From: Actinomycetota bacterium
Lineage (GTDB): Bacteria > Actinomycetota > Geothermincolia > Geothermincolales > RBG-13-55-18
Length of the DNA stretch: 64,000 nucleotides
Direction of reading: 5' to 3'
NCBI GenBank assembly: GCA_030019255.1
Contig: JASEFK010000001.1
Span: forward strand, 184,367 to 248,366
In this document: positions 1-64,000 of the stretch, piece after piece
How the letters are laid out: the number at the start of each line of letters is the position of its first letter
How positions within the stretch are numbered: position 1 is the stretch's first letter
The notes under the pieces: model-generated
What the model saw: only the letters and a program-made list of their open reading frames with translations
Databases searched by the model: none
Told to the model about the DNA's origin: nothing
Program-made: the position numbers and the translations under genes

Positions 1-123
1 ATCCTCACCTGCGGGGACGAGTCCTACGAGCTCAAGGTGAACCAGCTGCGGAAGATATGAGATCGGGATGAGGGAGAGGGGGCGGCGGGGAGCCGCCCCC
101 TTTAAATTTCAGGAGGAAGAAGG

Positions 124-1281
124 ATGTTGAGGTTCCTGGATGCCGGTGAGTCACATGGATTTGGGATAATTACCATTGTGGAGGGCATGCCCATGGGAAT
201 TCCCGTGAGCCGTGAATTCCTCGAATCCGAACTGGCACGAAGGAGGTTGGGATACGGCAGGGGAGCCCGCATGTCCCTGGAAAAGGACAAGGTGGAGATA
301 CTGAGCGGGGTGAGAGGGGGACGTACCCTGGGAAGCCCGGTGGCCATGCTGGTTAGAAACGCTGAATATAAGAAGTGGATGAAGATAATGTCCCCCGGCG
401 GCGATGTGGAGGTCGAACCCCTCACCAGGCCTCGGCCCGGCCACGCCGATTTGGCGGGAGTGCTCAAGTACGGGACAAGGGATATAAGGGACATACTGGA
501 GCGTTCCTCGGCCCGGGAGACGGTGGGCAGGGTGTGCGCGGGTGCCCTGGCCAAGTCCCTCCTCGCCGGCTTCGACATTCACGTGCATTCCCACATCCTC
601 CAGGTGGGGGAGGTGAGGGTCCCGGACAGGAAGGCCTTGCCGCGACGGGAGGAGATGGCGGGCGCCGACGGCGACCCCCTGCGCTGCCTTGATCCGGAAG
701 CGTCGCGACGTATGCGCGAGGAAGTGGACCGCGCCCGACGGGAGGGCGACACCCTGGGTGGCGTTTTCGAGGTGGTGGCCTACGGGGTTCCAGCCGGCCT
801 GGGGAGCCACGTGCACTGGGACCGGAGGCTGGACGCGCGCCTGGCGGCCGCGGTCATGTCCATCCAGGGCGTAAAAGGAGTGGAGATCGGGGAGGGTTTC
901 CGGCTGGCGGGCCTGCGGGGCTCCAGGGCGGCAGACCCCATCTGTCATTCCCGCAGGAGGGGGTTTTACCGGCCGACCAACCGCGCCGGAGGGCTGGAAG
1001 GGGGGATGACCAACGGTGAGCCGGTGGTGGTCAGGGCGGCAATGAAGCCCATCCCCACCCTGGCCTCCCCCCCAGAGACCGTGGACCTATTGACCAAGGA
1101 GAGGGTGCGGGCGGCCGTAGAGAGGGCCGATGTGTGCGCCGTTCCGGCGGCGGCGGTGATCGCCGAAGCGGCGCTAGCCTTCGTACTCGCCGACGCCCTG
1201 CTGGAGAAACTCGGCGGCGACAGCCTGCAGGAATTGGAGGTCCGTTTCCGGGAACTTGTCAGGCGCCACAGGTCCTTTTAA
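124..1281 (+). CDS. aroC: Chorismate synthase
   Basis: 385-aa ORF. N-terminal MLRFLDAGESHGFG motif and overall similarity to the chorismate synthase family. AGGAGG RBS at 110-118. Confidence 0.9.
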   Translation: MLRFLDAGESHGFGIITIVEGMPMGIPVSREFLESELARRRLGYGRGARMSLEKDKVEILSGVRGGRTLGSPVAMLVRNAEYKKWMKIMSPGGDVEVEPLTRPRPGHADLAGVLKYGTRDIRDILERSSARETVGRVCAGALAKSLLAGFDIHVHSHILQVGEVRVPDRKALPRREEMAGADGDPLRCLDPEASRRMREEVDRARREGDTLGGVFEVVAYGVPAGLGSHVHWDRRLDARLAAAVMSIQGVKGVEIGEGFRLAGLRGSRAADPICHSRRRGFYRPTNRAGGLEGGMTNGEPVVVRAAMKPIPTLASPPETVDLLTKERVRAAVERADVCAVPAAAVIAEAALAFVLADALLEKLGGDSLQELEVRFRELVRRHRSF

Positions 1282-1471
1282 GGGGTAGGCCTTCAACTGT
1301 CCTTCAACTGTTATGGATACTGGTAATCACGGGAAGATGACCAAGGAAATAATGTATTACCGGGGAGCTATCCGCGGAGGGATTGGCTCGCATGACCATG
1401 AACACCTTGCGTAATGGTAAGTGTCCTACGCGGAACGCTCGCGGAAAGGGAAAGGTGGGATGTAAGGAGAG

Positions 1472-1981
1472 GTGAAGAACCTGACCCTCATCGGTTTCAT
1501 GGGAGCGGGGAAAAGCGCGGTGGGAAGCCTCCTGGCCCATAGGCTGAAGATGGGATTCGTGGATCTCGACGAGGCCATCTCCAGGGAAGCGGGCATGAGC
1601 GTGGAGGAGATCTTCGAGCGCGAAGGGGAAGAGGGGTTTCGCGATCGGGAGAGCCGGGCCCTGCGCGAGGAATTGCAGCAGGAGGGGATAGTGCTGGCCT
1701 GCGGCGGGGGCATCGTCGTCCGCCCCGAGAACGTGAGGCTCCTGCGAGATAGATGCACCGTGTTCTACCTGCGAGCGAGCAGGGACAGCATCCTGCGGCG
1801 CGTGGGTGGAGGGGAGGGACGACCCCTCCTGGCGGGTGGGCGAGTGGCGGAGCGGGTGGAGGAGCTCCTCTCCCGGAGGGAGGAGGCCTATCGCCAGGCC
1901 GCCCATTACGTGGTGGACACCGACGGCCGCTCGGTGGAGGAAGTGGTGGAGGAAATAGCGGGGATATGGTTGCGGAACTGA
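1472..1981 (+). CDS. aroK: Shikimate kinase
   Basis: 169 aa. P-loop LIGFMGAGKS and the shikimate kinase fold pattern. GTG start preceded by a TAAGGAGAG RBS. The 3' end overlaps the aroB start. Confidence 0.85.
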   Translation: MKNLTLIGFMGAGKSAVGSLLAHRLKMGFVDLDEAISREAGMSVEEIFEREGEEGFRDRESRALREELQQEGIVLACGGGIVVRPENVRLLRDRCTVFYLRASRDSILRRVGGGEGRPLLAGGRVAERVEELLSRREEAYRQAAHYVVDTDGRSVEEVVEEIAGIWLRN

Positions 1982-3090
1982 TGGTCCGGGCGGGAGGGAA
2001 GGAATATCCCATCTCGGTGGGGCGGGGAATTTACGGACGCGTGCTTCCGGAGGCACTCCGCCGCCTCGCCCCCGCACGGGTGGCGGTAGTAACCCATCCA
2101 ACCCTGCGGGAGGGATACGGCCAGATCCTGGAGGAGGCCATCCAGGCAGGGTTATCCGGAGAGGCACGTGTGGCCTGGTTCACCTTTCCCGAGGGCGAGG
2201 AGAACAAGAACCTCCGCGTGGTGGAGGAGGGATACCGCCACCTCATCCGGGAGGGATTCACCCGGGAGGACCTGGTGGTGGCCTTCGGAGGTGGTGTGGT
2301 GGGTGACCTGGCCGGTTTCCTGTCCGCCACCTACATGCGGGGGGTCCGCTACCTGCAGCTTCCCACCACCCTGATGTCCATGGTGGATTCGAGCATCGGA
2401 GGGAAGACGGGGGTGGACCTCCTAGAGGGGAAGAACGCCGTGGGTTGTTTCCATCAGCCCGAGGCGGTGATAGCCGACGTCTCGGTGCTGGAGACCCTTC
2501 CGGAGAGGGAGTTGTTGAGCGGGCTGGCCGAGGTGGCCAAGTACGGTTTCCTCTACGACCGGGAGATCCTCCAGGAGATGGAGGGCTGGCCGGAGGGGAG
2601 GCCACCGCAGGGATACGATTTCACCTCCCTGGTGCGCCGCTGTGCGGAGCACAAGGTGAAGGCGGTGGAGGCGGACGAGAGGGACCTGAAGGGAGTACGC
2701 GCCTTCCTCAACTACGGGCATACCTTCGGCCACGCCCTGGAGGCGGCTGCCGGATACCGGCTGCTGCGCCACGGCGAGGCGGTGGCCCTGGGGATGATCA
2801 TGGCCTCCCGGCTGGCGGAGCGGAGCGGCCTGTCCCGAACCCCCCTGGAGGAGGGACACCTCCGCGTGCTCCTCCCCCTCCTGCAGTATATTCCTTCCGC
2901 CCTGGAGGTCTCCGCCCAGGAGGTCCTGGGTTTCATGGAGGCGGACAAGAAGCGGGGGCGGGCGATCCGTTTCGTGCTTCTCAGGGATTGGCAGTCCCCG
3001 GTTCTGGTGGACTCACCCCCGGTGGAGCTGGTGAGGGAGGCGGTGGGAAAGACCCTGGAGGACTTGCGCGGATGGATGGGATACCCCTAA
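1966..3090 (+). CDS. aroB: 3-dehydroquinate synthase
   Basis: The internal ATG at 1966 gives about 374 aa (MVAELMV...). DHQ synthase motifs are present (GGGVVGDLAGF, Gly-rich NAD site, HTFGHALE). The upstream part of the track ORF (1753-1965) is a low-complexity read-through. Confidence 0.85.
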   Translation: MVAELMVRAGGKEYPISVGRGIYGRVLPEALRRLAPARVAVVTHPTLREGYGQILEEAIQAGLSGEARVAWFTFPEGEENKNLRVVEEGYRHLIREGFTREDLVVAFGGGVVGDLAGFLSATYMRGVRYLQLPTTLMSMVDSSIGGKTGVDLLEGKNAVGCFHQPEAVIADVSVLETLPERELLSGLAEVAKYGFLYDREILQEMEGWPEGRPPQGYDFTSLVRRCAEHKVKAVEADERDLKGVRAFLNYGHTFGHALEAAAGYRLLRHGEAVALGMIMASRLAERSGLSRTPLEEGHLRVLLPLLQYIPSALEVSAQEVLGFMEADKKRGRAIRFVLLRDWQSPVLVDSPPVELVREAVGKTLEDLRGWMGYP

Positions 3091-3170
3091 CCGTTGCTCG
3101 TGGGCGTGGCCGAAGACGGGTGAGGGGAGGGAATATCATTTAATGTATCCTGAAAGGAGGTAGGTCGAGC

Positions 3171-3605
3171 ATGCCTCTTATCGCCGTGGTCAACGGCCCC
3201 AACCTCAACCTGCTCGGGGAACGGGACCCGGAGATATACGGGACGATCGGCTGGGAGGAAGTCAGGGACGCACTCCGGGAAAGGGCGGCCGAGATGGGGG
3301 TGGAGCTGGAGTTTTTCCAGAGCAACCACGAAGGGGCCATCATCGATTACCTGCAGGGCCTGCGGGGTCGCGCCGCCGGCCTGGTAATCAACCCCGGGGC
3401 CCTGACCCATTACGGATACTCTCTGCGGGACGCCCTGGCGGACCTGGACATCCCAGCCATCGAGGTGCACCTAAGCAACATCTTCGCCCGGGAGGAATGG
3501 AGGGCACGTTCGGTGGTCTCCCCGGTGGTCAGAGGAGTGATAAGCGGCCTGGGGACGGAGGGATACCTGAGCGCCGTGAGAATTATGGCGGAGTGGGTGC
3601 GATAA
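3171..3605 (+). CDS. aroQ: 3-dehydroquinate dehydratase, type II
   Basis: 144 aa. MPLIAVVNGPNLNLLGERDPEIYG is the canonical type II DHQase N-terminus. HLSNIFAREEWR motif. Confidence 0.9.
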   Translation: MPLIAVVNGPNLNLLGERDPEIYGTIGWEEVRDALRERAAEMGVELEFFQSNHEGAIIDYLQGLRGRAAGLVINPGALTHYGYSLRDALADLDIPAIEVHLSNIFAREEWRARSVVSPVVRGVISGLGTEGYLSAVRIMAEWVR

Positions 3606-3711
3606 AAGCGTCGGGTTGCGGGGCTTACCCGGATGACGAGTTTTCTCACACCTTTCGGTATATGGCAAAGAAATGACAGGCGTACCGGGGGTTGTAACAG
3701 GATCGTAACAT

Positions 3712-3730
3712 GGTTAATCGATAATTAACC
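3712..3730. promoter_or_regulatory. Perfect 7-5-7 inverted repeat GGTTAAT-CGATA-ATTAACC in the AT-rich region upstream of the pilin genes. Candidate operator.
   Basis: Read directly from the sequence. Flanked by a GTAACA-N5-GTAACA direct repeat at 3693-3709. Sits in a 240-bp AT-rich intergenic region between aroQ and the first pilin gene. Confidence 0.4.
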
Positions 3731-3848
3731 CCGGGTTACCGTCGGGTGTGTTAAGGTCGGAAAGGAAAGCATCGATTATGTAAATAAGAAATGGATAAAC
3801 ACGAGTGAGTCGCAATGAATTGTTGATCGCCCGTGGCGGGGTGAGAAA

Positions 3849-4394
3849 ATGAGGCTTCTGCAAAACATCCTCGGAGATGATTACCCGGAAGACCAGGCGG
3901 GGTTTACCCTCATAGAGTTATCCATCATCGTGGTTATCCTGGGCATCGTGCTCACCCTGGCGGTCGTCAATTACGCCAATACCAGCAGGTCCATGGCCTT
4001 GAAGGGGGCCCAGAGGCAGGTGGAAGCGGCCCTCACCCGGGCCATGAACGCGGCACGCCAGGAAAATGTCGCTTACCGGTTGATCTTTTATCCTCAGTCG
4101 GACGCTGCCCACCCGAACTCCTACGAGTTCCTTCACCGGGTGGAAAGTGCCGGCAACTGGAACCTGGAGCCGGTGGACAGGTCGGTGAGTGGGGAAGAGG
4201 TCACGGAGGACGCGGGCCATTACTACATAGAGGTTTCCAACGGTGTGAAAATCTTGAACGATACGGCAACGGTCATCGATTTCGTCCCCCGGGGAACCAC
4301 CCAGACCGTTACTCCCGCCACCATCACCCTGGGGCTGGGTGGATCCACCATCAGCGTGGTCCTTGATGCGCAAGGAAGAATAAATCCGCAATAA
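3849..4394 (+). CDS. Type IV pilin / pseudopilin (prepilin-type N-terminal cleavage/methylation domain)
   Basis: 181 aa. N-terminal G-FTLIELSIIVVILGIV is the class III signal (G|FTLIE) followed by a hydrophobic helix. GC is lower than in the flanking genes. Confidence 0.6.
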   Translation: MRLLQNILGDDYPEDQAGFTLIELSIIVVILGIVLTLAVVNYANTSRSMALKGAQRQVEAALTRAMNAARQENVAYRLIFYPQSDAAHPNSYEFLHRVESAGNWNLEPVDRSVSGEEVTEDAGHYYIEVSNGVKILNDTATVIDFVPRGTTQTVTPATITLGLGGSTISVVLDAQGRINPQ

Positions 4395-4398
4395 TGTT

Positions 4399-6792
4399 TT
4401 GCAGGCTTGGAGAGGTGGAGAGTGCGAGATGTGGCTGCGAAGGAAATTGGATAACCAAGAGGGTTTTTCACTGGCCGAGATGCTGGTGGCCGGCCTGATA
4501 ATAGTGGTGGGACTCATCCCCATCATCCGCATGTTCGACGCTTCCTTTTCGGGAATGAGGGCCTTCGAGAAGATGCAGAAGAGCGTGAGCTGCGCCCAGG
4601 CCGCCCTGGAAAAAATTCGCTCCATGCCTTTTTATGAACCCCATAAGGATACCGATGTGAACTTGAATTTCGACATCGACGATCATTTCTGGGGCAGTAG
4701 AAGTCCCATAACCAGCAATCCGGCGGATGGGGAAGGAAAACCGGATTGGAGCGCCGTTCCCGAGGTCACCTACTTCAACTACGGCGGTTTCCCGGGATAC
4801 GAACCCTACCGGGTGACGGTCCAGCTCTCCTATCTCGAGGACGACACGGGCGTGGCGGTGATGAAAAGCGACTGGGGGCCTAAAACGGTGGGGAAAGACC
4901 GGCCCACTAACAGCGACAACCAGGTCATCCACCTACTGTTGGTTAAAGTGAACGTTTACTGGCAGTCGGGGGATGGAGAGGACAGTTACGTGCTGCAGAG
5001 CATCATCACCGACACCGAGGCCATCTACAACATCGGTATATCCAGGATCGTCGTCACCGGGCCGGACTCCATAAGGGATGCTACCAAGCCCAACGCCGCC
5101 GCTCACTGGTCCGATCCCAATGTGAACGTGAACGTGAGGATTGAGGGCTGGGGCTTTGATGACCTGAACGACGCCAACGGAAGAGCCCAGGCCTGGCTGG
5201 TCAGGGACAAGTACGAGGATATCCCCATCACCATCACCTCGTGGACACCCACGGTGCTCGAGGGCTGGACGACCCTTTATACGGGACATAACGAAACGAA
5301 CAATCCGTGGAGGCCCAAGGCGGCCATCGGCTTCTGGTCGGTGAAGGTACGCCAGGAGGGGGTAATCTCCGCCTACCTGTATGAAGGATTCATAGTCCAA
5401 TACCCCAAGCCGGTTATCGACGATTTCGGAAATGATCCCGATTACAGCAAGACCGGCCCCAATTATTGGAATGCGGCCGTGCTGAAGATTAGGGGTGGGC
5501 CTTTCTGCTTCCCGGTGGAATACCCGGCGGTGAGGCTGATCAAGGTGGACAATGAGGGCAACGTCGAACACCAGATTAATGGAACGGTCACCGCGGTAAG
5601 CGCGCCGGATGGGTCCTACGGTTATGCGTCCAGCCCCGCTTGCGAGATCACGGCCACCTTCGACTTTACCGGCGCTCCGCCCGGTGAATATCACATGCAG
5701 GTGGTGAACACCAAGGAACCCACCATGATCGGACACGTGGCCTCGGATCTCTCCAGCGCGGTATACGTGATCGAGGAGGCCATACCCGAGGTATACGACG
5801 TTTACGTCTACGGTACCGGTTCCCACCAGGCGTATAACAACATGGGGAATCCCTGGAGGCTGGTCTTCGAAGGGAAATATTTCAACATGCAGGGGACTCC
5901 CCCGGTGGAGGTATACCTGTGCAGCGACGTGGTCAACGGACAACCTGCCGGGAATTATGTTCAGGGAACCGTTGTGCAGGTCATGAACTATACCTACGTG
6001 ATCGCCGACTTCAACCTCTCCGCCCTGCCGGAGGGCTGGTACAAAGGTTATGTTAAGAACCTGAACAACAACCAGTCCGGATGGACCGTAGGTTCGCCCT
6101 TCCAGGTGGTGGCCTTCAATGCCAGTATAGGCGGGTTTGTGCCCGACAACGGCTACAATTTCTACGAGAACTACTACGACATACCCTGCAAGATCACCGG
6201 GAACGGCTTTTCCGCCACCTCGGGGGTTTCCATCACCGACGGTTCGGTGGAATACAGCCTGGCGGGCGAGTACACCGTCACCAACGATAACGAGATAAGG
6301 GTGAACCTCAACCTCATCGGTTGCGACAACACCCATAACTGGAAGGTGAGAGTATACTTCGGAAGTTATTATATCGAAAAGGAGTTCGACGTCATACTGG
6401 GGCCTGCCAAGATACTCCCCCCCAGCGACACCAAGTATGCCTTAGCCATTTACGCCGAGAGGTGGTATTCAGGTAGCGAATGGCATTATGAGACCACTTC
6501 AACCAGGGCATATGCCTGGAGGAGTTATTGGTATGGGGCCGGTTACGCGACCTTCCGGGTGAGGGGGATGGGATTCCCCATGAATGGGCAAACAAACTTA
6601 AGAGTATGGGGTAGTGGTCTGGACGTAAATGGCAATTTTAATTGCACTTACGATCGGACCAACAAGATTGTACAGATTCAGTCCTCTAGATGGACCATGC
6701 CGGGCGCTACAGGTCTTTACAACATAGAGGTCTATAGGGTTGGCGATACTATTAAGGATACCTACACGGGAAGATGGGAGCTGAGGAGTTAA
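4399..6792 (+). CDS. Large pilin-like protein (prepilin-type N-terminus, ~750-aa aromatic/Asn-rich C-terminal region)
   Basis: 797 aa. N-terminal ...NQEG|FSLAEMLVAGLIIVVGLIPII prepilin motif, possibly starting at ATG 4429. The rest is W/Y/N/G-rich and predicted beta-rich. Lower GC than the flanking genes. Confidence 0.55.
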   Translation: MQAWRGGECEMWLRRKLDNQEGFSLAEMLVAGLIIVVGLIPIIRMFDASFSGMRAFEKMQKSVSCAQAALEKIRSMPFYEPHKDTDVNLNFDIDDHFWGSRSPITSNPADGEGKPDWSAVPEVTYFNYGGFPGYEPYRVTVQLSYLEDDTGVAVMKSDWGPKTVGKDRPTNSDNQVIHLLLVKVNVYWQSGDGEDSYVLQSIITDTEAIYNIGISRIVVTGPDSIRDATKPNAAAHWSDPNVNVNVRIEGWGFDDLNDANGRAQAWLVRDKYEDIPITITSWTPTVLEGWTTLYTGHNETNNPWRPKAAIGFWSVKVRQEGVISAYLYEGFIVQYPKPVIDDFGNDPDYSKTGPNYWNAAVLKIRGGPFCFPVEYPAVRLIKVDNEGNVEHQINGTVTAVSAPDGSYGYASSPACEITATFDFTGAPPGEYHMQVVNTKEPTMIGHVASDLSSAVYVIEEAIPEVYDVYVYGTGSHQAYNNMGNPWRLVFEGKYFNMQGTPPVEVYLCSDVVNGQPAGNYVQGTVVQVMNYTYVIADFNLSALPEGWYKGYVKNLNNNQSGWTVGSPFQVVAFNASIGGFVPDNGYNFYENYYDIPCKITGNGFSATSGVSITDGSVEYSLAGEYTVTNDNEIRVNLNLIGCDNTHNWKVRVYFGSYYIEKEFDVILGPAKILPPSDTKYALAIYAERWYSGSEWHYETTSTRAYAWRSYWYGAGYATFRVRGMGFPMNGQTNLRVWGSGLDVNGNFNCTYDRTNKIVQIQSSRWTMPGATGLYNIEVYRVGDTIKDTYTGRWELRS

Positions 6793-7397
6793 TGGCGGTG
6801 GCAAAAAAAACGCGCAACTTCCGGGAGAGGATGCGGAAAGAACCCGTTCTCCGAATAGTGCCTGGAGAGGCGGGATTTACCCTCGCTGAACTTATGGTGG
6901 TTATCGGCATCCTGATCATCTTCCTCATCGGGGTGGCGGGAATGTTGGAATCCGGCGCCGACAGCTCAACCACCCAGTATGTTCTGGCCCGGATAGAAGA
7001 GGATGCAGGAAAAGTACTGGACACCATGACCCGCCAGATCAGGGTGGCCACGACCATCAATCCCTTCAGCACCAACAGCACCCTTATATTCTCGGGCGAC
7101 CTGGATGGGAGCGGAACTGTTCAGGCCATGGTCTTTACCGTTTCTGGCGGGAAGCTCATGCGGGGCTCCGACCCGAATAACCTCCAAGCATGGGTGGATG
7201 GGGTGGAGAGCATAACCTTTACCTATCATCGATTCAATCCTGTCACCAAGGCGATGGAGGAGATCACCCCGGGAACAGCTGGTTGGAACACCCTCGTGGA
7301 CCGCGTGGATATCGCCATCCGATTCTCTCGCCGGGCGGGAAAGATAAACCTGCAGAGGGACTATACCGGTAGCGTGACCCTGCGCAACAATTTGTGA
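6792..7397 (+). CDS. Pseudopilin / minor pilin (prepilin-type N-terminus)
   Basis: G|FTLAELMVVIGILIIFLIGVAG motif after a basic leader. ATG 6792 overlaps the stop of the previous gene (TAATG). The alternative start is 6774. Confidence 0.55.
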   Translation: MAVAKKTRNFRERMRKEPVLRIVPGEAGFTLAELMVVIGILIIFLIGVAGMLESGADSSTTQYVLARIEEDAGKVLDTMTRQIRVATTINPFSTNSTLIFSGDLDGSGTVQAMVFTVSGGKLMRGSDPNNLQAWVDGVESITFTYHRFNPVTKAMEEITPGTAGWNTLVDRVDIAIRFSRRAGKINLQRDYTGSVTLRNNL

Positions 7398-7413
7398 CGG
7401 TTTCTTTAAGGAT

Positions 7414-8943
7414 GTGGGTGTGATGAACGGCATAAAAAAGAGGGCGCGAAAGGTGATGCGCAGGTTGGGAAAGAAGGCATGGGCCACCTTCCTCGGGCCC
7501 AAGGATGAGGGTTTCGCCATCGTCATCGTCCTGGTGGCCCTGACCATGCTCTCCATCCTGGGCGCCGCCAGCCTCCTGCTCATGGTCTCCGCCCTGCAGG
7601 GCGCGGTCAACGCCAGACCGGAGGATAAAGCCTTCCAAGTTGCTGAATCCGCTCTATATCTCGCTCACGCCAAAATAGTCAACAACGAGATAACCGGGGG
7701 GACCGTTTACACTTATTCGGGCGAGCTTCTCGGTGGGAGTTACCAGCTGGAGATCCAGCCGGTTGCGGGCACCTACAACTACATCGTAACCGCTACGGGG
7801 TCTTACGTAGAGAGGGGCACCACCTACCGACGCAGGATAAGGGAGGAAGTCATCTACAGTGGCCTGCAGGCCTTCGACGTGATGAAGAACTATCTCCTGT
7901 TCGCGGGAAACGATGTAAACATAAGAGCTGACGAAACCATCAACGCGGGCGCGCCCATCACCATCAATGCAGGTGGGGGCGGCTCCCTGGGGGGCGGCAT
8001 TCGAGCCGAACGGGACGTGAATATCACCGTGACTCCCGTTGTCAGCCTGGGCGACGGGTTGACCATAAACGGCGACATCGAGGCCAAGAGAAAGCTTTAC
8101 GTGCATGTGGGACCGCGCTGGTTTGGATCGGTCAACGCCAGGCTTTACGGGAACATCAAGACCGGGGATAAATCCACCGGACAAAAGGGTACCGTGGAGC
8201 TGTGGGCGGACGGCATAGCCCAGCTCTTCCCGCCCGCCTTTTCCTTGGCTTACATATATGCGGCCACCACTGGTTCCATAAATTGGAGTCTTTATGCCGG
8301 GACCCTTATAAAAACGGTGGACAAACTCTTCGGGTGGGACCTGGGGGCCATCTATACCCCGCCGGGGGCGCCGATCCAACAGGCCGCTTGCGATAAAGTA
8401 TATGTGCCGGAGCCCAACTTCGAGTACTACCGCGCTCTAGCCCAGCAGCAGGGAAATTTCTTCATCGGCGACAAGACCTTCAGCGGCAACCTAAGTACCT
8501 ACGGTACGTCCTCGGTGACCGTCATCTATTGCACCGGGAATCTCACTCTCAACGGCGTGGCCTGGGACGTGCCGAATATGAAGGGTATATTCGTCTGCGA
8601 GGGAAGCTTCACTGCCAACAACCGTCTACAATTCAATTCCAACTCCAAGTTTCAGGTCATCAGCAAAGGGGACATAACCTTCAACAACGACTGGTCTTTC
8701 CTTGGATGGGGTTCCACAAACGAGTATTTCTTCTGGGCGGGAAAGGATATAAACGTGGACCTGGGAATGTTCAACAATCAATATTGCCAGATGACCGCCC
8801 TGCACGATATCAATATCTTCAGCTCGGAAAACCTTTTTGCCACCTGCACCATCAATTACCGCGCCCCGGACGTGGATGTGGCCGGTTTCCCCATCGAGCT
8901 CACGGTTATAAACTGGAGGGAGATCAGCCTGGACCAGGAATGA
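7414..8943 (+). CDS. PilX-N-like minor pilin / pilus assembly protein
   Basis: 509 aa. Basic leader, then EGFAIVIVLVALTMLSILGAASLLLMVSALQGA, resembling the PilX N-terminal domain family. Gly/Asn-rich C-terminus. Confidence 0.5.
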   Translation: MGVMNGIKKRARKVMRRLGKKAWATFLGPKDEGFAIVIVLVALTMLSILGAASLLLMVSALQGAVNARPEDKAFQVAESALYLAHAKIVNNEITGGTVYTYSGELLGGSYQLEIQPVAGTYNYIVTATGSYVERGTTYRRRIREEVIYSGLQAFDVMKNYLLFAGNDVNIRADETINAGAPITINAGGGGSLGGGIRAERDVNITVTPVVSLGDGLTINGDIEAKRKLYVHVGPRWFGSVNARLYGNIKTGDKSTGQKGTVELWADGIAQLFPPAFSLAYIYAATTGSINWSLYAGTLIKTVDKLFGWDLGAIYTPPGAPIQQAACDKVYVPEPNFEYYRALAQQQGNFFIGDKTFSGNLSTYGTSSVTVIYCTGNLTLNGVAWDVPNMKGIFVCEGSFTANNRLQFNSNSKFQVISKGDITFNNDWSFLGWGSTNEYFFWAGKDINVDLGMFNNQYCQMTALHDINIFSSENLFATCTINYRAPDVDVAGFPIELTVINWREISLDQE

Positions 8944-9266
8944 ACCCCGGCGCAACCCTTTCAGAGGTCCCAGCGATCGGGAACCAAGAATAGGAAAGGG
9001 TTGTGAAAAGCGAGCATCGTTTAAATGGCCTGTTCCCACGCCATTTCTTATTTAGGGTTCGCAGCTTGATGAATGGAAGGTATGGCCATTCAGTCTCCCC
9101 GAATCGATTCCCGCTCCCTTGGAACTTTTCCATCTGGAACGACGAGAGATACTGATCCGGGGCCGGGTGTTGCCATATTCCTGGAGGGGTTCGGGCATCT
9201 TGTTTTGCGCAGTCCCGTTCGCTTTAATGGGGCTGGTCGAAAGAACCTTACGAGGACAGGTGGGAA

Positions 9267-10454
9267 TTGCAAGACTCGGAATATTCCAAGCACAGGAGTC
9301 GTTTCCGTGAGGCGATGCGGGAGCGGGAGCTGGACGGGCTACTGGTCACGAGCCTTTCGGACGTGCGTTACCTGTGCGGGTTCAGCGGCTCCAGCGGCCT
9401 GGTGCTCCTTCTCCCCCGCTCGGGATGGTTCCTCACCGACTTCCGCTACCGGGAGCAGTCCCGGGAGGAGGTGGCCGGCCTGCGTACCCTCATCTGCGAG
9501 GAGGATTTCGGCAAGGGATTGCGGGAGATACTGACCCGCTCGAGGGGAGGAACGGCGCCGGGTTCCGCGCGGACGCGGGACCGGGACGTTGCGGGCTGTG
9601 CCGCAGGAGGAACCTCTCCCGGCGCCGCGGGCAGCGCGTCACCACGACCCCTGAGGATCGGGTACGACCCCCGGTCCCTTACCTGCGCGGAGCTGGCCCT
9701 GTACCGGCGGAGGCTGCGAGGGCTGGCCTCCTTGGTCCCACTCAAGGCGGACATGCAGTCGGTGCGGGCCCGCAAGAGCCCGGCGGAAGTGAGGGCTATG
9801 AAAAAGGGAATTCGGGTAGCCGAGGCGGCCTTCCGGGAGGCGCTCCGGGGGCTGGGAGAAAGACCCACCGAGCGGGAGCTGGCCCTGGAACTGGACTTCG
9901 CCGCCCGGCGCCGGGGAGCGGAGGCCGCCGCCTTCGAGACTATAGTGGCCGGTGGGGCGAGGGGAGCCCTGGTGCACGCCCGGCCCTCGGGCTCAAAGCT
10001 CACCGGGGCCGTGGTGGTGGACTGGGGCGTCGTGTTCGAGGGTTACTGCACGGATTGCACGCGCACCGTGGCCCTGGGGCGCGTCCCCGCGGAGATCAGG
10101 AAGGTACACCGCCTGGTCCTGGAGGCCCAGGAGAGGGCCCTGGAGAGGATAAGGCCCGGGGTAAGGGCGAGGGAGGTGGACCGGGTTGCCCGGGAGGTTC
10201 TGGAAAAAGCTGGCTACGGCAAGGCTTTCGGTCATGGCCTGGGGCACGGGGTAGGCCTGGAGGTGCACGAGATGCCGCACCTTTCCCCGCGGAGCCGCGA
10301 TGTCCTGGAGGAGGGCATGGTCTTCACCGTGGAGCCGGGAGTGTATCTTCCCGGGGTGGGAGGTGTGCGGGTGGAGGACATGGTCCTGGTCACCTCCTCG
10401 AGAGCGGAGGTCCTGACCTCCCTTCCCCGTTCCTTGGACCCCTCTGAGTACTGA
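9267..10454 (+). CDS. Xaa-Pro aminopeptidase/dipeptidase (M24B family)
   Basis: 395 aa. The C-terminal half has the M24 pita-bread motifs ([30 protein letters not shown]). The position between aroQ and efp is conserved in Actinobacteria/Firmicutes. Contains a low-complexity insertion (aa ~90-140). Confidence 0.8.
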
Positions 10455-10512
10455 ATACGGCGTGTGTTAAAATTGGACGCGTGAACGGAGAGGGGAGAGG
10501 AGAGTTGAAGAA

Positions 10513-11073
10513 ATGATCACCACGGCTGATTTCCGCAACGGTATCACCCTGGACCTCGACGGCACCCTCTACACCCTCATCTATTTCCAGCACGTGAAGC
10601 CGGGCAAGGGCGGGGCCTTCGTGCGCACGCGCCTGAAGAACCTCAAGACCGGGGCGGTCATCGAGAAGACCTTCCGCGCCGGGGAGAGGGTGGAGCTGGC
10701 CGTCCTGGACAAGCGGCGCATGCAGTACCTGTACCGGGAGGGCAGTAACTACCTTTTCATGGACCTGGACACCTACGAGCAGTTGCCTATCCCTGAGGAG
10801 GAGGTGGGCGAGGCGGCTAGGTACCTGGTGGAGGGGGTGACCGTGGAGGTCCCCCTCTACGAGGGGAAGCCGGTGGCGGTGGAGCCGCCGGTGTTCGTGG
10901 ACATGGAGGTGGTGGAGACCGCGCCGGGGGTCAAGGGGGACACGGCCAGCGGCGGGAGTAAGCCGGCCACCCTGGAGACGGGCCTGGTGGTAAACGTGCC
11001 CTTCTTCATCGAGGTGGGCAACCGGGTGAGGGTGGATACCCGCAGCGGCGAATACGTGGAGCGGGTGGAGTAA
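10513..11073 (+). CDS. efp: Elongation factor P
   Basis: 186 aa. [21 protein letters not shown] (conserved Lys loop) and the three-domain EF-P pattern. Confidence 0.95.
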
Positions 11074-11086
11074 GGAGACGAGGCAC

Positions 11087-11419
11087 ATGCTCGACGCGGG
11101 CGAATACAAGCTGCGCCAAGGGGTGCTGGAGCTTATAGCCGGTATAGCCCTCAACTCCGTGGAGGGAGCCTCGGGGGTGGCTCTTCGCGGTGGGTCTGGG
11201 GAGGAGGGGCGCAGGAAAAAGAACCTCACCAAGGGGATCAAGGCCTCCCCCTCGGAGGGCAGGGTGACCCTGGACCTGGAGGTCCACATGGACTACGGGC
11301 TGGATTTCCACTCCGTGGGCGCCGAGGTACAGCGCCGGGTCAAGGAGGCCGTGGAATCCATGACCGGTTGGTCGGTGGAGGCGGTGAACGTGGACGTAGT
11401 GGGGGTGAACGCCGTTTAG
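11087..11419 (+). CDS. Asp23/Gls24 family (alkaline shock protein-like)
   Basis: 110 aa. GVLELIAGIAL...VEG pattern and position upstream of nusB, as in B. subtilis yqhY. Confidence 0.75.
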   Translation: MLDAGEYKLRQGVLELIAGIALNSVEGASGVALRGGSGEEGRRKKNLTKGIKASPSEGRVTLDLEVHMDYGLDFHSVGAEVQRRVKEAVESMTGWSVEAVNVDVVGVNAV

Positions 11420-12034
11420 GTGAGCGGTTCCCAGCTCTTCAGCCGGCGCACCCTGGCCAGGAAACTGGCCTGCGATGTCCTCTACCGGATGGACCTCACC
11501 GGGGAAGGCCTGGAGGAGGCCGCGGAATCCTTCAGCCGCATGCTCGAGGAGGGGGTGGAGGAGCACCCCCAGCCTCCGGACGGCATCCCGGATATCTCCC
11601 AGGAGCGGGTACGCTTGCTCCTGGGCGAGGAGGCGGAGATCGAGGAGCTCTCCTCCTTCGGGTCCAGCAGCCTCGTGTACCCGGGCGAGCTGCCGGAGTT
11701 CTCCCTCGGCCTGCTGCGGGCCTACCTGGAACACGGGGAGGAGATCGACGGGCTCATCAATTCCTACGCCGACCGCTGGTCGCTGCAACGCATGCCCCTG
11801 GTGGACCGCAACCTTTTGCGGCTGGGCATAGCGGAGCTCCTCTACCTTCCGGATGTACCGCCCGGAGTGACCGTCAACGAGTACGTGGAGCTGGCCAAGG
11901 TCTTCTCCACCGAGGATTCCGGGAAGTTCGTCAACGGCATCCTGGGTCGGGTGGCCCGGGAGAGGAAGGGCATGGGGGAAGGCTTTTCGGCTTCGAAAGA
12001 GGAAAAGGGGGACGGGGGTCGAAGTAATGTTTGA
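11420..12034 (+). CDS. nusB: Transcription antitermination factor NusB
   Basis: 204 aa. RRTLARKLACDVLYRMDL N-terminus and LVDRNLLRLGIAELLY...VPPGVTVNEYVELAK NusB signature. Acidic insertion in the middle. GTG start. Confidence 0.8.
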   Translation: MSGSQLFSRRTLARKLACDVLYRMDLTGEGLEEAAESFSRMLEEGVEEHPQPPDGIPDISQERVRLLLGEEAEIEELSSFGSSSLVYPGELPEFSLGLLRAYLEHGEEIDGLINSYADRWSLQRMPLVDRNLLRLGIAELLYLPDVPPGVTVNEYVELAKVFSTEDSGKFVNGILGRVARERKGMGEGFSASKEEKGDGGRSNV

Positions 12035-12237
12035 AGCCGCGGAACGACCTCGTTCTCCGGCGTTGTCACGTTGCATGGCTGGGGAGGCGACGAAGCGGAC
12101 CGCGTGGTCCGGGATCGGGCCTCATTGGCTTGTGGCGCCAAACGCCAGGTAGGGTATCCTTCCGGTGGCCTCTACGGGAGCCGGTGGAGTGCCCGCCGAG
12201 TTGTTCGCTTCCCGCGGCGGTGATATGATGAATGAAA

Positions 12238-12272
12238 CCTTTAAATCCAGTCCCGTGAGGCTGGCAAGGGAT
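12238..12272 (+). promoter_or_regulatory. PyrR-binding loop (pyr operon attenuation RNA element)
   Basis: AAUCCAGUCCCGUGAGGCUGGCAAGG matches the conserved PyrR binding-loop consensus (ARUCCNGNGAGGCU...GCAAGG). It lies just upstream of a terminator hairpin and of pyrR. Confidence 0.7.
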
Positions 12273-12287
12273 AGCTGATGATGAAAG

Positions 12288-12326
12288 GCAGCCCTCCTGC
12301 GCCGGCCGCAGGGGGGCTTTTTTGGA
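12288..12326 (+). terminator. Intrinsic terminator (pyr leader attenuator)
   Basis: GC-rich hairpin GCCCTCCTGCGCCGGCCGCAGGGGGGC followed by TTTTTT. Confidence 0.75.
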
Positions 12327-12341
12327 GCCTTGAGCAAGGGG

Positions 12342-13026
<685 letters not shown>

Positions 13027-13029
13027 GGC

Positions 13030-13058
13030 CCCGTCCCCGGGACGGGGCTTTTTTTCGG
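13030..13058 (+). terminator. Intrinsic terminator / attenuator between pyrR and pyrB
   Basis: CCCCGTCCCCGGGACGGGGC hairpin followed by TTTTTTT immediately after the pyrR stop. Confidence 0.7.
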
Positions 13059-13103
13059 AACGTAGGCGTCTCCCGGGCCGGGGGCGCGAAGGGAGGGGTT
13101 TGA

Positions 13104-14042
13104 ATGGCCGGTGAAGCCGCGGAGCGGAGGCATCTCCTCGACGTGGACGACCTGACCCGCGAGGACGTGGAGCGGGTCCTGGAGACGGCCCGTTCCTTCT
13201 CTGAGGTCATGCGCCGCCCCATCAAGAAAGTGCCCTCCCTGCGGGGAAAGACGGTGGTAAACCTCTTCTACGAGCCCTCCACCCGCACTCGGCTCTCCTT
13301 CGAGGTGGCCGCCAAGCGCCTCAGCGCCGACGTGCTCAACTTCACCGCCTCCACCTCCAGCGTGGAAAAGGGGGAGAGCCTCAAGGACACCGCCCTAACC
13401 CTGCGGGCCATGGGGGTGGACGCCGTGGTCATCCGCCACCCGGTGGCGGGAACCCCCTGGCTCCTGCGTCGCTGGCTGGACGTCTCGGTGCTCAACGCCG
13501 GGGACGGCATGCACGCCCATCCCACTCAGGCCCTTCTGGACCTCTTCACCATGCGGGAGAGACTCGGGGACCTGGAGGGGAGGACCATCGCCTACGTGGG
13601 GGACATACTCCACTCCCGGGTGGCCCGCTCCGGGTTCAAGGCCTGCCTGGCCATGGGCATGCGGGTCGTTGCCGTGGCTCCTCCCACCCTGCTGCCACCT
13701 GTCCTGCCGGAAGGGGTGGAGGTGTCCTACGACCTGGACGAGGTCATCCCCCGCTGCGACGTCCTCTACATGCTGCGGGTCCAGAAGGAGAGGCTCCTGG
13801 AGGGAAGGTTCCCCTCCCCCCAGGAATATTCCAGGTTTTACCAGTTAAACCTGGAGCGGCTGAGGGCCGCCCGCCCGGGGGTGGTGGTCATGCACCCCGG
13901 GCCCATGAACCGGGGAATGGAGATCGCTTCCGAGGTGGCCGACGCTCCCCACGCGGCCATAACCGCCCAGGTGGCGGCGGGGGTGGCGGTGCGCATGGCC
14001 GTGCTCTTCCTCCTGCTGGGGATGGGGGAGAGGGGGGATTGA
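13104..14042 (+). CDS. pyrB: Aspartate carbamoyltransferase catalytic subunit
   Basis: 312 aa. STRTR, HPTQALLD and HPGP motifs. Confidence 0.9.
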   Translation: MAGEAAERRHLLDVDDLTREDVERVLETARSFSEVMRRPIKKVPSLRGKTVVNLFYEPSTRTRLSFEVAAKRLSADVLNFTASTSSVEKGESLKDTALTLRAMGVDAVVIRHPVAGTPWLLRRWLDVSVLNAGDGMHAHPTQALLDLFTMRERLGDLEGRTIAYVGDILHSRVARSGFKACLAMGMRVVAVAPPTLLPPVLPEGVEVSYDLDEVIPRCDVLYMLRVQKERLLEGRFPSPQEYSRFYQLNLERLRAARPGVVVMHPGPMNRGMEIASEVADAPHAAITAQVAAGVAVRMAVLFLLLGMGERGD

Positions 14043-14043
14043 A

Positions 14044-15390
14044 TTGGCGGATCTACTGCTTCGCGGGGCGCGGGTCATCGATCCCTTCCAGGGCCTGGAC
14101 GAGGTGTTGGACGTGGCCGTATCCCGGGGCCGGGTTTCCGAGGTGGGAAAGGGTCTCTCCGGGGAGGGCCGGGAAGTGCTGGAGGCGGAAGGGCTGGTGC
14201 TCTCGCCGGGATTTTTGGATATGCACGTGCACCTCAGGGACCCGGGGAGGGAGGACGAGGAGACCCTGGAGAGCGGGTTGGAGGCCGCGGTGCGCGGGGG
14301 ATTCACCGCCGTGTGCTGCATGCCCAACACCGACCCTCCCCTGGACAACGCACCCCTGGTGGAGGACCTGGTGCTGCGGGCGCGCGGCCTGGGCCTTGCC
14401 GACCTCTTCCCCGTGGGCTGCGTGACCCGGGGCAGGGAGGGGAAGGAGCTGGCGGAAATGGGGCTCATGTTCGCCAGCGCGGCCCGGGTGAGGGCCTTCT
14501 CCGACGACGGGGACCCGGTGGTCGACTCCGGCCTCATGCGGCGGGCCCTGCAATACGTCCGTAGGTTCGGGGGGGTCATCATTTCCCACCCGGAGGACGT
14601 CAGCCTCTCCCGGGGAGGCCAGGTCAACGAGGGTCGGGTCTCCTTCGCCCTGGGGTTGCGGAGCATTCCCGCCCTCGCCGAGGAGGTGATGGTGGCCCGC
14701 GACCTGCTGCTCGCCGAGGAGACCGGGGCGCGCCTCCACCTGGCTCACCTGAGCACCGCGGGGTCGGTGCGCCTGTTACGGGAGGCCAAAGCGCGGGGGG
14801 TGAGGGTGACCGCCGAGGCCACCCCCCACCACCTGGTCCTGAGCGAATTGGACATCCGGGATTATGACCCGGTATACAAGGTCAACCCTCCCCTGCGCAC
14901 CCCGGAGGACGTGAAGGAATTGCGGCGGGCCCTGGCCGACGGGACCCTGGACGCGGTGGCCACCGACCACGCCCCCCATTCGCCGGAGGAGAAGGAGCGG
15001 GAGTTCGATTACGCCCCCTTCGGCGTGGTGGGAATGGAAAGCGCCTTCCCGGTCCTGTACACGCAGCTGGTGGAGAAGGGGGAACTGGGACTTCCGGTGC
15101 TCATCGAGAGGCTGACCCTGGGCCCGGCGCGGGCCCTGGGACTGGAGCCCCCGGATTACGGGGAGGGGGTACGTCCCGGAGCCAGGGCGGACCTGGTGCT
15201 CCTGGACACGGTGACGGAATGGGTCATCGACGCTTCCGCCTTCGCTTCCCGGGGAAAGAACTGTCCCTTCCACGGTTGGAAAGTGAGGGGAAGGGTGGTC
15301 CTTACCATCAAAGGTGGAAAGGTGGTCTATCGCGCACCGGATTACCGGTGGTCACGCGAACAGGGCGAAAAGGTGAGAGAACGGACCTGA
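14044..15390 (+). CDS. pyrC: Dihydroorotase
   Basis: 448 aa. TTG start. DMHVHLRDPG, CMPNTDPP and DHAPH metal-binding motifs. Confidence 0.9.
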   Translation: MADLLLRGARVIDPFQGLDEVLDVAVSRGRVSEVGKGLSGEGREVLEAEGLVLSPGFLDMHVHLRDPGREDEETLESGLEAAVRGGFTAVCCMPNTDPPLDNAPLVEDLVLRARGLGLADLFPVGCVTRGREGKELAEMGLMFASAARVRAFSDDGDPVVDSGLMRRALQYVRRFGGVIISHPEDVSLSRGGQVNEGRVSFALGLRSIPALAEEVMVARDLLLAEETGARLHLAHLSTAGSVRLLREAKARGVRVTAEATPHHLVLSELDIRDYDPVYKVNPPLRTPEDVKELRRALADGTLDAVATDHAPHSPEEKEREFDYAPFGVVGMESAFPVLYTQLVEKGELGLPVLIERLTLGPARALGLEPPDYGEGVRPGARADLVLLDTVTEWVIDASAFASRGKNCPFHGWKVRGRVVLTIKGGKVVYRAPDYRWSREQGEKVRERT

Positions 15391-15400
15391 AGGACGGTCC

Positions 15401-18325
15401 TTGCGCGGACCTCGACGAGACGAGGGGGTATGGGGATTGAGAATGGTGGACGGCAGGACGGTGCTGGCCGTGGGCCCTGGTCCAGTGACCCTGGACCAGG
15501 GAGCTGGCTTCCAGTATCTAGCAGCGAGAATCTGCCGGCACCTGCGCCGGAGGGGCTTCCGGGTGGCGGTCCTGGAGGACAGTCCGGCCACCCTCATGGA
15601 CGCGGGAGCGGGAGAAGAAGGGGAGCTCTACCTGGAGCCGCCCCTCCCGGAGGTGGTGGTCCGGGTGGCGGAGGAGTGCGGGGCTTCCTCGCTCTGGCTG
15701 GGTACGGCGGGCCGCAGAGGTTGGGCCTTGGCCAGGGAATTGGCGGCGGAGGGGTGGCTGAACCGGGCAGGCCTGGAGATCGCGGATCTACGGGACCGGG
15801 TGCTCTGGGCCTGCGGGGACCGTTCCCTTCTCCGTGAGATGCTGGAGGAAGGGGGGCTCCCCAACCCCGCATTCCGCACGGCATCGAACGTGCGTGAAGC
15901 ACAGGAAGCGGCTTTCGAACTCGGTTTTCCCCTAGTGATCCGCCCGCATTTCTCCAGCGGAGGATGGGGGGCCGGGGTGGCCTTCAACCGGGAGGAGCTG
16001 CCCGACCTGTTCATGGAGGCCTGTGGCAAAAGCCTGGGAGGCGAGGTCCTCATTGAAGAGTACCTTGGCGGGTGGAGGAAATACGTGGTCTGCGTCCTGA
16101 GGGACGGTTGTGGAGGGGTGATGACGGCCGGGATCGTCGAGCAGCTAGAACCACTGCCCCTCCACGAGGAGGACGCCGTGGTGGTCGTGCCTCCCCTGCC
16201 TTCCGGGGAGCTATCCTATGCCCTGGAAGAGATTGCCGGAAAGGCGGCCGAGCTCCTGGGCGTAGTAGGGCTGGCCGAGGTGAAGGTGGCGGTCAGCCGG
16301 GGGTGCGAGAAGGTGTTCGTGCTGGATATGGACGTCGGTCCGAGGAGGGCAACCCCCCTCCTGGAGGTGGCCCTGGGCGCGGACCTGGTGAGTCGACACG
16401 TGGACCTGGTCTGCGGCGGCAAGGTAGAAGACGTTCCCCTAAGTGCGGCACCCAGCGGGACTTACCTGGCCCTGCCCCGCTTCTTCTACCCGGAGGAGGA
16501 GAGGGAGGAGGGCCACCTTCCCCTGGGTTGCCGGGCGGTGGGGAGAACCCTCCTGTGGGGAGGAACCACTGGAGAAGCAGCCCGCACCGCCCTGCGCCTT
16601 CTCGAGGAGGGCGGAAAGGGAATCCGAGAAAGAATCCTCCAGGACCTCAAGGAGCTGGTGCGGCGCGCCGGAGGGGCGCCCGGACGGAGGGAAGATGACA
16701 AGAACCCCGAGGTCGAAGGAGCCCCCTTTACGGAAGGCGTGAAGGGATACGGGTACCCGCTGTGTCTTGCGAGGTCGGCGGAGGGCCTCGGTGGCGGGGG
16801 GACGATGTTCCTGGCCCCGGTGACCCCCCGTCCCGGGAGCGGGCATGAGCTTCACTTCGGCCTTTTCCGCGCCCTGCGTGCCTGGAAGGGACGGGGCGGG
16901 AACGCGGCGGTATACGTGAGCGATCCCGGCTTCGGCCTCTACCTGGTCGGGGAGGCCGACGCCGTCTTCCTGGGCCCCCCCTCCCCGGGAGGAGTGAGGC
17001 GGGCGCTCATGAGTGCGGGGGCGCGCAAGCTGTGCCCCCATTTTGGGGGAGGGGAGGCCTTCGCGCTGGCATGGCGGGTAAGGCAGGAGGGCGGGGATGT
17101 GGAGATACTGGGAGGGTGGGCCGAAGAAGGGGATACAACCGGGTCTCTGCGGCGGCTGCGCTCCTCCGGTCTGCCCCTCGCCGCCTTCGCCGTCGGACGG
17201 GAAGAAGCGGTTGATTTCCTGCGCACCTGCCGGTTCCCCGTGCACCTGACCCTCTTCACCAAAGGCGGGGAGGCGGTGAAGAGGGTGTTCTACTCCGCGG
17301 AGGAGGTCGAGGAATACCTGTCCACGCAATCGGGAGCCACACCTCTGGTGAGGGAATTGAGGGAGGAGTCCCTGGAGGTGATGGTGGAGGCGGTGGCCCG
17401 AAAGGGGAACCTGTCCTGCCTTCTTGCCTGGGAGAGGCTGCAAAGCCCTGGCGGAGATGCCGGGGAGGGGCCGGCCGTCTACCCGCCCCTTCACCTCACC
17501 TCCCAGCAGTACGAGAGGCTGCGGGAGGTGGTGGCGGAGGCCGTAAGGGTGACCGGCTGGAGCGGCAACCTCTCCCTACGCCTGGTGGTGGAGGAGGGGG
17601 AGATGAGGATATGGGACCTCTCTCCAGGGGCCTCCGAGCAGCTCCCCTTCCTCGCCAGGGCTTCCTCGCTGGACCTTCCGGAGCTCGGCCTGGCGGCCCT
17701 CCTGGAGGAGGACGCGCCCTCCGTGTGCCTCGAGGGGACACGGAACGCGGTACGCTATCCCGTCTCGCCCCTCGGGCTCATAGCCGGGGAGGATATCCTT
17801 CTCAACCCCTGCCGGCGCTATACCGGCGAGGTGATGGGAGTGGGCGAGAACCTCGGCTTGGCGCTGGCCAAGATCCTGCGGGGCCTGGGGATGCGTCCCC
17901 CGCCCGGGGGCCGTGTCCTGCTCAGCGTGGCCAACCGGGAGAAGAGGAGGGCGGTACTCCTGGGCCGGGAACTGAACGAGGCGGGATACCGGCTGGCGGC
18001 CACTCGCGGGACGGCGCGGGCCCTACGGGCGGCGGGTATGGAGGTCGAGGAGGTCAACAAGCTCCGCGAAGGGCGGCCCAATGTCCTCGATCTCTTGCGG
18101 AACGGGGAGATACAACTGGTGGTCAACGTACCCCGCGGTCGCCATCCCCACTCGGACGGGTTCTACATACGGGAGGACGCCGCCCGCCACGGCATCCCCT
18201 GCTTCACGAACATGGAAGTAGCCATGGCCCTGGTGAGGGGGATGCGGGCCGCAGGGGAAGGCAGCCGGCCCGTCCGGCCCCTCGGCCGCCCGGTTTCCGA
18301 GGTCACGGCGGGTAGGGGAGGTTGA
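15401..18325 (+). CDS. CarB-like protein (carbamoyl-phosphate synthase large subunit homolog, apparently catalytically degenerate)
   Basis: 974 aa, probable start at ATG 15443. Collinear with CarB. N-term VLAVGPGPVTLDQGAGFQYLAARIC...EDSPATLMD matches GAGPIVIGQACEFDYSG...NSNPATIMTD. Two ATP-grasp-like halves and a recognisable C-terminal MGS-like domain. Many invariant CarB catalytic residues are replaced (for example HTGDS becomes HEEDA). Confidence 0.65.
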   Translation: MRGPRRDEGVWGLRMVDGRTVLAVGPGPVTLDQGAGFQYLAARICRHLRRRGFRVAVLEDSPATLMDAGAGEEGELYLEPPLPEVVVRVAEECGASSLWLGTAGRRGWALARELAAEGWLNRAGLEIADLRDRVLWACGDRSLLREMLEEGGLPNPAFRTASNVREAQEAAFELGFPLVIRPHFSSGGWGAGVAFNREELPDLFMEACGKSLGGEVLIEEYLGGWRKYVVCVLRDGCGGVMTAGIVEQLEPLPLHEEDAVVVVPPLPSGELSYALEEIAGKAAELLGVVGLAEVKVAVSRGCEKVFVLDMDVGPRRATPLLEVALGADLVSRHVDLVCGGKVEDVPLSAAPSGTYLALPRFFYPEEEREEGHLPLGCRAVGRTLLWGGTTGEAARTALRLLEEGGKGIRERILQDLKELVRRAGGAPGRREDDKNPEVEGAPFTEGVKGYGYPLCLARSAEGLGGGGTMFLAPVTPRPGSGHELHFGLFRALRAWKGRGGNAAVYVSDPGFGLYLVGEADAVFLGPPSPGGVRRALMSAGARKLCPHFGGGEAFALAWRVRQEGGDVEILGGWAEEGDTTGSLRRLRSSGLPLAAFAVGREEAVDFLRTCRFPVHLTLFTKGGEAVKRVFYSAEEVEEYLSTQSGATPLVRELREESLEVMVEAVARKGNLSCLLAWERLQSPGGDAGEGPAVYPPLHLTSQQYERLREVVAEAVRVTGWSGNLSLRLVVEEGEMRIWDLSPGASEQLPFLARASSLDLPELGLAALLEEDAPSVCLEGTRNAVRYPVSPLGLIAGEDILLNPCRRYTGEVMGVGENLGLALAKILRGLGMRPPPGGRVLLSVANREKRRAVLLGRELNEAGYRLAATRGTARALRAAGMEVEEVNKLREGRPNVLDLLRNGEIQLVVNVPRGRHPHSDGFYIREDAARHGIPCFTNMEVAMALVRGMRAAGEGSRPVRPLGRPVSEVTAGRGG

Positions 18326-18328
18326 GGT

Positions 18329-19129
18329 TTGCCACCCCTTCTCTTCAGGGCGCCGGTGGTGGAGAGGCGGGATTATGGCTGCGCTTCGGAGGTCGTCTTC
18401 CGGGTGCCTCCCGGGTTCTCACTCCACCCGGGACAGTTCCTGCATCTCCTCTGCGAGGGAGAGGGAAGGATAGTGCGCCGCCCCTTCAGCGTCTTCCGGC
18501 ACCGCGGGGAGACCGCCTCCGTTCTGGTCAGGGAGGCGGGCGGGGGTTCGGCCTGGCTGCGTCGGAGGAGGCCGGGGGACGAGCTGGACGTCCTGGGTCC
18601 CCTGGGAAGGGGGTTCGACCCACCGGTGGAGGGCGAAGAAGTTATCCTGGTCGCCGGAGGGGTGGGAGTGGCCCCCCTGGCCTGTCTCGGCCGCTGGCTG
18701 CGGGAGAGGGGTGGGAGGGTGACCTTCCTCTGGGGGATGGAGAGCGGAGCGGAGTACGGCACCCTTCCCGAGGTGCTGGCGGAAGAGCTCGACCTACGCC
18801 TGGCCACCGCGGACGGTTCCCGGGGGGAGGAGGGGACGGTACTCGACCTCCTGCCTCCGAAGACGCCTCCCGTGGGGCGCCGGTACTACGCCTGCGGCCC
18901 GCGGCCCATGCTGCTGGCCCTGGCGGAACGGTTGTCCCCCGGCGGCCTTTCTTCCCTCCAGGTGAGCGTGGAGGAGAGGATGGCCTGCGGGCTGGGCGCC
19001 TGCCGGGGGTGCGCGGTGCCCGCGGCGGATCCACCCGGGGGCTACCTGGCGGCCTGCCGGGACGGACCGGTTTTCAGGGGGGAGGAACTGGATTGGCACC
19101 GACTAAGGGGGTCAGGTCTTGAATCGTGA
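18329..19129 (+). CDS. pyrK: Dihydroorotate dehydrogenase electron transfer subunit
   Basis: 266 aa. FAD/NAD-binding fold and C-terminal 2Fe-2S motif ERMACGLGACRGCAV. Confidence 0.85.
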   Translation: MPPLLFRAPVVERRDYGCASEVVFRVPPGFSLHPGQFLHLLCEGEGRIVRRPFSVFRHRGETASVLVREAGGGSAWLRRRRPGDELDVLGPLGRGFDPPVEGEEVILVAGGVGVAPLACLGRWLRERGGRVTFLWGMESGAEYGTLPEVLAEELDLRLATADGSRGEEGTVLDLLPPKTPPVGRRYYACGPRPMLLALAERLSPGGLSSLQVSVEERMACGLGACRGCAVPAADPPGGYLAACRDGPVFRGEELDWHRLRGSGLES

Positions 19130-19147
19130 TACCCAAGGGGGTATGGA

Positions 19148-20086
19148 GTGAAGTCAGCTGAGGGAATCGATCTGAGGGTGGAGCTTGCGGGAATCTCCCT
19201 GAAGAACCCTTTCCTGGTCTGCTCGGGCACATTCGGCAACGGCAGGGAGATGTCCGAGCTAGTGGACCTCAACGCCCTGGGGGGCTTGATGACCAAGGCG
19301 GTGACCCTCGAGCCCTGCGCGGGGAACCCTCCTCCCCGCCTCTGGGAGACTCCATCGGGGATGCTGAATTCCATAGGCCTGGAGAACAAGGGCCTGGAGA
19401 GGTTCCTGGCCGAGGATCTGTCCTGGCTCTCCCGCTTCAACCTGCCGGTGTGGGTGAACGTGGCCGGCTTCAGCGCCCGGGAGTACGTGGAGGTGGCGGG
19501 GGAGGTTTCCCGCTCCGGGCTGGCCGCGGCGGTGGAGCTCAACATTTCCTGCCCCAACGTGGAAAAAGGAGGGGCCCACTTCTCGCGCCATCCCCGGGAG
19601 GCGGCAGGGCTGGTGGCCCGGGTGCGCGAGGCGGTGGACATCCCGCTCTTCGTCAAGCTGCCCCCGCTTCCGGGCGGCATGCGGGATATGGCCCGCGCCG
19701 TGGCCGAGGCGGGAGCCGACGGACTGTCCCTGATCAACACCATCCCCGGCATGGCCATTGACGTGGAGAGGGGATGTCCCCGCCTGGGGAACGTGACCGG
19801 AGGGCTTTCCGGCCCCGCCATCCATCCGGTGGCCGTGCACGCGGTCTGGGAGGCCTCGGGTTCCGTAGACCTCCCGATCATCGGCATGGGGGGGATATGG
19901 TCGTGCTCCGACGCCGTGGAAATGTTCATGGCCGGGGCCGGAGCGGTGGCCGTGGGCACCCTGAACCTCGTGGACCCCCGGGCGGTGCCCCGCCTGGTGG
20001 AGGAGCTGGCGGGGTTCATGCGGCGAAAGGGTTACCGCAGGGTCTCGGAGATGGTGGGTCTCCTCCGCCGGAGGGGGTGGGGATGA
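19148..20086 (+). CDS. pyrD: Dihydroorotate dehydrogenase (class 1B) catalytic subunit
   Basis: 312 aa. NPFLVCSGTFG, NSIGLENKG and GGI motifs. Confidence 0.9.
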   Translation: MKSAEGIDLRVELAGISLKNPFLVCSGTFGNGREMSELVDLNALGGLMTKAVTLEPCAGNPPPRLWETPSGMLNSIGLENKGLERFLAEDLSWLSRFNLPVWVNVAGFSAREYVEVAGEVSRSGLAAAVELNISCPNVEKGGAHFSRHPREAAGLVARVREAVDIPLFVKLPPLPGGMRDMARAVAEAGADGLSLINTIPGMAIDVERGCPRLGNVTGGLSGPAIHPVAVHAVWEASGSVDLPIIGMGGIWSCSDAVEMFMAGAGAVAVGTLNLVDPRAVPRLVEELAGFMRRKGYRRVSEMVGLLRRRGWG

Positions 20087-20811
20087 TGGCCGCCGCGCGC
20101 CGCGTGGAGGATCCGCTGATCCTGGCCCTGGACGTCTCGGAATGGGAAAAGCTGGAAGCGCTGGCCGAGATGTTCCGGGGGGAGGTGGGGACGGTAAAGC
20201 TGGGCCTGGAGGCCTACACCCGCTTCGGTCCTGCCGTTTTCCGGGAGATGAAGGAGAAGGGCTTCCGGGTCTTCGCCGACCTCAAGCTCCACGATATCCC
20301 CAACACCGTGCGGGGGGCGGTGGAGGCCCTGGTAAGGTGGGGGGTGGACATGATCACCGTCCACCTCTGCGGGGGCAGGAAGATGCTGGAAGCGGCGGTT
20401 CAAGCCGTCCGCGGAAGCGGGGGGAGGAGAGTTCGGGTGCCGCTGCTCCTTGGGGTCACCGTGCTCACCAGCTTGAAGGATGGGGACCTCGAGGAGATGG
20501 GCTGGCGGGGAGGCGTGTCGGAGAGCGTGCTCCGGCTGGCCAGGCTGGGCGTCTCCTGCGGGCTGGACGGGTTGGTCTGCTCGCCCGGGGAGGCGGCGGA
20601 GCTCCGGCGCGAGCTGGGGGCCGGCCCCTTCCTGGTCACTCCGGGCATCCGGCCGGAGGGCGCGGAGGCCCATGACCAGGCCAGGATGGCCACCCCGGGA
20701 GAGGCCCTCCGGGCGGGGGCGGATTATCTGGTGGTGGGGAGGGCGGTCACCGGTCACCCGCGTCCCCTGGAGGCTCTGAGCGCCTTGAAGCGGGAGATTG
20801 GTTTATCATAG
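20083..20811 (+). CDS. pyrF: Orotidine 5'-phosphate decarboxylase
   Basis: ATG 20083 overlaps the pyrD stop (ATGA). LILALDV...KLGLE, DLKLHDIPNTV and LVVGRAV motifs. About 242 aa. Confidence 0.85.
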   Translation: MMAAARRVEDPLILALDVSEWEKLEALAEMFRGEVGTVKLGLEAYTRFGPAVFREMKEKGFRVFADLKLHDIPNTVRGAVEALVRWGVDMITVHLCGGRKMLEAAVQAVRGSGGRRVRVPLLLGVTVLTSLKDGDLEEMGWRGGVSESVLRLARLGVSCGLDGLVCSPGEAAELRRELGAGPFLVTPGIRPEGAEAHDQARMATPGEALRAGADYLVVGRAVTGHPRPLEALSALKREIGLS

Positions 20812-20941
20812 ACGGTGGGGAATTGAAGTTGTGGTGCAACAAATTCGGTTAACCCACGGGAGATTTAATGGGCGCGTCAAGCGGCGGAGGAGTTGAGCTC
20901 AAGGCGCGGCGGGGAAGGCTGCTACCTAGGAGGGTTGGGAC

Positions 20942-21514
20942 ATGAACCAGTGGGAGGTGCTGGAGATACTGGAGAGGGAGAGGGCCGTGCAGAAGGGCCA
21001 TTTCCTCCTCTCCTCCGGACTGCACAGCGATACTTACGTGCAATGTGCGCGCGTCCTGCAGCATCCTCACCTGGCGGAGAGCCTGGCGGACGAGCTGGCC
21101 CGGGGTTTCACCGGGGTACCGGTGGACGTGGTGATCAGCCCCGCGCTGGGCGGCATCATCATCGGGTACATGGTAGCCTTGGCCATGCGCCGGAGGATGG
21201 TCTTCGCCGAGAGGGTGGACGGACGCCTTACCCTGCGCCGGGGACAGAACCTGGAGAAGGGAGAGAGGGCCCTCATCGTGGAGGACGTCATAACCACCGG
21301 CGGCTCGGTCCAGGAACTCATGGAGCTGGTGGAATCCAAGGGAGGAGTGACCGCCGGCCTGGGGGCCATCATCGAGAGGGGGGAGGACCGCGACTTCGGG
21401 GTCCCCAAGAAGGTCCTGGTACGCCTGGAGGCACCGGTGTGGGAGCCCGGCAGTTGCCCTCTATGCCGGGAAGGCCTGGAGCTGGAGGCCCCCGGCAGTC
21501 GGCACCTGGCCTGA
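20942..21514 (+). CDS. pyrE: Orotate phosphoribosyltransferase
   Basis: 190 aa. GHFLLSSGLHSDTY and the PRPP motif LIVEDVITTGGS. Confidence 0.9.
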   Translation: MNQWEVLEILERERAVQKGHFLLSSGLHSDTYVQCARVLQHPHLAESLADELARGFTGVPVDVVISPALGGIIIGYMVALAMRRRMVFAERVDGRLTLRRGQNLEKGERALIVEDVITTGGSVQELMELVESKGGVTAGLGAIIERGEDRDFGVPKKVLVRLEAPVWEPGSCPLCREGLELEAPGSRHLA

Positions 21515-21616
21515 TACCCCCGGGGGAGGCGATGGTCCTCCGGGTTGTGGGGCCGGGTGAGGGGGTTTATACTTAACGGGATATCGTCGTAAGGAGAATA
21601 TAACCTGAGGAGGGAC

Positions 21617-21937
21617 ATGATGGCCAGCCAGAAGCTCCCGGAATTGACGGCGGAACAGCGCAAGGAAGCCCTGGAGAAAGCGGCCAAGGTCAGGAAGGAG
21701 AGGTCGGAGATAAAGAAGTCGCTCAAGGAGGGCAAGCTGAAGGTCAGCGAGGTCCTGGCCAGGGCCGATGACGAAACCTACGGGAAGATGACCGTGAAGT
21801 CGGTCATCGAGTCCCTCCCCGGCGTGGGCAAGGCGCGCGCCGCCAAGATCATGGAGGAGATAGGCATCAGCGAGACGCGGCGCATCAAGGGGTTGGGGCC
21901 CAAGCAGGCGCAGGCCTTGAAGGAAAGATTTTCCTGA
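21617..21937 (+). CDS. mihF: Actinobacterial integration host factor (mIHF-like)
   Basis: 106 aa. LPELTAEQRKEALEKAAKVR...GKMTVKSVIESLPGVGKARAAKIMEEIGISETRRIKGLGPKQAQAL closely resembles mycobacterial/streptomycete mIHF. Sits upstream of gmk-rpoZ-coaBC, as in Actinobacteria. Confidence 0.75.
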   Translation: MMASQKLPELTAEQRKEALEKAAKVRKERSEIKKSLKEGKLKVSEVLARADDETYGKMTVKSVIESLPGVGKARAAKIMEEIGISETRRIKGLGPKQAQALKERFS

Positions 21938-22003
21938 CCGCATTTACCCCTCGGGGCCGGAACCGGAGTCCACGCATCAAGGTCCAATCCAGCGGGAGAG
22001 ATA

Positions 22004-22576
22004 ATGCGACGCGGACGCCTTTTCGTCGTCGCCGGACCCTCCGGCGCGGGAAAAGGTACTCTCATCGCCGAGCTTTTAAAGCGCTATCCGCGGGCACGCC
22101 TTTCCGTGTCCGCCACCACCCGTGACCCCCGGCCCGGGGAAAGGGAGGGAGTGGATTACCATTTCCTGGACCGGGAGGAATTCCTGAGGCGGGCCGGAGA
22201 GGGTGAGTTCCTGGAATGGGCGGAGGTGCACGGCAACCTCTATGGCACCCCCCGCGGGGCCGTAGAGGAATGGTTGAATGAAGGCCACGACGTGATCCTG
22301 GAGATCGACGTGCAGGGAGCCCGCCAGGTCCGGGAGAGGATGCCGGAGGCGGTGACCGTTTTCGTAGAGCCTCCCTCCCTCGAGGCCCTGGAGGAGAGGT
22401 TGCGACGCAGGGGCACGGAGAGCGAGGAAGAACTGCGCCGCAGGCTGCGCAACGCGGTTCGGGAAAGCGGGGAGAAGGGCGGCTTCCGGCACGTGGTGGT
22501 GAACGACGACCTGCAACGCGCGGTGGAGGAACTTTGTGCTATATATGAAAAGGAATCGGCCTCCACGGAGGCATGA
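22004..22576 (+). CDS. gmk: Guanylate kinase
   Basis: 190 aa. P-loop GPSGAGKGTL, SATTRDPRPGE. Confidence 0.9.
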   Translation: MRRGRLFVVAGPSGAGKGTLIAELLKRYPRARLSVSATTRDPRPGEREGVDYHFLDREEFLRRAGEGEFLEWAEVHGNLYGTPRGAVEEWLNEGHDVILEIDVQGARQVRERMPEAVTVFVEPPSLEALEERLRRRGTESEEELRRRLRNAVRESGEKGGFRHVVVNDDLQRAVEELCAIYEKESASTEA

Positions 22577-22604
22577 AACGAAGTAGACGGGAGGTAGCGT
22601 AAAG

Positions 22605-22850
22605 GTGTTGATGAAAACCAAGATCGACGACCTTTTAAGAGCGATGAACAATTCCCGGTTCGGATTGACCATCGCCGCGGCCAAGCGGGCGCGCCAGATC
22701 AACAATTATTTCCGGCACCTGGGCGACGGCCTGGGGAGGGATGCAGGTCCCCAGGTGACCTCGGCCTCCAACAAGGCCCTGACCTTGGCCCTGGAGGAGA
22801 TAGCCCAGGAGAAGCTGGAGTTCGAGATGCCGGAGGACGGGACCAAGTAA
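22605..22850 (+). CDS. rpoZ: RNA polymerase omega subunit
   Basis: 81 aa. NSRFGLTIAAAKRARQIN signature. Follows gmk. Confidence 0.8.
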   Translation: MLMKTKIDDLLRAMNNSRFGLTIAAAKRARQINNYFRHLGDGLGRDAGPQVTSASNKALTLALEEIAQEKLEFEMPEDGTK

Positions 22851-22880
22851 GGGGATCGCGCGAGGGAGTCGCTCAATCCC

Positions 22881-24098
22881 ATGACCTGCATCGTTTTCGG
22901 GGTGACCGGAGGCATAGCCGCCTACAAGGCGGTGGAGGTTGTGCGCCGGCTGGCCGAGAGGGGGCTGGACGTGCGGGTGGTAATGACCGAGCACGCCACC
23001 CGGCTGGTGGGCCCGGATACCTTCCGCGCCGTCTCCGGGAACCCGGTCTCTTTGCACCTCTTCGACGCATCCGGTCCGGCCATGGAGCACATCTCCCTGG
23101 CGCGGGCGGCGGACCTGGTGGTGGTGGCCCCGGCCACGGCCAACATCCTGGCCAAGATGGCCCAGGGCCTGGCTGACGACCTCCTGTCCACCACCCTCCT
23201 GGCCACCAGGGCGCCGGTTCTGGTGGCTCCGGCCATGAACCGCGAGATGTACCGGCATCCCGCCACCCAGGATAACCTGAGGAAGCTGCGGGAGAGAGGC
23301 GTTCACGTGGTGGGCCCGGAGAGCGGCGCCCTGGCCTGCGGCGAGGAAGGGGAGGGGCGCATGGCGGAGCCTCCGGCGATAGTGGAGGCCGTCCTGCGCC
23401 TCCTGGACATGAGAGGAGACCTTTCCGGACACCGGGTCCTGGTGACCGCCGGGGGGACGCGCGAGCCGCTGGACCCGGTGCGCTTCATCGGCAATCGTTC
23501 CAGCGGCAAGATGGGCTACGCCCTGGCGGAGACGGCCAGGGAGCTGGGAGCGGAGGTCATCCTGGTCAGCGGCCCCACCCACCTGCAGGCACCTCCGGGG
23601 GTGGAGAGGATAATGGTGGAGACGGCAGAGGAGATGCGCCGGGAGGTCCTCTCTCGATCAGGAGGATGCTCGGCGGTGGTCATGGCCGCGGCGGTGGCCG
23701 ATTTCACCCCCTCCCGCAGGAGCGAGGAGAAGATAAAGCGCGGGGGAAGGGAGGGCCTGATCGTGGAGCTGGTTCCCACGCCGGACATCCTGAGCGAGCT
23801 GAGCGATCGGAGGCCCCCCGGACAGGTGCTGGTGGGCTTCGCCGCGGAGACGGGAGACCTCCTCCGGAAGGCCAGGAAGAAAATGGAAGAGAAGGGAGTG
23901 GATATCCTGGTGGCCAACGACGTCTCCAGGCCGGGGTCGGGTTTCGATTCCGACCTCAACCAGGCGGTTATCCTCTTCCGGGACGGCAGGGAGGAGGAGC
24001 TGGACCTAATGCCCAAGCGGGAGCTGGCCCTGCGCATCTGGGAGGCGGTGGCCGGCTTTCTGGGGACGTCAGGAGGTCAAGTCCCGGGCCCGGCTTGA
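22881..24098 (+). CDS. coaBC: Bifunctional phosphopantothenoylcysteine decarboxylase/synthetase
   Basis: 405 aa. Flavoprotein N-domain (VTGGIAAYK) and DFP C-domain (SSGKMG, AAVADF). Confidence 0.9.
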   Translation: MTCIVFGVTGGIAAYKAVEVVRRLAERGLDVRVVMTEHATRLVGPDTFRAVSGNPVSLHLFDASGPAMEHISLARAADLVVVAPATANILAKMAQGLADDLLSTTLLATRAPVLVAPAMNREMYRHPATQDNLRKLRERGVHVVGPESGALACGEEGEGRMAEPPAIVEAVLRLLDMRGDLSGHRVLVTAGGTREPLDPVRFIGNRSSGKMGYALAETARELGAEVILVSGPTHLQAPPGVERIMVETAEEMRREVLSRSGGCSAVVMAAAVADFTPSRRSEEKIKRGGREGLIVELVPTPDILSELSDRRPPGQVLVGFAAETGDLLRKARKKMEEKGVDILVANDVSRPGSGFDSDLNQAVILFRDGREEELDLMPKRELALRIWEAVAGFLGTSGGQVPGPA

Positions 24099-24148
24099 CG
24101 ATAAAGAACTGGTCCCTCGGGCGGCAAGCGGGCGTTGGAGGAGGAGCA

Positions 24149-24508
24149 GTGGCCAAGCTGGTAAAGAAAGGGATAGTGCTCAACGTATCCACCTACCCTC
24201 TGCCCACCCTGCTCCCCCGCAGGGCCAACCGGCGTTCCAAGACCCTGACCTTCGACATCAACTTCGACCTGGTGGAGGAGGACGGGAAGAGCACCAAGGT
24301 CTGGTTCTACAGGGGTTTCCGCTTCCCACCCCCCCTAGACGATGGTGACCGCGTGGAGGTGATCGGAAAGTACGGGCGCATCTCCAAGGACATATTTTAT
24401 GCCTCCAAGATTGTGGACCCGAGGAGAAATAGGATATATACTGGTTTTCGGAACCGGAAGATGAAGGCGGAGGAGGGCGTGGATAAGAAGCCCCCTTCCG
24501 GCGCGTAG
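24149..24508 (+). CDS. Hypothetical small basic protein (possible OB-fold)
   Basis: 119 aa from GTG 24149 with a GGAGGAGG RBS. No confident family. The 3' end is noticeably AT-richer and directly abuts tRNA-Leu. Confidence 0.35.
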   Translation: MAKLVKKGIVLNVSTYPLPTLLPRRANRRSKTLTFDINFDLVEEDGKSTKVWFYRGFRFPPPLDDGDRVEVIGKYGRISKDIFYASKIVDPRRNRIYTGFRNRKMKAEEGVDKKPPSGA

Positions 24509-24518
24509 GAATATGCGA

Positions 24519-24606
24519 GTCGGAGTGGCGGAATCGGTAGACGCGCTAGGTTGAGGGCCTAGTGAGGAGCTTCCTCATGGGGGTTCAAGTCCCCCCTCCG
24601 ACACCA
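24519..24606 (+). tRNA. tRNA-Leu (anticodon GAG), type II with long variable arm, CCA encoded
   Basis: Manual fold. Acceptor GTCGGAG/CTCCGAC. 3-bp D-stem GCG/CGC. Anticodon stem CTAGG/CCTAG with loop TTGAGGG (GAG). 16-nt variable arm. T-arm GGGGG-TTCAAGT-CCCCC. Discriminator A plus CCA. Confidence 0.85.
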
Positions 24607-24614
24607 GACCGGAA

Positions 24615-24639
24615 CCCCGGCGAACGCCGGGGTCTTTTT
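24615..24639 (+). terminator. Intrinsic terminator after the tRNA
   Basis: CCCCGGCGAACGCCGGGG hairpin followed by TCTTTTT. Confidence 0.6.
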
Positions 24640-24835
24640 GCAAGTGTGAAATGTTCGGTAAGGGGTAGCGAACCGTTCAGGTAGGGGGTGGAGGCATCCA
24701 GGCCGACGACGGGGCCGGAGACGGAATCCTTCCCCGTGGTCGAGCACTGCAGTGCTCCCGCCGAAGATCAGGAGGTCGCGGCATCGCGAGAGGGCGGGCC
24801 CGTGATCTCTACGTTTCCCCGGGAGCGGAGACGGA

Positions 24836-25720
24836 TCAGGGATAGTCGGAGAGGAACTCAAGTATAAGGGAATTCACCTCCTGGGGCCTCTCCTGCTGCA
24901 CCCAGTGGCTGCACCGGGGAATGTACTTTATGGTCAGGGGCCCCTCCACTTCCTCCCCGAAATCGTGGGTCAGTTCCTTCCCCAGGGCCCGGTCCTCCTC
25001 CGCCCAGATGACCAGGGTGGGGCAGCGGACCTTGGCCTGGGACCGGGACGCGGCGCGCGGGGAGCGCATGAACTGCCGGAAGGCGGCCCGGTAATAGTTT
25101 ATCCCTCCCGTGAGGGCGCCGGGCTTGGCCGCCGCCTCCTTGAACATCTCCATGTCTCGATCGGTGAGGGCGTTTTTGTCCAGGAGCCAGCCGCGGAAGG
25201 CCTTCTCCACCAGCCGGTAGTCGAAGGCCCTGAGGGCCAGCTCCGGGAGGAGGGGAAACTGGAAGAGGAACATGTAGTAGGAGCGGCGGAGCTGCGCCCG
25301 GTTGGTCAAGAGGTGGCGCATGAGCACCGCCGGCGGAGGGCAGTTGAGGATGATGAGACGGTCCACCATCTCCGGGAAGTGGGCGGCGAAGGGCCAGGCC
25401 ACGCCTCCGCCCCAGTCGTGGGCCACCAGGACCGCCCGGCTCTCCCCCAGGTGTCGGATGAGGCCCCGCACGTCCTCCATGAGGGCCGACAGGCGGTAGT
25501 GCATAACTCCCACCGGTTTTTCCGTCTGGTTGTAACCCCTCATGTCCGGGGCCACCACCCGGAACCTTTCCGCGAGCACCGGGATCTGGTGCCTCCAGGA
25601 GTACCAGAATTCTGGGAAGCCGTGCAGGAGTAAGACCAGCGGTCCTTCCCCGGCGGTGACGTAATGCATGCGCAGGTTGTTCACGTGGGCATACTGGTGC
25701 TCCCAAGGCTCTTCGGCCAT
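24836..25720 (-). CDS. Alpha/beta hydrolase (epoxide hydrolase / haloalkane dehalogenase-like)
   Basis: About 294 aa from MAEEPWEH. HGFPEFWYSWRHQ (HGxP oxyanion hole) and nucleophile elbow AHDWGG. Confidence 0.8.
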   Translation of the reverse strand: MAEEPWEHQYAHVNNLRMHYVTAGEGPLVLLLHGFPEFWYSWRHQIPVLAERFRVVAPDMRGYNQTEKPVGVMHYRLSALMEDVRGLIRHLGESRAVLVAHDWGGGVAWPFAAHFPEMVDRLIILNCPPPAVLMRHLLTNRAQLRRSYYMFLFQFPLLPELALRAFDYRLVEKAFRGWLLDKNALTDRDMEMFKEAAAKPGALTGGINYYRAAFRQFMRSPRAASRSQAKVRCPTLVIWAEEDRALGKELTHDFGEEVEGPLTIKYIPRCSHWVQQERPQEVNSLILEFLSDYP

Positions 25721-25932
25721 CGTCTTCCCCTCCTCCCGGCGATCCGTGATTCGGAAACCGTGGTGCCCGCGGGAAAGGACGTCCCTTCGGCGCACCTCTT
25801 CCCTCCGGCGCTCCAGGTCTTTAATACATTTTACCCTTACCCACCCCGATATATCCCGGCCTCTCCTCGCGCACTTCCTTTCCGCGACGTCGGGGAGACG
25901 CCGTGCCTCCCGGAAGGTCGATTCTCCGGGGA

Positions 25933-25941
25933 TGGTAAAAT
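25933..25941 (+). promoter_or_regulatory. Extended -10-like element TGGTAAAAT upstream of the MFS gene
   Basis: TGnTAAAAT about 75 nt upstream of the 26014 start. The same 9-mer recurs at 27569 and 35563. Confidence 0.35.
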
Positions 25942-26013
25942 AGGGAAGGCTGAAGTGTCGGGAAGGGCGGGGTAAGCCCCCGGTGAAAAGCGCTCGGAGT
26001 CGACGGGAGAGCC

Positions 26014-27258
26014 ATGGTCGCGCAAACGGAGCGAAGGAAGGGGGGAGGTGCCCTGGCTTCCTTCCGTCACCGCGATTTCCGCCTCCTCTGGTCGGGGGCC
26101 TTTATCTCCAATGTGGGGACCTGGATCCACAACACCGCCCTGCTGTGGTTCGTCAAGGAGACCACGGGAACCAACACTTGGGTGGGGGCGGTGAACCTGG
26201 CCAACTTCCTCCCCCTCTTCCTCCTGGTCCTGTGGTCGGGGTCCCTGGCCGACCGCCTGAACCGCCGCAAGCTGATCCTGGCCACCCAGACGGCCATGAT
26301 GCTGGGAGCCCTGGGCCTGGGTCTCTGCCTGCGCGCCGGTCTCTCCTCCATGGCGGCGATCATACCCCTGACCGCGGCCATGGGCCTGGCCTTCGTTTTC
26401 AACTTTCCCGCCTGGCGGGCCATTATCCCGGACCTGGTGCCCCCGCAGGACATGCTCAACGGGATCGCCCTGGACGCCGCCCAGTTCAACTTGGCGCGGT
26501 CCGTGGGCCCGCTGCTGGGAGCCCTGGTGCTCCATCTCTGGGGCGCGGAGACCGCCTTCTACATCAACGCCGCCAGCTTCCTGGCCGTCATCGCTGCCCT
26601 CCTTCTCCTGCACACGGAGACTCCGCCGGGTGGTAACGGGGCGGCCACGGGTTCGCACATCCTGGAAGTACTGAGGCTGGCGGCCGGCGAAGGCTGGGTG
26701 CGCAACCAGCTGCTCCTGCTGGGGGTGGTCTCCTTCTTCGGGTTATCCTTCCTGGTGCTCCTCCCCGGATTGTCGAGGGACGTGCTCCTCCGTGGCTCGG
26801 GGGGATACGGTGCCCTCCTTAGCGCCCTGGGAGCCGGTGCGGTGGCTGGCGCTCCCCTGGTGACCCTCCTGCGCCGCCGCCTGCCGGAGAGGGCCATCAT
26901 CAAGGCGTCCACCGCGGTAGTGGGCCTTGCCCTGCTGGGGGTGGCGGCCTGCCGCCTGTTCTGGTTGTGCCTGGTCCTGGTCGTGGTCCTGGGGGCCTCC
27001 TCTTTGATAATGAGCGCGTCCATCAATACCGTGCTGCAGGCCCGGGTGGGAAGGGAGATGCGGGGAAGGATAATGAGCCTCTACATCCTGGTCTTCCAGG
27101 GGCTGTACCCCCTGGGGGGGATGTTCCTGGGGCTCACAGCCGACCGCATCTCCATACCCTGGACCCTGGCCCTGGGCGGATCGGTATGCACGGCGACAGC
27201 CATGGTGGTGATCGTCTCCCCCTCATTGTTGAGGGATGCCGTTTCCACGGCGGGGTGA
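26014..27258 (+). CDS. MFS transporter (DHA3/EntS-like)
   Basis: 414 aa. 12 predicted TM segments. N-terminal FRLLWSGAFISNVGTWI motif typical of the MFS_1 enterobactin-exporter-like family. Confidence 0.8.
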   Translation: MVAQTERRKGGGALASFRHRDFRLLWSGAFISNVGTWIHNTALLWFVKETTGTNTWVGAVNLANFLPLFLLVLWSGSLADRLNRRKLILATQTAMMLGALGLGLCLRAGLSSMAAIIPLTAAMGLAFVFNFPAWRAIIPDLVPPQDMLNGIALDAAQFNLARSVGPLLGALVLHLWGAETAFYINAASFLAVIAALLLLHTETPPGGNGAATGSHILEVLRLAAGEGWVRNQLLLLGVVSFFGLSFLVLLPGLSRDVLLRGSGGYGALLSALGAGAVAGAPLVTLLRRRLPERAIIKASTAVVGLALLGVAACRLFWLCLVLVVVLGASSLIMSASINTVLQARVGREMRGRIMSLYILVFQGLYPLGGMFLGLTADRISIPWTLALGGSVCTATAMVVIVSPSLLRDAVSTAG

Positions 27259-27568
27259 CCGAAGATCCAATTGGTGCATGTGAAATGCATAGTTTCCCCG
27301 GTACTACATCGACAGAGGAGGAAACGCCTTCGGCTTCTTGTCGGTTTCCGGTTAACGCGTCAAGTCCTGGTGAAACCGGAGGAAAAAGGGAGGGACGGCA
27401 GACGGAGGCACCCCTTTCGACTTGCCCCTAGGTAGCCCCCCGTGCGATGGCAGGATTTGGGGGAAGGGCGGCAGGGCGCGAAGGCGAAGGAGATCCGCCC
27501 GGCAACGAATACCTGCGATTCCTCCCCTTCCGGGTGGAGGGCCTCCCCGCGGGGACCGGTAACGGGAA

Positions 27569-27577
27569 TGGTAAAAT
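27569..27577 (+). promoter_or_regulatory. Extended -10-like element TGGTAAAAT upstream of plsY
   Basis: Same 9-mer as at 25933. About 80 nt upstream of GTG 27658. Confidence 0.35.
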
Positions 27578-27657
27578 CTAACAGGAAAGCATACCCGCCC
27601 GAGGAGGGTGCACTGGTGTTATCATGAACGGGGACGGCGTTCCGCGGCTTTAGGGAG

Positions 27658-28296
27658 GTGGAATTGAAAACCGCGGCCCGGGTCCTGTTGCTGATATCCG
27701 CTTACCTGCTGGGAACGGTGAACCTGTCCCATATCCTGGCCCGGAGGGAGCTGGGCCTGGACCTGCGCCGCAGCGGGAGCGGGAACCTGGGAGCCTCCAA
27801 CCTGGCCGCGCACCTGGGCAAGGGGAAGGCGGCGGTGGCCTTCTTCGCCGACTGCGCTGAGGAGGCGGCGGTGCTCCTCGTGGCCCGGGCCCTGGGATGG
27901 AGCGCCGGCTGGCAGGCCGCCGCGGGGCTGGCGGCCATCGCCGGGCACAACTGGCCTTTCTACCTGGGTTTCCAGGGCGGGAGGGGGATGGCCATGGCTT
28001 TAACCGGGACCCTCATCCTCCTCCCCTTCGAAGGGCTGGTGCTGGTGGCCTTCCTGGCCCTGGGGGTCTTCACCCGTCACACCGCGGAGATGAACCTCCT
28101 GGCCCTTTTCCTGCTTCCCGTGCTGGCCTGGCGGTGGGGAAGGCACGCAGGATTGCTGGCCTTCACCCTGGGGGTCCTGGTGCTGACGCTTCTGCGGCGG
28201 GCGCAGGGAAGTCCCGGGGTGGGGAAGAAGAAATTGGTGGAGGACCCCCGCAGGGTGCTCTGGAACCGGCTTATCTATGACCGGGAGACGGAATAG
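27658..28296 (+). CDS. plsY: Glycerol-3-phosphate acyltransferase PlsY (acyl-phosphate dependent)
   Basis: 212 aa. GTG start with an AGGGAGG RBS. SGSGNLGASN is the conserved SGNxGATN motif. GHNWPFYLGFQGGRGMA motif. Multi-TM. Confidence 0.75.
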   Translation: MELKTAARVLLLISAYLLGTVNLSHILARRELGLDLRRSGSGNLGASNLAAHLGKGKAAVAFFADCAEEAAVLLVARALGWSAGWQAAAGLAAIAGHNWPFYLGFQGGRGMAMALTGTLILLPFEGLVLVAFLALGVFTRHTAEMNLLALFLLPVLAWRWGRHAGLLAFTLGVLVLTLLRRAQGSPGVGKKKLVEDPRRVLWNRLIYDRETE

Positions 28297-28352
28297 CCGA
28301 CGCGCCGGAGGATGGATCCCGGGGCCGGTTAGGGATTCGGGCGGAGCGGCAG

Positions 28353-29795
28353 ATGCCTGAACGAGGCGGGAATGGAGTAGGGACGGAGGGAGCCGGAGGG
28401 GAGGAGACTCACCCTCGGGGAGCCAAGGAACTGGCCGGCGGTGTGCTGGAGGACCTCCGGGCGCTGTGGGCCAACCGGGATTTCCGCCGCCTATGGGTGG
28501 GGCAGTCGGTATCCTCCATCGGGGACTGGCTGGCCACCTTCGCTCTCATGGCCTTGGTCTGGAACCGCAGTCGCTCCCCGGCGGCGGTGGCCGGGCTTCT
28601 GGTCCTGCGCATCGTGCCCTCGGCCTTCTCCGGCGCAGTGGCCACTTGGATAAGCGATCGTTGGGACCGCAAGAAGATTCTCATCTACTGCGACGTTTTA
28701 CGCGGGCTTCTCATCATGTGGGTGGCGGTCCTGGATTCCCTGGCCTATCTCTACGTACTCATCTTCTGCATGGAATTCATCACCATCATCTACCTGGCCG
28801 CTAGGGACGCCAGCCTCCCTAACCTGGTGGAGGGGGAAAACCGCCTCACCATGGCCAACTCCATGACCCTGGGAAGTGCTTACGGGTCCATACCCCTGGC
28901 CGCTGCCTTCTTCGCCCTGCTCACGGTGGGAAGCTCTCCCCTCCTGCGCGGCCTGGAGGGGATGGTCTTCTTCTCTGACCACCCTTACGCCTTTTCGCTC
29001 CTGGCCGATGCCCTCACCTTCTTCTTCTCCGCCCTCATGATCAAGCGCATATCCAGGCCCCTCATCATCAGCCGGGAGGAGAAAAAGGAGAAGGAGAAGG
29101 TGGACCTGCGCTCCATGCTCACCTTCGCTTTCCGCAACCGCTTCATGCGCACCCTGACCGCGGCCCTGGCCACCGGCACCCTGGGCGGCGGTTCGCTCTT
29201 CGCCGTAGGGGTGGTCTACGTGCACGAGGTGCTGGGCGGGAACGACACCCAGTTCGGTTTCCTCATGGCCCTCTTCGGGCTGGGGATGCTGGTGGGCATC
29301 GTGGGCCTGCAGTTCCTGGCCCGGGTCAGGGCCAAGTGGTTCATCTTCAAGCTGGGGCTGCTCTGCGCGGGAGGAACGCTGGTCTGGATGTCCCTGATTA
29401 CGGTGATGTTCATGGCCTACCTGGCCGCCCTGGTGTTCGGGGCCGCCTTCTCGGCCATCTTCCTCACCGGCATCACCATGGTCCAGGAGGTCATCGAGGA
29501 CCGGAACCGGGGAAAAGCCTTCGCCGTCTTCCACTCCGTGTCCCGCGTATTCCTGCTGCTGGGGGCGGCGCTAGCCGCGGGCCTGGCGGGCGCGGTGGGC
29601 GAGTTTCGCCTCCACCTGGGGGTCTTCCGCCTTCATGTCTGGGGAACCACCATCGCCATGTTCACCGCTGGAGTGCTAATCGCCTCGGTGGCCTTCCTTC
29701 CTCTTCGACAGAGGCTGGAGGAGAGCGGAAAAGGTATACTTGTCGGGGAGAAGGAACTGGAGGCCGGACCGGGAAGGAGCCTGCCCCGCGCCTAG
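28353..29795 (+). CDS. MFS transporter
   Basis: 480 aa, start uncertain. FRRLWVGQSVSSIGDWL motif and 12-14 TM segments. Confidence 0.75.
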   Translation: MPERGGNGVGTEGAGGEETHPRGAKELAGGVLEDLRALWANRDFRRLWVGQSVSSIGDWLATFALMALVWNRSRSPAAVAGLLVLRIVPSAFSGAVATWISDRWDRKKILIYCDVLRGLLIMWVAVLDSLAYLYVLIFCMEFITIIYLAARDASLPNLVEGENRLTMANSMTLGSAYGSIPLAAAFFALLTVGSSPLLRGLEGMVFFSDHPYAFSLLADALTFFFSALMIKRISRPLIISREEKKEKEKVDLRSMLTFAFRNRFMRTLTAALATGTLGGGSLFAVGVVYVHEVLGGNDTQFGFLMALFGLGMLVGIVGLQFLARVRAKWFIFKLGLLCAGGTLVWMSLITVMFMAYLAALVFGAAFSAIFLTGITMVQEVIEDRNRGKAFAVFHSVSRVFLLLGAALAAGLAGAVGEFRLHLGVFRLHVWGTTIAMFTAGVLIASVAFLPLRQRLEESGKGILVGEKELEAGPGRSLPRA

Positions 29796-30631
29796 AGGAA
29801 GGCCGCCCCCACCACCCCCGGGCCGGTGTGGCATCCCATGACCGGGGTGAACTGGGAAACGATGATCTCTCCCCTCGTCTCCGCCCCTTCCCGTATCATG
29901 TCCGCCAGCTGGTCCGCTTCCTCCGGGGCGGAAGCGTGGAAGACGGCGACGCGCAGGGGTCCCCGCCGCTCGTAGAACTCCCTAACCCGGGCGGCGATGA
30001 AGCGGCGGGCCTTGGCTGGTGAGCGCTTCCTGGAAACCAGCACGGCATCGCCGTCCTTGAAGCGGAACACGGGCTTGATGGAGAGCGCCTCGGCGGCCAG
30101 GGCGGTGATGGCCTTGACCCGCCCGCTCTTGCGCAGGAATTCGAAGGTGGAGATGTAGGCGAAGAGCTCGGCGGAGGCGCAGAGTTCTTGTCCTAGGCGC
30201 AGGCATTCCTCCAGCGGCTCGCCATGGCGGGCAGCGCGGGCGACCTCCAGGACGACCAGGCCCTGCGCCATGGCCGCGGTGCGGGAATCCAGCACCTCCA
30301 CCCTGGCATCATGAAAGGTCTCCGCCGCCAGGCGGGCGTTGTTGTAAGTAGCGCTCATGGTGGAGGAGATGGTCACTACGAGGATCCCGTCCGATCTCGA
30401 GGAAAGCTCGGCGAAGGCCTCGAGGAAAACACCCGGGGATACGGCGGAGGTGCTGGCCGGCTGGGATAGGCGGGGGAGAAGCTCGTAGAATTCCTGCGGG
30501 GTTATGTCCACGCCGTCCCGGTAGGAGGTGCCGTCTAGCTGGAGGGTGAAGGGGAGAACGGTGATGCCCAGTTCCTCCGCCATGGAGGCGGGGATGCAGG
30601 TCTGGCTATCTGTCACCACGGCCACGGTCAT
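29792..30631 (-). CDS. DegV family fatty-acid binding protein (FakB-like)
   Basis: 279 aa. VAVVTDSQTCIP N-terminus and the DegV fold pattern. Confidence 0.8.
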   Translation of the reverse strand: MTVAVVTDSQTCIPASMAEELGITVLPFTLQLDGTSYRDGVDITPQEFYELLPRLSQPASTSAVSPGVFLEAFAELSSRSDGILVVTISSTMSATYNNARLAAETFHDARVEVLDSRTAAMAQGLVVLEVARAARHGEPLEECLRLGQELCASAELFAYISTFEFLRKSGRVKAITALAAEALSIKPVFRFKDGDAVLVSRKRSPAKARRFIAARVREFYERRGPLRVAVFHASAPEEADQLADMIREGAETRGEIIVSQFTPVMGCHTGPGVVGAAFL

Positions 30632-30872
30632 TTTGCGCCGCCTTCCTAGGGATAACGTCGGTTTGACGGTCTATAATACCTTAACAGACGAATAGCGGAC
30701 GCGGGAAGGCGAAAGGGGAAACCCGACCGGGAGCGGTGGGTTTGAGATAAGGCTCAAGTCGAGCGCAGGGCCGTGATGGAACGTGAAAGCTCCTGGCGGC
30801 CGGATGGCGATACCGGAGGGAACGCCGGGGGTGCGGCGGTTCGCCGGGTACCGGGGAGAGGGAGGTAAGACG

Positions 30873-31931
30873 ATGAGGCGGTGTGCGGGCTGTGGGGTGC
30901 CCGTCCTGGTAGGCAAGGAGCTGACCTGGCGGGAGAACGGGGTCGTCATCCAGACCAAGGATCCCGACCACCGTATGCTTTTCTACGAGTCGGAGAACCT
31001 GGACCAGCTCTTTCAGGGCATTGAGGAGATCATCGGGGTGCCCATCGGGCATATCGTCATCGAGAGCAAACGCCGGGAGGTCAGGGAATACGTGGAGAAG
31101 CTCATGCCCGCCCCGGTGAGGAAGATGGCCCGCTACGTGGGCCTTAAGGCCATGATACGGCGGCTCAGCGTCACCGGCATGGCCTACGGCTACGGCAACG
31201 TGCGCCTTTCGGGAAAGAGGTTGCGCTTCCGGGACGACGATTACGTGACCATGTTGATAAGCAACCCGCACTCCCTGTACTTCTTCTGCGGGGAGGGACT
31301 GGGGGCCTGGGAAGCTATCGACGGGCGCGAGAGCTGGGTGCGCTACGAGGAAGTGGCGCCCAACTCCTATGAAATCTCCATCAACATCGCCTCCCATCCC
31401 GTGGAGCTCGCGGAACGGCTGCAGCCGCCGCGCTACGCTTACCGGCCGGGGAAGGTGGACCTGCGAAGATGCCCTTCATGCGGGGTTCCCGCCGCGGTGG
31501 CCTCCTGCCGCTGGGATTCCATGACGGGGACCATCACCGATCCCTCCACGGGCAGGAGGATGGCCGTATTCGGTCCTGCTGGCCTGGAAGCGGTTTTCCT
31601 GGACCTGGAATCCGAGCTGGGAGAGGCCATCCCGGACACCATCATCGAGGCCCAGAGGAGGTTCACCGTGCGCACCCTGCGCCGGGAGGAGCTGGAGGGC
31701 GGCACCGAGGGCATCAGGGAGATGCTGGCCGTCCGTGGGCTGGGACTCCTCGAGGAGATCCGCTTGGGGGAGGAGGGATTGAGTCTCGTCCTGCACAACG
31801 CCTGCGTTCCCCTGCTCATGGCGGGGCTTTTCCAGGGAGCTTACGAGGTCATGGCCGGAAGGGAGGGCAGCCGGGTCGCCTGGAGCATGTCCGGCGAGGG
31901 GGACCTCGAGGTGCGGGTCAGTCCCGCCTGA
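30873..31931 (+). CDS. Zinc-ribbon / V4R-like domain protein with internal tandem duplication (paralog A)
   Basis: 353 aa from ATG 30873 (GGGAGGTAAG RBS). Two modules, each beginning RRC-x2-CGVP. Each module ends in a V4R-like segment (FFCGEGLGAWEAI..., NACVPLLMAGLFQGAYEV...). Paralogous to 52817-53977. Confidence 0.5.
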   Translation: MRRCAGCGVPVLVGKELTWRENGVVIQTKDPDHRMLFYESENLDQLFQGIEEIIGVPIGHIVIESKRREVREYVEKLMPAPVRKMARYVGLKAMIRRLSVTGMAYGYGNVRLSGKRLRFRDDDYVTMLISNPHSLYFFCGEGLGAWEAIDGRESWVRYEEVAPNSYEISINIASHPVELAERLQPPRYAYRPGKVDLRRCPSCGVPAAVASCRWDSMTGTITDPSTGRRMAVFGPAGLEAVFLDLESELGEAIPDTIIEAQRRFTVRTLRREELEGGTEGIREMLAVRGLGLLEEIRLGEEGLSLVLHNACVPLLMAGLFQGAYEVMAGREGSRVAWSMSGEGDLEVRVSPA

Positions 31932-32185
31932 GCCGCCAAAAGGGACCTTCGACTTCCCGGCGTCACCGTGGAGGCGTTCGTATTCCACTGAAACGGCATT
32001 TGAACTCGAGGCTGACCGTCGTTTTAATCCTCGAAAATAGGAAAAGTGAGCCTTTTCCGGAAAAACGGACTCCCCGAAAGGGCAATGGGAGGGCCAGTCG
32101 ACATTGGGCCCCGGGAGTGGGGCCAGCGCCGGTGTCCTGGAAGGCGTTTCCAGCTAACCTTCCTTGCGTGGCTGGGATATTGAGT

Positions 32186-32191
32186 TATAAT
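32186..32191 (+). promoter_or_regulatory. TATAAT -10 box 6 nt upstream of the ATG. Probable leaderless transcript.
   Basis: GAGTTATAATCTTCCCATG. The spacing makes the TSS coincide with the start codon. Confidence 0.4.
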
Positions 32192-32197
32192 CTTCCC

Positions 32198-32545
32198 ATG
32201 AGCGAGCACGAGGACCGTTCGCCGCTGGTGCTGAAGGTGGTCCTCCGGCAGGCGCTGGGTCGTCTGCGGGAGGAAGATTCCTCCCTGGCCCAGCTGGAGG
32301 CCCTGGCCGGGAACCTGGGATGGGAGGAGGTTTCCGGCCGGCTGGAGGAGGCCAGGAAGGATCTGGCGGAGGCGCAAAAGGACTTGCAGGAGGCGGTGGA
32401 GGCCGCCGTCCGCCTGCAGGTCCTGTCGGCCTATTCTCATCTACATGCCCACAACCACGAACATCCGGAGGGAACGGAAGGGGAACACAGTCACCCGCAC
32501 AGCCACGTCCACCAACACCCGCACGACCATCCCCACCGCCCGTGA
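32198..32545 (+). CDS. Small coiled-coil protein with His-rich C-terminal tail (putative metal binding)
   Basis: 115 aa. C-terminus HLHAHNHEHPEGTEGEHSHPHSHVHQHPHDHPH. Confidence 0.4.
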   Translation: MSEHEDRSPLVLKVVLRQALGRLREEDSSLAQLEALAGNLGWEEVSGRLEEARKDLAEAQKDLQEAVEAAVRLQVLSAYSHLHAHNHEHPEGTEGEHSHPHSHVHQHPHDHPHRP

Positions 32546-32698
32546 ACGTTATAAGCCCCCGTTTTGCCGGCCGGCATGGGGGTTTTTACCCGAATTTTCG
32601 CTTGCCGAATCGACGGAAGATCTAGGGAAGCCACCCCTGAAAAGGGTTACCCCCGCCATTTGCGCCCCTGGGCGTTAAGCCAGAATGTTGCGGATGGT

Positions 32699-35194
32699 TC
32701 AGCCGGCGGAGGACCCGCCCCCTCCGAAATCGCTGCCGGAGTGCCCGCCCTCGAAGACGCCGCCGGAGCCCTTGGAGGATGGCCGCGAGGATAACGTCCG
32801 CGTGAGGCTCCCGTTCATGGAGTCCAGGGTGCGGCCCAGGAGCACGGCCCCCCCTGCGGGATCGGTGGCGCTGAACCAGGTGGGGGGTTGTTCATGAAGG
32901 CCCTCGAACTTGCGCGCCCACTGCTCCACGACGCCCAGGACCAGGGCGTAGGGGAGGTTCTTCTCGAAATGTTCCGGCGTCATGTGCTCCGGCGCAGGCT
33001 TCTCCGCGGTGACCAGGTATTCCCTGAAGCCCATGGCTTCCCCGTAGGCTCGGGAACCGGCCCGCGAACGCCGGGGCATGGCCCATCCCACCGCCCAGAC
33101 GATTACGCCCGCGGGCGCGGGTGCCAGCGCGGGAACCCACAGCCATCCGGGGTCGAATAGGTGGGGAAGTAAGAAGTAAAGGGCAGCCGACAGGCCGAGG
33201 AATCCCCAGCCGATATGCATGTAAGTGCGCCGCAGCTTGGCCGGGTCGCGCGAGAAAAGCCCTCTGGCCAGAACCTCTTTGATGATGTCCTCCTTGAGGG
33301 CTTGGAGATGGGTGTGGAACTTGCCCTTAAGGTCGTCCTCCGTGACCCTGTCTCCCGACGCGAAGAGGTCGTTGAGTAACCGTTCCTCGTAGGGCAGAAG
33401 GCCGGTAGATTCCCTGTTGAGACGCTGGAACCCGAAGATGCGCCGGCGGATGATGCCCCTCCTCTCCTCCTCGAAGATGGTAAGGTGACCGCGCCTGGCA
33501 AGATCCACGATGGTGGCGGTGATGTCCGCCACGTCGGGACTCTGTCGCACCAGCATGCCCACCATGGCGGGGGACAGGCCCTCCGGAGGGTCGTAGCGCA
33601 CCACGTGGCCTCTCCGGCCCCCCGCCTCCCTGGCCTTCCTCCACCAGAGGGCGAGCATGACGGCCAGGGTGCCCAGCATGATGGCAGCCCCGGAGGCGAT
33701 GCCCACCGCGCCGGCGGAGCGCCGGTAGGCCCAGGGAACTGCCACCAGGCCCTTGGGGAAGGCCACGTCCAGGGTGAAGGTGGTGAAGGGCGGGACGTCC
33801 GCGGCCTCCCACCAAAGTAATCCGTCCTCCTTCCCGAGGTCGTACTTCCGCGGAGGGGCGTAGGGGTCCACGTTGACAGCCGTTTTCACCGCCTCCTGGT
33901 CCACGCCTTCGGGCAGCCTCACCGTGACCCGCGAGGAGGCGATGTTCGCCTCCCGGAAGCGGGAGACGGCGTTCCAGCGGAGGCGGTCGTATTCCGGGGC
34001 GAAGATGATGGCTCCACTGATCCGGTATTCGATTATCCATCCCAGGGTCTGGTCGGTGGCCTGGAAGGTGAGGTGCACTCTCCTTCCGCCGTCCGTGTCC
34101 TCCAACACCCAGGAGTCGGTATCCAGGGGATTTCCTTCCAGGTCATAGACCACGAAATCGCGTATGTGCACCTTCCCGTAGGTCCTGCCCTCCTCGAACG
34201 CCGCAACCCGGGTGGGGATGTCCCTGGTAAGGTAAGTGAAACTTCCCTGAAAACGCACCACCTGGGTCTCGCGGACGGTGAAGGTGGCGTCGGGATGCAC
34301 GGTGATGTCCACGTCGAAGCGCTCGAACTCCCAACTCCTGAGGTTCTCGGTAGGCTCCTCCTCGCCGGCGGCGGGTTCCTGGGAGGTGAAGCCGGCGCCG
34401 GTGAGGTCCATGATGCGCGACGGCCATGAGGCCGTGAACTCGTAGGAGGTCTGGCTCTCCAGCCCTTCCAGCTCGGCGACCGCTTGCCGGTCTCCCACCA
34501 CGCGCTTCTGGACCTGCCCCCTGTAATTGGCGGTCTTTACCTGCAGCTGGAGCTCTCCGGGAGAAACGGACGCGGGGAGCTCCACGGACACGGAGGACTC
34601 GAGTACCGGAGAGGAGCGTTCCACGGGCACTCCCGTCCAGTGCAGGAAGACCCGTTCCCCCTCCGCCTTAAGGGCTCCGGTAACGAGGTATTCGTAGATT
34701 ACGGTGACTGGTCCTTCCGAATTCGAGGGGTTGAACCACAGTATGACTCCGTTATCCTTCCGCTCCAGGTCCCAGAGTTCTTCCGGCAGGGGTTCGCCCC
34801 CTCCGTCCAGGACACGGGCGTCGACCACCCTGCCCAGCTTGGCGGGGACGGTGAGGCCCACCCATCCCGAGGGGTCCTCGAAGCGGTAGGTGACACGGTG
34901 CTGCACGAGCACCGTCCCGTCCGGCCGGACCTGGTAGCGGGAGTGGAAGGCATCGTAGGTGTAAACCGGCTGGGCGTGGGTGGCGGGCGGGAAGAACGCC
35001 GCCGCGTATGCCAGCAGGAAGAGGCCCAGGAACAAGGGCGGCAAAACAAAGCGTCCGGCGCGGTGACGCGAGGGAAGGCGGTGAACGGCATCAACTCCTC
35101 GGGCCGTGGCCGGCGAAGGCCGGTGGCCGGGGGTGAAAAAAGGCCTTCCGGGTCTGGCTGGGAGGCGAAAGGGCAAAACGCGCATGTCTTCCAC
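32699..35194 (-). CDS. DUF2207-family membrane protein with Gly/Ser-rich C-terminal tail
   Basis: About 800 aa. The true start is probably downstream of the track start. Signal peptide ...FLLAYAAAFFPPATHA. Two extracellular beta-rich repeats, TM segments, C-terminal ...GGHSGSDFGGGGSSAG. Confidence 0.65.
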   Translation of the reverse strand: MEDMRVLPFRLPARPGRPFFTPGHRPSPATARGVDAVHRLPSRHRAGRFVLPPLFLGLFLLAYAAAFFPPATHAQPVYTYDAFHSRYQVRPDGTVLVQHRVTYRFEDPSGWVGLTVPAKLGRVVDARVLDGGGEPLPEELWDLERKDNGVILWFNPSNSEGPVTVIYEYLVTGALKAEGERVFLHWTGVPVERSSPVLESSVSVELPASVSPGELQLQVKTANYRGQVQKRVVGDRQAVAELEGLESQTSYEFTASWPSRIMDLTGAGFTSQEPAAGEEEPTENLRSWEFERFDVDITVHPDATFTVRETQVVRFQGSFTYLTRDIPTRVAAFEEGRTYGKVHIRDFVVYDLEGNPLDTDSWVLEDTDGGRRVHLTFQATDQTLGWIIEYRISGAIIFAPEYDRLRWNAVSRFREANIASSRVTVRLPEGVDQEAVKTAVNVDPYAPPRKYDLGKEDGLLWWEAADVPPFTTFTLDVAFPKGLVAVPWAYRRSAGAVGIASGAAIMLGTLAVMLALWWRKAREAGGRRGHVVRYDPPEGLSPAMVGMLVRQSPDVADITATIVDLARRGHLTIFEEERRGIIRRRIFGFQRLNRESTGLLPYEERLLNDLFASGDRVTEDDLKGKFHTHLQALKEDIIKEVLARGLFSRDPAKLRRTYMHIGWGFLGLSAALYFLLPHLFDPGWLWVPALAPAPAGVIVWAVGWAMPRRSRAGSRAYGEAMGFREYLVTAEKPAPEHMTPEHFEKNLPYALVLGVVEQWARKFEGLHEQPPTWFSATDPAGGAVLLGRTLDSMNGSLTRTLSSRPSSKGSGGVFEGGHSGSDFGGGGSSAG

Positions 35195-35562
35195 TCCGAA
35201 ATTCGGGCACCTGCAGGTAATTTAAGCATAAAACGGGAGGCCTTTCACCCGTCTTCCCGGTCCGGGTTCACCGGGCTCATAATTTGTGTGCCAGGGTACC
35301 TCCCCAACCAACCGCATCCATTCCTCCGGCTCTAGCTTCCCGCTCGCGTCCTTTTGGACCGGCTGTCGATGGACCGTCGGGTCCATCCGTAAAAGCGGGC
35401 TCTCCTGCCATCCGGTCATGGACACCGGGGGAACCCGCCTTTCCTTCCTCCGGAACGGGCAAAGCATTTAGGGTTTCGCGCCCTGTCCATCCGCGGGCCG
35501 GGGAAGGTATCGGGGATTGCGCCCAGGGAGAGACGGCCGCACACGAAGCATGGAGGGCGGGA

Positions 35563-35571
35563 TGGTAAAAT
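35563..35571 (+). promoter_or_regulatory. Extended -10-like element TGGTAAAAT
   Basis: Third copy of the same 9-mer. Followed by a ~260-nt purine-rich leader before the MBL gene. Confidence 0.3.
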
Positions 35572-35843
35572 TCATATGCTATAAAGATTTATCCATCCCG
35601 GGAGGGCAGGATGGGGAAAGGAGTCAAGCACGCGGGAACGGGACGTGCCAAGGCCCGGCGCGGGAGGAGGGAGCACGCGGCCGCTGGGGGGTCCACAAGC
35701 CGAAAAGCACTCCTTACGCCGGGACGGATGGAGATAAGGCGGGTCGAGGCGGGCTCAGGTGGATAAGGAGGGGCGGCGACGTATCAGAGGAGGGAAAGGA
35801 GCAGACGCCGCAAGGAGGTGCGCGACGAGGAAAGGGGACGACC

Positions 35844-36689
35844 ATGCGGGAGATCAGAATCTGGGTGCTTTCCGACAACACGGCGGCGCCGCCGGTTTTC
35901 GAGGCGGAGCACGGGCTTTCCCTGCTGGTGGAGGTGGAGGGAAGGAAGTTCCTTCTGGACGCGGGCCAAGGGGAGGCGGCGCGGCGGAACGCAGACCGCC
36001 TGGGCCTGGACCTGCGCGGCGTGGAGGCGGTGGTTCTATCCCACGGCCACTACGACCACACGGCGGGGCTGCCCTTTATACTCCAGCGCACGGGGCCGAA
36101 GAGGGTGATCTGCCACCCCCGGGCCCTGGATGCCAAGTATTTCCAGAAGGGGGACCTCAAGCGCTACATCGGTATCCCCTGGAGAAGGGATTTCCTGGAG
36201 AGCGCGGGAGCGCTCTGGGAGGAGAACAGCGGGCCGCTGGAGTTGGCGGAAGGCGTGTGGGTAACCGGGGAGATACCCCGGCGTACGGATTTCGAGCCCG
36301 GCGACCAGGACCTGAAATGCGAGCGGGAAGGCGAGCTGGTCGCGGATCCCTTCCTGGACGACCAGGGAATGGTGGTGGACGCGGGCGAGGGCTTGGTGGT
36401 TGTCCTGGGGTGCGCCCATGCCGGGGCGGTGAACACCTGTCTTTACGCCCGCGAGATCGCCGGAAAGGAGAGGATCCTGGCCGTGGTGGGAGGCTCGCAC
36501 TTGTCCTTCCTGGGAAAGGACCAGCTGGAGGCCACCATAAGGGCTTTACGGGACATGGACCCCCAGCGGCTGGCCTTCTCCCACTGCACGGGGCAGGAGG
36601 CGTCCTGCCGGTTATCTGCCGCCTTCGGCTCGCGTTTTGTCTTCAGCCCAGCGGGGACCTGCATCAGGCTGGATTCCTCCCTTGCCTGA
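35844..36689 (+). CDS. MBL-fold metallo-hydrolase
   Basis: About 281 aa from ATG 35844 (AAAGGGGA RBS). HGHYDH motif and downstream His/Asp ligands. Confidence 0.8.
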   Translation: MREIRIWVLSDNTAAPPVFEAEHGLSLLVEVEGRKFLLDAGQGEAARRNADRLGLDLRGVEAVVLSHGHYDHTAGLPFILQRTGPKRVICHPRALDAKYFQKGDLKRYIGIPWRRDFLESAGALWEENSGPLELAEGVWVTGEIPRRTDFEPGDQDLKCEREGELVADPFLDDQGMVVDAGEGLVVVLGCAHAGAVNTCLYAREIAGKERILAVVGGSHLSFLGKDQLEATIRALRDMDPQRLAFSHCTGQEASCRLSAAFGSRFVFSPAGTCIRLDSSLA

Positions 36690-36813
36690 ACGCCTCACGC
36701 CTCCGTTCCCGGCATCCGAACCGCTCCGTGGGGTCGGACATCCCATTTTTGCACTCCGCGAGATGTTCTCCGAGGCGGGGACCTGCATCAGGCTGGATTC
36801 CTCCCTCGCCTGA
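36651..36813 (+). repeat. 39-bp direct repeat duplicating the MBL gene 3' end (copies at 36651-36689 and 36775-36813, 1 mismatch)
   Basis: GCGGGGACCTGCATCAGGCTGGATTCCTCCCT(T/C)GCCTGA occurs twice, 124 bp apart. The first copy includes the stop codon of the MBL gene. Confidence 0.8.
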
Positions 36814-37034
36814 GCCTTGGTTCGATCCTCGCTCCATGCAGCCGATTCCCTGCGTCGAAGCGGCACCGCCTGTTTCCGTCCTGGAAAGGTTATACTAATA
36901 CGGTCGGGATATTTGATTCCGTCGAGGGAAAGAAAGCCTTCCCGCGGGTGGAAACGGCGGGAGTCCTTCTCCGCCCGGGGAGGGAAAGGCAGTAAAGAGA
37001 GCCGTCACCAGGAGGGCGGACCGGAAGGAGGTAG

Positions 37035-37811
37035 GTGAAGTTGTACAAGGAGAAGTTTTCCCTGCAGGACAAGGTGGCCATCATCACCGGCGGGAGCCGC
37101 GGCATAGGGAAGGCCATCGCCGAGGGATTCGCCGAGATGGGGGCCAAGGTGGTGCTGGCCAGCCGGAAGGCGGAGGCCCTGGAAGAGGTGCGCAAGGGCA
37201 TCCTGGAGAGGGGAGGGGAGGCCCACGTTATCCCCACCCACATGGGGGACCTGGAGGGCATCGAGAGGCTGGTCCAGGGTACTCTGGAAAAATATGGTAC
37301 CATAGACATACTGGTGAACAACGCCGCCACCAACCCCGTTTTCTGCAGCACGGCGGAGATAGAGGAGGGCGCCTGGAACAAGATCATGGACGTCAACGTC
37401 AAGGGGGTCTTCTTCCTCACCCAGAAGGTGGGCAAGGTGCTGTGTGAAAAGGGTTCGGGATCGGTGATCAACATCTCCTCCGAGGCGGGCTTCTGCCCCA
37501 CGCCCTTCCTGGGAGTTTATTCCATATCCAAGGCGGCGGTGAACATGCTCACCAAGGTCTTCGCCCAGGAATGGGGACCCAAGGGAGTGAGGGTGAACGC
37601 CATAGCGCCCGGGCTGGTGCGCACCCATTTCAGCCAGGCCTTGTGGGGCAACGAGGCCATCCTCAAGACCGCCCTGGCCTCCATCCCCCTGGGCAGGATA
37701 GCTGAGCCGGAGGAGATGGTGGGCCTGGCCATCTACCTGGCCTCCGACGCCTCCAGTTACGTGACCGGACAGGTCTTCCTCATCGACGGGGGCCGCGAGG
37801 TCTTCGCCTGA
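37035..37811 (+). CDS. SDR family oxidoreductase (3-oxoacyl-ACP reductase-like)
   Basis: 258 aa. GTG start with a GGAAGGAGG RBS. TGGSRGIGKAIA, NNAA and YSISKAA (YxxxK) motifs. Confidence 0.85.
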   Translation: MKLYKEKFSLQDKVAIITGGSRGIGKAIAEGFAEMGAKVVLASRKAEALEEVRKGILERGGEAHVIPTHMGDLEGIERLVQGTLEKYGTIDILVNNAATNPVFCSTAEIEEGAWNKIMDVNVKGVFFLTQKVGKVLCEKGSGSVINISSEAGFCPTPFLGVYSISKAAVNMLTKVFAQEWGPKGVRVNAIAPGLVRTHFSQALWGNEAILKTALASIPLGRIAEPEEMVGLAIYLASDASSYVTGQVFLIDGGREVFA

Positions 37812-37837
37812 TCCTCCCCGCTGGAACGGTAAAAAGA

Positions 37838-39886
37838 ATGGCTTCGGAAAACGAGACGGCTATTCGGAATCGAAGGTCGGGAGAGGGAAGGGTGGGAAGC
37901 GAGGTGGTGAGGGCCGGGAGCTCCTTGTGGGAACCGGTGCAGATCGGCGGCCTCAGGCTCCGCAACCGCACGGTGATGCCCGCCATGGGCACCGGCTACG
38001 CCTCGCCACAGGGCGAACCCACCCCCAGGCTCACCGCCTATCTGCGGGCACGCGCCGAAGGAGGGGTGGGCCTCATCATCACCGAGGTGATGGCCGTGCA
38101 CCCCCTGGGAAAGGGCTTCGCCTCCGAGCTGGCGATCTACGACGATTCCTTCCTCCCCGGCCTCTCGGAACTGGCCGGGACGGTGAAGGAGGCGGGAGCG
38201 GCGGTGGCGGCACAGCTCCACCACGCCGGCCGGGAGACCTTCCCACAGGTCATAGGGGGTCAACCTGTGGCCCCCTCGCCCCTGCCTAGCAGGGCCCTGG
38301 GCCAGGTACCGCGGGCCCTGACCCGGGAGGAGATAGGAGACCTGGTGGCCTGTTACGCCGCGGCGGCCAGGAGGGCCAGGGAGGCCGGTTTCGACGCCGT
38401 GGAGGTACACGGGGCCCACGGTTACCTGGTAAACCAGTTCCTCTCCCCCTATTCCAACCGCCGGGAGGACGAGTATGGAGGCGACGCCACCGGGCGCTTC
38501 CGCTTCGCGCGCGAGGTGGTGCGGGCGGTGAAAGAGGAAGCTGGCCGCGATTTCCCGGTCATCTTCCGTTTCTCGGCCAGTGAGGACGTTAAGGGCGGTT
38601 ATCACCTGGATTACCTCCTGCCCCTGCTTCCCCTGCTGGTGGAGGATGGGGTGGACGCCTTCCATGTATCCAGGGGAGTATACGACTCCCCGGGCAACCC
38701 CACCTGTCCCGGCCTCCACCATGCGGAGGGCATCAACGTGGATAACGCGGCCAAGGTGAGGGAAACGGTTGGAGTACCGGTAATCGTGGTGGGCAAGCTC
38801 CACGACCCCCGCCTGGCGGAGGAGGTGGTGGCCTCCGGCCGCGCCGACCTGGTAGCCTTCGGAAGGCAGCACCTGGCCGACCCCCATTTCCTGGCCAAGG
38901 CCATGGAGGGGAGGCACGAGGACATCCGGCCCTGCCTTTCCTGCAACCAGGGGTGCATAGAGCGCCTTATGTTCGAGTTCCGTTCCATCACTTGCACCGT
39001 CAACCCGGAATGCGGCATGGAATGGCGCCGCTTCCGGGTCCCGACGGCGCGAAGGGGCCCCTTCCTGGTGATCGGCGCCGGGCCGGCGGGTCTCCAGGCA
39101 GCCATGACCCTCGGGGAGGGCGGGGCCGAAGTCCGCTTGCTGGAGAGGGATGACCAGGTGGGAGGACAGCTGCGGGCGGCCTCCCGACCCCCGCACAAGG
39201 AACCCTACCGCAGGTGGGTGGACTGGGCGGTCCGGCGCCTGGAGAACCTCGGGGTACGGGTGGAGACGGGAAGGTCCGACTGGAGGGATGTCTTTAAAGA
39301 GGGGGATTGGGAAGGGGTGGTGGCCGCCAGCGGGGCAGATCCCGTCGTCCCTTCCGTCCCGGGAGTGGATCTACCTCACAACCTGGAGGCCAGAGAAGTG
39401 CTGCTGGAGAAGGTGAAGCCCGGGAAACGGGTGCTGGTGGTAGGCGCCGGTCCGGTGGGCATGGAGACCGCCGATTTCCTCATCGATCGCGGTCACGAGG
39501 TCACGGTGGTGGAGGAGGCGGAGGCGCCACCGGTGTCCCCCCTGACCTCACACGGTTATTACCTCCATCGCCGCCTTCGCGAGCACGGCAAGCTTCTGCT
39601 GGGGTCCAGGGTTATGCGGGTGACGAAGTCGGGAGCCATCATCCTACGCGGGAGCGCCGAGGAAGTATTGGAGGCGGACAGCGTAGTGTGGGCGGTAGGG
39701 TCGGCGCCATGCCGGGAACCACTCCTGGTCACGGAGGAGATGGGCCTACGGACGGTGTCGGTCGGGGACGCGGTGGAGCCACGCCGCCTCCTGGAGGCGA
39801 TACATGAGGGAGCATCGGAGGCCAGGAAGCTTCTCTATCCGGAAGAGGAGCCTCCTGGCGGAGAAGGACTCGGGGGCGAGTCGTGA
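37838..39886 (+). CDS. NADH:flavin oxidoreductase (OYE TIM-barrel) fused to FAD/NAD(P)-binding domain (2,4-dienoyl-CoA reductase FadH-like)
   Basis: 682 aa. OYE motifs (HHAGRE, HGAHGYLVNQFLSP). Cys cluster CLSCNQGC. GAGPAGLQAA dinucleotide-binding motif. Confidence 0.85.
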   Translation: MASENETAIRNRRSGEGRVGSEVVRAGSSLWEPVQIGGLRLRNRTVMPAMGTGYASPQGEPTPRLTAYLRARAEGGVGLIITEVMAVHPLGKGFASELAIYDDSFLPGLSELAGTVKEAGAAVAAQLHHAGRETFPQVIGGQPVAPSPLPSRALGQVPRALTREEIGDLVACYAAAARRAREAGFDAVEVHGAHGYLVNQFLSPYSNRREDEYGGDATGRFRFAREVVRAVKEEAGRDFPVIFRFSASEDVKGGYHLDYLLPLLPLLVEDGVDAFHVSRGVYDSPGNPTCPGLHHAEGINVDNAAKVRETVGVPVIVVGKLHDPRLAEEVVASGRADLVAFGRQHLADPHFLAKAMEGRHEDIRPCLSCNQGCIERLMFEFRSITCTVNPECGMEWRRFRVPTARRGPFLVIGAGPAGLQAAMTLGEGGAEVRLLERDDQVGGQLRAASRPPHKEPYRRWVDWAVRRLENLGVRVETGRSDWRDVFKEGDWEGVVAASGADPVVPSVPGVDLPHNLEAREVLLEKVKPGKRVLVVGAGPVGMETADFLIDRGHEVTVVEEAEAPPVSPLTSHGYYLHRRLREHGKLLLGSRVMRVTKSGAIILRGSAEEVLEADSVVWAVGSAPCREPLLVTEEMGLRTVSVGDAVEPRRLLEAIHEGASEARKLLYPEEEPPGGEGLGGES

Positions 39887-40140
39887 GGATCGCCGGGTAC
39901 GAAGAAGGAACTGTGGAAAAGAGTATGTCCCCTCGAACACGGCGGAGAGCCGACTAAGGGGACATGTAAACTGGCATGAGAAAAGAATATTCCGTGCCGT
40001 GAAACCAGGAAGCTGGATCGCTTAACGCCATGGGGAGACGAGACGTCTTTTCCCTGGTGGGCCTAAGGCGGGCCAAATGCGGAGTCCAGTAGGCGACGCA
40101 GGAAAGGAAGTATAGAGATGGTAATTCTTGCTATAAGGAG

Positions 40141-40686
40141 GTGGAAACGGTGAAGGAATACATGAACGGCCGAGTGGTCATCACCAAGGGGGACATCACC
40201 ACCTTCGAGGTGGATGCCATCGTCAACGCCGCCAACAGGTCCCTCCTGGGAGGGGGTGGGGTGGACGGGGCCATCCACCGGGCGGCGGGACCCCAGCTCC
40301 TGGAGGAATGTCGAACCCTGGGGGGATGCGAGACGGGGCAGGCCAAGATAACCGGGGGGTACCGGCTTCCCGCCAAGCACGTCATCCATACCGTGGGCCC
40401 GGTGTGGCATGGAGGTGATCGCGACGAGGACAGGCTTTTGGCCGACTGTTACCGCAACAGCCTGGCCCTGGCCGTGCAGCACGGGTTGGAGACGGTGGCC
40501 TTCCCCTCCATCTCCACCGGGGCCTACGGTTTCCCCATCGAACGTGCCGCGCCCATCGCCCTGCGCACGGTCAAGGAGGTCCTGGAGGCCAATCCCTCCC
40601 TGAAGAAGGTGTACTTCGTCTGTTTCAGCGAGGGGGACCTCAAGGTCTACCTGGAGAAGGCGGCTGAGGTGTTCGGGGAGGGATAA
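40141..40686 (+). CDS. Macro domain protein (O-acetyl-ADP-ribose deacetylase, YmdB-like)
   Basis: 181 aa. [35 protein letters not shown] and [13 protein letters not shown] motifs. Confidence 0.85.
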
Positions 40687-40864
40687 GGTGCCGAAAGCGG
40701 GAAGGGGAGATTTGCTTGGAGATACCCTTCACGTTTACGGGTTAATCGTGTGCACGGTTAATGTCTATGGTCCCTAATCCCGAGGGGGCCATCCGCCAGG
40801 GAGAAAGCGGCGGAGATATTAAAAGGCTGCCGTCGGGATCGGCCGCCGAGGTGAAGGAGGACGC

Positions 40865-41497
40865 TTGGAAATTCTTTTCGTATGCACCGGCAATATCTGT
40901 CGGAGCGTAATGGCCGAAGCCTTTCTGCGCGAGGCGCTGGACTCCGGAGCACCGGCAGGAGAGGTGATGGTGTCCTCGGCGGGACTGGATGCCCGCGACG
41001 GAGAACCGCCCCCCGGGGAGGTATTGCGGATCATGGAAGAATGGGGATTGGACGTCTCAAGCCACCGTGCCCGCCCCCTCCGCGAGGAGGACGTAAGAAG
41101 GGCGGATCTCGTCCTGACCATGGCCATGCACAACAGCCAGCGCCTCCTCACCCGATACCAGGAGGCGGTGGACAAGGTCTTCACCCTCAAGGAGTTCGTC
41201 ATCCAGGGACGGGAGAAGGGACACCGCCTGAAGGCCCGGGATCCCGAGAAGCGCCTCGTGGAGCTGAGGTCGTGGATAAGGCACGTGGAGGGGCTGGAGA
41301 AGGGGCCGGGCGAGGGTGACCTCAACGAGAAGCTGCGCCTTTTCTTCCTCCATTACTTTCACCTCTACGATCACCGCTTCACCATCGACGACCCGCTGGG
41401 CCAGTCCACGGATTTCCTGCGCCGCACGGCGCGGGAGATCAGGGAATGCGTGCGTGAGCTTGTGGGACCGGATCTTTTGCGCTTTTTACCGGGATAG
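40865..41497 (+). CDS. Low-molecular-weight protein tyrosine phosphatase / ArsC-type (LMW-PTP family) with ~50-aa insertion
   Basis: 210 aa. TTG start. Active-site P-loop CTGNICRS. The DP (Asp loop) lies near the C-terminus. Confidence 0.75.
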   Translation: MEILFVCTGNICRSVMAEAFLREALDSGAPAGEVMVSSAGLDARDGEPPPGEVLRIMEEWGLDVSSHRARPLREEDVRRADLVLTMAMHNSQRLLTRYQEAVDKVFTLKEFVIQGREKGHRLKARDPEKRLVELRSWIRHVEGLEKGPGEGDLNEKLRLFFLHYFHLYDHRFTIDDPLGQSTDFLRRTAREIRECVRELVGPDLLRFLPG

Positions 41498-41609
41498 GAC
41501 CAGGCTGGAGGCCGCGACGGAGGGTGGATGAAAAAACGAAATTGAATGGGCTGGAACGAAAAAAGTAACCATATGTTAAATTATGGAAACAGGGTACAAG
41601 GAGGTGACC

Positions 41610-42395
41610 ATGGATGAGGTGCTTTTCCGGCGCGAGGGAGCCGTGGAGGTGGTGACCCTAAACCGGCCGGAGGTACTGAACGCCTTCAACTTCAACATGC
41701 TCCAGGCCCTCACCCGGAGGTTCGAGGAACTGGAACAGGATGACGAGGTGCGGGCAGTGGTGGTCACCGGGGAGGGGCGCGGCTTCTGCACCGGCGCCGA
41801 CTTGACTGGGGGAGGGGCGCGCAGCGATGGGCACACACCCATGGGAATGCGGCTCTCGGCGGGGCTCTATTCCCGCCTTATCCGGACCATGGCGGAGATG
41901 GAAAAGCCGGTGGTGGGAGCCATCAACGGCGACGCGGCGGGGGCGGGCTGTAATTTCGCGTTGGCCTGCGACCTCCTGGTGGCCTCGGAGAAGGCCCGCT
42001 TCATCCAGGTCTTCGTGAGGCGGGGACTGGTGGCCGACGCCGGGGGCACCTTCTTTTTGCCCCGGCTGGTGGGCCTGGCGCGGGCCAAGGAGTTGATGTT
42101 CTTCGGCGAGGCAGTGGACGCCCGGCGAGCCTACGAGATGGGGCTGGTGAACCGGGTGGTACCCCACGAGAGGCTCATGGAGGAGGCCATGGAACTGGCC
42201 AGGAGGCTGGCCGAAGGACCCACCCGGGCCATAGGGATGATAAAGCGCATGCTCAACCGCTCCTTCGAGTCCGATCTCTCCACGTGCTTGGACTTCGAGG
42301 CCACCTTCCAGGGCATCGCCGTGTCCACGGCCGACGTGGTGGAGGGAATAACTTCATTCCTCCAGAAGCGCAAGCCGGAATTCAAGGGGCGTTGA
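41610..42395 (+). CDS. Enoyl-CoA hydratase/isomerase (crotonase family)
   Basis: About 261 aa from ATG 41610 (AAGGAGG RBS). GEGRGFCTGADL and AINGDAAGAGCNFALACD motifs. Confidence 0.85.
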   Translation: MDEVLFRREGAVEVVTLNRPEVLNAFNFNMLQALTRRFEELEQDDEVRAVVVTGEGRGFCTGADLTGGGARSDGHTPMGMRLSAGLYSRLIRTMAEMEKPVVGAINGDAAGAGCNFALACDLLVASEKARFIQVFVRRGLVADAGGTFFLPRLVGLARAKELMFFGEAVDARRAYEMGLVNRVVPHERLMEEAMELARRLAEGPTRAIGMIKRMLNRSFESDLSTCLDFEATFQGIAVSTADVVEGITSFLQKRKPEFKGR

Positions 42396-42584
42396 GACTT
42401 GGCGCATCTCTCAGGCCCTCATGGTGGAGCTGTGGAGGGAAAAGGTTCGCGTAAAAAGAGCAGGTAGTTTTAGGGAAATCTCCATGTAAAGAAGCCCGAG
42501 CCCAAATGCCACCGATGAAGCTATAATGTGAATTTATAATGTAGAGAATGTCGGCTGGCGGTTTCGGCGGGGGAGGGATGCGGC

Positions 42585-43802
42585 ATGAAGGCGCTGGTGT
42601 TCGAGTACAACATCCCGAAGTACCTGCTCACCGGGGCCCTGGCCCGCAGGTGGCCCCAGGTCCTGACCACTGACCTGGCCCCGGCGAAGGTGAGGGAGAT
42701 CGACGAACCCGAGCTCCCGGGACCGGAATGGGTGAAGATCAAGCCCCGGCTGTCCGGGTTCTGCGGGAGCGACCTGAGCATCGTGCTCTGCCGCGAGAGC
42801 CTCACCCTGGCCCCCTTTTCCTCCTTCCCCTTCGTCATCGGACACGAGGTATGCGGGGAGGTCGCCGAGGTGGGCGAGGCGGTGGAGGGCTTCCAGCCGG
42901 GCGACCGGGTGACGGTTATGCCCATCCTTGGGTGTCGCCAGAGGGGCATCGAGCCCCCCTGTCCCATGTGTGCCCAGGGGAGGTACCAGCTGTGTGAGAA
43001 CTTCACGGAGGGTAACCTCCCGGCGGGGATGTTCGAGGGTAACACCGCGGGGATACACGGTTACATAAGCGAGATGGGGCTGGCCCACGTTTCCCAGCTC
43101 CACAGGATACCCGACGGGGTGAGCGACGAGAACGCCGTGCTCACCGAGCCCTTCGCCACCACCCTGCACATGGTACTGGCCAACCGCCTAAAGCCGGGGG
43201 AGACGGTGCTGGTCTTCGGCTGCGGGGTAATGGGGTTGTGCACCATCGCCGCCCTGCGCGCCCTGCATCCGGAGGTGCGGGTGTTGGCCGCGGAGGTGGA
43301 CCCCTTCCACTCCCGGGTGGCCCGGGATATGGGGGCGGAGGAGGTACTGCGGCCGGGAGGGAAGGACTTCTACCGCCGGGTGGCCGAGCTCACCGGGGCC
43401 AAGATGCATACCCCCCTCCTGGTCAAGCCCCTTCTCATCGGGGGGGTGGACCGGGTGTTCGACGCCGTGGGCAACACGGAGACCGTGCACACCTCCCTGC
43501 GCATCCTGAAGGGCGGCGGGTGGTACAACATGCTGGGCATAGGGGAACCCAGGCATATAGACTGGACTCCCGTGTGGCTGAAGGAGCTCACCCTGCGCGG
43601 TATCTACGCTTACCAAGAGGAGGAGTGGGGGGGAGAGCGTATGCATACCTTCGCCCTCGCCCTGCGCCTCTTCAAGGAGAGGAGGGTGGACATCTCCCAC
43701 CTGGTAACTCACCGCTTCAGCCTGGAAGAATACCCGAAGGCCCTCGACGTGGCCCTCCACAAGGGCAAGCACCGGGCGATCAAGGTGGCCTTCGTGCCCT
43801 GA
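42585..43802 (+). CDS. Zn-dependent alcohol/polyol dehydrogenase (MDR family)
   Basis: 405 aa. GHEVCGEV catalytic-zinc motif. Structural zinc Cys cluster (CRQRG...CPMC...C). GCGVMG Rossmann motif. Confidence 0.8.
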   Translation: MKALVFEYNIPKYLLTGALARRWPQVLTTDLAPAKVREIDEPELPGPEWVKIKPRLSGFCGSDLSIVLCRESLTLAPFSSFPFVIGHEVCGEVAEVGEAVEGFQPGDRVTVMPILGCRQRGIEPPCPMCAQGRYQLCENFTEGNLPAGMFEGNTAGIHGYISEMGLAHVSQLHRIPDGVSDENAVLTEPFATTLHMVLANRLKPGETVLVFGCGVMGLCTIAALRALHPEVRVLAAEVDPFHSRVARDMGAEEVLRPGGKDFYRRVAELTGAKMHTPLLVKPLLIGGVDRVFDAVGNTETVHTSLRILKGGGWYNMLGIGEPRHIDWTPVWLKELTLRGIYAYQEEEWGGERMHTFALALRLFKERRVDISHLVTHRFSLEEYPKALDVALHKGKHRAIKVAFVP

Positions 43803-44136
43803 GGGAGAAGGCGGAAACCGCATGGCGGCCGGGACCCGGGAGATGGCCATCCTTGGTAAACTTTTTCGTGAGGACGGCTCCCAGGAGGTAGCGGAACCGC
43901 CCCTGTCCGATATGTAATCGAGGGTCAAAGAAAGCCATGCCGGGTAGGGGAAGGGAGATGCTGTATCGTCTTAGTGGGCGCTTTCAGGGTTGAAAAAGGT
44001 AGAGAGACCACCCTATCATCCTGGCAAAACGAGCAGCAAATTCAGGAAAAGGGGTGATCTCCCCTTCGCTAGATGGGGAGGATGAATTGCTGTATGGTAA
44101 TAGGCGATACGACGGCGACGATCTCCATGGAATAAG

Positions 44137-44877
44137 ATGGAAAGCCAACCCATAGCCTTCTTCGACCTGGACCATACCCTTCTGGACGGGGCCAACGGCA
44201 ACCTGGTGGTGGCCTACATGGTGAGGAAGGGCCTGCTGGGCTGGGAAGCGGTGTGGAAGGCCCTCAAGTTCACCATCCTCTACCGGCTGAACCGCCTGCC
44301 GCGAGAGGAGGTCTATCGCTGGACCTTCCAGGAGTGCGGGAAGTACCCCATAGGGGAGCTCGTCCGCATGCTTGACGAGGCCTACGAGGCCTGCATCATG
44401 CCCCGCCTATTCCGGGAGGGCGAGGAGTGCATCGCGGAGCACAAGGCCCGGGGACACCTCACGGTGATCGCCACTGCGGCCGGGGAGTACATCTGCGAGA
44501 AGGTACGGGTCCAGATGGGGGCGGACGACAAGATAGCCGCCGTGGCCCCGGTCCGCGATGGTTACCTTACCGACGAGCTGGAACGGCCCCTGCCCTACGG
44601 GGAGGGAAAGGAACAGCTGGCCCGGGCTTACGCCGCAGCACGGGGGGTGGACCTTTCGGAGTGCTGGTTCTATTCCGACAGCCTGGCCGACCTCCCTCTC
44701 CTGGAAGCGGTGGGACATCCGGTGGCGGTGAACCCTCAGCGGAGACTGCGGATCATGGCCGAGGAAAGGGGATGGCCGGTCCTCCACTGGCGTACCCGGG
44801 CCGGTTACACGCAGCCCAGCCGCGCCGTACGACTGACCTTCGATCCCTTCGAGGAACCAACCTCCACTGGGAAGTGA
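44137..44877 (+). CDS. HAD-IB family hydrolase (SerB/phosphatase-like)
   Basis: 246 aa. Motif I FFDLDHTLL. HAD-IB cap-region pattern. Downstream SDS...D motif. Confidence 0.75.
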   Translation: MESQPIAFFDLDHTLLDGANGNLVVAYMVRKGLLGWEAVWKALKFTILYRLNRLPREEVYRWTFQECGKYPIGELVRMLDEAYEACIMPRLFREGEECIAEHKARGHLTVIATAAGEYICEKVRVQMGADDKIAAVAPVRDGYLTDELERPLPYGEGKEQLARAYAAARGVDLSECWFYSDSLADLPLLEAVGHPVAVNPQRRLRIMAEERGWPVLHWRTRAGYTQPSRAVRLTFDPFEEPTSTGK

Positions 44878-45060
44878 GAAGGTGAGATTGACGCTCGGCG
44901 AACGAGGGTTATAATTTATCCAGCATTTCATGCCGCCGCGGAAGCATGAGGGCGGCGCAGGGAAATGGCGATGAAGCTCGCCTTTTGCCCCCTTAAAGGG
45001 GCTGATAGCTTCTACCCAAGAGGTAGGAGCTCTTCTTTTTTAGGGAAGGTGAGAAGAGGG

Positions 45061-46842
45061 ATGAGTTCGTACAAGGAGATCCGGGATTCGATCCTCGCCA
45101 TTATCGATGATGTGAAATTTGGCGCGGAATTTGCTGCTTCCCGCACTCTTAGCGAGGGATTGGAAGGGGTAAGGCGGAAGCTGAAGGCGGAGAATTTTCA
45201 CGTGGTGGTCATGGGCCAGTTCAAACGAGGGAAGACCACCTTCATCAACGGCCTTTTGGGAGCGGAAATCCTGCCGAGCTCGGTGGTGCCCCTCACGTCC
45301 ATTAACACCATTCTTCGTTACGGGGAGAACATCAGGGCCACCGTTCATTATCTCGACGGCCGCAGCGAGGATATACCGGTGACCGGATTGCCCGCTTTGG
45401 TGACCGAAAGGGGAAACCCCGAGAACCGTTTAGGGGTGAAATACGTGGAGGTGTTCTACCCTTCGATGTTTTTGAAGGACGGGGTATGTCTGGTGGACAC
45501 TCCGGGAACCGGATCCACCTATCTCCACAACGACGAGACCGCATATTCTTTCCTCCAGCACGCGGACGCGGTCATCTTCATGCTTTCGGCCGACCCTCCC
45601 GTGAGCCGATCGGAGCTGGATTTTCTTCACCGCATAAGGAGCAACGTCCGGAAGGTCTTCTTCGTTCAGAACAAGGTCGATTACCTGGAGCGGGAGGATT
45701 TGGAGGAATCCCTGGCCTTCAACCGGCAGGTCATCTCGGAAGCCGTGGGTCTTGACGGCCTGGAGATCCATCCCCTGTCCGCGAAAATGGCCCTCAAGGC
45801 GGCCGTGACGGGTGACGGCTCGCTTTTGGAACGGAGCGGCCTGCCGGATTTTCTGGCCGCGCTCGAGGATTTTTTGATGAAAGAAAAGGGTAGGCTGCTG
45901 CTGGAATCCAGCGCCAGGATGCTCCAGAGGCTCCTGGACGACGAATACGCGTCCTTGGAGCTGGAAATGGCGCTTATCGGTCATCCCAGAGAGGAACTCC
46001 TGAGGAAGGTGGCCTCCTTCCGCGAGCAAATGGAATTGATACGGAGGGAGCGGGAGGAAGTCCGTTTCCTCATTCGGGGTGATCACGAACGCCTGGTGAA
46101 GGAGATGCTGGACGAGGAGATCGAGCGTTTCAAGAAAGAGGAGACGGCGCCCCTGCTACAGCGCTTCGACGCCTTTTTCGAGGAGAACGCTGGGCTTTCC
46201 GGTTCCTCCCTTAACCAGGCCCTGGCTGATTTCATCCGCGAGGAGATCAGGGAGACCTTCCTCTCCTGGAGGCAAATACAGGAGGAGCGGCTATCCGATG
46301 CCTTCCGTGCCATGGCGAGGATGTACATGGACAGGGCCAACGCCATCGCTAACCGCATTCTGGAAATAGCTGGAGACCTCTTCGGCCTGTTGCTTCCCCG
46401 CCTGGAGACGGAAATAGTTCTGAGTGATGAAGGGGAATTCTGGTTCAAAATGGGAGATTCCCTCACCGACCTGGAGATCATCTTCGGGGCCATCTCCAGG
46501 ATGTTGCCAAGAGGCCTTTCCCGCCGCCTGATAAGGAGGAAACAGAGGGCGGAATTGCTGACCCTTTTCGATCGCCACTGCGGGAGGGTCCGTTATGATT
46601 TTTTCCTGCGCCTCCAGAAAAGCGTCAACGCACTTTCCTGCCGGGTGGATGAGGTTATCCAGGGAACGCTGGAGGCCATCGAGATTGGGATAGAGAAGGC
46701 CTTGCGGGAGATGGAAGAGGGGGCTGGAAGGATCCTTGAAGCGCAGGAAGAGCTGCGGGATAGACAGGGGGTGCTGGCGGCGGCCCGGGAGAGGCTGAAA
46801 AAGGTCATGAAGGACGTTGCGGAAGAGCCCCGCGCCCTTTAG
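45061..46842 (+). CDS. Dynamin-family GTPase (bacterial dynamin-like protein)
   Basis: About 593 aa from ATG 45061. G1 GQFKRGKTT. G3 DTPG. G4 NKVD. Long helical stalk/paddle region. Noticeably lower GC than the surrounding core. Confidence 0.75.
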   Translation: MSSYKEIRDSILAIIDDVKFGAEFAASRTLSEGLEGVRRKLKAENFHVVVMGQFKRGKTTFINGLLGAEILPSSVVPLTSINTILRYGENIRATVHYLDGRSEDIPVTGLPALVTERGNPENRLGVKYVEVFYPSMFLKDGVCLVDTPGTGSTYLHNDETAYSFLQHADAVIFMLSADPPVSRSELDFLHRIRSNVRKVFFVQNKVDYLEREDLEESLAFNRQVISEAVGLDGLEIHPLSAKMALKAAVTGDGSLLERSGLPDFLAALEDFLMKEKGRLLLESSARMLQRLLDDEYASLELEMALIGHPREELLRKVASFREQMELIRREREEVRFLIRGDHERLVKEMLDEEIERFKKEETAPLLQRFDAFFEENAGLSGSSLNQALADFIREEIRETFLSWRQIQEERLSDAFRAMARMYMDRANAIANRILEIAGDLFGLLLPRLETEIVLSDEGEFWFKMGDSLTDLEIIFGAISRMLPRGLSRRLIRRKQRAELLTLFDRHCGRVRYDFFLRLQKSVNALSCRVDEVIQGTLEAIEIGIEKALREMEEGAGRILEAQEELRDRQGVLAAARERLKKVMKDVAEEPRAL

Positions 46843-47181
46843 GATGAAAATTCCCCTTCCGCCTTTCGATTAAGGGAACGGTCAGGCCATCGAGGAAAGC
46901 ACCTGTACGCTAGCAGCCCTGATTACGAACCCGGTTTCTCCAGTCGACTGACGAAAGTCCTCGCGGGCATGTTCACGGCGGGAGTAATCCGAGGCGAATG
47001 AACTTCTTCCTCCAGGGTCGGTATTGGGGCGGGGGGTTGCGAAACCGGGAAAGGGACACCCGCATGGAAGATCACACCAACCGGGTTGTGCAGCGGGGGC
47101 GAAAGTCTTAAACTTCCCTTGGATGACTTGGCGTACTAAAGCGCGCCCTGGGAGGGGTACCGGGGATTCGGGAGGTACGCC

Positions 47182-47352
47182 ATGGACCGAGATTCGGTAG
47201 CCCGCGGGCGCGCTCCGCTTCTGGCCGCCATCCTTGCGGGCGGGCTCTTCCTGGGGTTCGCCCTGGCCTTCCGGCTCGACGAAGAGGCCCGCCGGCGCCT
47301 GCGCAAGACCCTGTTCGAGCTCCGGGAACTGCCCTTCCGGGTGTTCGTTTAG
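47182..47352 (+). CDS. Small single-TM protein (hypothetical)
   Basis: 56 aa. GGGAGG RBS. Hydrophobic helix PLLAAILAGGLFLGFALAF then an Arg-rich tail. Ends 12 nt before the next gene. Confidence 0.35.
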   Translation: MDRDSVARGRAPLLAAILAGGLFLGFALAFRLDEEARRRLRKTLFELRELPFRVFV

Positions 47353-47364
47353 GGGGTGACGGGT

Positions 47365-48912
47365 ATGGCTGACCAGTATGACGTCATCGTGGTGGGCGCC
47401 GGGGTGAGCGGACTGACCGCGGCGTGCCTCCTCTCCAAGCAGGGCCTGCGCGTGGCGGTCCTAGAGCGCCTGGAAAGGCTTGGGGGTTGCTGCTCCAACT
47501 ACGACGTGAACGGCTTCCGGCCCGAGGTGGGGGCCATCTTCGTCATTGGGCACGAGTTCTATTACAAGCTCTTCGAGCTCCTGGACCTGCGCCTGGAGGA
47601 CTACCTGGATTGGAAGGTCATCGACCCCGTCTACTACGTGTATTTCGAGGACGGCAGCGCCTATCCCCTCCCCCGAGACATCGACGCCATGGCCGAGGTG
47701 GTGCGGAGCATATCCCCGAGCGACGTGGACGGCTATTACCGTTACTGCCGGGACATGGGCAAGCTGTTCGACGCCTACCTGTCCTTTCTCCGCCGCCCCT
47801 TGCCGGCGCTCCAAGAGCTGACAAAGATTACCAGCCTGGCGCGCCTGGCCGCCAACCGGGAGATCGTCTACGCCCTCCCCGTGAACCTCAAGCTCCTTTT
47901 CCGGAATATGGACAGGTGCGTGCGCAGCTATTTCCGCCATCCGCGCCTCCAGCTCATGTTCGGGTGGGAGAACCTCTACGCCGGGCTCCCCGCCCACCGC
48001 TGCACTGGCCTCTTCACCATGATGGCCCACATGGGGCGCATGGGTTATTACTACCCGCGGGGGGGCATGATAGCCATCCCCACGGCGCTGGCCCGCATCG
48101 CTGAGGGGTTCGGAGCCGACATCCGTCTGGGCGCCGAGGTGGACAGACTGATCGTGAAGGGCGGGGAGGCACGTGGGGTAAGGCTGGTCGACGGAACCGC
48201 CCTGACCTCCCGAGCGGTTATCTCCACCGCCCACTCGAGGATCACCTACCTGAAACTGGTGGGGGAGGAGAACCTTCCTTCCTGGGCGGTGCGAACCGTG
48301 CGCAGACAGCCGTGCTCCATCCCCGCCCCCCTCATCCACATGGGGCTCTCCCGGAAGCTCGAGGGCATCGGAGCCCACATGTCCCTGGTGGCCAACCCCA
48401 GGGAGCAGGTGGACAACATCTGGGTGGATTACTACGACCGGGGCCTCCTCTACCGCCCCGCGGACGGCGCCTACCTCCTGGTGTGCCCCACCTTCGACGA
48501 TCCCGGCCTGGCCCCGGAGGGAAAGGACGTCCTTTCCGTCTTCTACATCGCGCCCTACCGCCTGCGTTACCACGACTGGGACCGCATAGCCGGGGAGTGG
48601 GCCTGGGAGGTAGTGCGTTTCTTGGACGGCAGGTGCCTGCCGGGCCTGGCGGACGCGGTGGAATGGCTGGATTCCGTCCCCCCCACGGAGCTGGAGAGGC
48701 GGCTGAACGTGGCGGAAGGCGCCTTTTTCGGCATCGAGATGAGCCTGACCAACCTGGGGCCCTTCCGGCCCAATTACCGTTCCCGCCTGATCCCGCGCCT
48801 CTACCTGGCCGGCCAGTGCACCAATCCCGGCCTGGGGGTGCCTGGGGCCATGATCTCCGGGGTGGCCGACGCGGCCATCGTCCTCAACGATTGGGACCGG
48901 CGGTTGCGTTGA
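47365..48912 (+). CDS. Phytoene desaturase-family (CrtI-like) FAD-dependent oxidoreductase
   Basis: About 515 aa. N-terminal DVIVVGAGVSGLTAA dinucleotide-binding motif and CrtI-family pattern. Alternative GTG start at 47356. Confidence 0.75.
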   Translation: MADQYDVIVVGAGVSGLTAACLLSKQGLRVAVLERLERLGGCCSNYDVNGFRPEVGAIFVIGHEFYYKLFELLDLRLEDYLDWKVIDPVYYVYFEDGSAYPLPRDIDAMAEVVRSISPSDVDGYYRYCRDMGKLFDAYLSFLRRPLPALQELTKITSLARLAANREIVYALPVNLKLLFRNMDRCVRSYFRHPRLQLMFGWENLYAGLPAHRCTGLFTMMAHMGRMGYYYPRGGMIAIPTALARIAEGFGADIRLGAEVDRLIVKGGEARGVRLVDGTALTSRAVISTAHSRITYLKLVGEENLPSWAVRTVRRQPCSIPAPLIHMGLSRKLEGIGAHMSLVANPREQVDNIWVDYYDRGLLYRPADGAYLLVCPTFDDPGLAPEGKDVLSVFYIAPYRLRYHDWDRIAGEWAWEVVRFLDGRCLPGLADAVEWLDSVPPTELERRLNVAEGAFFGIEMSLTNLGPFRPNYRSRLIPRLYLAGQCTNPGLGVPGAMISGVADAAIVLNDWDRRLR

Positions 48913-48984
48913 AGGCCCGGTGCGGGAAACGGCGGTGTGGGGGGTTCGGTTGACTTGAGCGGCGCGTATGGATAAAGTAATGAC

Positions 48985-49650
48985 ATGTCAGTTCCAAAGA
49001 AGAGGATGAAGGCTCCAGAACGCCGCGAGCACATCCTACGCAGCGCCGCCAAGGTGTTCTCACGAAAGGGGTACCGCCTCTCCTCGGTCTCGGACATCGT
49101 GGAGGAGTCCTCCATCGGCCGGGGGACCTTCTATCTCTATTTCGAATCCAAGCGGGACATATTCAGGGAGCTCATCGAAGCCTACTTCCAGGGATACGCG
49201 GAGGTGTTGGAGGAGAACCACCGTCGGCTCGTCGAGGCCCTCTCCGGAAAGGGGAAGGTCTTGCGCACCTGGAGGGACAACATGGCCCGGGTTCTGCGCT
49301 ACCACAGCGAGAACCCCGACCTCACCAGCATCGTCTACCGGGAAGCGCTGGGCAAGGACGAGGATTTCTCGGACCGCGTGGAGGAACTCTCCATCCTGGC
49401 CAGGCAGAGGCTCCGGGAGGAGTTCCAGCTCATGTACCGGAAGGGTATGATGCGGGAATGCGACGTCGAAGTGGTGACTTCCATAGTCATGGGCTCCACC
49501 GTCTACTTGATCATGGAGCACCTCCTCAAGGGCAACGGGATGGACGTTGATGAACTGGCGGACACCATCGTGGAGTATCACATAAGGGCCCTCATACCGG
49601 CGGAAGGGGACGTGGGGCGCGCCCTGCGCAGCGCCCTGGGGTCTCCCTGA
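48985..49650 (+). CDS. TetR/AcrR family transcriptional regulator
   Basis: 221 aa. N-terminal HTH ILRSAAKVFSRKGYRLSSVSDIVEESSIGRGTFYLYF. Confidence 0.85.
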   Translation: MSVPKKRMKAPERREHILRSAAKVFSRKGYRLSSVSDIVEESSIGRGTFYLYFESKRDIFRELIEAYFQGYAEVLEENHRRLVEALSGKGKVLRTWRDNMARVLRYHSENPDLTSIVYREALGKDEDFSDRVEELSILARQRLREEFQLMYRKGMMRECDVEVVTSIVMGSTVYLIMEHLLKGNGMDVDELADTIVEYHIRALIPAEGDVGRALRSALGSP

Positions 49651-49838
49651 GGCCCTGCCGGAAGAAGGCGTTTTACGGTAAGGTCAAGGGAAAGGTCTGG
49701 GTGTTTCTCCGAGAGGAGGTGGGTAAAGGGAAGGGACGGAGAAGGATGCGGAACCGGGAAAGGGAGACGGTCAAGGAGTGTCCACCGCTCTCCCGCCTCC
49801 GAACCGAGACAGTCTTGGCAGCCGGAAAGAAGTAAGGG

Positions 49839-50957
49839 GTGAAGCGTATGGTTTCGTTCGAGTTGGACGACGAACAGAAATTGGTCCAGGAAACCGTATC
49901 CTCCTTCGCCGCCGACCTCATGGAGCCAGCCATGCGGGAAAGCGACGAGTCGGGGGAGATACCCCAGGAGGTTATCGCCAAGGGATGGGAACTGGGCCTT
50001 CTGGGAGGATGCATCCCCGAAGAATATGAGGGATTCGGGGAGGAGCTTTCCGCCCTGACCGGGGTCATCGCCCTGGAGGAGCTGGGATGGGGCGACCTGT
50101 CCATGGCCATGCATCTCATGGCCCCCTCCATGCTGGTCATCTCCGTGCTGGACCAGGGGACCGAGGCGCAGAAGAAGCAGTACCTTCCGGCCTTCTGCGG
50201 GGAGGAGTACAAGGCGGCCGCCAGCGCGCTGGTGGAGCCTTACTACAACTTCTGCCCCTCGGCCATGCGGGCGGTGGCGGAGAGGGACGGTGACGAGTAC
50301 GTCATCAACGGTAAGAAGTGTCTGGTCCCCCTGGCCAAGGAATCGGACCACATGCTGGTCTTCGCTGCCACCAATCCCGGGATGGGCTTTTCCGGTGTGG
50401 ATGGCTTCATCGTCCCCGTGGGGACCAAGGGGGTGGAGATCGGCGACCGGGAGAAGAACATGGGGATCAAGGCCCTGGCCACCTACCCGGTGAACTTCAA
50501 GGACTGCCGGGTGCCCTTGGTCTGCCGGCTGGGCGAGGAGGAGGGCTGCGATTTCCTCCGCCTTCTATCCCGCTCCCGCCTGGCCCTGGCCGCCCTGGCG
50601 GTGGGGATGAGCCGCCGGGCCCTGGAGCACTCCCGGGACTACGCCACCCAGCGCATCGCCTTCGGGGAGCCCATCGGTTCCCGCCAGGCCATCGCCTTCA
50701 TGATCGCCGAGATGGCCATCGAGGTGGACGCCACGCGCCTCCTGGTCTGGGAGGCCGCCTGGCGCTGCGATAAGGGCATGGACTTCGAGAAGGAAGCCGC
50801 CCTGGCCAAGAATTACGCGGCGGACATGGCCATGATGGTGTGCGACCGCGGGGTGCAGATCATGGGCGGGCACGGCTACATCCGGGACAATCCCGTGGAG
50901 CTGTGGTTCCGCAACGCGCGCGGTTTCGCCACCTTCGAGGGCATGGTCATGGTATAA
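49839..50957 (+). CDS. Acyl-CoA dehydrogenase family protein
   Basis: 372 aa. ACAD N/M/C domain pattern (FGEPIGSRQAIAFMIAEMA, YIRDNPVELWFRNAR). Confidence 0.85.
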   Translation: MKRMVSFELDDEQKLVQETVSSFAADLMEPAMRESDESGEIPQEVIAKGWELGLLGGCIPEEYEGFGEELSALTGVIALEELGWGDLSMAMHLMAPSMLVISVLDQGTEAQKKQYLPAFCGEEYKAAASALVEPYYNFCPSAMRAVAERDGDEYVINGKKCLVPLAKESDHMLVFAATNPGMGFSGVDGFIVPVGTKGVEIGDREKNMGIKALATYPVNFKDCRVPLVCRLGEEEGCDFLRLLSRSRLALAALAVGMSRRALEHSRDYATQRIAFGEPIGSRQAIAFMIAEMAIEVDATRLLVWEAAWRCDKGMDFEKEAALAKNYAADMAMMVCDRGVQIMGGHGYIRDNPVELWFRNARGFATFEGMVMV

Positions 50958-50961
50958 GGAG

Positions 50962-52227
50962 GTGGGCAAGATGACCATAGATTTCGAGCTTTCGCCGCGC
51001 ATCAAGGCCACCAAGAACATGATCCACATGTTCGCCGAGTCGGCTATCCGACCCATCGCCCGCTATTACGACGAAAACGAGCACGAGAAACCCTGGGACC
51101 TCCTGAACATGGTCCAGAAGTTCATGGGCGGGGGCATGGCCGGCGCCTTCGGCGCGGGAGGCGAGGAGAAGAAGGCCGAGGGCGAGGAAGCCAAGGAGAA
51201 GAAGCCCCGGGAGACCAACCTGGCGGGAGCGGTGACCATCGAGGAGATCTTCTGGGGTGACGCAGGTATAGCCCTCTCCTTCCCCGGCCCGGGACTGGGA
51301 GGGGCCGCGGTGCAGGCCAGTGGCACCCCGGAGCAGAAGGAGAAGTTCCTGGCCCGCTTCCGGGGCGACAAGCCGGTGTGGGGAGCCATGGCCATCACCG
51401 AGCCGGAGGCCGGTTCGGATACCGCCAACATCAAGACCACCGCGGTCCTGGATGGGGACGAGTGGGTGCTCAACGGGGAGAAGATCTTCGTCACCTCGGG
51501 AAAGAGCGCCCTGGAGGACTCGGAGGGCTTCGTGGTGGTCTGGGCCACCGTGGACCGTTCGGCGGGAAGGGCGGGCATCAAGCCCTTCATCGTGGAGCAC
51601 GGCACCCCGGGCATGCAGATCACCAAGATCGAGGACAAGCTGGGCATCCGTTGCTCGGACACCGTGTCCATCTCCTTCATGGACTGCCGCATCCCCAAGG
51701 AGAACATCCTGGGCAGTCCGGAGGTGGTGGACAAGACCAAGACCGAGGGCTTCAAGAAGGTCATGGCCACCTTTGACGCCACCCGTCCCCTGGTGGCGGC
51801 CATGGCCATCGGCGTGGGCCGCGCCGCCCTGGACTTCATCAAGGAGACCCTCAAGGAGGAAGGGGTGGAGCTGCGCTACGGTATCAACCCCCACCGCATG
51901 ACCTCCCTGGAGAGGGACATCATGCAGATGGAGGCCGACCTGAAGGCGGCCCGCCTGCTCACCTGGAGGGCGGTCTGGATGCTGGACAACGGCCTGCGCA
52001 ACGACCTGCAGGCCTCCATGGCCAAGGCCAAGGCGGGCCTCGCGGTCACCCGCATCACCCAGAAGGCGGTGGAGCTCATGGGGCCCCTCGGGTATTCCCG
52101 CGAGTACCTCCTGGAGAAGTGGATGCGCGACTCCAAGATCAACGACATCTTCGAGGGCACCGGCCAGATACAGCTTCTGGTCACCGCCCGGCGCATCCTG
52201 GGCTTCACCCGCGAGCAGCTCAAGTAG
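50962..52227 (+). CDS. Acyl-CoA dehydrogenase family protein (with Lys/Glu-rich insertion)
   Basis: 421 aa. ACAD pattern (GAMAITEPEAGSD, YSREYLLEKWMRDSKINDIFEGTGQIQ). Confidence 0.85.
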   Translation: MGKMTIDFELSPRIKATKNMIHMFAESAIRPIARYYDENEHEKPWDLLNMVQKFMGGGMAGAFGAGGEEKKAEGEEAKEKKPRETNLAGAVTIEEIFWGDAGIALSFPGPGLGGAAVQASGTPEQKEKFLARFRGDKPVWGAMAITEPEAGSDTANIKTTAVLDGDEWVLNGEKIFVTSGKSALEDSEGFVVVWATVDRSAGRAGIKPFIVEHGTPGMQITKIEDKLGIRCSDTVSISFMDCRIPKENILGSPEVVDKTKTEGFKKVMATFDATRPLVAAMAIGVGRAALDFIKETLKEEGVELRYGINPHRMTSLERDIMQMEADLKAARLLTWRAVWMLDNGLRNDLQASMAKAKAGLAVTRITQKAVELMGPLGYSREYLLEKWMRDSKINDIFEGTGQIQLLVTARRILGFTREQLK

Positions 52228-52245
52228 GCTCGGGAGGACACGTAC

Positions 52246-52274
52246 GGGGGAGGGGGCGTTTCGCCCCCTCCCTC
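52246..52274 (+). terminator. Hairpin terminator after the second ACAD gene
   Basis: Perfect inverted repeat GGGGGAGGGGGCG-TTT-CGCCCCCTCCCTC. The trailing T-tract is weak. Confidence 0.5.
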
Positions 52275-52816
52275 TTACCCTCTTATATCCACCGGTGGGA
52301 CCGGCACGGGTTGCGCGGTGTCTCATAACGGCGCTTAGGCCAACGGTCGCGGATATCCGCTCGCGAAGTACATGGACGGGATAGAGGAAATGGCGACTCG
52401 CCACTCATCTCCTTTTCGATTCCGTGATCGGGGGCGAAGGTACGCCGTATGCTTGGTTATGGATTTCGCTTTCCATCTACGGTTAGGCCGTTCGCAGCCG
52501 ATGAACCCAGGGTTCTTCTACCCGCCTCCCCTTTAGTCTCAAGTCTTCAGAACACCTTGACTCAAGTAATAGAACCGAGGTTACTCCTTTCTCCTGACTT
52601 TCCCTTTCGTTTCAAGTCCTTGGTGCCGCCCGACGATGCATTATGGGGACGTGTTAGAATGGTGACGAGGTAGAGATTCGTAAATCCGAAGAGACGGTTT
52701 CATGGTAAGCGGGGCGTTTGGCGGCCTGACCGCCGATGTCCGGAAAGCCGGCATCATGTAAGATGCTGCCGGCGGAAGGGCCTCTCCGGCGCCCGGGAAA
52801 GGCGGAAGTTCGAGGC

Positions 52817-53977
52817 ATGGACCATACGCAAAGCCCGCCCGGGTGGAAGGAAGAGCTTGACCCGGCCGGAGGGGGATACCGGCCCGGAAGGAGGGTGGTG
52901 CGCGCCCGCGGCCTTTCCCTGATGCACCCCTTCCTGCGCCTCTGCCCGGACTGCGGCGTGCCCCTTTCCATATCCCGTAACCATTCCTGGAAGGAGGACG
53001 GCCGCATCCTGAGCCCCGACTCTGCCCAGAGGCTGGTGATCATGGAAAGGCGGGTGGTGGAAGGCATATTGCGCCGGGCGGCGGAGATGTTCGGCGAGGA
53101 AGCCTCAAGGATTCTCACCCGGTGCAAAGCTATGGACGCCTTCCTCTACGTGCGTTCCATCATGACCGGATGGAAAAGGATGGCGGCAAAGGCACCCTTC
53201 GGTGGAAGGCACTTCTACGACCTCCTGTGCGACCAGGCTCGCATACTGGGGATGGCGGATGCCCGGGTGATCTCCTACCGGAAGCGCCGTGAGCTCTTGG
53301 TAGGTTGTACCCAGTGTTACAGCGAGGCCTTTTTCGCGGGAGACGTGCTGGGAGCGGTGCAGGCGGGGGAGGGAAGGGAGGCCGAGGTGACCTTTTGGGA
53401 GGAGAAGGGGGAGAAGAGGTTCGGGGTTACCATCGGGGGGAGGGAAGTTCCCACGCCCGTCCTGCCCACGTTCGAGGAGGATCCCCTGCCGGGTAACATC
53501 GTCTACCGGAGGTGTGAGCGCTGCCGGGCCCCCTTCCCGGTGAGCTTCTTCGCCTGGGACACCGCCCGGGGGCTGGTACTGGATACCCACAACGGGGAGA
53601 CGGTGGCCATGCTGGACACGGCGGGGATGAATGCCGCTTACCTGGAGATAAAGCGGACCCGCCTCCCGGAGCTCGACGAGCTTCTGGCGCGGGAGATAAA
53701 GGAGATGGTGGACCGGGTTCTCCCCCGCCTGGAGTGGAAGAGGCGCGGTCCCGAGGAACGGGTGCGCGACCTCTTCTTTCTGGCCTACCGGGGTATGGGA
53801 AACCCGATTTTCACCCGGGGTTCGGGAAAGTTCCTGGAGGCCCGGGTGGAAAACCCCTTCAACCACCCCATCGTGGCCGGGATCACCGCCTCCTTCCTCT
53901 CCCGCGGCGAGCCCGTCTCCTGGGAATGGGAGAGGAAGGAAAGGGCGGCCCTGGAAGTGCGCGTGAGTTTCCTCTGA
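52817..53977 (+). CDS. Zinc-ribbon / V4R-like domain protein with internal duplication (paralog B)
   Basis: Start uncertain (ATG 52817 or 52922). CPDCGVP and CERCRAP Cys pairs. V4R-like segments (CYSEAFFAGDVLGAVQAGEG...). Same architecture and length as 30873-31931. Ends ...LEVRVSFL versus ...LEVRVSPA. Confidence 0.5.
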   Translation: MDHTQSPPGWKEELDPAGGGYRPGRRVVRARGLSLMHPFLRLCPDCGVPLSISRNHSWKEDGRILSPDSAQRLVIMERRVVEGILRRAAEMFGEEASRILTRCKAMDAFLYVRSIMTGWKRMAAKAPFGGRHFYDLLCDQARILGMADARVISYRKRRELLVGCTQCYSEAFFAGDVLGAVQAGEGREAEVTFWEEKGEKRFGVTIGGREVPTPVLPTFEEDPLPGNIVYRRCERCRAPFPVSFFAWDTARGLVLDTHNGETVAMLDTAGMNAAYLEIKRTRLPELDELLAREIKEMVDRVLPRLEWKRRGPEERVRDLFFLAYRGMGNPIFTRGSGKFLEARVENPFNHPIVAGITASFLSRGEPVSWEWERKERAALEVRVSFL

Positions 53978-54215
53978 TTCCGCGCGGAGCAAGGTGAACC
54001 CGTGGCCGTCGCACCTTGGGCGAAGACCCCGTCAACCCCTGGTACTACCCTTGGCGTCAATTCACCGGGGATGGAGAAGTTTGGATAGGTCTCCGCGCGT
54101 ACCGTGCGCCAGGGTAAGGACGTTCTTTACCCCTTTTACCACCGCGTTTCGAAAGCCTTCGCCGCCGCGGAAGGGAGACCTGCGACCGTGGCTTTACGGT
54201 TTGCGGGAGGGCGGA

Positions 54216-54617
54216 TCACGTTTCCGCCCCTCCGTTCTTGCCCCGTGGCAGGAGGTCGCCCCACTCCTCCTCCAGGCGTCCCAGGATCTCCCGCACTTCG
54301 CCCCGGATCTCGGACTTGCGCGCCTCCTCGCGCTGCCTCCGCCGCGTCTTGAAGTCCGGATCATGAAAGACGCGGTGGATGAGATCCCGGGCCTCGGGGC
54401 CGCTGAATTCGGGGAGCAGGAAGAGGGCCTGGCGGTCCTCTCCGTCCTCGCGGTTCCATTTCTCCACCGCGATGCCGTAATAACGGCAGAGGATGTTCTT
54501 GGCCTTGATGACCTCGAAGTCGTCCACCCCGAACTCGTAGCCGATGTCTTCGTCGTAGAGGTGGCCCCTCTCGAGGAGCAGGTAGGCAATCCTTTCCGCC
54601 AGCTCGCGAGCGTCCAT
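54216..54617 (-). CDS. Hypothetical protein
   Basis: 133-aa ORF on the same strand as the upstream operon. No recognisable family. Lower GC. Confidence 0.3.
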   Translation of the reverse strand: MDARELAERIAYLLLERGHLYDEDIGYEFGVDDFEVIKAKNILCRYYGIAVEKWNREDGEDRQALFLLPEFSGPEARDLIHRVFHDPDFKTRRRQREEARKSEIRGEVREILGRLEEEWGDLLPRGKNGGAET

Positions 54618-54910
54618 GGCTCCATCGACCCCGATTCAAACGAAAAGCTCTGGGCGGTATCTTTTATCGGAAGCGGGAACGAGAAATTTAACCCCTCGAG
54701 AGAACGAGGTCAGCCGATGGCCTTTCATGATCAAGAATCCGCCTGTCAAGGTCCTCCCTGATGGATGTGCATTCAAAAAACGAGGGGCCGGAGTTACCAC
54801 GGAGGGCAGCTTCTCGTGCCATCGTTTTATCGTTGACAGGGAGATGAAATTCATCCTCGCGGAAAGCACCCAAGGGGAAGGCCATTCCGGCTGTCCCACG
54901 GCCGAAGATG

Positions 54911-55315
54911 TCAATGACGCTGCGAAGAGAGGTTGGTGATATAGGAACGGCTGCCGGTCTCGTTGCGCAGGAACTCGTCGAACTCCTCCTCGGAGACCTT
55001 TACCCCGGAGTGGAGGAAGAGGGTGTAGAGGTAATAGCTCATGTAGGACCATTCCCGGCGGAGCTCCTCGGCTATCCTCTCCCGCTTGCTCTTCACGGGG
55101 ATGAGTCTCTCTCCCTCGTATTCCAGCTCGTTGAGCTTCCTGCGCAGGTCCCGGCAGGTCCGTATGGCGTCCCGGGTCTCGTACTCGAGATCCGTCTTGC
55201 TCATGTTATTGATGTTGCGAATCCAGGGGGGGATGGCGTCGGATGGCGTGCCGTGCTTGTACAGGTTGTAGTATCGCGCCAACTTCTTCAGGACCTCCTC
55301 CGGCACTTCCTCCAT
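54911..55315 (-). CDS. Hypothetical protein (co-transcribed with HCS-like gene, 10-nt gap)
   Basis: 134-aa ORF. Lower GC. No recognisable family. Confidence 0.35.
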   Translation of the reverse strand: MEEVPEEVLKKLARYYNLYKHGTPSDAIPPWIRNINNMSKTDLEYETRDAIRTCRDLRRKLNELEYEGERLIPVKSKRERIAEELRREWSYMSYYLYTLFLHSGVKVSEEEFDEFLRNETGSRSYITNLSSQRH

Positions 55316-55325
55316 TTCCGCCCTC

Positions 55326-56708
55326 CTAAGCCCTGCTCTTCAAGGTGATGTGGGACAGGTCCAGGGTGAGTATCTTGCGGGCCAGGTCCGGGTAGCGGGC
55401 GATGAAGAGGAGCTCGTCCTCCACCAGCGGCTTCTGGGTGGTGACGTTGGCGTAGCGTACCAGCTCCAGTATGTCGCGGGCTTCCTCCTCGGACTGGAAC
55501 TCCACCTCCAGCTTCTCGTAGACGTTGCGGAACCCCTTGATGCCGGAATATTCACCCAGGGTGATGTTGCGTCCCGTCTCGATGATCTCCGGTTCGCCCC
55601 GACCCAGCTCCTCGTAGTCGTAGAGCTCGTAGTTGCGCCGGCTCTTCAGGGCGCCGTCGGCGTGTATGCCAGATTCGTGGGCGAAGGCGTTGTCGCCCAC
55701 CCCGGGCTGGTTGATGGGGATGGGGACCCCGAAGGCATAGGAGGCGTATTTAGCCGTCTTCCAGGCGGCCATCAGGTTGACCGCGTCGTCCAGGACGTCC
55801 TCGCCGTCGAAGAGGGAGGACTTTTTGATGGCCAGGATGACCGACACCAGGTCCGCGTTGCCCGCTCGCTCCCCCATGCCATTTATAGTGGTGTTGATAT
55901 AGGCGTTTACCCCTCCATCCAGGGCGCCCTTGGCCCCGGCTACCGAGCAGGCCACGGCCATCCCCAGGTCATTGTGGCAGTGCAACTCGATGTCCATCCC
56001 CGTTTCCCGGGCCAGGAGGTTGATGCGCTCGTAGATGGTGAAGGGGTCGTTATAGCCCAGGGTGTCGCAGTAACGCAGGCGTGCCGCCCCGTGTTCCCTG
56101 GCCGCCAGGGTGAACTCCACGAGGTGCTCGTCGGAGGTGCGGGAGGCGTCCTCGGCGTTCACCCCCACGGACTGAAAACCGAGCTCGTGGGCGCAGTCCA
56201 GGGCCTCGGTCATCATGCGCACCACGTCCTTGAACTTGTAGCGGTCATTCCACTTGCCACGGATCATCTGCTCGGAGGTGGAGATGGAGATGTTGATGAA
56301 TTTCAGGTTGGGGACCAGCTCCCGGGCCAGCTCCACGTCTGAACTTATGGCCCGCACCCACCCGGAGAGGCGCGTGTGGTGGATGACCCCCATCTCCGCC
56401 AGCTCCAGGTTGGCCTGCAGGTAATTGGTCTCGTGGCGGGTGGTGGGAAATCCGAACTCGCTCTGCCAGATGCCCATCTCGTCCAGAAGAAGGTTGATGA
56501 TGGTCTTCTGGAGCTTGGCCAGTCCCAGGCGTGAGGTCTGAACGCCGTCGCGGTTGGTGACGTCGACTATGTATATGCGCTTGGAGCGGTCCTTGCTTCC
56601 GCCCTTGACGTTATCCGACAATTCCCTACCTCTCTTTACGGATATCAGTCTTTTACGGATATCAGTCGCTAACCGTCTCCTTTTCCCTGATCTCCTGGAC
56701 GGCATCAT
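55326..56708 (-). CDS. Homocitrate synthase / 2-isopropylmalate synthase / citramalate synthase family (HMGL-like)
   Basis: About 460 aa. DTLGYNDP, HCHNDLGMA and ESGIHADG motifs of the DRE-TIM aldolase family. Start ATG 56708 or TTG 56720, overlapping the aminotransferase 3' end. Confidence 0.75.
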   Translation of the reverse strand: MMPSRRSGKRRRLATDIRKRLISVKRGRELSDNVKGGSKDRSKRIYIVDVTNRDGVQTSRLGLAKLQKTIINLLLDEMGIWQSEFGFPTTRHETNYLQANLELAEMGVIHHTRLSGWVRAISSDVELARELVPNLKFINISISTSEQMIRGKWNDRYKFKDVVRMMTEALDCAHELGFQSVGVNAEDASRTSDEHLVEFTLAAREHGAARLRYCDTLGYNDPFTIYERINLLARETGMDIELHCHNDLGMAVACSVAGAKGALDGGVNAYINTTINGMGERAGNADLVSVILAIKKSSLFDGEDVLDDAVNLMAAWKTAKYASYAFGVPIPINQPGVGDNAFAHESGIHADGALKSRRNYELYDYEELGRGEPEIIETGRNITLGEYSGIKGFRNVYEKLEVEFQSEEEARDILELVRYANVTTQKPLVEDELLFIARYPDLARKILTLDLSHITLKSRA

Positions 56709-57996
56709 AAAGTATATCAAAGAGGTCGGCTATGTGCTCCTTTTCCAGGCAGGAAAAGGCGATGCGCAGGTCGCGGGGGCCGGTCGCCACCACCCCGACC
56801 CCGTGCCTTTCCAGCAGGTGGCGGCGAAGGACCTCGGCGTCGACGTCGTGAAGGCGGAGGCACATGAAGTACCCGCTGTTGAAGGGGTAGGGCGTGAAGA
56901 TCTCCGCGAAGCGAGGGTCCTCGAGGACCCTCTTCACCTCCCGGTACCGCTCGAGGAGGACTTGGAACTTCTCCTCCTTCTCCTCCCGATATCCCACGGC
57001 CTTTATGGCCTTCACCAGCAGGTGTTGGGAGGGCGTGGAACACTTGGATATGGTGCCCCGTATGAGCCCGGCCACCTTCTTCTCCAGGACCTCGTAGACC
57101 ACCTCCCGCCTTCCCGGGCTGCGGTGGCTGAAGGTGATGAAGCCTATCCGGAATCCCCACACGTAGTCCTCCTTGGTGGGGCCGTCTATCTTGACGGCCG
57201 TGATGCGGGGATGGCAGTCGGCTAAAAGGGAAAAGAAGGATTCCGAGAAGCTCTCCTCCTCGTAGAAGAGGCCGGTGTAGGCGTCGTCCACCCCCACCAC
57301 CAGGTCGAGGTCCCCGTCGGCGGCGTTGAGGAGGACGGCGATGAGCTCCGCTGCTTCCTCGCGGTCGGGGGTGTACCCGGTGGGGTTGTGGGGGAAGTTG
57401 AGGATGACCAGGGCTTTACCGGGACGGGGGAGGGACTCGAGGGCCACGGAGAAGGCCTCCACGTCGAGGCGGCCGTCCGGCTTGAACAGGGGGTAACGGA
57501 CGATATCCGCTCCTCGGCGGACGCCGAATATCATGCGGTAATTGCCCCAGCTCATGTCCGGGAGGAGGAGGCGGTCTCCGGCGTCGCAGAACATGTCCGC
57601 CATGATGCTCAGGGCATGGGTGAGCCCGCTGGTGACCACGGGGAGGGAGAAGCTCTTCCCCTCCAGGCCGGGACTCATGGCCAGGAGGTGCTCCCTCCAC
57701 AGGCGCCTCAGCTCCGGTATCCCCGCCGTCGGTGAATAGGGAAAGGCCTCCTCCGCCTTGAGGTTCTTGATGTACTTGCGCAGGGTGCGCAGGTACATGG
57801 GCTTTCCGTTCTGGATGGCCATGCCGATGGTGGCGTTGTAGCGGTGGGCGAGCCTCTTGGCCTCCGCCGTATGGGTCAGGATTCCCCGCGGAAAGAAGAG
57901 CTCCCTCCCCAGCGAGGAAAGGGATCGGTAGAGGCTGGGGGCGTTTTCCCGCAGTACCTCGTTCAACTCCACGGCCAGGGGATCTATGGTCCTCAC
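56662..57996 (-). CDS. PLP-dependent aminotransferase (class I/II fold)
   Basis: NFPHNPTGYTP motif and the aspartate-aminotransferase-fold pattern. The N-terminal 28 residues of the track ORF are low complexity. Probable GTG start near 57996 with a GGGAAGG RBS. Confidence 0.7.
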   Translation of the reverse strand: MRTIDPLAVELNEVLRENAPSLYRSLSSLGRELFFPRGILTHTAEAKRLAHRYNATIGMAIQNGKPMYLRTLRKYIKNLKAEEAFPYSPTAGIPELRRLWREHLLAMSPGLEGKSFSLPVVTSGLTHALSIMADMFCDAGDRLLLPDMSWGNYRMIFGVRRGADIVRYPLFKPDGRLDVEAFSVALESLPRPGKALVILNFPHNPTGYTPDREEAAELIAVLLNAADGDLDLVVGVDDAYTGLFYEEESFSESFFSLLADCHPRITAVKIDGPTKEDYVWGFRIGFITFSHRSPGRREVVYEVLEKKVAGLIRGTISKCSTPSQHLLVKAIKAVGYREEKEEKFQVLLERYREVKRVLEDPRFAEIFTPYPFNSGYFMCLRLHDVDAEVLRRHLLERHGVGVVATGPRDLRIAFSCLEKEHIADLFDILYDAVQEIREKETVSD

Positions 57997-58243
57997 CTCC
58001 CGCCTTCCCGCCGTCCGCTGGGTACCGTGCCGGCGCCGCCGGAAACCACCGCCGGTTTTCCCGGCCCCCCCGCGGTTCACGGCCGCCTTTCCATGTTAGT
58101 GGCCGGGTACCCGTGTTATCACATTATAAAGGAAGGGGGCACGGATATCACGGTCCTGGTGCCTGTTTGTACGATACGGCATCGGCCCATCCACTTGCCC
58201 GGATCCGAATCTCGGCGACGCGACCTTCCGGCTTGCCGCGGGT

Positions 58244-58906
58244 TCAGGACTTTCCCAGGCGGATCTTGGCCAGCTCCCAGGCGTAGTCGTAGAGGTGCAT
58301 GCCCTTGGAGAGGGCGATGGTCTCACCGGGTTCCACGCCGATCTCCTCCGCCATGTACTCCTTGAGGAGCTGGATACCCGCCAGATTGGAGGGAAAGCCG
58401 GCCCAGAGGTCCCAGGAACGGAAATAGACCACGAAATGCAGCTTGCGCTCCTCGGGATAGATGCGGGTGTCTATCTGGCGGAGGCACGGAGGGTCGTCGA
58501 GGTAGATAGACTGGGAATCGCACACCGCCATGCATGCCTGGTTGGTGCCGAATCCCTCCTCCCGGTACATGCGGATGACCTCCTGTATCTGGTGTTCCAG
58601 GTACATGCCGTAGGTGTAGTCCTCGTTCTCCGCCTTGGAGCTCGCGGAACACAGCTTTTCCAGGTATTCATGTACGTATTCCATATCCGTGGGAGGGGGC
58701 AACCCGATGCCGGGCGGGATGTCGGGGATGAGGGGACGGGTCTCCGGGTACTTTATCTTCACCACCACGAAGTCGTATTCCAGGCGACGGTTCCCCTTGA
58801 AGCTGCCCCGGTCGATGACGTATTCCCTGCCCTTATCGAAGATGTTGTAGACGCACTGGAACCAGGCGTCCGGCAGGTCCCTGGCCTCGATGAAGGTGAT
58901 CTCCAT
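58244..58906 (-). CDS. Thymidylate synthase ThyA-family enzyme (short archaeal-type; dUMP-specific Asn retained)
   Basis: About 221 aa from MEITFIEARDL. Alignable to ThyA. PPCLRQI matches the catalytic APCHAFFQ. RSWDLWAGFPSNLAG matches RSCDVFLGLPFNIAS. GMHLYDY matches GDTHLY. Confidence 0.7.
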   Translation of the reverse strand: MEITFIEARDLPDAWFQCVYNIFDKGREYVIDRGSFKGNRRLEYDFVVVKIKYPETRPLIPDIPPGIGLPPPTDMEYVHEYLEKLCSASSKAENEDYTYGMYLEHQIQEVIRMYREEGFGTNQACMAVCDSQSIYLDDPPCLRQIDTRIYPEERKLHFVVYFRSWDLWAGFPSNLAGIQLLKEYMAEEIGVEPGETIALSKGMHLYDYAWELAKIRLGKS

Positions 58907-59425
58907 TCCCCTTTCCTCGCTTTCCCGCACGTCCTTTACGAAGCGATAAAGTCCTCTCCAAACCCGCTGTTACGGCGGGGGCCGCATCCGGACCGGGCTT
59001 GAACCCGGAAACGGCCGGGCCTTTCGACGTGCCCTTCTTCCCGCCACCGGAGCGCCCTCGCCGCTTCGGCGGCGGGCGGAAACCCCGGCTTTACGAGGAT
59101 AATGCTAACACCGGGCGGTGACGAAGAACAGGATAAGCCCCCGTGCCGGCATCCTTCCGCCGGGCATGAATATGGGCGAGGTTCATGGGGGTACGGCTTT
59201 TAACGGGTTCATCCGCAATGAAGGTGCCCGGATAAACGCCGCCCATGCTGGAGTTTTTTCCGCCTGACCCGACCGCCCGGAGGGGTCTTGCGCCAGCGGG
59301 AAAGGGAGCCTCCGTCGGAACCCCTACCGTGCGGCCTGCGCCGGGGAGGGTGAGGATCGCTTCTGGTAGAATGTTCCCGGATCGATGGGAACGATTTTTC
59401 GCCGGAGGGTGGTCCACCGGAGGAG

Positions 59426-60247
59426 ATGAGGAGGATGGCTGCTCCGCCGATAGTGGCCGGTTGCGACGTGGGATCGACAACCGGGAAAGCCCTGCTCATG
59501 CGGGGGGAAGAAGTGCTGGGCTTCTCCATTATCCCCTGCGCCGTGAGGCCCGAGCTCACCGCCGAACAGGCCCTCGAGCTGGCCATGCGCGAGGCGGAGG
59601 TGTCCTCACGCGAGGATATTGCCTACGTGGTGGGGACCGGCTACGGCCGAGTGCGCATCCCCTTCGCCGACGAGAACGTCTCCGAGATAACCTGCCACGG
59701 CCTGGGCGCCTACTTCCTCAGGCCGGGCGAGCGCACGCTCATCGACATCGGCGGGCAGGACTGCAAGGTCATACGCATCAATTCCCAGGGACGGGTGGTG
59801 GACTTCGCCATGAACGATAAGTGCGCGGCGGGCACGGGCAGGTTCTTCGAGGCCATGGCCCGCGTGCTGGAGGTATCCCTGGAAGAACTTACCAGTTTGT
59901 CCCTGCGTTCCGTAAAACCGGCGCAGATCACCAGCCAGTGCAGTGTCTTCGCCGAGTCCGAGGTCATCACCCTGCTTAACGAGGGGGTGGCCCTGGAGGA
60001 TATCGCCGCCGGCATCAACGAGGCCATCGCCTCCCGCCTGGCCGTGCTGGTGCGCAAGGTGGGCCTGGAGGGGGAGGCCTCCGTGTCCGGGGGCTGCGCC
60101 AAGAACCGCGGCCTCATCCTCTCCCTGGAGAGGAGGCTCCAGGTGAAGGTGGAGGAACTGGGCATGGACCCACAGGTGATAGGGGCTCTGGGGGCGGCGG
60201 TGATAGCGGGGAAAAAGGCGATGGGCGCGAGCGGCGGGGGTGGGTAA
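59426..60247 (+). CDS. BadF/BadG/BcrA/BcrD-type ATPase (2-hydroxyacyl-CoA dehydratase activator HgdC-like)
   Basis: 273 aa. VAGCDVGSTTGKAL, ITCHGLGA, DIGGQDCKVI and NDKCAAGTGRF motifs. Confidence 0.8.
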   Translation: MRRMAAPPIVAGCDVGSTTGKALLMRGEEVLGFSIIPCAVRPELTAEQALELAMREAEVSSREDIAYVVGTGYGRVRIPFADENVSEITCHGLGAYFLRPGERTLIDIGGQDCKVIRINSQGRVVDFAMNDKCAAGTGRFFEAMARVLEVSLEELTSLSLRSVKPAQITSQCSVFAESEVITLLNEGVALEDIAAGINEAIASRLAVLVRKVGLEGEASVSGGCAKNRGLILSLERRLQVKVEELGMDPQVIGALGAAVIAGKKAMGASGGGG

Positions 60248-60944
60248 GATGGAGCGGCCCGGGACTCCGGAAGGGGAGGAGAGGTATATCCGGAAGATAA
60301 AGGAGCTGGACATGATCTGGCGGCTCAACGAACAGATCATGTCCTTCCGCGATATGGGGAGCCTCCTGCAGAGCATACTCAAGGGAGCCCTGGAGGTCAT
60401 GGAGGCCACCTCGGGTTCCATAATGCTCATCGACCCGCCGGGAAGCGACACCCTGGTCATCAAAGCCGCCCACGGATTGCGCCGGGAGGTGGTGCAGAAG
60501 GCCCGCACCCGGGTGGGGGAGGGCATAGCCGGGCTGGTGGCGGAAAGGAGGGAGGGGATGCTCCTCCTGGACGACCTCATGGACCCGCGGCTACGCACCC
60601 GGCGCAAGGTTACCGATGCCCTGAGCGTGCCCATCATCGCCGAGGGCGAACTGCTGGGGGTGCTGAACCTTAACACCAAGCGCGGCCAGGCCTTCGGGGA
60701 ATTCGACCTCTTTTTACTCAACACCCTCATCAAGCAGATTGCCTCGGCCATAGTGAGGGGCGAGCGCCTGGAGAACCTACGCTCCAGGCTCTCCGTGATC
60801 GAGGAGCGGGAGAGGGAGATCGTGGAGGAGATAAGGCGCCTGGACCGGCTCCTGGACGAGAAACGCCGGGAATACCAGAGGTTGCGACAGGAGCACGACA
60901 GGCTCCTGCGCGAGATGCAGGGCCTGTCCGGCCCGGTGGCCTGA
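60240..60944 (+). CDS. GAF domain protein with C-terminal coiled coil
   Basis: 234 aa. GAF-like pattern (SGSIMLID, GEGIAGLVA, PIIAEGELLGVLNL). Confidence 0.6.
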   Translation: MGKMERPGTPEGEERYIRKIKELDMIWRLNEQIMSFRDMGSLLQSILKGALEVMEATSGSIMLIDPPGSDTLVIKAAHGLRREVVQKARTRVGEGIAGLVAERREGMLLLDDLMDPRLRTRRKVTDALSVPIIAEGELLGVLNLNTKRGQAFGEFDLFLLNTLIKQIASAIVRGERLENLRSRLSVIEEREREIVEEIRRLDRLLDEKRREYQRLRQEHDRLLREMQGLSGPVA

Positions 60945-61012
60945 TGGTGTGAACATGACCTCAAGGTTTCAGGGAAAGCGCAACCCTGATTCCTGGTGGA
61001 GGACTTGTCGAC

Positions 61013-61606
61013 ATGAAGCCGGAAAACCGTTACCTTCTGGCGCTTTACGCCAGCCCGCGGCGACGCGGCAACACCTCCCTCCTACTGGATTCCCTGGTGG
61101 AGGGGGCGCGGGAGGCCGGGGTGGAGGCCGTGTCCTTCCGGGTGGCGGAGATGGACATCCGTCCCTGCCGGGGGTGCGACGCTTGCTCCCGCGACGGACA
61201 ATGCGTCCAGGAAGACGACATGCAGGCCATCTACCCTCACCTGGAGAGGGCGGGCGCCGTGGTCCTAGCGGCGCCCATATTCTCCATGAACATATGTGCC
61301 CAGGCCAAGGCCCTAATCGACCGCTGCCAGCGATTCTGGGCCCTGACCTACGTCCTGAAATCCCACCCGGTGAGCGAGGATTTCGCGGTCCGGAGGAAGG
61401 GCCTGTTCATCTCCTGCTGCGGGAGGGACGTCCCGGAGACCTTCGAGTGCACCCGCCCCACCGTTGCTTATTTTTTCCATATCATCCGCGTGGGCAGGTG
61501 GGACTCCTACACCTATGCCGGCGTGGACCGGGCGGGCGAGATACGAGGCGTGGAGGGGGCCCTGGAGAGGGCGGCCCGGTGGGGAAGGGAACTGGGGAGC
61601 GTGTAG
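61013..61606 (+). CDS. NADPH-dependent FMN reductase / iron-sulfur flavoprotein (flavodoxin-like fold)
   Basis: 197 aa. LALYASPRRRGNTSLL, Cys cluster CRGCDACS and AAPIFSMN motifs. Confidence 0.7.
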   Translation: MKPENRYLLALYASPRRRGNTSLLLDSLVEGAREAGVEAVSFRVAEMDIRPCRGCDACSRDGQCVQEDDMQAIYPHLERAGAVVLAAPIFSMNICAQAKALIDRCQRFWALTYVLKSHPVSEDFAVRRKGLFISCCGRDVPETFECTRPTVAYFFHIIRVGRWDSYTYAGVDRAGEIRGVEGALERAARWGRELGSV

Positions 61607-61746
61607 CGGGTAGCGCGTGGAGGAAATGCCCCCGGCGGGTTGAGGACCGGACCCGGGTCTTTCCGCCCGGATGGCGTGCGGGAGCGCGGGCGGTGAAGAT
61701 GCGGCGGGGATGGGAGTCGGCGGGTGGAAGGGAGGAGGGGCCGGGC

Positions 61747-62514
61747 ATGGCCGGCGAAGGCGTTGAGGAGACCCTTGTACCCCCTTACCGGGTCTCCTCC
61801 CTGCTCTACGACCGGATGGTGGGGGAGGTCCTCCACCAGGCGTGGCGGGAGAACTTCGAGCGGCTGGAAAGAAGGTACGCCCTGAGTCTGGACCTGGTGG
61901 CCGACGTGGCTTGCGGGACGGGCCTGGTCACCCGTTACCTGGTGGAGAGGGGCAGCCGGGTCTTCGGGGTGGACCGTTCGGAGGAGATGCTGCGGGTGGC
62001 CGCTGCCCGCCTTAAGGGGAGCACGGGAGTCGCTCTCCTCCGGCAGGACATGCGCTACCTTTCCCTACCCTCAAAGGTGCAGACCCTGGTCTGCGCCACC
62101 GATTCCCTGAACCACCTCCTGAGCGAGGAGGACGTTCGCCGCGCACTCTCCTCCTTCGCTTCCGCCCTGGAGGAGGGAGGCCACCTCCTCTTCGACGTGA
62201 ACACCGCCTACCAGCTGAGGGAAGGGGGCGATGAGACGGAGTGGTCCTTTCGAGTGGAGGGCTGGCGCCTTAACTGGAGGAGCGAATGGGTGGAAGAGAC
62301 TTCCACCGCCACCCTCACCATGCACCTGGAGCGGGCGGACGGGCGGGAGGGCGGCTGGGTGGAGGTACACCGCGAAAGGGCCTATCCCGCCGACCTCCTG
62401 GTTTCCATCCTCGAGGAGGCGGGATTCCGCAGGGTGGAGGTATGGGACGCCGCCGGGCTGGGGAAGCCGGGGGCGAAGACCCGGCGCCTGCAGTTCGCGG
62501 CCCTCCGGGGTTAA
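61747..62514 (+). CDS. Class I SAM-dependent methyltransferase
   Basis: About 255 aa from ATG 61747. Motif I VADVACGTGLVTRYL. Motif post-I VFGVDRSEEML. The upstream part of the track ORF is a GC-rich read-through. Confidence 0.7.
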   Translation: MAGEGVEETLVPPYRVSSLLYDRMVGEVLHQAWRENFERLERRYALSLDLVADVACGTGLVTRYLVERGSRVFGVDRSEEMLRVAAARLKGSTGVALLRQDMRYLSLPSKVQTLVCATDSLNHLLSEEDVRRALSSFASALEEGGHLLFDVNTAYQLREGGDETEWSFRVEGWRLNWRSEWVEETSTATLTMHLERADGREGGWVEVHRERAYPADLLVSILEEAGFRRVEVWDAAGLGKPGAKTRRLQFAALRG

Positions 62515-62564
62515 GCGGAGGTGAGCGGAGGGAGGCACACCCGAATGTAATAAGGGGAGGAAGT

Positions 62565-62760
62565 ACCGCGTGGCGGCGCGGCTCAGCCGCGTACATAACG
62601 GGATGGTTTCTACGTTGCGGCAGGCGATCCTGGGACGGAAAGACCCGGGGACCGGCCTTCCTTCCCGGAGAAACGGGCGGACGGAAGCGGAGATAAAGGC
62701 TTGTTTCCGCGTGGTGGCGCGGCCTCGCCGCGAATATAATGGGAAAGAGGCGGTTTCCGA
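62565..62760 (+). repeat. Two tandem ~46-55-nt elements (hairpin GCGGC..GCCGC plus TACATAAC/AATATAAT box plus GGTTTC), period ~141 bp
   Basis: Copy 1 at 62565-62610 and copy 2 at 62706-62760. Shared core CGCGTGG(C/T)GGCGCGGC..GCCGCG.A.ATAA.GGGA. Confidence 0.6.
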
Positions 62761-62812
62761 AATCGGGGCTGCAGCGGAAGGGTGACGGCAGGTTGGGAAT
62801 TAAAGAGGAGGG

Positions 62813-64000
62813 ATGGTCATGGCCCTGATGAACGGTGGGGAAGTCCTGGTGCGGGCGCTGCTCAAGGAGGGTGTCAAGTGGGTGTTCGGCATCCCGGGAG
62901 GGCAGCTGTGCACCTTCGTTGACGCCATCGCCCGCGTGGGACGTCCCAACGGGATGGAGTTCGTGATGACCCACCACGAGGCGGTGGCGGCGCACATGGC
63001 CGACGCCGTTTCCCGGACCTCGGACATGGTGGGGGTGTGCACCGGGACGGTGGGCCCCGGGGCGGTCAACCTGGTGGCGGGGGTCTACGTGGCCTACAAC
63101 GACAGCATCCCCATGGTGGTCATCACCCCGCAGATCCACTCCGACCGTTCCTATCCCTTCAAGGGATCCCAGCAGCAGCTGGACCAGGTCAACCTCTTCA
63201 AGCCCATCACCAAGTGGAACGCCCTGGTGAACCGCTGGGACCGCATTCCGGACCTGGTGCACTGGGCCTTCCGGGAGGCCACCACGGGAAGGCCGGGACC
63301 CGTGCACCTGGACTTCAACGTGGACGTCCTCTTCCAGAACGGCGAGATAGACGAGAAGGTCTTCCTTCCCCCGGAGCGCTACCGCACCGAGATCCGGCCC
63401 TGCGGGGACCCGGAGGCGGTGGACAGGGCGGTGGAAATGCTCCTCTCTGCGGAGAAGCCCCTCATCCACGCCGGGGGCGGGGTGATGCGCTCCAAGGCCT
63501 GGGACGAGGTACGGGAGCTGGCCGAGTACCTCCAGATCCCGGTGACCACCAGCGTTTCCGGGCGGGGCACCCTGCCCGAGGACCATCCCCTACTGCTTCT
63601 GCCCAAGGGCATGGGAGCCATCATGGCCGAGTCCACCTCCGACCTGGTGCTCAACGTGGGGTGCACCATGTCCGAGCTGGATTTCTGGGGTCAGCCCAAC
63701 ATGTGGGGAGACCCCTCCTCCCAGAAGTTCATCTACGTGGACATCGACCCCTCCAACATCGGGCTCAACCGGGAGTTCGACCTGGGCATCGTGGGGGACG
63801 CCAAGGCGGTGCTGCGCCAGATAATCGAGCGGGTGAAGAAGGAGACCGGGCCGGTCGAAGGTCCGCGCGATTTCATGTCCGGTTACCGCGAGCTGGAGGA
63901 GCAGGCCCTGAGCTCCTACGAGGAGATGGCGCGTTCCGACGCCAAGCCTATCCATCCCCTGCGCCTGGTCACCGAGGCGGTGGAGTTCCTGGGCCGGGAC
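62813..64000 (+). CDS. Thiamine diphosphate-dependent enzyme (acetolactate synthase large subunit / sulfoacetaldehyde acetyltransferase-like), 3'-partial
   Basis: ATG 62813 with an AAAGAGGAGG RBS. N-terminal GGEVLVRALLKEGVKWVFGIPGG is the ThDP-enzyme Pyr-domain signature. The central FAD/TH3-like domain follows. The ORF runs off the window end. Confidence 0.75.
   Translation, partial: MVMALMNGGEVLVRALLKEGVKWVFGIPGGQLCTFVDAIARVGRPNGMEFVMTHHEAVAAHMADAVSRTSDMVGVCTGTVGPGAVNLVAGVYVAYNDSIPMVVITPQIHSDRSYPFKGSQQQLDQVNLFKPITKWNALVNRWDRIPDLVHWAFREATTGRPGPVHLDFNVDVLFQNGEIDEKVFLPPERYRTEIRPCGDPEAVDRAVEMLLSAEKPLIHAGGGVMRSKAWDEVRELAEYLQIPVTTSVSGRGTLPEDHPLLLLPKGMGAIMAESTSDLVLNVGCTMSELDFWGQPNMWGDPSSQKFIYVDIDPSNIGLNREFDLGIVGDAKAVLRQIIERVKKETGPVEGPRDFMSGYRELEEQALSSYEEMARSDAKPIHPLRLVTEAVEFLGRD

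Follow-up and report, generated by a model that had tools for sequence, protein, structure and literature searches.

What kind of protein is encoded by two hypothetical genes that lie in one stretch of a genome of the uncultured class Geothermincolia, and what might such a protein do? The window analysed here, a stretch of 64,000 nucleotides, contains gene A at positions 30873–31931 and gene B at positions 52817–53977, both on the plus strand. An earlier note on this DNA had described them as a paralogous pair about 21 kb apart, each made by an internal tandem duplication, and we found that this description is correct. BLASTP aligned the two proteins over their full length (352 aa) with 24% identity and an E value of 7e-24, and module 1 of A aligned with module 2 of A at 24% identity (E = 5e-9). 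Profile–profile alignment of module 1 with module 2 using hhalign gave a probability of 99.1% and an E value of 5.4e-19 over 152 columns. The similarity between A and B and that between the modules thus go far beyond chance. The measured distance between the genes is 20.9 kb, and a family HMM (E<=1e-3) detected A and B as the only copies in the window. On a 233-kb contig of a relative, orthologs that are approximately 57% identical to the window proteins are spaced about 19.6 kb apart.

Gene A encodes 352 aa plus a stop codon; the open reading frame reported before is real, but its length of 353 aa had counted the stop. The start is identical in independent gene calls on three public contigs, and a ribosome-binding site read from the sequence, GGGAGG (30860–30865, plus strand), lies 7 nt 5' of the ATG. 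The sequence of protein A is identical (100%) to that of a hypothetical protein from Candidatus Solincola sp.; this genus is placed in the Actinomycetota, class Candidatus Geothermincolia. On the basis of predicted secondary structure and fold matches, module 1 spans residues 1–172 (30873–31388, plus strand) and begins with MRRCAGCGVP (residues 1–10). This segment holds the first cysteine knuckle, C4-A-G-C7-G-V-P10 (30882–30902, plus strand), in which C4, C7, G8 and P10 vary little or not at all and the modelled pLDDT is about 95. The inter-module linker (residues 173–196; 31389–31460, plus strand) is the least confident part of the model (pLDDT 66–73) and contains a nearly invariant H175-P176-x-E-L motif. 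Module 2 (residues 197–352; 31461–31928, plus strand) repeats the layout of module 1 according to hhalign and predicted secondary structure. It begins with LRRCPSCGVP (residues 197–206), and C200, C203 and P206 of its knuckle, C200-P-S-C203-G-V-P206 (31470–31490, plus strand), are invariant in an alignment of 40 sequences. The C-x2-CGVP start of both modules and the C-terminal ...LEVRVSPA are therefore in the translation as had been described. Protein A is acidic, with a pI of 5.8 and a net charge of -5, and its module 2 has a pI of 4.8.

Gene B encodes a divergent paralog of 386 aa, in which the two modules are preceded by a basic, disordered N-terminal extension. The CPDCGVP and CERCRAP motifs and the ...LEVRVSFL C terminus attributed to the second gene are all found in protein B: the knuckles are C43-P-D-C46-G-V-P49 (52943–52963, plus strand) and C233-E-R-C236-R-A-P239 (53513–53533, plus strand), both invariant in the B-type alignment. 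ATG codons at 52736 and 52919 are other possible starts. The start at 52817 is plausible, because B orthologs are about 382 aa long and share a conserved R-x-W-V-R-G-K-G-L-S segment immediately N-terminal to the first knuckle. Residues 1–27 are predicted by AlphaFold2 to be disordered. Protein B is basic (pI 9.0), its N-terminal extension is rich in arginine, and the B type carries an extra, subfamily-specific C164-x2-C167.

To establish how far the family extends, we searched at several levels of clustering. A word-indexed search of 5.8 billion clusters at 90% identity yielded 238 relatives of A and 69 of B, the names of which were absent or 'hypothetical'; a few B relatives carried a precomputed zinc-finger match (PF18508) at the CxxC site. 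When 1.84 billion representatives of 50%-identity clusters were searched exhaustively with the profile, 550 matched, 242 of them with an E value below 1e-30; nearly all matching proteins are 340–390 aa long and align end to end. Very distant members retain both CxxCGLP...W knuckles. Subfamilies differ by motifs; the A type, for example, carries ESKRR/EAQRR and the B type RGMGNP/ENPFN. A profile search with module 2 alone detected neither a single-module ancestor nor a relative annotated as V4R, and all that it recovered were ten fragments of proteins from this family. Pfam and NCBIfam scans of A and B produced no family-level match, nor did Pfam scans of all 40 members of the alignment, in which (as in A and B) the only matches were sub-threshold zinc-finger ones at the CxxC sites. 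Neither the Pfam scans nor the lengths of 340–390 aa revealed an extra domain in A, B or the scanned members. One 549-aa member (P0127) was considered as a domain fusion and rejected, as its tail is low-complexity read-through. The claim that the family has no assigned function is borne out by this lack of a Pfam or NCBIfam model and by source names that read 'hypothetical protein'.

The family is also lineage specific and expanded, as had been proposed. We scanned the GTDB, taking one genome for each species and a query built from 20 closer sequences, and located 22 loci; all informative titles were those of Geothermincolia-type Actinomycetota metagenome-assembled genomes (MAGs; Ca. Solincola, Ca. 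Geothermincola and Anoxymicrobiaceae). One of the 22 loci is labelled Acidimicrobium ferrooxidans, also an actinobacterium, and the remainder are named 'Actinomycetota/Actinobacteria bacterium' or 'uncultured'. Wherever the organism can be identified, the family was found only in Geothermincolia-type Actinomycetota. Extra copies occur in tandem or nearby at seven loci, and single MAGs carry at least 2–4 copies, these counts being lower bounds because the scan used two A-type peptide patterns only.

To place the modules structurally, we predicted the structures of both proteins with AlphaFold2 from the family alignment. The model of A reached a pLDDT of 90.9 and a pTM of 0.89, and that of B reached 83.4 and 0.84. 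Each module is predicted to run from the knuckle through a short helix and three strands to four helices and two strands, followed by one helix and two strands. In module 1 of A, the modelled helices are H40-54, H59-77, H80-89, H91-105 and H135-150 and the strands that accompany them are E109-116, E124-130, E154-162 and E165-172; the same order of elements recurs in the models of module 2 and of B. The V4R/Bet3 fold consists of five helices on a twisted, four-stranded antiparallel sheet (PMC2253512), and the predicted modules of A and B have this five-helix, four-strand core together with an N-terminal strand extension. Two Gly-x3-Gly doublets, conserved in a pair of helices that pack together, are a hallmark of the V4R/Bet3 fold (PMC2253512). 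Three of the four expected doublets are intact in A (G102xxxG106 and G140xxxG144 in module 1 and G318xxxG322 in module 2), and the first doublet of module 2 is reduced to L285xxxG289. Within the alignment, G106, G144, G289 and G318 are invariant.

In a Foldseek search of the PDB, a check that the earlier note had proposed, the top matches were the DmpR, MopR and PoxR phenol-sensor domains (E of about 1e-4, probability 1.0, approximately 185 aligned columns), followed by TRAPP TPC6/Bet3, H-NOX and YslB. Structural comparison gave a pair of scores for each relative: 9.9 and 12.8 for the PoxR sensory domain (the latter over 151 residues at an r.m.s.d. of 2.6 Å), 10.5 and 12.2 for DmpR, 10.5 and 10.5 for YslB, 9.2 and 9.2 for BcsD, 9.2 and 9.7 for the V4R protein MJ1460, 8.8 and 10.6 for TRAPP subunits, and 7.2 and 7.3 for H-NOX. 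The best and longest matches, with 151–163 aligned residues, are the ligand-binding domains of PoxR and DmpR. At the sequence level, neither the V4R model (PF02830; no match even at E<=1) nor the XylR_N model (PF06505) matched A, B or any of 40 family members, and a profile search of PDB sequences returned nothing relevant and did not retrieve DmpR, MopR or PoxR. The V4R relationship therefore rests on the fold and the glycine motif, as the existing family sequence models give no match. The description of the modules as V4R-like stands in these two respects; the Pfam models do not recover it, and the likeness extends beyond V4R. In the models, the fold of the whole A domain is present, its N-terminal segment included, and the complete module resembles the entire 'A domain' of XylR and DmpR rather than a bare V4R domain.

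The closest known counterpart of a module is thus the A domain (XylR_N plus V4R; PDB 5fru, 6iy8 and 5kbe) of the sigma54-dependent activators XylR, DmpR, MopR and PoxR, which is the best structural match for both paralogs. About 150–165 residues of one A or B module superpose on it, including the strands that precede the V4R core, whereas the sequence identity is only 10–14%, with no Pfam match. Unlike the activators, A and B carry two copies fused in one chain and have no B-linker, AAA+ or helix-turn-helix domain; the chains stop after module 2. In this lack of an output domain they are like the stand-alone V4R proteins (COG1719, 'predicted hydrocarbon-binding protein'; MJ1460, PDB 2oso) and YslB (3njc), and the GxxxG doublets are shared with the V4R/Bet3 proteins (PMC2253512). 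V4R proteins can also be multi-copy, with seven in Ignicoccus (PMC2253512). By contrast, the stand-alone V4R proteins and YslB are single domains of about 150 aa with neither a CxxC knuckle nor the additional N-terminal strands. TRAPP Bet3/TPC6, BcsD and H-NOX belong to other biology (eukaryotic vesicle tethering, cellulose secretion and gas sensing, respectively), and we detected no sequence relationship between them and A or B. MsvR, a V4R regulator of methanogens, has a V4R-type domain with functionally important cysteines (PMC3729527). It differs from A and B in having an N-terminal DNA-binding domain, in the location of its cysteines inside the V4R domain and in its occurrence in methanogenic archaea. 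A and B are a new architectural variant within the known V4R/Bet3/H-NOX superfamily, with no assigned function.

We next consider the cysteines, which set these modules apart from the known domains. Each module of A and B opens with one C-x2-C-G/R-x-P...W knuckle, and C4, C7, C200 and C203 are the sole cysteine or histidine residues conserved throughout the combined A and B alignment; both pairs are kept in very distant members. H33 is variable within the A type, H175 and C311 are near-invariant but absent from B, and no cysteine or histidine in the C-terminal half of either module is conserved family-wide. The proposal of a zinc ribbon in each module does not agree with this pattern, in which a module has a lone CxxC knuckle and lacks any further conserved ligand; all Pfam zinc-ribbon matches in A, B and the 40 members fell below the cut-off. 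A TRASH domain has the spacing C-x2-C-x19-22-C-x3-C. This spacing is absent from protein A, where the next cysteine after C4/C7 is C139 and those after C200/C203 are C212 and C311. Because there is only one CxxC per module, a four-ligand site would need both modules together, or a partner in trans.

Several lines of evidence suggest how the modules may meet. The pLDDT at both knuckles of A exceeds 92 in the AlphaFold2 model. We applied a mean-field coevolution analysis to 331 sequences (Neff 260, which is below the sequence length), and its signal is validated by the strongest couplings, which reproduce the predicted hairpins 20-26, 292-308 and 335-349. Inter-module couplings account for 42 of the 120 in the top set. 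Among about 60,000 pairs, couplings 37-230, 33-234 and 36-231 rank 13, 75 and 1266 (the last being weak alone), and the positions of each sum to 267, a shared sum that would be the register of an antiparallel strand pair between modules. The couplings thus place strand 30-39 antiparallel to strand 228-234, with helix 40-54 against helix 235-249; couplings 51-248 and 54-249, which connect the first helices of the two modules, also rank high. This pattern suggests strand pairing between the N-terminal parts of the modules. For the knuckle region, couplings 14-205, 3-205 and 5-208 rank 12, 79 and 158 of about 60,000, and in comparison with random inter-module blocks the knuckle block is in the top 1.5% by its maximum and only in the top 11% by its mean, a suggestive hint that the two knuckles touch. 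A CxxC motif by itself cannot coordinate a metal, and the simplest and most likely reading of the alignment is a putative Cys4 site common to both modules.

Such an arrangement would have a partial parallel in DmpR, the sensory domains of which associate as a homodimer that is interlaced through residues 18-45, near the N terminus (PMC7264223); in A and B, as judged from coevolution, the modules appear to use the equivalent regions as an intramolecular interface. The candidate metal ligands of A and B lie elsewhere. The zinc ligands of DmpR are C151/E172/C177/C185, and those named for MopR are C155/C181/C189 (PMC7264223, PMC9556785). This structural zinc is held by C-terminal residues of the domain, whereas the conserved cysteines of A and B form an N-terminal CxxC in each module, and the family alignment contains no Cys/Glu/Cys/Cys zinc site of the DmpR type.

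To see whether the genomic context indicates a function, we compared the neighbourhoods of family members. A gene of the DegV family of fatty-acid-binding proteins (29792–30631, minus strand) is divergent from A, 241 nt apart, an adjacency retained only in close A relatives. The vicinity of A also includes PlsY and two MFS transporter genes and, downstream, a 115-aa His-rich open reading frame and a gene for a DUF2207 membrane protein; a DUF2207 gene is found near A-type members at six loci, all of close A orthologs. Upstream of B, Pfam matches identified a TetR regulator (48985–49650, plus strand) and two acyl-CoA dehydrogenase genes (49839–50957 and 50962–52227, plus strand). This block is complete, with B at its end, at loci L031 and L032, and a single acyl-CoA dehydrogenase gene precedes B at L033, a locus truncated at its 5' end; the B orthologs at these three loci are 50–57% identical to B. 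As the gap between the dehydrogenase genes and B is 220–590 nt and the whole region is collinear, a functional linkage is not proven, and the association may reflect the general collinearity of related genomes. At L029, a pair from a different subfamily is preceded by a thiolase gene and two acyl-CoA dehydrogenase genes. Some paralogs adjoin flavodoxin, DUF362, ferredoxin-type and HGD-D genes, and the neighbours of other members include radical SAM, SCP2/Fe-ADH/AFOR and Liv-type ABC transporter genes, as well as Amidohydro_2 genes at three loci. A further 20 flanking genes encode such proteins as a helicase, proteases, a glycosidase, a tRNA synthetase, a homoserine dehydrogenase, an Amidohydro_2 protein, a CoA ligase and an SDR, and the contexts of two distant members are again unrelated. 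Clustering of the neighbours at 30 loci identified no universal partner gene, so the neighbourhood analysis proposed at the outset indicates heterogeneous contexts for the A-type members. We found no Rfam RNA element near A or B, and promoter and terminator scans at both genes were uninformative.

We propose, with about even confidence for and against, that A and B are single-chain, fused-dimer carriers or sensors of small hydrophobic ligands, clamped by a shared Cys4 metal site. The two A-domain-type modules would form a covalent pseudo-dimer, in which the N-terminal strands and first helices pack within one chain. One knuckle from each module would contribute to a single structural Zn or Fe site of the rubredoxin or zinc-ribbon type (Cys4) that clamps the modules together, and the V4R pockets would bind small, probably hydrophobic metabolites. 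Both proteins lack an output domain, be it DNA-binding, ATPase, kinase or of another kind, and so most likely work on their own; they may carry or buffer their ligands, or may sense them and signal in trans to a partner protein. Divergent paralogs within one genome would then bind different ligands. For B, our best guess is an acyl-CoA or acyl-type metabolite of the adjacent, TetR-controlled acyl-CoA dehydrogenase pair.

An unlikely alternative to this fused-dimer binder is that the knuckles, through their four cysteines, serve as a redox-active switch (Zn-thiolate, Fe(Cys)4 or Fe–S), in which oxidation or loss of metal rearranges the modules in the manner of MsvR. The two CxxC pairs are the sole ligand-type residues conserved across the family, C-x2-C-G is a rubredoxin-type knuckle, and weak rubrerythrin- or rubredoxin-like matches occur at these sites. 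According to their titles, the MAGs come mostly from hot springs, the subsurface and similar habitats, and we take the Geothermincolia-type source organisms to be anaerobes, which would suit such a switch, as would the flavodoxin, ferredoxin-type and DUF362 genes beside some paralogs. In MsvR, moreover, the cysteines of the V4R domain serve redox-sensitive DNA binding (PMC3729527). However, an output domain for the signal is absent, and the presence of several divergent paralogs with conserved, subfamily-specific surface or pocket motifs fits varied ligands better than a common signal. A more novel reading, which we consider unlikely, is a hitherto unrecognised kind of stand-alone sensor in which a pre-dimerised A-domain/V4R pair with a shared, rubredoxin-like Fe/Zn(Cys)4 centre integrates a redox or metal signal with two hydrophobic metabolites, possibly different ones, and relays the outcome in trans to partner enzymes or regulators. 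If this were true, the family would represent a Geothermincolia-specific layer that replaces classical one-component regulators of lipid, acyl-CoA or aromatic metabolism.

Another alternative is an unconventional one-component regulator without a helix-turn-helix, in which the paired knuckles, together with the basic residues beside them, contact DNA or RNA while the V4R modules provide effector control. In its favour, the experimental structures nearest to A and B belong to the sensor domains of transcription activators. Some members are divergent from a metabolic gene (A from DegV, and members at L011 and L026 from Amidohydro_2), as might be expected of a regulator, although neighbours vary between paralogs and the divergent layout is inconsistent. 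A basic residue lies N-terminal to the first cysteine of both A knuckles (R3 and R199), and B is basic with its Arg-rich extension, but the acidity of A, and of its module 2 in particular, argues against contact with nucleic acid. With no known DNA-binding fold or Pfam domain found and a conventional TetR regulator already beside B, we regard this as very unlikely. A role of the pseudo-dimer as a scaffold or adaptor for protein–protein assemblies, in the manner of TRAPP Bet3-type subunits or BcsD, is suggested by the fact that these structural relatives are scaffolds rather than ligand binders, which counts against a binder. We consider such a role highly improbable, as the best and longest structural matches are ligand-binding domains, no conserved partner gene was found among about 25 contexts, and an expanded set of paralogs that vary in their motifs is more usual for binders or sensors.

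These results place in the V4R/Bet3/H-NOX superfamily of hydrophobic-ligand binders a family of approximately 550 clusters at 50% identity that occurs in several copies per genome and that had neither a Pfam or NCBIfam model nor a name. The family has no bearing on long-standing open questions. A fused dimer with one knuckle per half would be a compact case of a homodimeric sensor locked into a single polypeptide, perhaps around a shared metal. The family supplies candidate sensors or carriers of metabolites in the uncultured class Geothermincolia, and one of these, B, is stably linked by position to a TetR/acyl-CoA dehydrogenase locus.

Directly 3' of gene A lies a 115-amino-acid ORF on the forward strand (32198–32545) whose C-terminal part is extremely rich in histidine (YSHLHAHNHEHPEGTEGEHSHPHSHVHQHPHDHPHRP), with 15 histidines in the whole protein. 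Gene calls on public contigs from this species include the ORF, which had no Pfam match, and a counterpart was missing at L004, the locus of the gene A ortholog with 57% identity. Its product may be a metal-storage or metal-binding peptide.

Gene B is preceded by two neighbouring forward-strand acyl-CoA dehydrogenase (ACAD) genes (49839–50957 and 50962–52227) that follow a TetR gene. The pair may resemble the alpha/beta heteromers known among ACADs that break down steroids or lipids in actinobacteria. In the second ACAD protein, the N-terminal domain match was weak and an insert is rich in glycine, glutamate and lysine. Downstream of gene B, two reverse-strand ORFs of about 133 amino acids each (54216–54617 and 54911–55315) gave zero Pfam matches. 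Comparable small genes (126–133 amino acids) are found 3' of the gene B orthologs at three related loci (L031–L033), where they sit between the ortholog and an HMGL-like/aminotransferase gene pair.

RNA elements found on the forward strand by an Rfam scan over the whole window include a tRNA gene (24519–24603), a PyrR-binding element (12234–12326; 55.3 bits, gathering score 54) and a fluoride riboswitch match (44958–45021) that barely exceeded its threshold (34.8 bits, gathering score 34). This last match lies where the ORF for a dynamin-family GTPase begins (44965–46842), an unusual gene for the position behind a fluoride riboswitch.

Tandem or near-tandem pairs are a frequent arrangement of family members, seen in L005, L017, L018 and L029. 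At L005, a flavodoxin gene separates the two copies (4012–5070 and 6001–7089), and after them come DUF362, ferredoxin-type and HGD-D genes, the last being 2-hydroxyacyl-CoA dehydratase/benzoyl-CoA reductase-like. At three other loci, a reverse-strand Amidohydro_2 gene directly adjoins an A-type member (L011, 6578–7528; L026, 6920–7840; L015, 9078–10025), divergently in two cases and convergently in one. The Amidohydro_2 family includes non-oxidative aromatic-acid decarboxylases. This adjacency hints that the ligand of that A-type subfamily may be aromatic.

Follow-up and report, generated by a model that had tools for sequence, protein, structure and literature searches.

In the 64-kb stretch of DNA analysed here (the window), the gene of a solo dynamin-like GTPase is preceded by a fluoride riboswitch aptamer whose P1 helix and pseudoknot covary among relatives, whose pseudoknot strand overlaps with an intrinsic terminator, and which is paired with such dynamin genes across phyla, in related loci amid canonical fluoride genes. 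With a probability of roughly 60%, we take the locus to be a self-contained fluoride-response module made up of promoter, fluoride riboswitch, terminator and a solo, membrane-protective dynamin of the BDLP/IniA-like kind (Table 1). The physiological roles of bacterial dynamins are mostly obscure and an inducing signal is lacking for most of them; a ligand-defined cis-regulatory RNA conserved upstream of an entire subfamily, in five or more lineages of bacteria, would provide a defined signal, fluoride, and a testable phenotype.

The 5' leader and its pairing with dynamin genes

The promoter agrees with the consensus at 11 of 12 positions, and TTGACGC...TATAAT is kept in the window and in the related loci L001, L081 and L082. 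The HAD-IB hydrolase gene, syntenic in L081, L082 and L084, lies 5' of this promoter and hence outside riboswitch control. Between promoter and start codon, the aptamer ends 40 nt before the dynamin gene. In a local Rfam scan, it scores 34.8 bits with RF01734 (E = 3.7e-8), a margin of 0.8 bit over the gathering score of 34, and a purpose-built covariance model (R1) assigns it 64.5 bits. Its J1/2 linker is shortened (UU-UU, not uuAACC); P1, P2, pseudoknot and terminator are all intact and fully paired. Moreover, the 5' arm of the terminator includes the 3' strand of the pseudoknot, and folding of the leader (z = -3.25) yields the terminator hairpin in the MFE as well as in the centroid structure. 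Among five relatives, the best-conserved columns of the leader alignment are those of promoter, aptamer, terminator and ribosome-binding site, the last showing GGnAGGTGA. The order of promoter, aptamer, terminator and ATG at 45061 is that of a 5' UTR with a competing expression platform; going by sequence, the layout is a classic fluoride ON-switch, and the RNA of the window presumably binds fluoride. Riboswitch and terminator, located just outside the segment dealt with in the initial annotation, had been overlooked there.

The ATG at 45061 is favored by invariant M1 and Y4 residues in the homologues and by the ribosome-binding site GGGAAGGTGA, whereas a 625-aa ORF starting at 44965 overruns the riboswitch and was rejected as an artefact. 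Such 5' over-extended gene models are common (models of 615-677 aa occur among the homologue matches as well), and extending an ORF through the riboswitch hides the regulatory element.

Table 1. Features of the dynamin locus, in coordinates of the window.
Feature	Position	Strand	Basis
HAD-IB hydrolase gene	44137..44877	+	Pfam HAD 105.7 bits, TIGR01490 121 bits
Sigma-70-like promoter TTGACG-16 nt-TATAAT of the riboswitch-dynamin transcript	44888..44915	+	Consensus match, conservation
Fluoride riboswitch aptamer (crcB motif)	44958..45021	+	Rfam RF01734
Aptamer P1	44967-44970/44979-44982	+	Rfam alignment, covariation
Aptamer P2	44987-44991/44998-45002	+	Rfam alignment
Aptamer pseudoknot	44973-44978 with 45007-45012	+	Rfam alignment, covariation
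Intrinsic terminator (expression platform): stem AGCTTCTACC / GGTAGGAGCT, then CTTCTTTTTT	45007..45041	+	Terminator scan, fold
Ribosome-binding site GGGAAGGTGA, 8 nt 5' of ATG	45043..45052	+	Read from sequence
Solo bacterial dynamin-like GTPase, 593 aa	45061..46842	+	Pfam Dynamin_N, PDB profiles, AF2/Foldseek
Predicted tip loop, residues 449-474	46405..46482	+	Low-pLDDT loop joining two ~60-residue helices
Lineage-specific noncoding spacer, no detectable function	46843..47080	.	No Rfam match; fold z = +2.3; single-copy in window and loci
Conserved region 5' of small ORF	47081..47181	+	Alignment with L001, L081
56-aa single-TM protein	47182..47352	+	Conserved ORF; stop 3 nt ahead of CrtI-like start
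CrtI-family FAD oxidoreductase	47356..48912	+	TIGR02734 crtI_fam 285 bits vs cut-off 238

An aptamer is found directly upstream of the dynamin gene in 61 of 80 homologous GTDB loci and in all five metagenome relatives, at a distance to the dynamin start of 24-276 nt, and one gene farther upstream in four further loci. Carriers of the pairing are Geothermincolia, Syntrophobacteraceae, Desulfobacterales, Nitrospirota and KSB1, and its persistence across phyla at 35-40% protein identity is incompatible with an incidental association of RNA and gene. Pairing of P1 and pseudoknot is complete (100%) and accompanied by covariation, both in 20 sequences retrieved by a regular expression that left the P1 and pseudoknot positions unconstrained and in 88 distinct sequences found with the covariance model, with compensatory double changes at four of the six pseudoknot pairs. 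None of 500 shuffles reached the observed pairing value, and slid controls were only 34-62% paired. Of 62 homologous leaders, 59 have a terminator, which in about 44 overlaps the pseudoknot in identical register. Rfam's own model gave 12 matches at the gathering score in 14 loci tested, corresponding to 11 aptamers in nine loci when leaving out a minus-strand match in L024 that is not upstream of a dynamin gene. Scores with RF01734 are 28-38 bits for Geothermincolia leaders, some sisters being sub-threshold (28.5-33.5 bits), and reach 61 bits at the most among the homologous leaders. The dynamin family also includes a riboswitch-less paralogue clade, so that the link to fluoride is not obligatory for the family. 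All-against-all clustering of downstream ORFs did not reveal a conserved operon partner of the dynamin; apart from crcB-DUF190 in some loci, the genes that follow it vary, in keeping with an autonomous module.

Other copies of the aptamer in the same loci precede genes for CrcB, enolase, Na+/H+ exchangers, a MutS_V protein and a hydrogenase-4-type membrane subunit. Within 6 kb on either side of the dynamin gene, 14 loci have antiporters, seven have enolase and five have crcB plus DUF190. In L082, L084, L085, L055 and L086, the order is riboswitch, dynamin, crcB and DUF190 without a second aptamer. Neither crcB nor another fluoride gene is present in the 64-kb window. A dynamin-like GTPase class is missing from the fluoride-riboswitch gene lists of PMC11139923, PMC2864571 with its supplement, and PMC7266159, and the link between fluoride riboswitch and dynamin is unreported in the literature searched (a scope that excludes the gene lists in Baker et al., 2012, and in McIlwain et al., 2021).

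The dynamin-like GTPase and its genomic surroundings

In line with the initial annotation of a dynamin-like protein of about 593 aa with G1, G3 and G4 motifs, Pfam Dynamin_N matches the protein with 92.7 bits against a cut-off of 27, and G1 (GQFKRGKT), the T79/T83 region, G3 (DTPG) and G4 (NKVD, i.e., NKxD) are without variation in 76 homologues. The G domain (about residues 44-250, positions 45190-45810) is followed by a helical neck/trunk. Searches with PDB profiles returned BDLP (2j68, E = 2.9e-48) and IniA (E = 1.3e-29), and Foldseek comparison of an AF2 model (pLDDT 80) gave TM values of 0.73 with BDLP (2j69) and 0.61 with IniA (6j72), supporting affiliation with the BDLP/IniA/mitofusin type of bacterial dynamins. 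In the model, the neck/trunk is folded back onto the G domain in a BDLP-like manner. The predicted tip loop bears an aromatic triad, F460-W/Y461-F/Y462 (F-[YW]-[FY]), conserved in the columns of the 76-sequence alignment, which makes this loop a candidate membrane-inserting paddle with a putative role at the membrane. Particular to the family are the invariant motifs TERGNPxN (residues 115-122) and CGRxRxDxxxR (residues 507-517).

The subfamily assignment proposed as a check confirmed the dynamin nature of the protein and left the DynA and LeoA models far below their cut-offs. With the DynA equivalog NF052648 it reaches 62 bits, the cut-off being 1600, and it has one G domain in 593 aa as against two in about 1200 aa, hence it is not a DynA; with LeoA (NF041922) it scores 24.9 bits against 325 and thus falls outside LeoA/LeoBC. 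Also the observation of a single dynamin instead of a tandem pair proved correct, as a second one was found neither in the 64-kb window nor in 78 of 80 related loci. Candidate tandem partners in L017 and L033, downstream ORFs of about 590 aa, proved to encode an N6 DNA methylase and a cytochrome c552, and an 859-aa neighbor in the riboswitch-less clade is GlnD-like and not a dynamin partner.

The gene had been described as lying in a compositionally distinct patch. Its GC content is indeed lower (57.2% versus 63.7 ± 3.4% in equal-sized windows, z = -1.94), as is its GC3 (0.74 versus 0.83-0.92 for the neighbors), but distinctness is weak, with 8.4% of windows equally low in GC and a pilin-like cluster at 3-9 kb lower still. 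The synteny comparison suggested at the same time showed the dynamin gene to be syntenic in relatives, so that the GC3 dip is no sign of recent insertion. A recent horizontal insertion deduced from GC was accordingly rejected, given the z value, the synteny and the lack of a tRNA or repeat boundary.

A terminator after the dynamin stop was not predicted in the terminator scan, hence read-through into the small-ORF and CrtI genes is possible. The stretch 46843-47181, previously singled out as unusually long and noncoding, does not contain an ORF shared with relatives and can be regarded as noncoding, but it does not encode a structured RNA: the proposed Infernal scan, evaluated by E-value, matched no Rfam family in this stretch, its fold is not more stable than those of shuffled sequences (z = +2.3), and when the conserved 100 nt were folded as an alignment, the covariation term was -0.12 kcal/mol. 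The sole hit of the scan was a chance M23 match within the CrtI gene. The site is a lineage-variable indel, holding unrelated spacers in some relatives (107 nt long in L001, about 490 nt in L081) and crcB-DUF190 in the five loci named above. Searches with the L082 genes (tblastn, blastn) did not detect any crcB or DUF190 similarity in the window, which rules out a decayed pseudogene and indicates deletion or replacement, not decay; a repeat or MITE was dismissed as well, the spacer being single-copy in the window and across all loci. On sequence comparison, the 339-nt gap is thus a deletion/indel scar where relatives have crcB-DUF190.

The region 47081-47181 is 76-86% identical to L001 and L081, the preceding 240 nt being without match, and is probably promoter and 5' UTR of an operon of the small ORF and the CrtI-like gene. 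A candidate -35 (TTGTGC, 47086-47091) and -10 (TAAACT, 47109-47114) can be read from the alignment and are absent from the promoter-scan output. The small hydrophobic ORF with its single hydrophobic stretch was well recognized in the initial annotation, the 56-aa protein having the same length in at least five related genomes (77-82% amino acid identity in L001, L081, L082, L084/85 and L088), with a nearly invariant C-terminal half, RLDEEARRRLRKTLFELRELPFRVFV, and a conservatively varying hydrophobic segment. Pfam and NCBIfam give no match to it. Judged by this conservation, it is a genuine gene, tied to the CrtI-like gene (91-93% amino acid identity in relatives) and not to the dynamin module.

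Proposed function and competing explanations

In the absence of fluoride, the nascent leader would adopt the terminator hairpin (45007-45031, followed by the U-run), ending transcription ahead of the gene. Once fluoride accumulates in the cytoplasm, the aptamer with bound Mg2+ and fluoride is expected to lock the pseudoknot, thereby sequestering the 5' arm of the terminator, enabling read-through by RNA polymerase and synthesis of the dynamin. The latter is predicted to be a peripheral-membrane protein with BDLP-like closed fold and aromatic FWF tip loop, remodeling or repairing membranes in a GTP-driven manner. By analogy with IniA acting under cell-wall drugs and DynA under pore stress, a protective or repair role can be inferred, by which the integrity of the cytoplasmic membrane would be preserved under fluoride stress, with its HF influx, acidification and an enolase/PEP depletion by which envelope synthesis is starved. 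A membrane-remodeling GTPase would be an unexpected addition to the fluoride regulon and would imply that membrane damage or reorganization belongs to fluoride toxicity. The regulon so far described comprises exporters and genes for pH/ion homeostasis, phosphate enzymes, enolase, DNA-repair-like proteins and hydrogenases.

Dynamin-family GTPases are trapped by the transition-state analogues GDP-AlFx, GDP-BeFx and GDP-MgFx. The GTPase could therefore itself be a fluoride target, with the riboswitch supplying extra or less sensitive enzyme, or it might soak up metal-fluoride. Providing extra enzyme would keep a housekeeping membrane function going, as proposed for riboswitch-controlled enolase and pyrophosphatase. 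This target compensation, which we consider rather unlikely, would fit the PDB fold relatives 8eew and 5gom solved in GDP-AlFx or transition-like states, and a Syntrophobacteraceae MAG in which two riboswitch-linked copies (L004, L022) and a riboswitch-less paralogue (L059) resemble an inducible-plus-constitutive arrangement. Fluoride riboswitches often control fluoride-inhibited enzymes such as enolase and pyrophosphatase (PMC11139923), and riboswitch-linked enolase copies adjoin dynamin genes. However, nothing indicates that bacterial dynamins become a physiological bottleneck in the presence of fluoride, and within the available sequence the riboswitch-linked copy is alone in most genomes of the set. 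Distinctly unlikely appears a far-reaching reading in which solo dynamins of about 590 aa are unrecognised core fluoride-resistance effectors across phyla and fluoride acts twice, by riboswitch induction and by MgFx/AlFx trapping of a GDP-bound G-domain dimer; if so, the dynamin would serve either as a membrane scaffold or sealant activated by fluoride or as a metal-fluoride sink, and membrane remodeling would be a primary, hitherto overlooked response of anaerobes and hot-spring bacteria to the toxicity of fluoride.

The low Rfam score and the shortened linker, the missing crcB-DUF190 present in L082 and L084, a dynamin frameshift in one sister contig (L088) and the identity of only 73-78% among relatives for the dynamin versus 88-93% for flanking genes could point to an aptamer decaying in the genome of the window, the dynamin now being constitutively terminated or expressed. 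We regard such a relic as very unlikely in view of the perfectly paired aptamer and terminator elements, the top conservation of promoter, aptamer, terminator and ribosome-binding site in the leaders of five relatives, and an intact ORF with every invariant family residue. DynA has been connected with phage resistance, and PADLOC matches LeoA (66.7 bits) and LeoBC (52.5 bits), so an anti-phage or generic envelope-defence dynamin with an incidental upstream RNA was considered, in line with the earlier idea of phage resistance. These matches, however, represent generic homology. PADLOC 'Leo' requires partner genes which are lacking at the locus, a second dynamin being absent from the window and from 78 of 80 loci. 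Moreover, a scan of 2.9 million viral contigs yielded only a single, partial relative, neighbors across loci are fluoride-stress genes instead of defence islands, and the aptamer-gene pairing is held across phyla. Membership in a defence system was hence rejected and this explanation is extremely improbable.

Comparison with known systems

With the fluoride riboswitches of Bacillus cereus crcB and Thermotoga petrophila (RF01734), the leader shares P1, P2, the pseudoknot between P1 loop and 3' tail, the GGCGAUG and CUGAU blocks, and the ON-switch logic with a terminator 5' arm overlapping the pseudoknot strand. The Geothermincolia variants differ from RF01734 by the shortened J1/2 linker and scores near or below threshold. 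Unlike in those riboswitches, the gene under control encodes a dynamin-like GTPase. In sister loci, the aptamer controls the canonical regulon of crcB, enolase, a Na+/H+ antiporter, a MutS-like protein and a formate-hydrogen-lyase-type subunit.

A Dynamin_N G domain and a helical stalk are common to the protein and to DynA of Bacillus subtilis, LeoABC and Campylobacter DLP1-DLP2, for which roles in membrane fusion or repair have been proposed. The latter are fused two-headed or paired, while the window protein has a single head and is partnerless in 78 of 80 loci. Nostoc punctiforme BDLP is the best match by sequence and, over the full length, by structure, sharing N-terminal helices, G domain, neck/trunk helical bundle and a tip between long helices. 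Compared to BDLP, the window protein is about 100 residues shorter, only 18-19% identical and has a short FWF-motif loop as tip in place of paddle helices, besides the TERGNPxN and CGRxRxDxxxR motifs and the riboswitch control. Mycobacterial IniA, which responds to cell-wall drugs by induction and keeps the membrane intact, is by analogy the closest functional counterpart, with a solo-headed BDLP-type fold of similar size. At 18% identity, the window dynamin is not its orthologue, and in place of iniB and iniC partners it is flanked by genes for a HAD hydrolase and a CrtI-like oxidoreductase. In contrast to IniA, its inducer would be sensed by an RNA, with fluoride, not isoniazid or ethambutol, as the predicted signal.

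Fluoride riboswitch in the leader of the dynamin gene

Scanning the whole window against Rfam at gathering threshold resulted in three matches, among them a fluoride riboswitch aptamer (RF01734, 34.8 bits versus a threshold of 34) located between a strong sigma-70-like promoter and the ATG of the dynamin gene, an element missed in the initial annotation. The 5' arm of the subsequent terminator-like hairpin (AGCUUCUACC) includes the 3' strand of the pseudoknot (45007-45012, partner strand 44973-44978). The leader folds far better than shuffled sequences (z = -3.25), with the terminator formed in both MFE and centroid structures. Besides, the stretch from the predicted transcription start to the aptamer contains a hairpin rich in GC (GCCGCC...GGCGGC), which may serve as 5' stabilizer; hairpins of different sequence are found at the equivalent leader position in the related loci L001, L081, and L082. 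Elsewhere in the window, a PyrR-binding attenuator (RF00515, 55.3 bits versus 54) and a tRNA-Leu(GAG) are encoded.

In the dynamin frame, the longest ORF has 625 aa, starting at 44965 and running through riboswitch and terminator (44965-45060). The start at 45061, however, is preceded by a ribosome-binding site (GGGAAGGTGA), and M1 and Y4 are invariant among homologues. N-terminally extended calls of 635, 644, 615, and 677 aa are present among database homologues, and the L082 gene call begins within the leader. Automated annotation thus masks the riboswitch because ORF calls extend 5' through the leader.

Features of the window and of related loci (L numbers) with dynamin homologues
Feature	Sequence	Positions	Strand	Remark
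Promoter, sigma-70-like	window	44888-44915		TTGACG-16-TATAAT
GC-rich hairpin	window	44930-44960
Fluoride aptamer	window	44958-45021	+	RF01734
Terminator-like hairpin and U-run	window	45007-45031
Dynamin ORF	window	45061-46842	+	593 aa
PyrR-binding attenuator	window	12234-12326	+	RF00515
tRNA-Leu(GAG)	window	24519-24606
Zinc-ribbon/HEAT protein	L008	826-1182	-
Zinc-ribbon/HEAT protein	L041	9614-10147	-
Zinc-ribbon/HEAT protein	L050	6903-7280
Zinc-ribbon/HEAT protein	L052	4307-4780
Zinc-ribbon/HEAT protein	L026	8438-8803
Zinc-ribbon/HEAT protein	L038	3682-4059
DUF190	L082	5028-5384
DUF190	L084	6394-6747
DUF190	L055	7873-8169
DUF190	L033	2985-3326
DUF190	L040	4219-4548

The prediction of a solo dynamin-like GTPase was borne out by a Pfam Dynamin_N match at residues 48-205 (92.7 bits, cut-off 27), by the absence of a second dynamin from the 64-kb window and by the lack of a partner dynamin at 78 of 80 related loci. 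The bacterial dynamin helical domain is matched weakly (Pfam), and DynA, LeoA, and CrfC only partially and far below threshold (NCBIfam). An identical protein is listed at NCBI as 'dynamin family protein [Actinomycetota bacterium]', while the closest named relative is from Candidatus Solincola tengchongensis (75% identity). Searching the PDB with a profile built from 76 homologues retrieved Nostoc BDLP (E = 2.9e-48) and IniA (1.3e-29), followed by Campylobacter DLP1/2, SynDLP, and mitofusins. The AlphaFold model (pLDDT 80, pTM 0.62) has a G domain at about residues 44-250 along with helices at the N-terminus and a long bundle of helices; Foldseek aligns it over the full length with BDLP (TM 0.73) and IniA (TM 0.61). 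Its one low-confidence loop, residues 449-474, bears a conserved F-[Y/W]-[F/Y] triad and is a candidate membrane-inserting tip.

With a GC content of 57.2% versus 63.7 ± 3.4% (8th percentile) and a GC3 of 0.74 versus 0.83-0.92 in neighboring genes, the dynamin gene does show the lower GC previously noted, albeit as a modest dip; a pilin-like cluster at 3-9 kb has an even lower GC. Encoded in this region (3849-8943; about 56%, minimum 53.8%, the lowest in the window) are pseudopilin-like proteins carrying N-terminal methylation motifs (GspH-like, PilX_N-like) as well as a 797-aa protein without Pfam match. Among relatives, divergence is faster for the dynamin (73-78% aa identity) than for the CrtI-like and TetR gene products (91-95%), and the downstream flank shows 88% nucleotide identity.

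Conservation of the riboswitch–dynamin pairing

Dynamin relatives (35-75% identity) at 80 loci, one without upstream sequence, were collected from GTDB species representatives of Geothermincolia/Actinomycetota, Syntrophobacteraceae and other Desulfobacterota, Nitrospirota, KSB1, and others. A loose regular expression leaving pseudoknot positions unconstrained found aptamer-like sequences 5' of the dynamin at about 20 loci. In an alignment of 20 of these sequences, P1 and pseudoknot are 100% paired with compensatory double changes at four of six pseudoknot pairs; none of 500 shuffles reached the observed pairing and slid controls were 44-58% paired. A covariance model built on this alignment gave 91 matches in 916 kb, placing a same-strand aptamer ending 24-276 nt 5' of the dynamin start at 61 of the 80 loci and 1-1.5 kb upstream at four further ones, two of these with an intervening Na+/H+ antiporter gene. 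Over 88 distinct matches, the pseudoknot is 100% paired with 77 double-change cells. As independent confirmation, the curated Rfam model gave 12 matches at gathering score in the 14 loci tested; its scores for the Geothermincolia group are 28.5-37.8 bits. Ahead of the start codon, 59 of 62 leaders possess a hairpin with U-run, which in about 44 of the 62 starts exactly on the pseudoknot strand. JGI metagenome relatives likewise carry the aptamer (5/5).

In a neighbor-joining tree, the riboswitch occurs in each major clade. Riboswitch-less members group together, chiefly in a Syntrophobacteraceae paralogue clade beside a GlnD-like gene, suggesting a different regulatory context; an 859-881-aa GlnD-like uridylyltransferase/ACT/HD protein is consistently encoded 3' of the dynamin in L059, L066, L074, and L080. 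Apart from crcB-DUF190, no conserved downstream neighbors were found at the loci compared. The inherited unit is the riboswitch plus a solo dynamin.

Several loci deviate in copy number or integrity. A KSB1 MAG (L069) has tandem aptamers (5702-5767 and 5844-5907) ahead of one dynamin gene, and L045/L049 and L038 have two to three aptamers per locus. Decayed copies occur in L004 (3080-3685), where an aptamer precedes a fragment of 69 aa corresponding to dynamin residues 26-73, and in L088, whose dynamin (1173-2939) aligns in three frames due to frameshift or sequencing error.

Downstream region and fluoride regulon

The order ADH-HAD-[riboswitch]-dynamin-...-56-aa ORF-CrtI-like-TetR-acyl-CoA dehydrogenases is kept in L001, L081, L082, L084, and L088. 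The long noncoding stretch behind the dynamin noted initially is present, with 339 nt compared to 107 nt in L001, about 490 nt in L081 and about 420 nt in L088, but a structured RNA is not indicated, as the spacer has no Rfam match and folds worse than shuffles. Only its last ~100 nt (47081-47181) are conserved, sharing with relatives a plausible -35/-10 pair (TTGTGC-17-TAAACT), a weak candidate promoter. The first 238 nt are unrepeated, found in this genome alone and without similarity to crcB/DUF190. In L082/L084/L085, crcB-DUF190 fills the gap. As more distant relatives also carry dynamin-crcB-DUF190, the parsimonious reading would be loss of these genes in the window lineage, leaving a variable scar. 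A 40-nt direct repeat in the L081 spacer (7959-7998 and 8035-8074, 97.5% identical) underlines that this site is indel-prone.

The small hydrophobic ORF holds up as a gene: it has 56 aa in all relatives compared, a near-invariant C-terminal half and conservative changes in the hydrophobic segment, and its stop lies 3 nt from the CrtI-like start. It encodes a real small membrane protein belonging with the CrtI-like oxidoreductase.

Extra aptamer copies at dynamin loci precede genes for CrcB, enolase, Na+/H+ exchangers, a MutS_V protein, and a hydrogenase-4/formate-hydrogen-lyase-type membrane subunit, i.e., the canonical fluoride regulon. Within ±6 kb of the dynamin, crcB+DUF190 occur at 5 loci, antiporters at 14, enolase at 7, MutS-like genes at 3 and a zinc-ribbon/HEAT protein at 6. 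In L082/L084/L085 (close relatives) as well as L055 and L086 (more distant), riboswitch-dynamin-crcB-DUF190 lacks a second aptamer, and dynamin and fluoride channel genes probably share one transcript. The small zinc-ribbon (CPxCW...CPxC) and HEAT-repeat protein, encoded directly 3' of a fluoride aptamer or of the dynamin, is an additional fluoride-linked gene. DUF190 (PII-like fold, Pfam 142.7 bits) is invariably 3' of crcB at the five tabulated loci; no paper in the literature searched combines it with 'fluoride riboswitch'.

Proposed function and comparison with known systems

At the sequence level, these comparisons establish the regulatory anatomy and deep conservation of the riboswitch–dynamin unit. 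Judging by what is established for fluoride riboswitches, binding of fluoride would stabilize the pseudoknot, block the terminator and turn on the dynamin gene. With high probability (about 0.9), this RNA functions as a fluoride switch governing the gene; a mere relic in the window genome is unlikely, since every helix and the dynamin ORF are intact.

The gene product would be a GTPase of the BDLP/IniA type, probably a peripheral membrane protein. BDLPs induced by stress, whether solo or paired (IniA, DynA), keep membrane integrity. Under fluoride stress, the cytoplasm is acidified and enolase is blocked, the latter leaving less PEP for the synthesis of the envelope (review PMC11139923). By analogy and in view of these effects, fluoride-induced membrane protection or repair is tentatively favored, at not quite even odds. 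The main alternative to membrane protection, that the protein compensates for a GTPase inhibited by fluoride or forms an assembly trapped by metal-fluoride, finds a parallel in enolase and in inducible-plus-constitutive dynamin paralogues of one MAG, but appears rather improbable. Phage defense, mentioned initially, is disfavored.

Among about 8 million full texts, with the gene tables of Baker et al. (2012) outside the comparison, no paper brings together fluoride, riboswitch and dynamin. The 2024 fluoride-response review lists exporters, antiporters, pyrophosphatase, HAD enzymes, enolase, formate hydrogen lyase, and chorismate mutase but no GTPase (PMC11139923), nor do the crcB motif discovery paper and its supplement mention one (PMC2864571). 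The leader has the layout of a standard fluoride ON switch, opposing ligand-stabilized pseudoknot and terminator. Riboswitch and protein fold are each of known kind, while their conserved coupling appears to be new, as does the solo ~590-aa BDLP subfamily that this coupling defines.

Follow-up and report, generated by a model that had tools for sequence, protein, structure and literature searches.

Five minus-strand open reading frames lie together within the 64-kb window, which is the whole stretch of DNA analysed: a short ThyA homologue, an aminotransferase (AT), an HMGL-like condensing enzyme (HMGL) and two small proteins, ORF134 and ORF133 (Table 1). All five exist as originally predicted and show coding-type codon-position GC (GC3 of 0.84-0.86, GC2 of 0.37-0.42). 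The predicted domain assignments were likewise recovered, as PF00303 for ThyA, Aminotran_1_2 for AT and HMGL-like plus HCS_D2 for HMGL, and neither of the two small ORFs had a Pfam or NCBIfam match.

Table 1. Genes and sequence features of the thyA-AT-HMGL locus, in window positions.
Feature	Coordinates	Strand	Description
Short ThyA	58244..58906	minus	220 aa; PF00303 match
Class-I PLP aminotransferase (AT), PRK08637 / PDB 2x5f family	56662..57996	minus	NF006388 and 2x5f matches
HMGL-like + HCS_D2 DRE-TIM condensing enzyme (HMGL)	55326..56621	minus	PF00682 and PF22617
ORF134, all-helical, clade-specific	54911..55315	minus	begins 10 nt after HMGL
ORF133, small conserved protein	54216..54617	minus	293 nt downstream of ORF134
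σ70-like promoter match, GTGATA-17 nt-TATAAT	58123..58151	minus	in the thyA-AT spacer
17-nt tandem duplication (CTGATATCCGTAAA...)	56638..56664	minus	spans the AT stop codon

The spacing of these genes agreed only in part with what had been described. The short gap after HMGL and the gap of about 290 nt between ORF134 and ORF133 were both correct, but an apparent 3' overlap of AT and HMGL was an artefact of extending the ORFs to their longest possible start, and gene calls made independently on identical contigs leave 40 nt between the two genes. Similarly, thyA and AT, which had been considered tightly linked, are separated by a spacer of 247 nt with the promoter-like match inside it. A lower GC content in the 3' part of the operon could be seen as a slight drop (0.56-0.58 versus ~0.62-0.64), but it is marginal, falls mostly in intergenic stretches and leaves GC3 unchanged.

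The most likely start of ThyA is at 58906, giving 220 aa as in nearly all homologues and close to the ~221 aa first estimated; a GTG at 58930, which is the start in the longest ORF and was chosen by one gene caller, would give a protein of 228 aa. In profile searches ThyA exceeded the gathering cutoff of PF00303 (41.3 bits versus 24.3), and more than 100 thymidylate synthases in the PDB matched it with E values of 1e-6 to 1e-8. Residues 13-219 aligned to positions 2-199 of the 201 in TIGR03283, the methanogen-type thymidylate synthase model, and this full-length alignment scored 84.3 bits, below the equivalog cutoff of 174.55; the score against the canonical-type model TIGR03284 was 29.7 bits, also below cutoff (108.35). 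The protein is thus like the short archaeal and methanogen ThyAs in its size, its catalytic Cys, its R-S, D, N, H and Y residues and its lack of a C-terminal tail, and unlike them in being bacterial and in scoring below the equivalog cutoff, which places it in a distinct bacterial sub-clade.

Aligning 16 diverse homologues, we found that C141, R163, S164, D166, N174, H204 and Y206 are invariant and that invariant columns make up 80 of the 220 positions, the catalytic Cys and the residues that bind dUMP among them. These seven residues align to the E. coli nucleophile C146 and to the dUMP/uracil contacts R166, S167, D169, N177, H207 and Y209, such that the catalytic Cys, R-S pair and uracil-specifying Asn of the original prediction are all present, together with the equivalents of D169, H207 and Y209. 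In comparison with the E. coli or L. casei enzyme, however, the short ThyA lacks the small domain and the partner-subunit phosphate-binding pair R126'/R127', in whose place stands an invariant T121-N122-Q123, and it stops near the position of E. coli residue 222, without the C-terminal tail of ~40 residues that closes over the folate. The missing Arg pair and the missing tail are common to the whole short-ThyA family and not peculiar to the thyA-AT-HMGL locus, and the signature motifs TNQACMAVCD and PPCLRQID are identical in linked and unlinked actinobacterial ThyAs.

Such departures from the canonical enzyme, together with scores below both equivalog cutoffs, might suggest that the short bacterial ThyA-like family is a different C5-pyrimidine enzyme or uses a different one-carbon donor, as a housekeeping function unrelated to its neighbours. 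A related archaeal clade has been called experimentally uncharacterised (PMC9931769), and cofactor specificity in the archaeal clade has been described as hard to predict (PMC9012536). We nevertheless find this reading quite improbable: the catalytic and uracil-contacting residues are all invariant, conservation that is very high from phylum to phylum and FolE2 among the neighbours both fit an essential folate-dependent enzyme, and thymidylate synthase function is accepted for methanogen homologues of similar length (Krone 1994; Nyce & White 1996; both cited in PMC9931769), a view shared by the TIGR03283 annotation. We therefore assume, by homology to these poorly studied archaeal enzymes, that the thyA product is a thymidylate synthase, and judge correct the cautious alternative of the original prediction, that it could simply be the cell's own; neither a second ThyA nor a credible ThyX-motif ORF was found within the window.

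Homologues of this ThyA number more than 7,900 and occur in several phyla; among the 120 listed, identity is 62-90% and most are ~220 aa long and 65-90% identical, and the named family members come from Actinomycetota and from Deltaproteobacteria MAGs. Across 80 metagenomic ThyA loci (43 with at least 1.5 kb of downstream sequence and 48 with at least 1.5 kb upstream), AT, HMGL and ORF134 lay beside thyA in a single case, L093, which belongs to the same clade and whose ThyA is 88% identical. The commonest neighbours elsewhere were RlmN (19 loci) and FolE2 of the folate pathway (7 loci), and on two contigs (L002 and L003) thyA stands alone. On the best reading of these data, thyA is an unremarkable housekeeping gene with a wide distribution.

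Conservation of the neighbourhood across genomes, to which the original prediction had looked, was seen within one clade but not outside it. The order thyA-AT-HMGL-ORF134 was present in every examined member of the Geothermincolia-like lineage of uncultured, anaerobic Actinomycetota (L001, L010, L011, L012 and L093) and was conserved only there; in L012 it remained intact although the flanks differ and identity falls to 44% for AT and 38% for ORF134. Elsewhere the genes were unlinked in 79 of the 80 ThyA loci and in all 37 HMGL loci, the latter drawn from GTDB species of other lineages (52-72% identity; phyla named among them include Omnitrophota, Planctomycetia, Gastranaerophilales, Nitrospirota and Armatimonadota) and showing neither AT nor thyA within 8 kb. 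One of the two observations that the original prediction named as refuting it, a lack of linkage among relatives, was thereby made outside the clade. Two further contig types (L004/L005 and L008/L009) carry the AT-HMGL pair without thyA, and in the first of these GTP-PEPCK, which is likewise an oxaloacetate enzyme, comes next after the pair. Since the four-gene order within the clade is kept beyond the expectation for random adjacency, it may reflect some co-regulation or read-through.

The promoter-like site in the thyA-AT spacer agrees with the σ70 consensus at 10 of 12 positions. It is the sole such match in the 5.6 kb scanned (53900-59500), a call by consensus match only, in a region where 1.4 matches would be expected. 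A -10-like hexamer (TATAAT, TATACT or TATATT) also occurs upstream of AT in all five clade members named above, and the thyA-AT gap is at least 110 nt in all relatives. On this evidence the spacer promoter probably drives AT-HMGL-ORF134.

These observations bear on the proposal, made in the original prediction, that a ThyA-like hydroxymethylase, a PLP enzyme and a condensing enzyme might act together in nucleoside or DNA modification. In such a clade-specific pathway, a pyrimidine nucleotide would be hydroxymethylated or methylated by the ThyA-like protein and further modified by AT and HMGL, with ORF134 taking part. The order of the four genes throughout the clade, even between different flanks, the restriction of ORF134 to that clade and the absence from ThyA of two of the four canonical phosphate-binding arginines would fit such a scheme. 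With MilA, BcmA, T4 gp42 and SPO1 gp29-type hydroxymethylases the locus shares the PF00303 fold family and a nearby PLP enzyme. However, the missing arginines are a family-wide trait, linked and unlinked ThyAs show no difference in their active sites, and the linkage itself is limited to one clade and interrupted by the promoter-like site. Moreover, divergence has been much more rapid in AT (52% identity) than in thyA and HMGL (84% each). In dCMP and CMP hydroxymethylases (T4 gp42, MilA, BcmA), an Asp replaces Asn177 and hydrogen-bonds cytosine N3/N4, whereas Asn174 is invariant here and this hallmark Asp was not found at that position. Also unlike nucleoside-antibiotic and phage hypermodification clusters, the locus has no phage or BGC context and contains no kinase, glycosidase, glycosyltransferase or other transferase, nucleotide hydrolase, or resistance or transport genes. 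With thyA merely upstream of a separately promoted AT-HMGL pair in one clade, we see no sign of a nucleoside-modification pathway and consider a single pathway of this kind extremely unlikely. It is also very unlikely that the four genes form a looser functional unit in this clade, with an atypical ThyA acting on or supplying a pyrimidine or one-carbon intermediate for AT and HMGL and ORF134 as their partner, or, in a milder version, that the whole short-ThyA family has a non-canonical mode of substrate binding or one-carbon carrier.

AT, called as 444 aa on identical contigs, scored 580.2 bits against NF006388 (PRK08637; cutoff 301) and matched PDB 2x5f over its full length (E = 7e-110). Its translation contains the NPTG and DDAY motifs, the TK of the Schiff-base lysine (within GPTKEDYVWGFRIG) and the C-terminal Arg, and it therefore shares the PLP-Lys and substrate-carboxylate Arg motifs of S. 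aureus SAR2028 (2x5f) and PRK08637. It differs from them in a lineage-specific N-terminus whose start is ambiguous, being either the GTG at 57996 or, three codons further on, an ATA, and possibly non-AUG. These motifs and matches suggest a class-I aminotransferase of the aspartate/aromatic family. Across the entire PRK08637/2x5f family, the 'Asp/Tyr/Phe' substrate specificity is a prediction only.

HMGL, called as 431 aa on identical contigs with a start at 56621 that agrees with the N-termini of its homologues, contains PF00682 (1e-44) and PF22617 (HCS_D2) only, with no LeuA-type regulatory (LeuA_dimer) domain. Its invariant residues include R17-D18-G19, H207, H209, D211 and G243-E-R-A-G-N248, corresponding to the RDG, HxHND and GERAGN motifs. 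All 22 of its NCBIfam matches, NifV, LeuA, CimA and LysS among them, fell under their cutoffs. Its orthologues, 52-98% identical, stand apart as a group of their own, the next paralogues reaching no more than 35%. Five of them are named 'citrate (Re)-synthase' by JGI, which names others NifV, and many are called homocitrate synthase by their sources. Most of their neighbours are serA (11), purA (11) and serC-like genes (8); aconitase-family genes occur in 5 of 34 loci, and one of them is a bona fide PRK07229 aconitate hydratase (1016 bits).

Re-citrate synthase (EC 2.3.3.3, KEGG K05942) is found in Clostridium kluyveri, Syntrophus, Dehalococcoides and Heliomicrobium, and the biochemically characterised enzymes include C. 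kluyveri CKL_0973, those of S. aciditrophicus and D. mccartyi, and H. modesticaldum HM1_2993. HMGL resembles these enzymes in its HMGL-like DRE-TIM and HCS_D2 domains without the LeuA regulatory domain, its annotation as homocitrate synthase, its strict-anaerobe hosts and its solo or near-aconitase position. It is known that Re-citrate synthases can be wrongly labelled homocitrate or isopropylmalate synthase (PMC12016533; PMC8027424), and those described split into at least two distant clades (PMC12016533). By its domains and, indirectly, by the names of some orthologues, HMGL is probably a Re-citrate synthase.

We also considered whether AT and HMGL might instead carry out 2-oxoacid chain elongation followed by transamination, for example as a homocitrate synthase with a 2-aminoadipate-type aminotransferase in the α-aminoadipate lysine route, or in the synthesis of another homo-amino acid, with thyA unrelated. 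The source names of many HMGL orthologues point this way, an aminotransferase lies directly upstream of HMGL in three lineages, and the best curated match of HMGL is the NifV homocitrate synthase; yet that match, at 265 bits, is far under the NifV cutoff of 463, and the score is likewise far under that of LysS (413). Genes for homoaconitase, homoisocitrate dehydrogenase or LysW/X were adjacent in none of the loci examined, most HMGL orthologues stand solo among housekeeping genes of the serA, purA and aconitase type in non-diazotrophic lineages, and the PEPCK that follows the pair in L004 points to oxaloacetate. Chain elongation therefore appears rather unlikely.

Taken together, the evidence makes it likely that ordinary genes of central metabolism lie side by side in this locus, that a housekeeping thyA precedes a separately promoted operon of AT and a Re-citrate-synthase-like enzyme, and that no dedicated pathway is involved. 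In this model, the short archaeal-type ThyA would form its own transcription unit and methylate dUMP, yielding dTMP, at the expense of a methylene-tetrahydropterin that is probably methylene-THF, while a separate promoter ~250 nt downstream of thyA would transcribe a three-gene operon of AT, HMGL and ORF134. HMGL would condense acetyl-CoA with oxaloacetate, and the citrate formed would enter the oxidative branch that leads to 2-oxoglutarate and glutamate in this anaerobe. Oxaloacetate and 2-oxoglutarate/glutamate would be common to both enzymes, which would explain why the AT-HMGL pair is conserved in other lineages as well.

ORF134, confined to the Geothermincolia-like clade, is probably co-translated with HMGL and could assist or regulate the synthase as its partner. 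ORF133 is probably a separate unit, a small gene that accompanies the convergent ORF413 and not HMGL. Its homologue lies 8 nt after ORF134 in L001, has a glycosyl hydrolase gene between itself and ORF134 in L011 and L012, and was not found in L010. In a single-sequence AF2 model of ORF133 (pLDDT 48) the elements follow one another as H-H-H-β-β, no more than a hint of a winged-helix protein. Finally, a 10-mer of the tandem duplication at the AT stop codon, TGATATCCGT, also overlaps the -35 hexamer of the spacer promoter match (58141-58150); absent from the corresponding spacers of relatives, this repeat has three exact copies across the window, all of them within the thyA-AT-HMGL locus.

The five consecutive minus-strand open reading frames named in the original prediction, running from thyA (a short archaeal-type ThyA) through AT (a class-I aminotransferase) and HMGL (a condensing enzyme) to ORF134 and ORF133, are present at the positions given there, and all five display the codon-position GC pattern of real genes (GC3 of 0.84-0.86 and GC2 of 0.37-0.42, in a genome of 64% GC). 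Gene boundaries were taken from independent gene calls on sequence-identical public contigs (L173-L175), by which AT begins 247 nt after thyA, HMGL 40 nt after AT, ORF134 10 nt after HMGL and ORF133 293 nt after ORF134. The overlap previously proposed between AT and HMGL is a product of extending each frame to its longest possible start, and the shorter HMGL start agrees with the N-termini of HMGL homologues; nearly all ThyA homologues are ~220 aa long, starting at the methionine equivalent to 58906. The lower GC ascribed to the 3' part of the operon is marginal (0.56-0.58 versus 0.62-0.64, with GC3 unchanged), and horizontal acquisition was rejected because GC3 equals that of the flanking genes.

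Coordinates of genes and sequence features at the thyA-ORF133 locus and of related genes in the window
Feature	Position	Strand	Remarks
thyA	58244-58930	minus	gene calls on L173-L175
AT	56662-57996	minus	444 aa; gene calls on L173-L175
HMGL	55326-56621	minus	431 aa; gene calls on L173-L175
ORF134	54911-55315	minus	gene calls on L173-L175
ORF133	54216-54617	minus	gene calls on L173-L175
σ70-like promoter match	58151-58123	minus	GTGATA-17-TATAAT, in thyA-AT spacer
TGATATCCGT, three copies	58141-58150, 56655-56664, 56638-56647	minus	exact matches
Acyl-CoA dehydratase activase (BcrAD/BadFG-type) and GAF-domain protein	59426-60944	plus	divergent from thyA
ORF413	52736-53977	plus	convergent with ORF133
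ORF413 paralogue	30783-31931	plus	24% identical, 22 kb away

The predicted domain assignments held for all three enzymes: ThyA matches Thymidylat_synt (Pfam; 41.3 bits versus a cutoff of 24.3), HMGL carries HMGL-like and HCS_D2 domains (Pfam), and AT is a class-I aminotransferase (NF006388/PRK08637; 580 bits versus a cutoff of 301) whose closest solved structure is S. aureus 2x5f (E = 7e-110). The NCBIfam model of methanogen-type thymidylate synthase, TIGR03283, aligns to ThyA over its full length at a sub-threshold score (84 bits versus 174.6). More than 7,900 proteins match ThyA at E ≤ 1e-3, the best 120 of them at 65-90% identity, and the few taxon-named entries among the homologues listed are Actinomycetota and Deltaproteobacteria MAGs; named relatives of both ThyA and HMGL include Geothermincolia or Actinomycetota MAGs. 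An alignment of 16 diverse ThyA members has 80 invariant columns, and the invariant C141, R163-S164, D166, N174, H204 and Y206 align to E. coli C146, R166-S167, D169, N177, H207 and Y209, so that the earlier claims of a catalytic Cys, an R-S pair and a uracil-specifying Asn are correct, all being invariant across the 16. In place of the E. coli partner-subunit residues R126'/R127', ThyA has an invariant TNQ, and the protein, which ends near E. coli residue 222, has no C-terminal folate-closing tail. Judged from the aligned sequences, both are features of the whole short-ThyA family and not specific to this locus.

Thymidylate synthase is the accepted function of the archaeal ThyA clade related to these short bacterial proteins. 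Experimental work on that clade has had no follow-up (PMC9931769), and predicting its cofactor specificity is difficult (PMC9012536). In the literature searched we found no biochemical study of the bacterial short archaeal-type family, which is very large and without the two canonical phosphate-binding arginines; a literature search for MJ0757 found nothing. Neither a second ThyA nor a credible ThyX motif was detected within the 64-kb window.

Conservation of the neighbourhood, offered originally as a check on functional coupling, proved partial: the order thyA-AT-HMGL-ORF134 is kept inside a Geothermincolia-like Actinomycetota clade (contigs L001, L010, L011, L012 and L093), whereas outside it the genes are unlinked in the other 79 of 80 ThyA loci and in all 37 HMGL loci, none of which has a PRK08637-type AT or ThyA within 8 kb of the HMGL orthologue. 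L012 keeps the four-gene order with identities of just 44% for AT and 38% for ORF134 and with different flanks (proB/proA/nadD at one end; a glycosyl hydrolase, secG, tpi and pgk at the opposite end). The 80 metagenomic loci came from a ThyA profile search (62-88% identity), with at least 1.5 kb of flank downstream in 43 and upstream in 48; AT, HMGL and ORF134 lie beside ThyA in one, the clade member L093. The commonest ThyA neighbours in the other 79 are the rRNA methyltransferase RlmN (19/79) and FolE2, a GTP cyclohydrolase of the folate pathway (7/79). Unrelated genes also surround the ThyAs of L002, a deltaproteobacterial genome (68% identical), and of L003 (71%). The unlinked ThyAs of the closest sub-clade (L003, L094-L096), whose named members are Actinomycetota MAGs, carry the same TNQACMAVC[DN] and PPCLRQ[IV]D signatures and two-residue insertion as the linked ones, and since these are shared, nothing in them suggests neofunctionalisation tied to linkage.

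Among the unlinked metagenomic loci (L094-L172), a nitroreductase-family gene precedes ThyA in the actinobacterial sister group. In the window, an activase and a GAF-domain protein are encoded divergently from thyA, and two acyl-CoA dehydrogenases and a TetR regulator lie downstream of the thyA-ORF133 cluster, a flanking synteny common to L001, L010 and L011 and not found in L012.

A thyA gene beside a PLP enzyme had been raised as a possible sign of nucleoside chemistry, and this reading is not supported here. Unlike nucleoside-antibiotic and DNA-hypermodification clusters, the locus contains no tailoring kinases, glycosidases or transferases, and its gene co-occurrence is not conserved across genomes; the Asp of cytosine-type ThyA-like enzymes is not present in ThyA. 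Each enzyme falls into a known family, namely archaeal-type short ThyA, PRK08637/2x5f aminotransferases, and HCS-like condensing enzymes, probably Re-citrate synthase. The locus is best regarded as an ordinary case of housekeeping genes placed side by side in one lineage, which removes a false lead and carries little weight for discovery. A functional connection behind the clade-wide four-gene block, or a non-canonical mechanism in the short ThyA family, is in our view very unlikely.

The best curated match of HMGL is NifV, at 265 bits far under the cutoff of 463, and HMGL fails every LeuA, CimA and LysS cutoff (NCBIfam). Across GTDB species genomes its orthologues range from 72% down to 52% identity, followed by a drop to LeuA-/NifV-like paralogues at ≤35%, a break by which they are delimited as a discrete group. 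The 37 orthologous loci include Omnitrophota, Planctomycetia, Gastranaerophilales, Latescibacterota, Nitrospirota/Thermodesulfovibrionia, Armatimonadota and an ANME-1 archaeon, among others, and their neighbours are of housekeeping type: serA (11 loci), purA (11), a serC-like class-V aminotransferase (8), an H+-pyrophosphatase (5) and aconitase-family proteins (5). The single aconitase-family neighbour compared with NCBIfam is a genuine PRK07229 aconitate hydratase (1016 bits). JGI uses the name 'citrate (Re)-synthase' for several orthologues and 'homocitrate synthase NifV' for others, and a role in homocitrate-type chain elongation is a serious rival. Re-citrate synthases are HCS/IPMS relatives, form at least two distant clades and are routinely given the wrong annotation, homocitrate or isopropylmalate synthase (PMC12016533; PMC8027424).

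The AT-HMGL pair also occurs without thyA in two other contig types (L004/L005 and L008/L009), followed by a GTP-PEPCK in L004/L005. Aspartate-family aminotransferases, citrate synthase and PEPCK all work on oxaloacetate. This would give a simple rationale for the pair, with oxaloacetate/aspartate on one side and citrate, 2-oxoglutarate and glutamate in succession on the other. From the discrete group, its neighbours, the JGI names, the mis-annotation literature and the PEPCK context, we infer that HMGL is probably a Re-citrate synthase; an HMGL profile search of genome contigs gave no direct link to the Re-citrate synthase organisms C. kluyveri, Syntrophus and Dehalococcoides, returning only MAG-dominated close orthologues and 30-35% paralogues. 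The group is probably the missing Re-type citrate synthase in metabolic reconstructions of uncultured anaerobic Actinomycetota, Omnitrophota, Planctomycetia, Gastranaerophilales and Nitrospirota.

Several of the 37 loci, with many Omnitrophota or Planctomycetia MAGs among them, share a recurrent serC-like/serA/HMGL/purA/H+-pyrophosphatase arrangement. A PRK07229 aconitate hydratase gene lies ~1 kb downstream of the HMGL orthologue on an Armatimonadota chromosome (L044).

The thyA-AT spacer holds the sole σ70-like promoter match in the 5.6 kb scanned, which counts as a consensus match only, since shuffled sequence averages 1.4 matches. Each of the five related contigs aligned has a TATAAT, TATACT or TATATT hexamer upstream of AT, within spacers that are GC-rich and otherwise poorly conserved, and the thyA-AT gap in relatives is 112-389 nt as called. 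Together, the called gaps, the promoter match and the recurrent hexamer suggest that thyA would form its own transcription unit and AT-HMGL-ORF134 a separately promoted operon. An Rfam scan of 53500-59600 (E ≤ 1) returned two chance eukaryotic lncRNA matches only, so that the spacers contain neither a riboswitch nor a leader family.

The 64-kb window contains exactly three copies of the 10-mer TGATATCCGT, all within the thyA-ORF133 locus: the copy at 58141-58150 overlaps the promoter-like site upstream of AT at its -35 hexamer, and the remaining two make up a 17-nt tandem duplication (CTGATATCCGTAAA...) across the AT stop codon. Since the equivalent spacers of relatives lack it, TGATATCCGT was dropped as a conserved operator and we make no functional claim for it; it may thus have arisen by recent duplication within the locus or be an operator specific to the strain.

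The AT frames of L093, L010, L011 and L001 contain no AUG, GUG or UUG near a strong Shine-Dalgarno sequence (AAGGAGGT) and have an in-frame ATC 6-10 nt past it, with an in-frame TGA just upstream in L001. At the equivalent place (57985-58000) the window has a GTG (57996) and an ATA, a pattern that suggests a conserved non-canonical AUC/AUA start.

ORF134 and ORF133 have no Pfam or NCBIfam matches. ORF134 shares 96% identity with a hypothetical protein of Candidatus Solincola tengchongensis, and its taxon-named homologues are all Actinomycetota MAGs; with the names of the ThyA and HMGL relatives, this assigns the window to an uncultured anaerobic actinobacterium of that group. Small, confidently folded and restricted to the clade, ORF134 is a partner of the HMGL synthase and a candidate regulatory subunit. 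Two very long proteins, P0309 (1032 aa) and P0310 (2073 aa), match positions 26-70 of its profile 7 and 10 times. Coiled-coil or repeat sequence probably accounts for this as an artefact, though the helical-hairpin segment may serve as a repeat unit in other proteins.

ORF133 homologues (41-65% identity) occur in L001, L011 and L012 and none was found in L010; they follow ORF134 after 8 nt in L001 and 278 nt in L011, and a glycosyl hydrolase gene intervenes in L012. A single-sequence structure model (pLDDT 48; H-H-H-β-β order) and a weak TFIIE_alpha (winged-helix) match in one homologue (E = 0.03) give only hints of a winged-helix protein. ORF133 always adjoins a convergent homologue of ORF413, which has no family match and contains two CxxC pairs and a weak zinc-finger match. 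ORF413 homologues (23-25% identity) also lie 1-2 kb from unlinked thyA in L003 and L094-L097.
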